This document shows positions 1 through 10,264 of a DNA stretch of 10,264 nucleotides, one piece after another. Both the position numbers and the translations under genes were made by a program. This stretch comes from an uncultured Nitrososphaeraceae archaeon (GTDB lineage: Archaea > Thermoproteota > Nitrososphaeria > Nitrososphaerales > Nitrososphaeraceae): the NCBI GenBank assembly GCA_963837175.1, contig CAWIMJ010000028.1, forward strand, positions 1 through 10,264, written 5' to 3'. Numbering within the stretch: position 1 is the first letter of the stretch; the number at the start of each line of letters is the position of its first letter. The notes under the pieces were generated by a model. It searched no databases and was not told where the DNA came from. It worked only from the letters and a program-made list of their open reading frames with translations.

Positions 1-85
1 TGAAATTGGACAAGAAAAACGTCTAGTCCTACCTGTCTGTCACACACGACAGGTACTTTCCATTAAAAGGCAAATCTATTAATAA

Positions 86-274
86 TTAACAGTAGATATG
101 TGGCAATTCATCGGACATCATTAGAACTGAATCACCAGTCTTAATCTCTGCATGGATTATGCTCTTTCCATCAGGAGTATAATTACCATAGATTTCTTTA
201 GCACCAAACGCTCTTTTGTAAAAATCTATAGCCTTTTCAGTGTCCTCTACTTTTTGAGCCTGGTAGTCTGTCAA
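86..274 (-). pseudogene. Glyoxalase/VOC (PhnB-like) family protein fragment
   Basis: The translation KAIDFYKRAFGAKE...PDGKSIIHAEIKTGDSVLMMSDE matches the typical first half of PhnB/VOC proteins. It stops at 86 before the second beta-alpha-beta module, and the N-terminus (TTG start, KVKP in another frame upstream) looks disrupted. Confidence 0.8.
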
Positions 275-326
275 CTTTGGGTTTCACTTTTTATTCTCAC
301 GAGTCCCTTTAGAGAACTAATATCAG

Positions 327-345
327 TGCGGGTTCATTGGATGCA
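327..345 (-). repeat. Possible degenerate copy of the tRNA-3'-end-like motif
   Basis: Plus strand TGCGGGTTCATTGGATGCA aligns to 5291-5310 TACGGGTTCGGTGGGATGCA at 16 of 20 columns with one gap. Confidence 0.3.
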
Positions 346-415
346 GGACAAATTTGGCTCAAATATGCCACCCAGATTATTGTAGGATGTATTCGATTGA
401 ACATTGCATTTTTCA

Positions 416-423
416 TTTAAATA
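416..423 (+). promoter_or_regulatory. Putative archaeal TATA box (TTTAAATA) for the ORF at 450
   Basis: TTTAAATA begins 34 bp upstream of ATG 450, a spacing compatible with a leaderless or short-leader archaeal transcript. Confidence 0.35.
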
Positions 424-449
424 TCTTAGAGGAGATATATTATAGATTT

Positions 450-602
450 ATGGATGAATGGGATCCAGCCATTAATGATTTTGTATTAAGATGCAAAAGT
501 TGCTGGAAAACAAACAAGTATATCAAAATTATCCATACATCCCGGGAAAAATATTATTATGAAAAATGTTTGAATATATATAATAATCTATGCCATTGCT
601 AA
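450..602 (+). CDS. Small Cys-rich (CxxC...C...CHC) hypothetical protein, 50 aa
   Basis: In-frame ATG 450 within track ORF 354..602 gives MDEWDPAINDFVLRCKSCWKTNK...EKCLNIYNNLCHC. A TATA-like box lies upstream. It may be decayed. Confidence 0.45.
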   Translation: MDEWDPAINDFVLRCKSCWKTNKYIKIIHTSREKYYYEKCLNIYNNLCHC

Positions 603-635
603 ATCCAAAGAATTGGCCTAATTCTATTAGAAGAT

Positions 636-656
636 TACGGATCTGGAGGGATTTGA
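636..656 (-). other. tRNA 3'-end fragment (att-like site)
   Basis: Minus strand TCAAAT-CCCTC-CAGATCC-G-TA parses as a partial T-loop, 3' T-stem, 3' acceptor strand and discriminator G. It is 14/18 identical to the motif at 4003. The rest of the tRNA is absent. Confidence 0.65.
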
Positions 657-1002
657 GGCATGTTGGTAGGCGGATTCAATTCTATTTGGTCATTATAAAA
701 ACAGTTCAATTGGTCGAGGAGTTTGTGAATTGTTAATGACACACATTTAGGTCCACAAGTTTGTGAATCAAACATTGATATACTTTATGTACTAAAATGA
801 GTAGTCAAAATGTTTTTTCTCATGACGATATGATTTCTGTATAAAAGTAGGATTTCTATTATTTGACTCTAAACAGCTGTGATCGTGACTTTGATATTAT
901 TTTTCTCTTACGCACCAATCTTTTAGAAGTCTTTAATCTAATCCTTAACTTTTCCTTTACTTGTATTTTTCTTGTAGCTATTTATAAATTGTATATATCT
1001 AC

Positions 1003-1251
1003 CTAAACACCAGGACCTACAGCAGGATCCCAATCTGGATTGCCGTCTCCATCCATGTCAGAAGAACTGTCTACACCTTCGTAGTCAGGTTCATCTTCTT
1101 CTCCTGATAGTTCTTCTTCAGATCTTTTTGTTGTTCTTACCGGCTTTTCGTCCTCCGGTCTGACTATTGCTTCTTTTGGAACATCAGGAAATTCTCCTTT
1201 TTTACTATCTTCTTGGGTAGCTGCATTGTTAGTATCAGTATCTACAACCAT
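1003..1251 (-). CDS. Small acidic, probably disordered hypothetical protein (82 aa)
   Basis: Asp/Glu-rich ORF MVVDTDTNNAATQEDSKKGEFPDVPKEAIVRPEDE...DGDGNPDWDPAVGPGV. ATG 1251 is preferred over 1299 because the upstream 16 codons look like promoter sequence. Confidence 0.75.
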   Translation of the reverse strand: MVVDTDTNNAATQEDSKKGEFPDVPKEAIVRPEDEKPVRTTKRSEEELSGEEDEPDYEGVDSSSDMDGDGNPDWDPAVGPGV

Positions 1252-1317
1252 ATATCTCAGTGATAATACTTTGTACCCTACATGATTTAACAATTTCATA
1301 AAGTGTCAAGATTGGAA

Positions 1318-1332
1318 TGGGCCGGGTCGGAT
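1318..1332 (-). other. tRNA 3'-end fragment (att-like site), different tRNA species
   Basis: Minus strand AT-CCGAC-CCGGCCC-A parses as T-loop end, 3' T-stem, 3' acceptor strand and discriminator A. It has the same orientation and register as the other motifs. Confidence 0.55.
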
Positions 1333-1500
1333 CCAGAACAGAATTGACATTATATTTTGGCCCAGGGAAATGCAAACGAAAATTCATTTGAGTATGGTCA
1401 CTTGTGAACTGTCATCGACATAAAATATTGGTTCAAGGATATTTGCGAAGGTAGGTTTTAAATTAAACTATTAGAGCCAGAATAAAAGCTTTCTGCTTGC

Positions 1501-1590
1501 CGTCTTAAGATGGAAAAGGATGATCAACTACATATATACACGGATGGAGAAGAACTTTGTTTTAAAAAAGTTGAAATGCCAAAAATATAA
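1501..1590 (+). pseudogene. Remnant of an AbrB/SpoVT-like DNA-binding protein (C-terminal half)
   Basis: Manual translation RLKMEKDDQLHIYTDGEELCFKKVEMPKI* resembles the AbrB pattern L.l..GD.l.v...g..i.lkk. There is an in-frame stop a few codons upstream and no N-terminal half. Confidence 0.4.
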
Positions 1591-1611
1591 TTATATTAAA
1601 ATAAGAAATAG

Positions 1612-1651
1612 TTTATAGATGTGTGCATACATGTATTTTGCGTACACACAT
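1612..1651 (+). promoter_or_regulatory. TATA-like box followed by an imperfect inverted repeat (possible operator)
   Basis: TTTATAGA at 1612-1619, then arms ATGTGTGCATACA (1619-1631) and TGCGTACACACAT (1639-1651) with 10/13 complementary positions, just before ATG 1657. Confidence 0.35.
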
Positions 1652-1656
1652 TCGTT

Positions 1657-1974
1657 ATGAATATGCAAGTCCAGCCTGAACAGATACAACAGCAACAATC
1701 GCAGCAGCCGGTGCAATCAAAGCAACCAAAGCGCCAGCGGCGACAAAGGAAGAAGAATAAGAATACCATTACCGCCGCTGCTGACAAGCAACCGGAGATT
1801 ACCGCAGAAGCAAGGCTTAGACTTCATACAAAAAGGTATGCAGATCCGATCATCATGAATAATTATGATTCGCCTATAGATTCTAATGGGCAGCGCTTCT
1901 TACTCACAGTTTTTGCGCCTAAGAACGTAGATAAGCAATCAAGACCATTAGAAACACTCCTTGAAATGAATTAG
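1657..1974 (+). CDS. Hypothetical protein with Gln-rich and basic N-terminus (about 105 aa)
   Basis: Track ORF 1621..1974, re-started at ATG 1657 downstream of the TATA box. Poly-Q and KRQRRQRKKNK segments are followed by a short globular-looking region. Confidence 0.65.
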   Translation: MNMQVQPEQIQQQQSQQPVQSKQPKRQRRQRKKNKNTITAAADKQPEITAEARLRLHTKRYADPIIMNNYDSPIDSNGQRFLLTVFAPKNVDKQSRPLETLLEMN

Positions 1975-2047
1975 AAAATGACTCTGACATCTGGACGGTC
2001 TTAGAGTGACTTTAATTTTCAATAATTATTATTTTTGTTAATATCTC

Positions 2048-2617
2048 TTATTTTGCAAAAACAAATCCAGTAGTTGCCTTTGCTTCTATTAGACCCTTCA
2101 GCTGCTTAGACAGATCGATAGTTTCCTTCCTATAGTCTGCTATCTTAGCATCGTATCCTCTTAACACCTTACTGGCAGTTTGTTCATCTACCTTGTTTAA
2201 AATAACTGATTCTCTGAGTTGAGCTGCACCTCTAAGAACTCTATTATATCTATCTATAGCCATGTCAAGTTTCAACATAGTATACTGAGCATTGGAATAC
2301 ACATCCCAAAAAAAGGGCGAGGATATAGCAGCTTTTAGAGCGCTATTATACAGTTCCTCTATTTGTACATACAGATTACTATTACCATTATCGCCGCTGC
2401 TGCTTGACGAAGGTACGCTCTCCAGCAGCTGGTCATTTTCTTTCAATTCTCTGAGGACATGCTCAGATAAATGAACGGTATTTCTTTTGTGTCTCCGACC
2501 TTGTCTAAACCCGTTAATCCAATAGAAGATTATAAAGGCGATTATCAATGCCGCAAGTGCTACGATACCGGCCATTGCAGCAACTATAGCAGGTATTGCC
2601 ATAGCAGCGATCTTCAT
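2048..2617 (-). CDS. Membrane-anchored hypothetical protein; probably the C-terminal part of a frameshifted gene starting at 2963
   Basis: 189-aa ORF with a long hydrophobic segment (AIPAIVAAMAGIVALAALIIAFIIFYW), then a basic stop-transfer patch and a helical soluble domain. Confidence 0.7.
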   Translation of the reverse strand: MKIAAMAIPAIVAAMAGIVALAALIIAFIIFYWINGFRQGRRHKRNTVHLSEHVLRELKENDQLLESVPSSSSSGDNGNSNLYVQIEELYNSALKAAISSPFFWDVYSNAQYTMLKLDMAIDRYNRVLRGAAQLRESVILNKVDEQTASKVLRGYDAKIADYRKETIDLSKQLKGLIEAKATTGFVFAK

Positions 2618-2963
2618 CTAGTCTAGTTTTAATACCTTGTAATCTTGAATCTATCCTTTCTTCTACAACGTCAACTACTCTCTCTACCGATGAGCTGAGA
2701 TTGGTAGTCAAAATACTGGGGTCTCTGAGGATCGAAAGTAAACCATCGCCAGACGAAGGAGTATTAGTGGGGGCGGTGGTGGTAGTATTGTTTCGTCTTT
2801 GTCCTGAAAAAAGCTGCGCGTCAACCGTTGTTGATGTCAATGCAGGAAATACCAGAAAATAAGTTAATAACATACAAGAATAAATTGTAAACAAGACATA
2901 AGCCCAGCTGTTTCTTGTAGATGGTAACTTTGAAAAAAATCGATTAGTCCATGAAAGATTCAT
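2514..2963 (-). CDS. Signal-peptide/TM-bearing hypothetical protein; probably the N-terminal part of a gene frameshifted near 2618
   Basis: Hydrophobic N-terminal segment ending in VDAQ, a Thr/Ser linker and a coiled-coil-like stretch. After IKTRLD the ORF reads as out-of-frame sequence overlapping the 2048..2617 ORF by 104 bp. Confidence 0.6.
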   Translation of the reverse strand: MNLSWTNRFFSKLPSTRNSWAYVLFTIYSCMLLTYFLVFPALTSTTVDAQLFSGQRRNNTTTTAPTNTPSSGDGLLSILRDPSILTTNLSSSVERVVDVVEERIDSRLQGIKTRLDEDRCYGNTCYSCCNGRYRSTCGIDNRLYNLLLD

Positions 2964-3046
2964 ATCGTAACAAGCAATGAAAACTTATAATGATTTATAG
3001 TTTTTGGTTTAGAATAACGATGGATGATCAAATGCTAAAAAAGTAA

Positions 3047-3244
3047 GTAGGTCCTGATGGTTAGCTCTATGTTGTTTCACTTGGTCATGGAGCAATATGT
3101 AAGATTTTTCCAGCTACTGAAGTAGTTTCAATAACTGATGTAGAAGCAGACATAGAAGAAGAGGAAGAAGATAGTGACAAAGATTAAGAATAAAAAGAAC
3201 AATCTCTACTAGCAACAAATAAAGAAGAAGAAAAACAAGAATAA
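3047..3244 (+). pseudogene. C-terminal remnant of a PQQ-dependent sugar (glucose/sorbosone) dehydrogenase-family gene
   Basis: Manual translation VGPDG*LYVVSLGHGAICKIFPATEVVSITDVEADIEEEEEDSDKD*E*... contains the family's last-blade motif GPDGxLYV..l..G.IykI. Stops occur at 3062, 3185 and 3191. It is not in the ORF track. Confidence 0.7.
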
Positions 3245-3592
3245 CTTTTTCTCTCAGATATACATATGCCTTGCAATGGGACTTTAGCTTAGGATGATCA
3301 ATCTCTTTGAAATGCCTTGTAGCATGCAATAATCCCTCAGACGAATCATAATATCCATCCAACATTCCCACAAGTCAAATATAGTCAGCACATATGTCCT
3401 TGGCTTGCCTCTCATATTTTATTCTGGATAACGGTATATACCTTTTAGTTCTTCTGACGATAGGATTGTACTAGCGTAGACAATTTTGCCATTATTTCAT
3501 CTCAAACATTTATTTTTCTATCCCGCGTGTTTTAAGCTTTCTATAATAGCTTCAGAAGAATTTAATGCATACATAAATGAGTATAGCGGGCC

Positions 3593-3802
3593 GTGTTGCG
3601 TTATGCATTCTTTTCAACGGATAATATTGTAAATGATAACATTGTAACATGTCCTTTTCATGGAGCAAGTTTTGATATTATCTCTGGTAAGAAGGTCAAA
3701 GAGCCTATACTGACACCTTCGCAAGAAATGGAACCACTACCAAAAACGTGGCAGATGTATTTGGAACATGCAGGACAACTAATGGCTCATATTAAGACAT
3801 AG
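3593..3802 (+). pseudogene. Rieske 2Fe-2S protein fragment
   Basis: Contains Rieske box 2 (IVTCPFHGASFDIISGK) but has no intact CxH box 1 upstream. It has a GTG start and ends abruptly at HIKT*. Confidence 0.8.
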
Positions 3803-4002
3803 ATAAGCAAATCCACTGAAACTACAATTAGAAGAGATAGTGGTAATAAAGGGATTAAGTTATTGTCTTTTCAGGTTCTCAAATGTTGCTTCATACTGAA
3901 TATCTATCCGAAAATCATCCATCTAGGATTCTCTTTAACGAATTAAGAAATATTAGGATATGATAAATATTATAATATTATAATATAAATAGATGTAAAT
4001 TC

Positions 4003-4019
4003 TACGGGTTCGGTGGGAT
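4003..4019 (-). repeat. 17-bp direct repeat copy 1; tRNA 3'-end fragment (att-like)
   Basis: Plus strand TACGGGTTCGGTGGGAT is identical to 5291-5307. The minus strand reads (A)AT-CCCAC-CGAACCC-G-TA. Confidence 0.85.
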
Positions 4020-4327
4020 TAGGTCCCCGCATGTATAAGGGGTTCTGTCACTTAGGTTTATTTAGCTTCCTTCATCATCTCTACGGCCATGAAAGACGCA
4101 CAGGAGTGAATCTGAAGTCGCTTTTATATAAAAAAAGTGAAGTGGTTAACTGCTTTCCATATCTAGTCAGATAATGATTACAATTCTTGCAGTAAATCCA
4201 AAGATTACAGTAGACTTGCGTTCTTAACAATCGCAGAATATTTTTTTATACTATCCAGCATCCTTCAGTATATTGGTGTTCAATAAAGGACAACATAGAA
4301 AAGTAATTATGATCACTAATACAATTA

Positions 4328-5260
4328 ATGAAAAAAATTATCCTAGGTTTACTTTCTCTATCGTTAATTATTGGATCTTTAGCCTTGCCGATGAGCATGG
4401 CCAACTATAGGGTGATACCATTTGCATATGCTCAAACAAATGCTGCTATGTTGACTGCTTTAGCAGCAAATAATAACAACAATGATAGCAACTTTATAAA
4501 TAATACCACAGTGTCTAGCGCTACAGCTAATACCATTACCTCTAATGATAGTAATACTACTCAAGGCTTACAAATCAAAACAGGACTCAATTATTTTGAC
4601 AGTAGTTTGGGTTATCTCGTGTACCCTTCATCTACTACTGACAAGAAATTTCCAGCAGTAATAATGATTCATGAATGGTGGGGCATAAACGACAATATAC
4701 GAAGTATGGCCAACATCCTTGCTAAGCAAGGCTATGTAGTATTGGCAGTTGATTTATTCAAAGGTCAGTCAGCTAAAGAGCAGAACCAGGCTATGCAACT
4801 AGTAAGGGCAGCCAGTAATAATCCTGAACAGTCTATTTCTAATTTAGAAGCAGCAGTAAAGTACGTAAGCTCCCTTCCTTTCGTTGATGGTTCTAAAATA
4901 TCTTCTATTGGTTGGTGTTTTGGTGGAGGACAATCGCTGCAACTAGCATTACATAGCGAACAACATCCATTAGTCGCAACTATATTATACTATGGAACTC
5001 CATTGGTCACAGATAAACAAGAACTCTCAAAGATAAAATGGCCTGTGCTTGGAATATTTGGCGATAAAGACCAATCTATTCCATTGTCAAAGATACAACA
5101 ATTCAAAGCAGCACTAGATGGTACTGGTATATCAAATGAAATTCACATATACAAAGGATTAGGACATGCATTTGCAAATCCTTCCGGAGGTAATTATGCT
5201 CCAAATGAAACTGTAGATGCTTGGCAAAAGACATTGGCATTTTTGAAGAAATACACATAG
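4328..5260 (+). CDS. Dienelactone hydrolase family protein (alpha/beta hydrolase) with signal peptide
   Basis: Motifs IHEWWG, GYVVLAVDLF, nucleophile GWCFGG, GDKDQSI (Asp) and GLGHAF (His). The N-terminus has MKK plus a hydrophobic stretch and AYAQ, followed by an Asn/Thr-rich linker. Confidence 0.95.
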   Translation: MKKIILGLLSLSLIIGSLALPMSMANYRVIPFAYAQTNAAMLTALAANNNNNDSNFINNTTVSSATANTITSNDSNTTQGLQIKTGLNYFDSSLGYLVYPSSTTDKKFPAVIMIHEWWGINDNIRSMANILAKQGYVVLAVDLFKGQSAKEQNQAMQLVRAASNNPEQSISNLEAAVKYVSSLPFVDGSKISSIGWCFGGGQSLQLALHSEQHPLVATILYYGTPLVTDKQELSKIKWPVLGIFGDKDQSIPLSKIQQFKAALDGTGISNEIHIYKGLGHAFANPSGGNYAPNETVDAWQKTLAFLKKYT

Positions 5261-5290
5261 TAACCTCATTTTTTCATTTCCTTCAGAATT

Positions 5291-5307
5291 TACGGGTTCG
5301 GTGGGAT
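5291..5307 (-). repeat. 17-bp direct repeat copy 2; tRNA 3'-end fragment (att-like)
   Basis: Exact copy of 4003-4019, 1288 bp downstream and 30 bp after the hydrolase stop codon. Confidence 0.85.
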
Positions 5308-5310
5308 GCA

Positions 5311-5324
5311 ATACACTAGTGTAT
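5311..5324. repeat. Perfect 14-bp palindrome ATACACTAGTGTAT
   Basis: The sequence equals its own reverse complement and lies 3 bp from the att-like motif. Confidence 0.7.
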
Positions 5325-5769
5325 GTAATCTACTTGCACAATGTAAAATGGTTTAGTCTAAGAGGGTATTTAATTTGCTTTTAACAAGATATAATTATCT
5401 TTGAATTTTGATTCGGCAGCAACGGCATAGACCAATACTTCAGTTAGCCATCCTGCGAACATACAATAACTTTTTTTCAAACTGTCTCATTACCAATGAA
5501 ACTAAATGCAGCACATCGTGAATATGGGGTAACTTTTCCTATGAAGGAAGAATGGTATTTTACTTTCTTTAGGCTCGAAACATTGTAATGACAAGTCTGA
5601 CGTACCTTGATTCTTATATTAGATATAGGCTGGGATCATCTTACAAAGTTTGTATGAAAGAAGAGTGAGAAATATCGTTGCTTCCTAAAACCCTTTTGCA
5701 TGGTAAGATTTTCTCTTATAATTCAATGTTATAGTAGAATATAGGTGACATCATCATCTAATGAAGGTG

Positions 5770-6711
5770 TTATAACTGTAGTTTGTATGTATATGCAAAT
5801 TCAGTCTTTGTCTTAGCAGTATTAAGATCTACAAATTCTTGTTCTTTTAGTAAGGAAAGATAAAAATCATTTGTCTTCCTTACTAAAGAGAGTGGAAATT
5901 CCTCCAAATACAAATTTCCGTTAGATCTATTTGCTTTGTTTACGTGTTTTACATAATAATCAAAAGAGAATTCTACAATTTCAGGAATTACTTTTTTTTC
6001 TTCATCTAGCAAATACCAAAAACTAAGAGATAAATCATCAGTAGTATCGTTTTTGTCCAAAGATTTGATCATTCCAAGCTTGATGGAAATTTCTTTTACT
6101 TCAAAATTATTAACTTTCTGCAATTCAGTATCAACATCAATATTCAATACATTCAAACCTGGAAAAATTGATAAAAGATCTGCTATGGTATTTGGCTGTA
6201 GTTCCTTTTTAGTATGAAATGATACAGAATGAGAAAATTTGCTAGCAAAGTCTGGAGAGTTTGAATTTGTACTTTCAACTCTTGGAATTATGTCTTCTTC
6301 AAATTCAAATTTAGCTTTGAGTTTTTCTTCTTTTTCTCTTATGTTAGGTGAAAGGTCATATGATGCTGATATATATCTATCTGAATTCCTACACTTCAGA
6401 TCAGTTACATAATCGTCATCTTTCTCTTTTCTTATCCTAACTAAGAATTTATTTTTTTTATAAAGCTCAAAATTTTGGGTATCTAAATACCATACTCTTC
6501 TCTTTTTTTCTCCATTGTCATGCTTCTTGTCTTTCCTATCAAAATATACTTGTTCTCCTTCTCTTTTTCCTTCTTTCACATTCAGTATCTCAATTTGAGA
6601 TTTTATGATATCCAAAAAATCCTTTATGCCCTTGTCCCTTTCTTCAAATTTGCTTGTTCTGAGCATCAGTTTGTATTCACGTCCTGTTATAGGTCGATTA
6701 GCATAGGTCAT
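5770..6711 (-). CDS. CYTH-like (triphosphate tunnel metalloenzyme fold) protein
   Basis: N-terminal REYK, then WYLDTQNFEL, VRIR, LKCR, EFEEDI, VEFSF and a C-terminal KTEFAY follow the order of CYTH motifs. ATG 6711 is preferred over GTG 6720, and TTATATA lies at 6757-6751. Confidence 0.75.
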   Translation of the reverse strand: MTYANRPITGREYKLMLRTSKFEERDKGIKDFLDIIKSQIEILNVKEGKREGEQVYFDRKDKKHDNGEKKRRVWYLDTQNFELYKKNKFLVRIRKEKDDDYVTDLKCRNSDRYISASYDLSPNIREKEEKLKAKFEFEEDIIPRVESTNSNSPDFASKFSHSVSFHTKKELQPNTIADLLSIFPGLNVLNIDVDTELQKVNNFEVKEISIKLGMIKSLDKNDTTDDLSLSFWYLLDEEKKVIPEIVEFSFDYYVKHVNKANRSNGNLYLEEFPLSLVRKTNDFYLSLLKEQEFVDLNTAKTKTEFAYTYKLQL

Positions 6712-7169
6712 AATGTTCACTCTGTCTCAGTCTATTTCTAGACTTTGCTCTATATAAGGAACAATTAATGAACATATTAAATCTGTTTTTAGAATAGATC
6801 AATTACCCGTAAGAGGCTATCAGAAGGCTGCTGGAATAGTACTCTTATCAGTACTTCTATACCAGGGTACTTGTCTATTACAATTATAAAACCAGACATA
6901 GTCAACGACCAAAAGCAATCAAACACATGTTATGTAGTTAATATGTCACTAAATGATTGATGAAAAAATGTAGAATTGAATTATGCCCATGTCTCAATTA
7001 GTTAGATTACTCTTCCTTTGACGACAGTCCTTGAGATGACCCAATATGTTAGATGTCTTTGGAAAAACCAAAATAACTAACTGCTGCCGATAGGCTATGC
7101 AAGATGAAATCACAGCAATCGATATACCTAAAATAACTAGGTTATTTATTATCTATTGTCGTCTAGCCA

Positions 7170-7908
7170 GTGATGATGCAAATGCGTTTTCCCGTAGCCA
7201 CAGCATCCATAATCACATTAAATGCTGTAATTTTTGCCATAGGACTGCTATCAGGTTCCCAAACACAAACTATTCAAAATTATGGCTTTATTCCTAATGA
7301 TCTTTTTTATATGAAGAGTAATGCAAATGATGATGGCGGGAATAATAATAATAATCCTGCTGCTGACAATTCTCAGCAAAATCCATTGTCTTCTTCTCTA
7401 CCGCCGTTGCAATCGTCGTCAGAACTACCACATATCATTATCATCACTACTGGCCGAATCCTTAACAAGATTATTCACATCTATGTTTATACATGCTAAC
7501 ATTGCGCATATTGCATTCAATTTATTTGCATTGGCTTACCTTGGTGGATATGCAGAAAGAGCAATTGGAGTTGCCCGATATGTATTGGTATATCTTATAT
7601 CAGGAATTGTAGCAGCTTTATTTCATGGTATTATAGCGTCTTACATCTTACACAATGGAGATGTAGTACTAATAGGTGCGTCAGGAGCTATCTCTGGTGT
7701 ATTAGGCATAGCAGCTGCAGCTGGCAATTACAGGGCCTATTATTGGCTGGTGATACAAATTGTATTTGCAGTGATTGGTTCTGTAAGTGCTCTTCCAATA
7801 GCATTTTCTGCTCATGTTGGTGGATTTATTGCAGGTGTATTAATGACCAAGGTATTAGTAAAGTTAGAGCAGACAAAAAGAAGAAGAAGATATTTTCTGC
7901 AGTCCTGA
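7170..7908 (+). pseudogene. Rhomboid family intramembrane serine protease, split by a +1 frameshift near 7430 (pseudogene or sequencing error)
   Basis: ORF 7170.. gives the N-terminus (FPVATASIITLNAVIF...YGFIP). ORF ..7908 gives RLFTSMFIHANIAHIAFNL, catalytic GASGAISG and AHVGG. The frames switch inside a Ser/Pro low-complexity linker. Confidence 0.9.
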
Positions 7909-7945
7909 TAGAAAAGAGGTGGTGGTGCTTGCCACTATCTATCAG
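7905..7945 (+). terminator. Stem-loop overlapping the rhomboid stop codon
   Basis: CTGATAGA (7905-7912) pairs with TCTATCAG (7938-7945). An inner stem TGGTGGT/GCCACTA closes a GCTT loop, with a 7-nt bulge. There is no U-tract. Confidence 0.3.
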
Positions 7946-7958
7946 AGGGTAAAAGATC

Positions 7959-8234
7959 AAAGAAAGAAAATTTCCCTCATTCAAAATATCCAGTATAATA
8001 AAAGTAAAAGAATGAAAGTCATTTAGAGATTCTCTTGCCAAATCAAAGAGAAAGATATTTGAGGATATGTTTGCTATTTCTCATTTGTATAACTCTGCAT
8101 GCTCTTATTCTGCCAAATATGTTAGAATAAACCCTATTTTCATGTCTATTATATTTCATCATTATAAACAACTTACAAAGGTGAATATTGAAGAATGGGA
8201 ATATGTGCTATGTATTGCGTCAAAGACAAAATAG
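7959..8234 (+). pseudogene. Pseudogene of a small conserved archaeal 'MGRTIPSFR...EWKxFR' protein
   Basis: Manual translation KERKFPSFKISSIIKVKE*KSFRDSLAKSKRKIFEDMFAISHLYNSACSYSAKYVRINPIFMSIIFHHYKQL. The start codon is lost and Trp appears changed to TGA at 8013. It is not in the ORF track. Confidence 0.7.
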
Positions 8235-8318
8235 ATGGAAAGTGTTGTTGTTGCTATTGCATGTCATATAAATAACAAGACATTTTTGATGGTCTTACAA
8301 GGTAGTATTATTATTATT

Positions 8319-9494
8319 TTACTTTCTTCTTAACCTTCTACTAGGTTGCATTAATTCCATCAGCTGATATCCATATTCTAAATTGTGTTTAATATGGTTA
8401 ATCCCATGAGAACCATGTAGTATAAATTTATTATCAAGAACATTTTCAATATAGGATCTTGCTTTTCTTAATGAGGTTATAGCATGTTGGAGTTGATAAT
8501 CAGTCAGATTTCTTCCAAGCTCCTTTTGAAGATCTACTTTAAATTTCTCTTCAGAGTCTCTTATTATCAGCTCACAGTATTTTTGTAATTTACCGTAGTT
8601 AAAACAAAGATCTCTCATTCTTATTGTATCTGCAAGCTGCAATTCAGCAAGTGACAATTCTAATGCTTTTTTGCTTCTGCCAGTAATCTGATTAAGATTT
8701 TCAATTAATTTACTTTTTTCCTCTTCACTAATGTTGTTGTTATAGTAGTAGTAGTTTGATGATGGTGGTGACGACATGGGTCTTGACTTGAATATATTGT
8801 TTGAATATCCTTTTTTCTTGTGTATAGTATCAAAGGTTGTGACATGGGCAGTAGTAGTAGTAGCCTTATCAATGTTTAATTTTCTATATTGATAATAACT
8901 CTTTATACCATACGTAGTTATTCTCTTACCTTCAGTATCTATTCCTTTAGCAAAACCTGATACAACATCAACAATAATTTGTGGATAATTTGTTTTTAAC
9001 CTCTCGTTGGAACTCTGATAATTTTCCATAATATCTTTAGAGATTTCAAATATTGTAGCTTTTACTATTTCTGATTTTTTTTCTAAGTGTGCTGGTGTTG
9101 TTGTTGTTACTTTTACTCCGCGTATTTTATCTTGTTCTTCTTTTCCTCCTTTCTCCTCCTCCTCATGAATGCTCATTGGATAAAGATTAGCAGATGTTGC
9201 TGCTATAATTAAAAAATCATTTATTTCTGATTGGGAAAAGATATGCTTATTAGTTGCACACGACTCTGCTATTACCTTCATAGCTATAATCCATTTTCCA
9301 TAAGTGTTTATCTTCTCAACATTAATCTTTTTGATAGATTCAAAAGCTTTTTTACTAATTTGGCTATTGTGCTTTATTTTTAACCTATCCAGACATTCAT
9401 CAAGTACTCTCTCTAGAGGAGAATCTGTAACTACATTCTCCTCCTCATTTTGTAATGGTGGTGATGATGATGGCGAGTATTTACTATCTTTCAT
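8319..9494 (-). CDS. Hypothetical protein, 391 aa, with His-rich C-terminal motif HGSHGINHIKH
   Basis: Long ORF with an ATG start, low-complexity linkers (poly-E, T, Y, N) between helical regions, and no confidently recognisable family. Confidence 0.85.
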   Translation of the reverse strand: MKDSKYSPSSSPPLQNEEENVVTDSPLERVLDECLDRLKIKHNSQISKKAFESIKKINVEKINTYGKWIIAMKVIAESCATNKHIFSQSEINDFLIIAATSANLYPMSIHEEEEKGGKEEQDKIRGVKVTTTTPAHLEKKSEIVKATIFEISKDIMENYQSSNERLKTNYPQIIVDVVSGFAKGIDTEGKRITTYGIKSYYQYRKLNIDKATTTTAHVTTFDTIHKKKGYSNNIFKSRPMSSPPSSNYYYYNNNISEEEKSKLIENLNQITGRSKKALELSLAELQLADTIRMRDLCFNYGKLQKYCELIIRDSEEKFKVDLQKELGRNLTDYQLQHAITSLRKARSYIENVLDNKFILHGSHGINHIKHNLEYGYQLMELMQPSRRLRRK

Positions 9495-9635
9495 GGATAC
9501 TTTTTGATACCCCTATAGTACTGTTCTTTGGATGTTTACAATGACAAATATGACTATTGAGACTGTGAAATGAAAACTTGTGATGGCATCTATAATAGTT
9601 ACATATGGGTTCTGACTCTTGACCAAATACATCAA

Positions 9636-9983
9636 TTACCTTTGCTGGTTCTGATGATGATTGTTGTTGTGCTGTTGCATTGACACTGACTCTCCAGATT
9701 GAGGTGTCGTCGTCATCATCATCGTCATTGTCTTTGTACTTGATGATGGGATGGATGAGTAAGAATATTTCACTTTAGTTATTAATGGTTTGGATTGAAT
9801 TTTCTTCTTCTTTTCTAGTTCTTCCTTCTTCCAATGGCAGCTATAACAAAAACCACATTTTATGCAGGTAAGTTCGGTTCTGTTTCTACAGGATTTACAT
9901 TCTTGATATCTGAACGATAATGTATCTCTCAGATATTCATGGGATGTTGAGGGTGTACTCTTCCATATATTTTGGACAGCCAT
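9636..9983 (-). CDS. Small zinc-finger protein (CxxC-x7-CxxC-x2-CxxCH) with low-complexity tail, 115 aa
   Basis: ECKSCRNRTELTCIKCGFCYSCHW. ATG 9983 (MAVQNIW) is preferred over 10025. Confidence 0.75.
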   Translation of the reverse strand: MAVQNIWKSTPSTSHEYLRDTLSFRYQECKSCRNRTELTCIKCGFCYSCHWKKEELEKKKKIQSKPLITKVKYSYSSIPSSSTKTMTMMMTTTPQSGESVSMQQHNNNHHQNQQR

Positions 9984-10029
9984 TGCCGCTCTATTGATAT
10001 ATAGAACTAGTAAGGTTAAAAGCATTCTG

Positions 10030-10060
10030 AATGTTATCTATAGTTTTAATGTTATCTATA
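10030..10060. repeat. 13-bp direct repeat AATGTTATCTATA x2 (18-bp period)
   Basis: Copies at 10030-10042 and 10048-10060, upstream of the zinc-finger gene. Confidence 0.6.
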
Positions 10061-10264
10061 TAGTCCCATGATTCCATTAGTATAATTATAGAAACTCATT
10101 TTTGTCTATGCAGAGGCCAATAATGTCGTCTTCATATATAAATATATGTACATGGGGTTAGTATTGCCTCGATGTTATGAGTCAGATAGGGTCTATTGGA
10201 ATGAAATTGAAATGTTTGCTATATGTATTATGACTGGAAGCTATTGATGCTAGTTAATACCATC

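Follow-up and report, generated by a model that had tools for sequence, protein, structure and literature searches.

Probable att cores matching tRNA 3' ends in composite arrays of small modules in a Nitrososphaeraceae archaeon

Integrative elements are reportedly found at tRNA genes, with a displaced 3' fragment of the tRNA (attR). In Streptococcus, CIMEs, which are integrase-less, att-flanked, cis-mobilizable elements, accrete with ICEs. Here we analyzed a 10,264-nt stretch of DNA (the window; contig C28, 10 kb) from the 3.8-Mb genome of a soil archaeon (G000) and compared it with a genus-level set of seven genomes; G005 and G002 are sister species, and G069 belongs to another genus. As in tRNA-gene integrative elements, the direct repeats correspond to the 3' end of a tRNA and are co-oriented, and the tRNA has a tyrosine integrase immediately downstream. 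In contrast to those elements, one tail occurs here in dozens of copies per genome, the tails of several tRNAs are mixed within an array away from the tRNA gene, and modules go down to 0.06 to 1.4 kb and lack an integrase. Passages of Krupovic et al. (2019; PMC6563490) give a median of 17 bp for thaumarchaeal att sites, against 15 nt here, both being short, and describe tandem arrays reusing one integration site, as well as cryptic integrated elements that all have an integrase by definition, the smallest being 2.6 kb. The modules resemble CIMEs in being nonautonomous att-flanked DNA that appears to be stacked by site-specific recombination, with a presumed reliance on a neighbor's integrase; unlike CIMEs, they are archaeal, occupy far more sites, form much smaller units, and have several conserved arm classes. 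Site-specific accretion also forms phage-ICE tandems, according to a portion of PMC13651849.

Archaeal integrons exist, as stated in part of Ghaly et al. (10.1101/2022.02.06.479319), and the first-pass annotation of this DNA had likened the region to an integron-like array. Arrays of single-gene cassettes with varied functions, "empty" units, a short variable recombination site with a conserved core at the end of each cassette, and an enzyme encoded outside the cassettes are common to both. However, the likeness is an analogy only: the core is a tRNA tail, no IntI, attI, or attC structure was seen, cassette ORFs lie on the same strand as the tails (59) or on the opposite one (41), and promoter-like sequence is present within several cassettes. 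The arrays are also many and dispersed, and they are not anchored to a single fixed platform. In Thermococcales, as described in parts of PMC5495485, the pTN3 integrase recombines tRNA gene copies and inverts the chromosome. There, as may be the case here, an element-encoded integrase reshapes the genome by acting on tRNA-derived sequences at secondary sites, but its products are large inversions between full tRNA genes, whereas ours are arrays in which small modules, each with dedicated arms, share one orientation of their tails.

Identity and abundance of the tail motifs

The first-pass annotation had read four minus-strand motifs as 3' ends from at least three tRNAs, and all four are present. 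The resident tRNA-Lys(CTT) (C7:3528-3621) ends in the same 15 nt as are present at 4005-4019 and 5293-5307, with the match extending to 16 nt at 4005-4020, and the final 15 nt of tRNA-Val(GAC) (C17:54210-54284) recur unchanged at 1318-1332. With ≤3 mismatches, the Lys 15-mer matches the window twice against a shuffle mean of 0.03, and none of 200 shuffles reached two. No exact tRNA parent for 638-656 was found in the seven genus genomes. It shows homology, in both arm and tail, to sites bearing the tail found at a tRNA-like Arg(CCT) locus (C17:49722), and we therefore regard it as a decayed copy; the exact sequence occurs only in C28 and C40, with a 2-nt difference in the G005 orthologues. A degenerate candidate at 327-345 had also been proposed. 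It differs from the Lys tail by two substitutions and a 1-nt deletion, as judged by eye, its region matches the class A arm-plus-core profile (E=1e-8), and orthologous modules in G005 have better-preserved Lys-like tails (2 mismatches) at this position, which bears out its reading as a decayed Lys tail. We identified an additional decayed Val-like tail at 708-722 and a weaker candidate at about 3587-3601, with 10 of 15 positions equal by eye to the C3:48056 tail. These comparisons of sequence support the assignment of the window motifs as 3'-end copies from three tRNA types, namely Lys, Val, and Arg-like.

Table 1. Features of the window (tails and arms are read in the sense of the tRNA)
Feature	Position	Strand	Evidence or content
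Start of cassette downstream of core m0	1..326	-	Contains truncated glyoxalase ORF and downstream arm
Truncated glyoxalase ORF	86-274		Pfam PF22656/PF00903 on 62-aa ORF
Downstream arm	248-326		Same arm after Lys core joined to class B arm, G005:C38
Core m0, decayed tRNA-Lys tail	327..345	-	Class A arm+core profile match at 329-376
Class A upstream arm of m0	346..376	-	nhmmer profile, 26 copies giving 66 genome-wide matches
Multicopy small-ORF module	377..637	+	50-aa Cys-rich ORF 450-602; TATA-like box before ORF
Core m1, decayed Arg(CCT)-like tail	638..656	-	11/15 positions equal to C17:49722 tail (by eye)
Class C-like upstream arm of m1	657..707	-	78% identity to C17:38994-39087
Decayed Val-like core	708..722	-	10/15 positions equal to Val-like tail at C36:17588 (by eye)
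Val-flanked cassette	723..1317	-	Class A-like arm; 98-aa acidic ORF 1003-1299; downstream arm 1300-1317
Core m2, exact tRNA-Val(GAC) tail, 15 nt	1318..1332	-	
Val-type class A-like arm	1333..1366	-	Aligns with Lys class A arm (by eye)
Heterogeneous segment	1367..3602	.	ORFs 1621-1974 (+), 2048-2617 (-), 2514-2963 (-)
Truncated cassette	3603..4004	-	Rieske C-terminal fragment 3593-3802 (+), PF00355 partial match; downstream arm
Core m3, exact tRNA-Lys(CTT) tail, 16 nt	4005..4020	-	
Class C upstream arm	4021..4068	-	Profile match 4005-4064, E=2e-13; 10 seed copies
Dienelactone hydrolase cassette	4069..5292	+	Gene 4328-5260, PF01738, E=4e-50; Lys core each side
Core m4, exact tRNA-Lys(CTT) tail	5293..5307	-	
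Class B upstream arm with 14-nt palindrome	5308..5400	-	Profile match E=1e-19

Among 29 tRNA tails searched in G000, the Lys tail is in large excess: 64 copies outside tRNA genes at ≤2 mismatches, a count inflated by near-duplicate contigs in the assembly (five pairs of Lys cores have near-identical flanks) and perhaps amounting to 59 distinct sites. The 23 other tails with any copy have 1 to 10 each. With ≤1 mismatch, all seven genus genomes have 13 to 38 Lys tails each, against 0 to 5 in 24 genomes of other genera; a reversed control gave 0 to 1. Adjacent cores ≤10 kb apart have the same orientation in 41 pairs and the opposite one in 10 (p=1.5e-5), in keeping with the co-orientation noted earlier.

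Arms, junctions, and cassettes

Every tail lies between an upstream arm, of four recurrent classes (A, B, C, and D), and a downstream arm. The tRNA similarity, previously said to stop inside the T-loop, does so for classes A, B, and D, but partial T-arm similarity continues further in for class C arms. Cores are 85 to 92% conserved against 69 to 76% for arms, a comparison biased by the selection of cores at ≤2 mismatches. Upstream and downstream arms assort freely: the 65 Lys cores fall into upstream-arm clusters of 26, 14, 10, and 5 and downstream clusters of 12, 7, 4, and smaller, their contingency table is mixed, and class A alone combines with nine downstream clusters.

The earlier proposal that the motifs mark module boundaries is upheld by homology breaks that coincide with them in the genome, in the sister species, and in metagenome contigs. 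A 1.37-kb alpha/beta-hydrolase cassette, whose homology begins and ends at the core, lies between Lys cores in G005:C14, G000:C51, and G000:C16 and has only the downstream core in G000:C21. Its upstream neighbor differs in five contexts, being class B, two class A variants, a nonhomologous stretch (G000:C21), and class C (G005:C33, where the cassette has lost its arm). One site was found both occupied and empty. A class C mini-unit (657..707 plus m1 in the window) comes immediately after the Val tail in G005:C38, whereas in the window the 610-bp Val-flanked ORF cassette and the second, decayed Val-like tail intervene. That tail, preceded by the class A-like arm at 723-755, sits at the break, as homology to G005:C38 ends at 709 and homology to C36 starts at 724; the cassette itself is 85% identical to C36:16979-17599, which likewise lies between tail-like ends.

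G005:C14 is a patchwork of 0.3- to 1.9-kb pieces, each matching a different G000 contig, in which the truncated Rieske block of the window (3603-4016) and its small-ORF module (331-653) abut at the core. Metagenome contigs from runs of four studies contain the joints 5307->345, 8180->4004, 3614->5292, and 1348->339, and many different loose ends fall exactly before 5293 and behind 5307. A core variant with TT at positions 12-13 is followed by one downstream arm in three of three places, each with a different upstream arm, and position 3 is T in four in-register class D copies, a fifth being offset by one base. We count both variants as support for a crossover that would fall inside the core.

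Further modules of the window recur elsewhere. The downstream arm at 248-326 also follows a Lys core in another genus (G069:C16). The small-ORF module, whose 50-aa Cys-rich ORF matches no Pfam family, has six copies in G000 and many across the genus, and its homology ends at about 637, immediately ahead of m1. The full-length version of the truncated Rieske cassette, in C39, has a decayed core on one side and a class C arm with Lys core on the other, and a 97%-identical copy of the dienelactone hydrolase cassette (C34:140879-142040) adjoins an Ala tail. Within the heterogeneous segment, block 2069-3057 is kept at 90 to 93% in relatives, and the three loci fetched have no cores. A core with the first 23 to 28 nt of the class B arm is present in 30 of 61 family genomes, and the depth of metagenome contigs in the bin of that arm (5308..5400) is 5 to 10 times that of neighboring bins.

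Source of the integrase and alternative readings

As annotated, the motifs enclose no integrase, and none was found in the window. Full tRNAs were not detected there by ARAGORN or Rfam, and the complete minus-strand tRNA expected to the right is not on the 10-kb contig. A tyrosine integrase, which was to be sought in the flanks, lies directly downstream of tRNA-Lys; G002:C198 has it intact (419 aa), and the copy in G000:C7 is frameshifted. G000 carries 12 copies of this Lys-linked family, mostly truncated, six of them 50 to 370 nt downstream of tRNAs or tails.

We consider it probable that the motifs are att cores of elements with tRNA-targeting integrases, arranged in composite arrays of small, mostly integrase-less modules. 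The 15-nt copies of tRNA-Lys(CTT), tRNA-Val(GAC), and the Arg(CCT)-like tRNA would have been left by tyrosine integrases, and the left 5.3 kb of the window would be part of an accretion array in which modules of about 0.06 to 2.7 kb were inserted beside and within each other, each ordered, in the tRNA sense, as downstream arm, cargo, upstream arm, and tail. Recombination within the shared core could then join any left neighbor to any right neighbor. The enzyme most likely came in trans from autonomous elements, such as the one at tRNA-Lys, which encodes the 419-aa integrase together with a DNA polymerase of family B. What we infer here is which enzyme acts, that it does so in trans, and whether the system is active at present; mobilization in trans is unproven, since none of the small modules yielded an integrase, a circle junction, or an excision product. 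Several observations count against this explanation. About 45% of co-oriented adjacent pairs carry tails of different tRNAs, which simple same-site integration does not predict, so that nesting or composite elements are needed. Besides, the arrays lie away from intact tRNA genes (C8, C22, and C28 carry none), units of 60 to 125 nt are too small to move as circles, the Lys-linked integrase of G000 is frameshifted, and no free attP was found in IMG/VR, where 80 of 84 stretches with the exact Lys 15-mer were scanned and none had arms or was AT-rich.

It is possible, but unlikely, that the tails are inert attR remnants of full-size integrated plasmids or viruses decayed by deletion, the small modules never having been mobile and the mosaic being due to past events together with ordinary recombination among the repeated arms. 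Many truncated integrase fragments adjoin tails, cargo is truncated (the glyoxalase and Rieske fragments and the armless hydrolase cassette of G005:C33), and m0, m1, and the core at 708-722 have decayed. Of 37 candidate cassettes, only 7 recur elsewhere in G000, and for most of these the homology extends to a core at just one end, which also weighs against the att-core explanation; paralogous cassettes differ by 3 to 10%, giving no sign of very recent movement. On the other hand, the 15-nt core is the exact point at which the 1.37-kb unit is cut in several contexts, each with unrelated neighbors, an identity of 15 nt is short for homologous recombination, and the arms assort freely. A few conserved arm classes accompany unrelated cargo, and the class B core unit is 90 to 100% identical across 12 of 18 genera, which argues for functional sites.

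This conservation across genera would also suit functional RNA or regulatory elements (tRNA-like minihelices, processing signals, or terminators) that were dispersed as short repeats, their location at module borders being secondary, a reading that we hold to be very improbable. In class A arms, the first bases mimic the 5' acceptor strand of the corresponding tRNA, as the 5' end of the arm at 1333..1366 does for tRNA-Val, class C arms have a T-arm-like hairpin that varies with tail type, and palindromes lie 3 to 5 nt from the tail in classes B and D. However, RNAalifold gave virtually no consensus structure (class A, -0.08; classes B, C, and D, -2 to -4), no Rfam family at gathering score and no tRNA was matched, and, despite one symmetric double change in G069, most class B palindrome variants break pairing by eye rather than compensate. 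Neighboring genes lie on both strands, and exact tRNA identity, adjacent integrases, and core reshuffling would be left unexplained.

An origin of the motifs as termini or target sites of an IS, MITE, or rolling-circle transposon is extremely improbable. In its favor, the units are numerous (about 125 profile matches) and short, have subterminal palindromes, and occur as tandem 48-nt units in G069:C49. Against it, what the sites share is an exact tRNA tail of 15 nt rather than a variable target duplication, and the two ends of the alpha/beta-hydrolase cassette (one cassette, by eye) are not inverted repeats. A genome search covering Y1 (IS200/IS605) transposase, TnpB, and serine recombinases found neither of the first two, and the sole serine recombinase is on another contig.

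tRNA tails in the window and beyond it

We recovered the four minus-strand motifs (cores m1 to m4, i.e., 15-nt copies of tRNA 3' ends) that the first-pass annotation had read, together with a degenerate fifth candidate (m0), as tRNA 3'-end fragments; their coordinates are collected in the table. Three of the five match a resident tRNA gene exactly. Positions 4005-4019 of m3 and the whole of m4 are identical to the last 15 nt of an intron-containing tRNA-Lys(CTT), with a total Lys identity of 15 to 16 nt, and m2 is identical to the last 15 nt of tRNA-Val(GAC), so that at two Lys cores and one Val core the repeat is the 3' part of a resident tRNA, as in an att site. The Lys 15-mer at ≤3 mismatches matched the window twice against 0.03 matches expected, and none of 200 shuffles reached two matches. 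For m1, no exact tRNA parent was found in any of the seven genomes of the genus; tail and arm alike show homology to sites at which the tail is that of an Arg(CCT)-like tRNA locus. Core m0 is a Lys tail with an arm of class A attached (profile E = 1e-8). Both are decayed tail copies, as is an additional Val-like tail with its own arm, which is beyond the first-pass list. A further tail candidate is weak.

Neither ARAGORN nor Rfam detected a full tRNA in the window, and the six weak Rfam matches, each below its gathering score, are located elsewhere. A full tRNA bounding one side of an element was found on none of the arrays of contigs C28, C8, and C22, although C28 (the window) is only 10 kb long and its anchor may lie past its ends. 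The Arg(CCT) tRNA-like locus is matched only at positions 9 to 63 of the tRNA model, without a recognizable 5' acceptor strand; its tail is nonetheless the parent of several att copies and is followed by the same arm type as precedes integrase genes.

We scanned the source genome (G000; 3.81 Mb, 58 contigs, 34% GC, 91% complete, with the window being all of C28) for the 3'-terminal 15 nt of each of 29 tRNA loci at ≤2 mismatches. Outside tRNA genes, Lys tails occurred 64 times, Val(GAC) tails 10 times, Ala(CGC) tails 9 times, and Met tails 8 times, and the other tails with any copy occurred 1 to 7 times. G000 contains near-duplicate contigs (window positions 1-1530 are 98.7% identical to the end of C40), and the copy counts are therefore slightly inflated. 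At ≤1 mismatch, 13 to 38 Lys tails per genome were present in all seven genomes of the genus and 0 to 5 in 24 genomes of other genera, with 0 to 1 for a reversed control. Profiles of arm plus core gave 66 (class A), 24 (B), 23 (C), and 12 (D) matches in G000. Furthermore, the Lys tail with the first 23 to 28 nt of the class B arm was found in 30 of the 61 genomes sampled across the family and in 12 of the 18 genera, with 90 to 100% identity over that stretch, and two other-genus genomes contain at least 14 copies. Thus, the tail-plus-arm system is family-wide, with lineage-specific expansions. As minor observations, eight Ala-tail-like 15-mers (2 mismatches) lie on one strand of G000 contig C18, 18 to 153 nt apart, and resemble a tandem repeat. 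In another genus (G069), three minimal class B units, each consisting of spacer, palindrome, and Lys tail, are arranged head to tail at intervals of about 48 nt, and one of the three palindromes carries a symmetric double change.

Features of the window and of related loci (contigs without a genome label follow the numbering of G000)
Feature	Location	Strand	Remarks
Core m0	window 327-345	-	Lys tail
Core m1	window 638-656	-	Arg-like tail
Val-like tail	window 708-722
Core m2	window 1318-1332	-	Val tail
Weak tail candidate	window near 3587-3601
Core m3	window 4005-4020	-	Lys tail
Core m4	window 5293-5307	-	Lys tail
tRNA-Lys(CTT)	C7:3528-3621
tRNA-Val(GAC)	C17:54210-54284
Arg(CCT) tRNA-like locus	C17:49722-49790
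Arm class A			~33 nt; 26 copies
Arm class B			40-100 nt, 14-nt palindrome; 14 copies
Arm class C			about 50-60 nt, T-arm-like hairpin; 10 copies
Arm class D			~70 nt, 10-nt palindrome; 5 copies
Downstream arm	window 248-326
Small-ORF module	window 377-637
Class C-like arm of mini-unit	window 657-707		adjoins m1
610-bp cassette	window 723-1317
DLH cassette	window 4069-5292		dienelactone hydrolase gene
Cys-rich ORF	window 450-602	+
Cys-rich ORF copies	C40:4261-4410; C18:4209-4364; C9:13422-13577; C31:5784-5927; C30:40969-41107
Two-gene block	window 2069-3057		ORFs 2048-2617 and 2514-2963
Multicopy blocks	window 6759-7005; 7965-8180; 3045-3197
316-aa ORF	window 5770-6720	-
Other ORF	window 8319-9494
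Ala-tail-like 15-mers	C18:16216-16756
Minimal class B units	G069:C49:6659-6770 (L209:2659-2770)
tRNA-Lys of sister species	G002:C198:4332-4427 (L111)
Intact integrase ORF	G002:C198:4485-5744 (L111)
Part of tRNA-Lys element (692-aa protein, family B DNA polymerase)	G002:C198:7989-11062
Split integrase	C7:2223-3469 (L001)		frameshift near C7:3020
Counterpart region of tRNA-Lys element	C7:1-792
405-aa integrase ORF	C2:28639-29856

Adjacent cores within 10 kb of each other are co-oriented in 41 of 51 pairs (p = 1.5e-5) and lie 73 to 8,940 nt apart (median, 3.0 kb); the co-oriented pairs comprise 20 Lys-Lys, 3 Arg-like/Arg-like, and 18 of mixed tRNA types. As for the cargo, 10 of the 17 members of the alpha/beta hydrolase family have a core within 3 kb, and patatin, polysaccharide deacetylase, SDR, ABC ATPase, and USP genes are also found near cores. 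The window itself carries a dienelactone hydrolase (DLH) gene, fragments of glyoxalase and Rieske genes, and small unknown ORFs. We considered DLH as a family-wide cassette and rejected it: a Lys core was present within 3 kb at 1 of 80 DLH loci of other Nitrososphaeraceae genomes, and therefore the DLH gene is ordinary and its capture local. Besides, a Cys-rich ORF of 50 to 52 aa (CxxC...C...CxC), without a Pfam family, forms a module of about 300 bp; in four of six copies a class A arm is about 70 nt away, and all genomes of the genus contain the module repeatedly. The ORF may encode a small zinc-ribbon factor for DNA binding or directionality.

Arm classes and the core as a junction

Each Lys tail is preceded, in the sense of the tRNA, by one of a few arm families (classes A to D), and behind every tail stands one of many downstream arms, the two largest clusters of which have 12 and 7 members. 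According to a contingency table of the Lys cores, upstream and downstream classes combine freely. Type A and C arms also accompany Val, Met, Ala, and Arg-like tails and the tail of one further tRNA, the part adjoining the tail varying with tail type. RNAalifold gave no convincing consensus fold of the arms and, for each of the four classes, no consensus hairpin across arm and core. By eye, short palindromes open several downstream arms, followed by a TATA-like box where the next gene is in tRNA sense, and this layout is that seen ahead of integrase genes. A core variant with TT at positions 12 and 13 occurs at three places in the genus with one constant downstream arm and three different upstream arms, and a T at core position 3 is found in all four class D copies that can be aligned in the same register, the fifth copy being shifted by one base. 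These ties of the TT variant to the downstream arm and of the position-3 T to class D are thin but consistent evidence that the exchange would fall between core positions 3 and 12.

Homology changes at the cores. An alpha/beta-hydrolase cassette of 1.37 kb is flanked on both sides by a Lys core in C51 and C16 of G000 and in C14 of a sister species (G005), has the downstream core only in G000:C21, and follows a class C arm, with its far end lost, in G005:C33; in the alignment, the sequences are unrelated up to the first core, shared from there onward, and unrelated past the second core. The downstream arm beside m0 adjoins a class A arm and the small-ORF module in the window and a class B arm in G005:C38, and it is also found behind a Lys core in another genus. 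In G005:C38, a class C mini-unit stands directly behind a Val tail, and in the window the 610-bp cassette and the second, decayed Val-like tail lie between them. Besides, G005:C14 is a patchwork in which successive pieces of 0.3 to 1.9 kb match different G000 contigs, and window blocks 3603-4016 and 331-653 adjoin there. The first-pass view of tRNA-derived att scars that partition the region into modules was right.

At least half of the sampled words were present in 20 soil or unlabelled metagenome runs from eight studies, and contigs were examined from four runs of four studies (X1 to X4). The contigs joined window positions 5307 to 345 (X2), 8180 to 4004 (X1), 3614 to 5292 (X3), and 1348 to 339 (X4); at ≥90% likeness these contigs may originate from paralogues or sister species, and they represent alternative joints, not activity. 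In X2, window parts without contig cover carry no information. Many mutually different loose ends lie exactly before 5293 and behind 5307, and the summed depth in the bin containing m4 and its arm is 5 to 10 times that of neighboring bins. We gave no weight to a joint of 3237 to 5287 (three runs), the shorter side of which has only 21 letters.

Three multicopy blocks of the window, present at least four times in G000 and also elsewhere in the genus, have no recognizable tRNA tail in the window; position 8180, which is joined directly to the Lys core in one metagenome contig, is the end of such a block. The best-conserved part of the window is a block of two membrane-protein-like genes, 90 to 93% identical in four sister species and with core-free surroundings in the three loci inspected, which may be ordinary chromosome caught between cassettes.

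Recombinases

The first-pass annotation had noted the lack of an integrase in the window; indeed, Pfam gave no recombinase there, all six PF00589 matches of G000 lie elsewhere, and the sole serine recombinase of the genome is far away on another contig. A tyrosine integrase beside an intact tRNA, as expected at an att site, was found in a sister species (G002), in which tRNA-Lys is followed after 58 nt by an intact 419-aa integrase ORF with weak PF00589 and SAM-like matches. The G000 orthologue, 95% identical and directly downstream of tRNA-Lys(CTT), is split by a frameshift that may be a real mutation or an assembly error. Behind the G002 integrase come a protein of 692 aa, weakly matched to an HTH domain, and a DNA polymerase of family B (PF00136 and PF03175), and the tRNA-Lys element, whose far end is outside the assembly, is therefore autonomous, self-replicating, and plasmid- or virus-like.

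G000 holds 12 copies of this integrase family, mostly truncated, 6 of which follow a tRNA or a tail (of Lys, Met, Val, or one further tRNA) at a distance of 50 to 370 nt. A 405-aa integrase ORF beside tRNA-Ala(CGC) overlaps the tRNA gene by 45 nt if the first start codon is used. In the window, the 316-aa ORF has no Pfam family, and its protein-language features are nearest, with low recognition, to unnamed or CYTH-labelled bacterial clusters; the ORF at 8319 had no match in the protein atlas. Either may be an unrecognized recombinase.

Proposed nested integration and comparison with integrons

Scars of tRNA fragments left by integrated elements are textbook knowledge. Three features here go beyond this: every searched genome of the genus contains one tRNA tail in dozens of copies, the units are small and lack an integrase, and a few conserved arm classes are combined freely at a core of 15 nt. 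The simplest account is repeated, nested site-specific integration by tRNA-targeting tyrosine integrases, in which the incoming DNA would be small and mostly integrase-less, would bring its own arm-core-arm site, and would enter cores carried in by earlier insertions. The order of tails in the window (in tRNA sense, Lys, Lys, Val, Val-like, Arg-like, and Lys-like) fits such nesting: between m3 and m0, a unit of about 3.7 kb with Lys tails at its two ends would hold a Val-bounded cassette and a lone Arg-like site, and the Lys-bounded DLH cassette adjoins this unit.

The main rival reads the tails as inert scars left by full-size elements that have since decayed. It would account for the truncated genes and the integrase fragments, but it would explain neither the exact core-to-core cassettes in different contexts nor the cross-genus conservation of a few arm classes, and we consider it unlikely. 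Hidden intron-containing or split tRNA genes are rejected on the 64 copies of one 15-nt 3' piece, the four unrelated upstream classes, and the lack of a tRNA-model match. IS, MITE, or REP elements, including IS200/IS605 and REP/RAYT, are likewise rejected, since G000 (91% complete) has no match to Y1 HUH transposase (PF01797) or TnpB (PF07282); no terminal inverted repeat was seen by eye between the start and end of one cassette (hydrolase). Retroelement primer-binding sites are out, as the bases ahead of the complement, inspected by eye, are not TGG. We also looked for free attP sites in viruses: among 84 IMG/VR stretches with the exact Lys 15-mer, the 80 scanned with six arm profiles gave no match, and none of these 80 has a GC content below 0.40.

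The first-pass observation is confirmed and extended. "Integron-like" holds as an analogy, not as membership; the integron tests that could be run all failed. An integron has a fixed platform of IntI, attI, and Pc, whereas the arrays here lie on many contigs without an integrase, as judged from PF00589 matches. Its attC sites are imperfect hairpins with R''/L''-L'/R' pairing, whereas the conserved core here is a tRNA tail with no RNAalifold consensus hairpin. Furthermore, integron cassettes are promoterless and co-oriented, whereas ORFs of ≥100 aa in these cassettes lie on the tail strand in 59 cases and on the opposite strand in 41 (p = 0.09), and TATA-like boxes are seen by eye within modules. 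The likeness is in outcome, namely, single-gene cassettes that each end in a short site and are strung into arrays. The G000 system works like both tandem accretion at tRNA att sites and cis-mobilizable att-flanked elements. A survey of integrated elements of Thaumarchaeota (PMC6563490) defines its cryptic elements as encoding an integrase, gives 2.6 kb as their smallest size, and does not use the term "non-autonomous" in its main text; its att sites are tabulated in the supplement. No description of these arrays was found in full-text searches of the literature (main texts).

Returning to nested integration, we tentatively propose, as a possible rather than a probable reading, that Nitrososphaeraceae soil ammonia oxidizers have an integron-like cassette exchange built from different parts. 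Short modules of a conserved arm and a 15-nt att site from the 3' end of tRNA-Lys or another tRNA would tag single accessory genes (for example, for hydrolases, esterases, and stress proteins), and the integrases of resident plasmid- or virus-like elements would act in trans to move, stack, and swap these cassettes, which lack an integrase, both inside a genome and across genera. The flexible genomes of soil ammonia oxidizers are large and poorly understood. If cassettes are moved in trans, the system would allow these organisms to exchange accessory functions gene by gene, and it would be an equivalent of integrons in function, with its origin in ordinary tRNA-targeting integrases. As a practical matter, tail sites break assemblies, given that the window makes up an entire 10-kb contig with repeats at its ends, and they may be miscalled as tRNA fragments.
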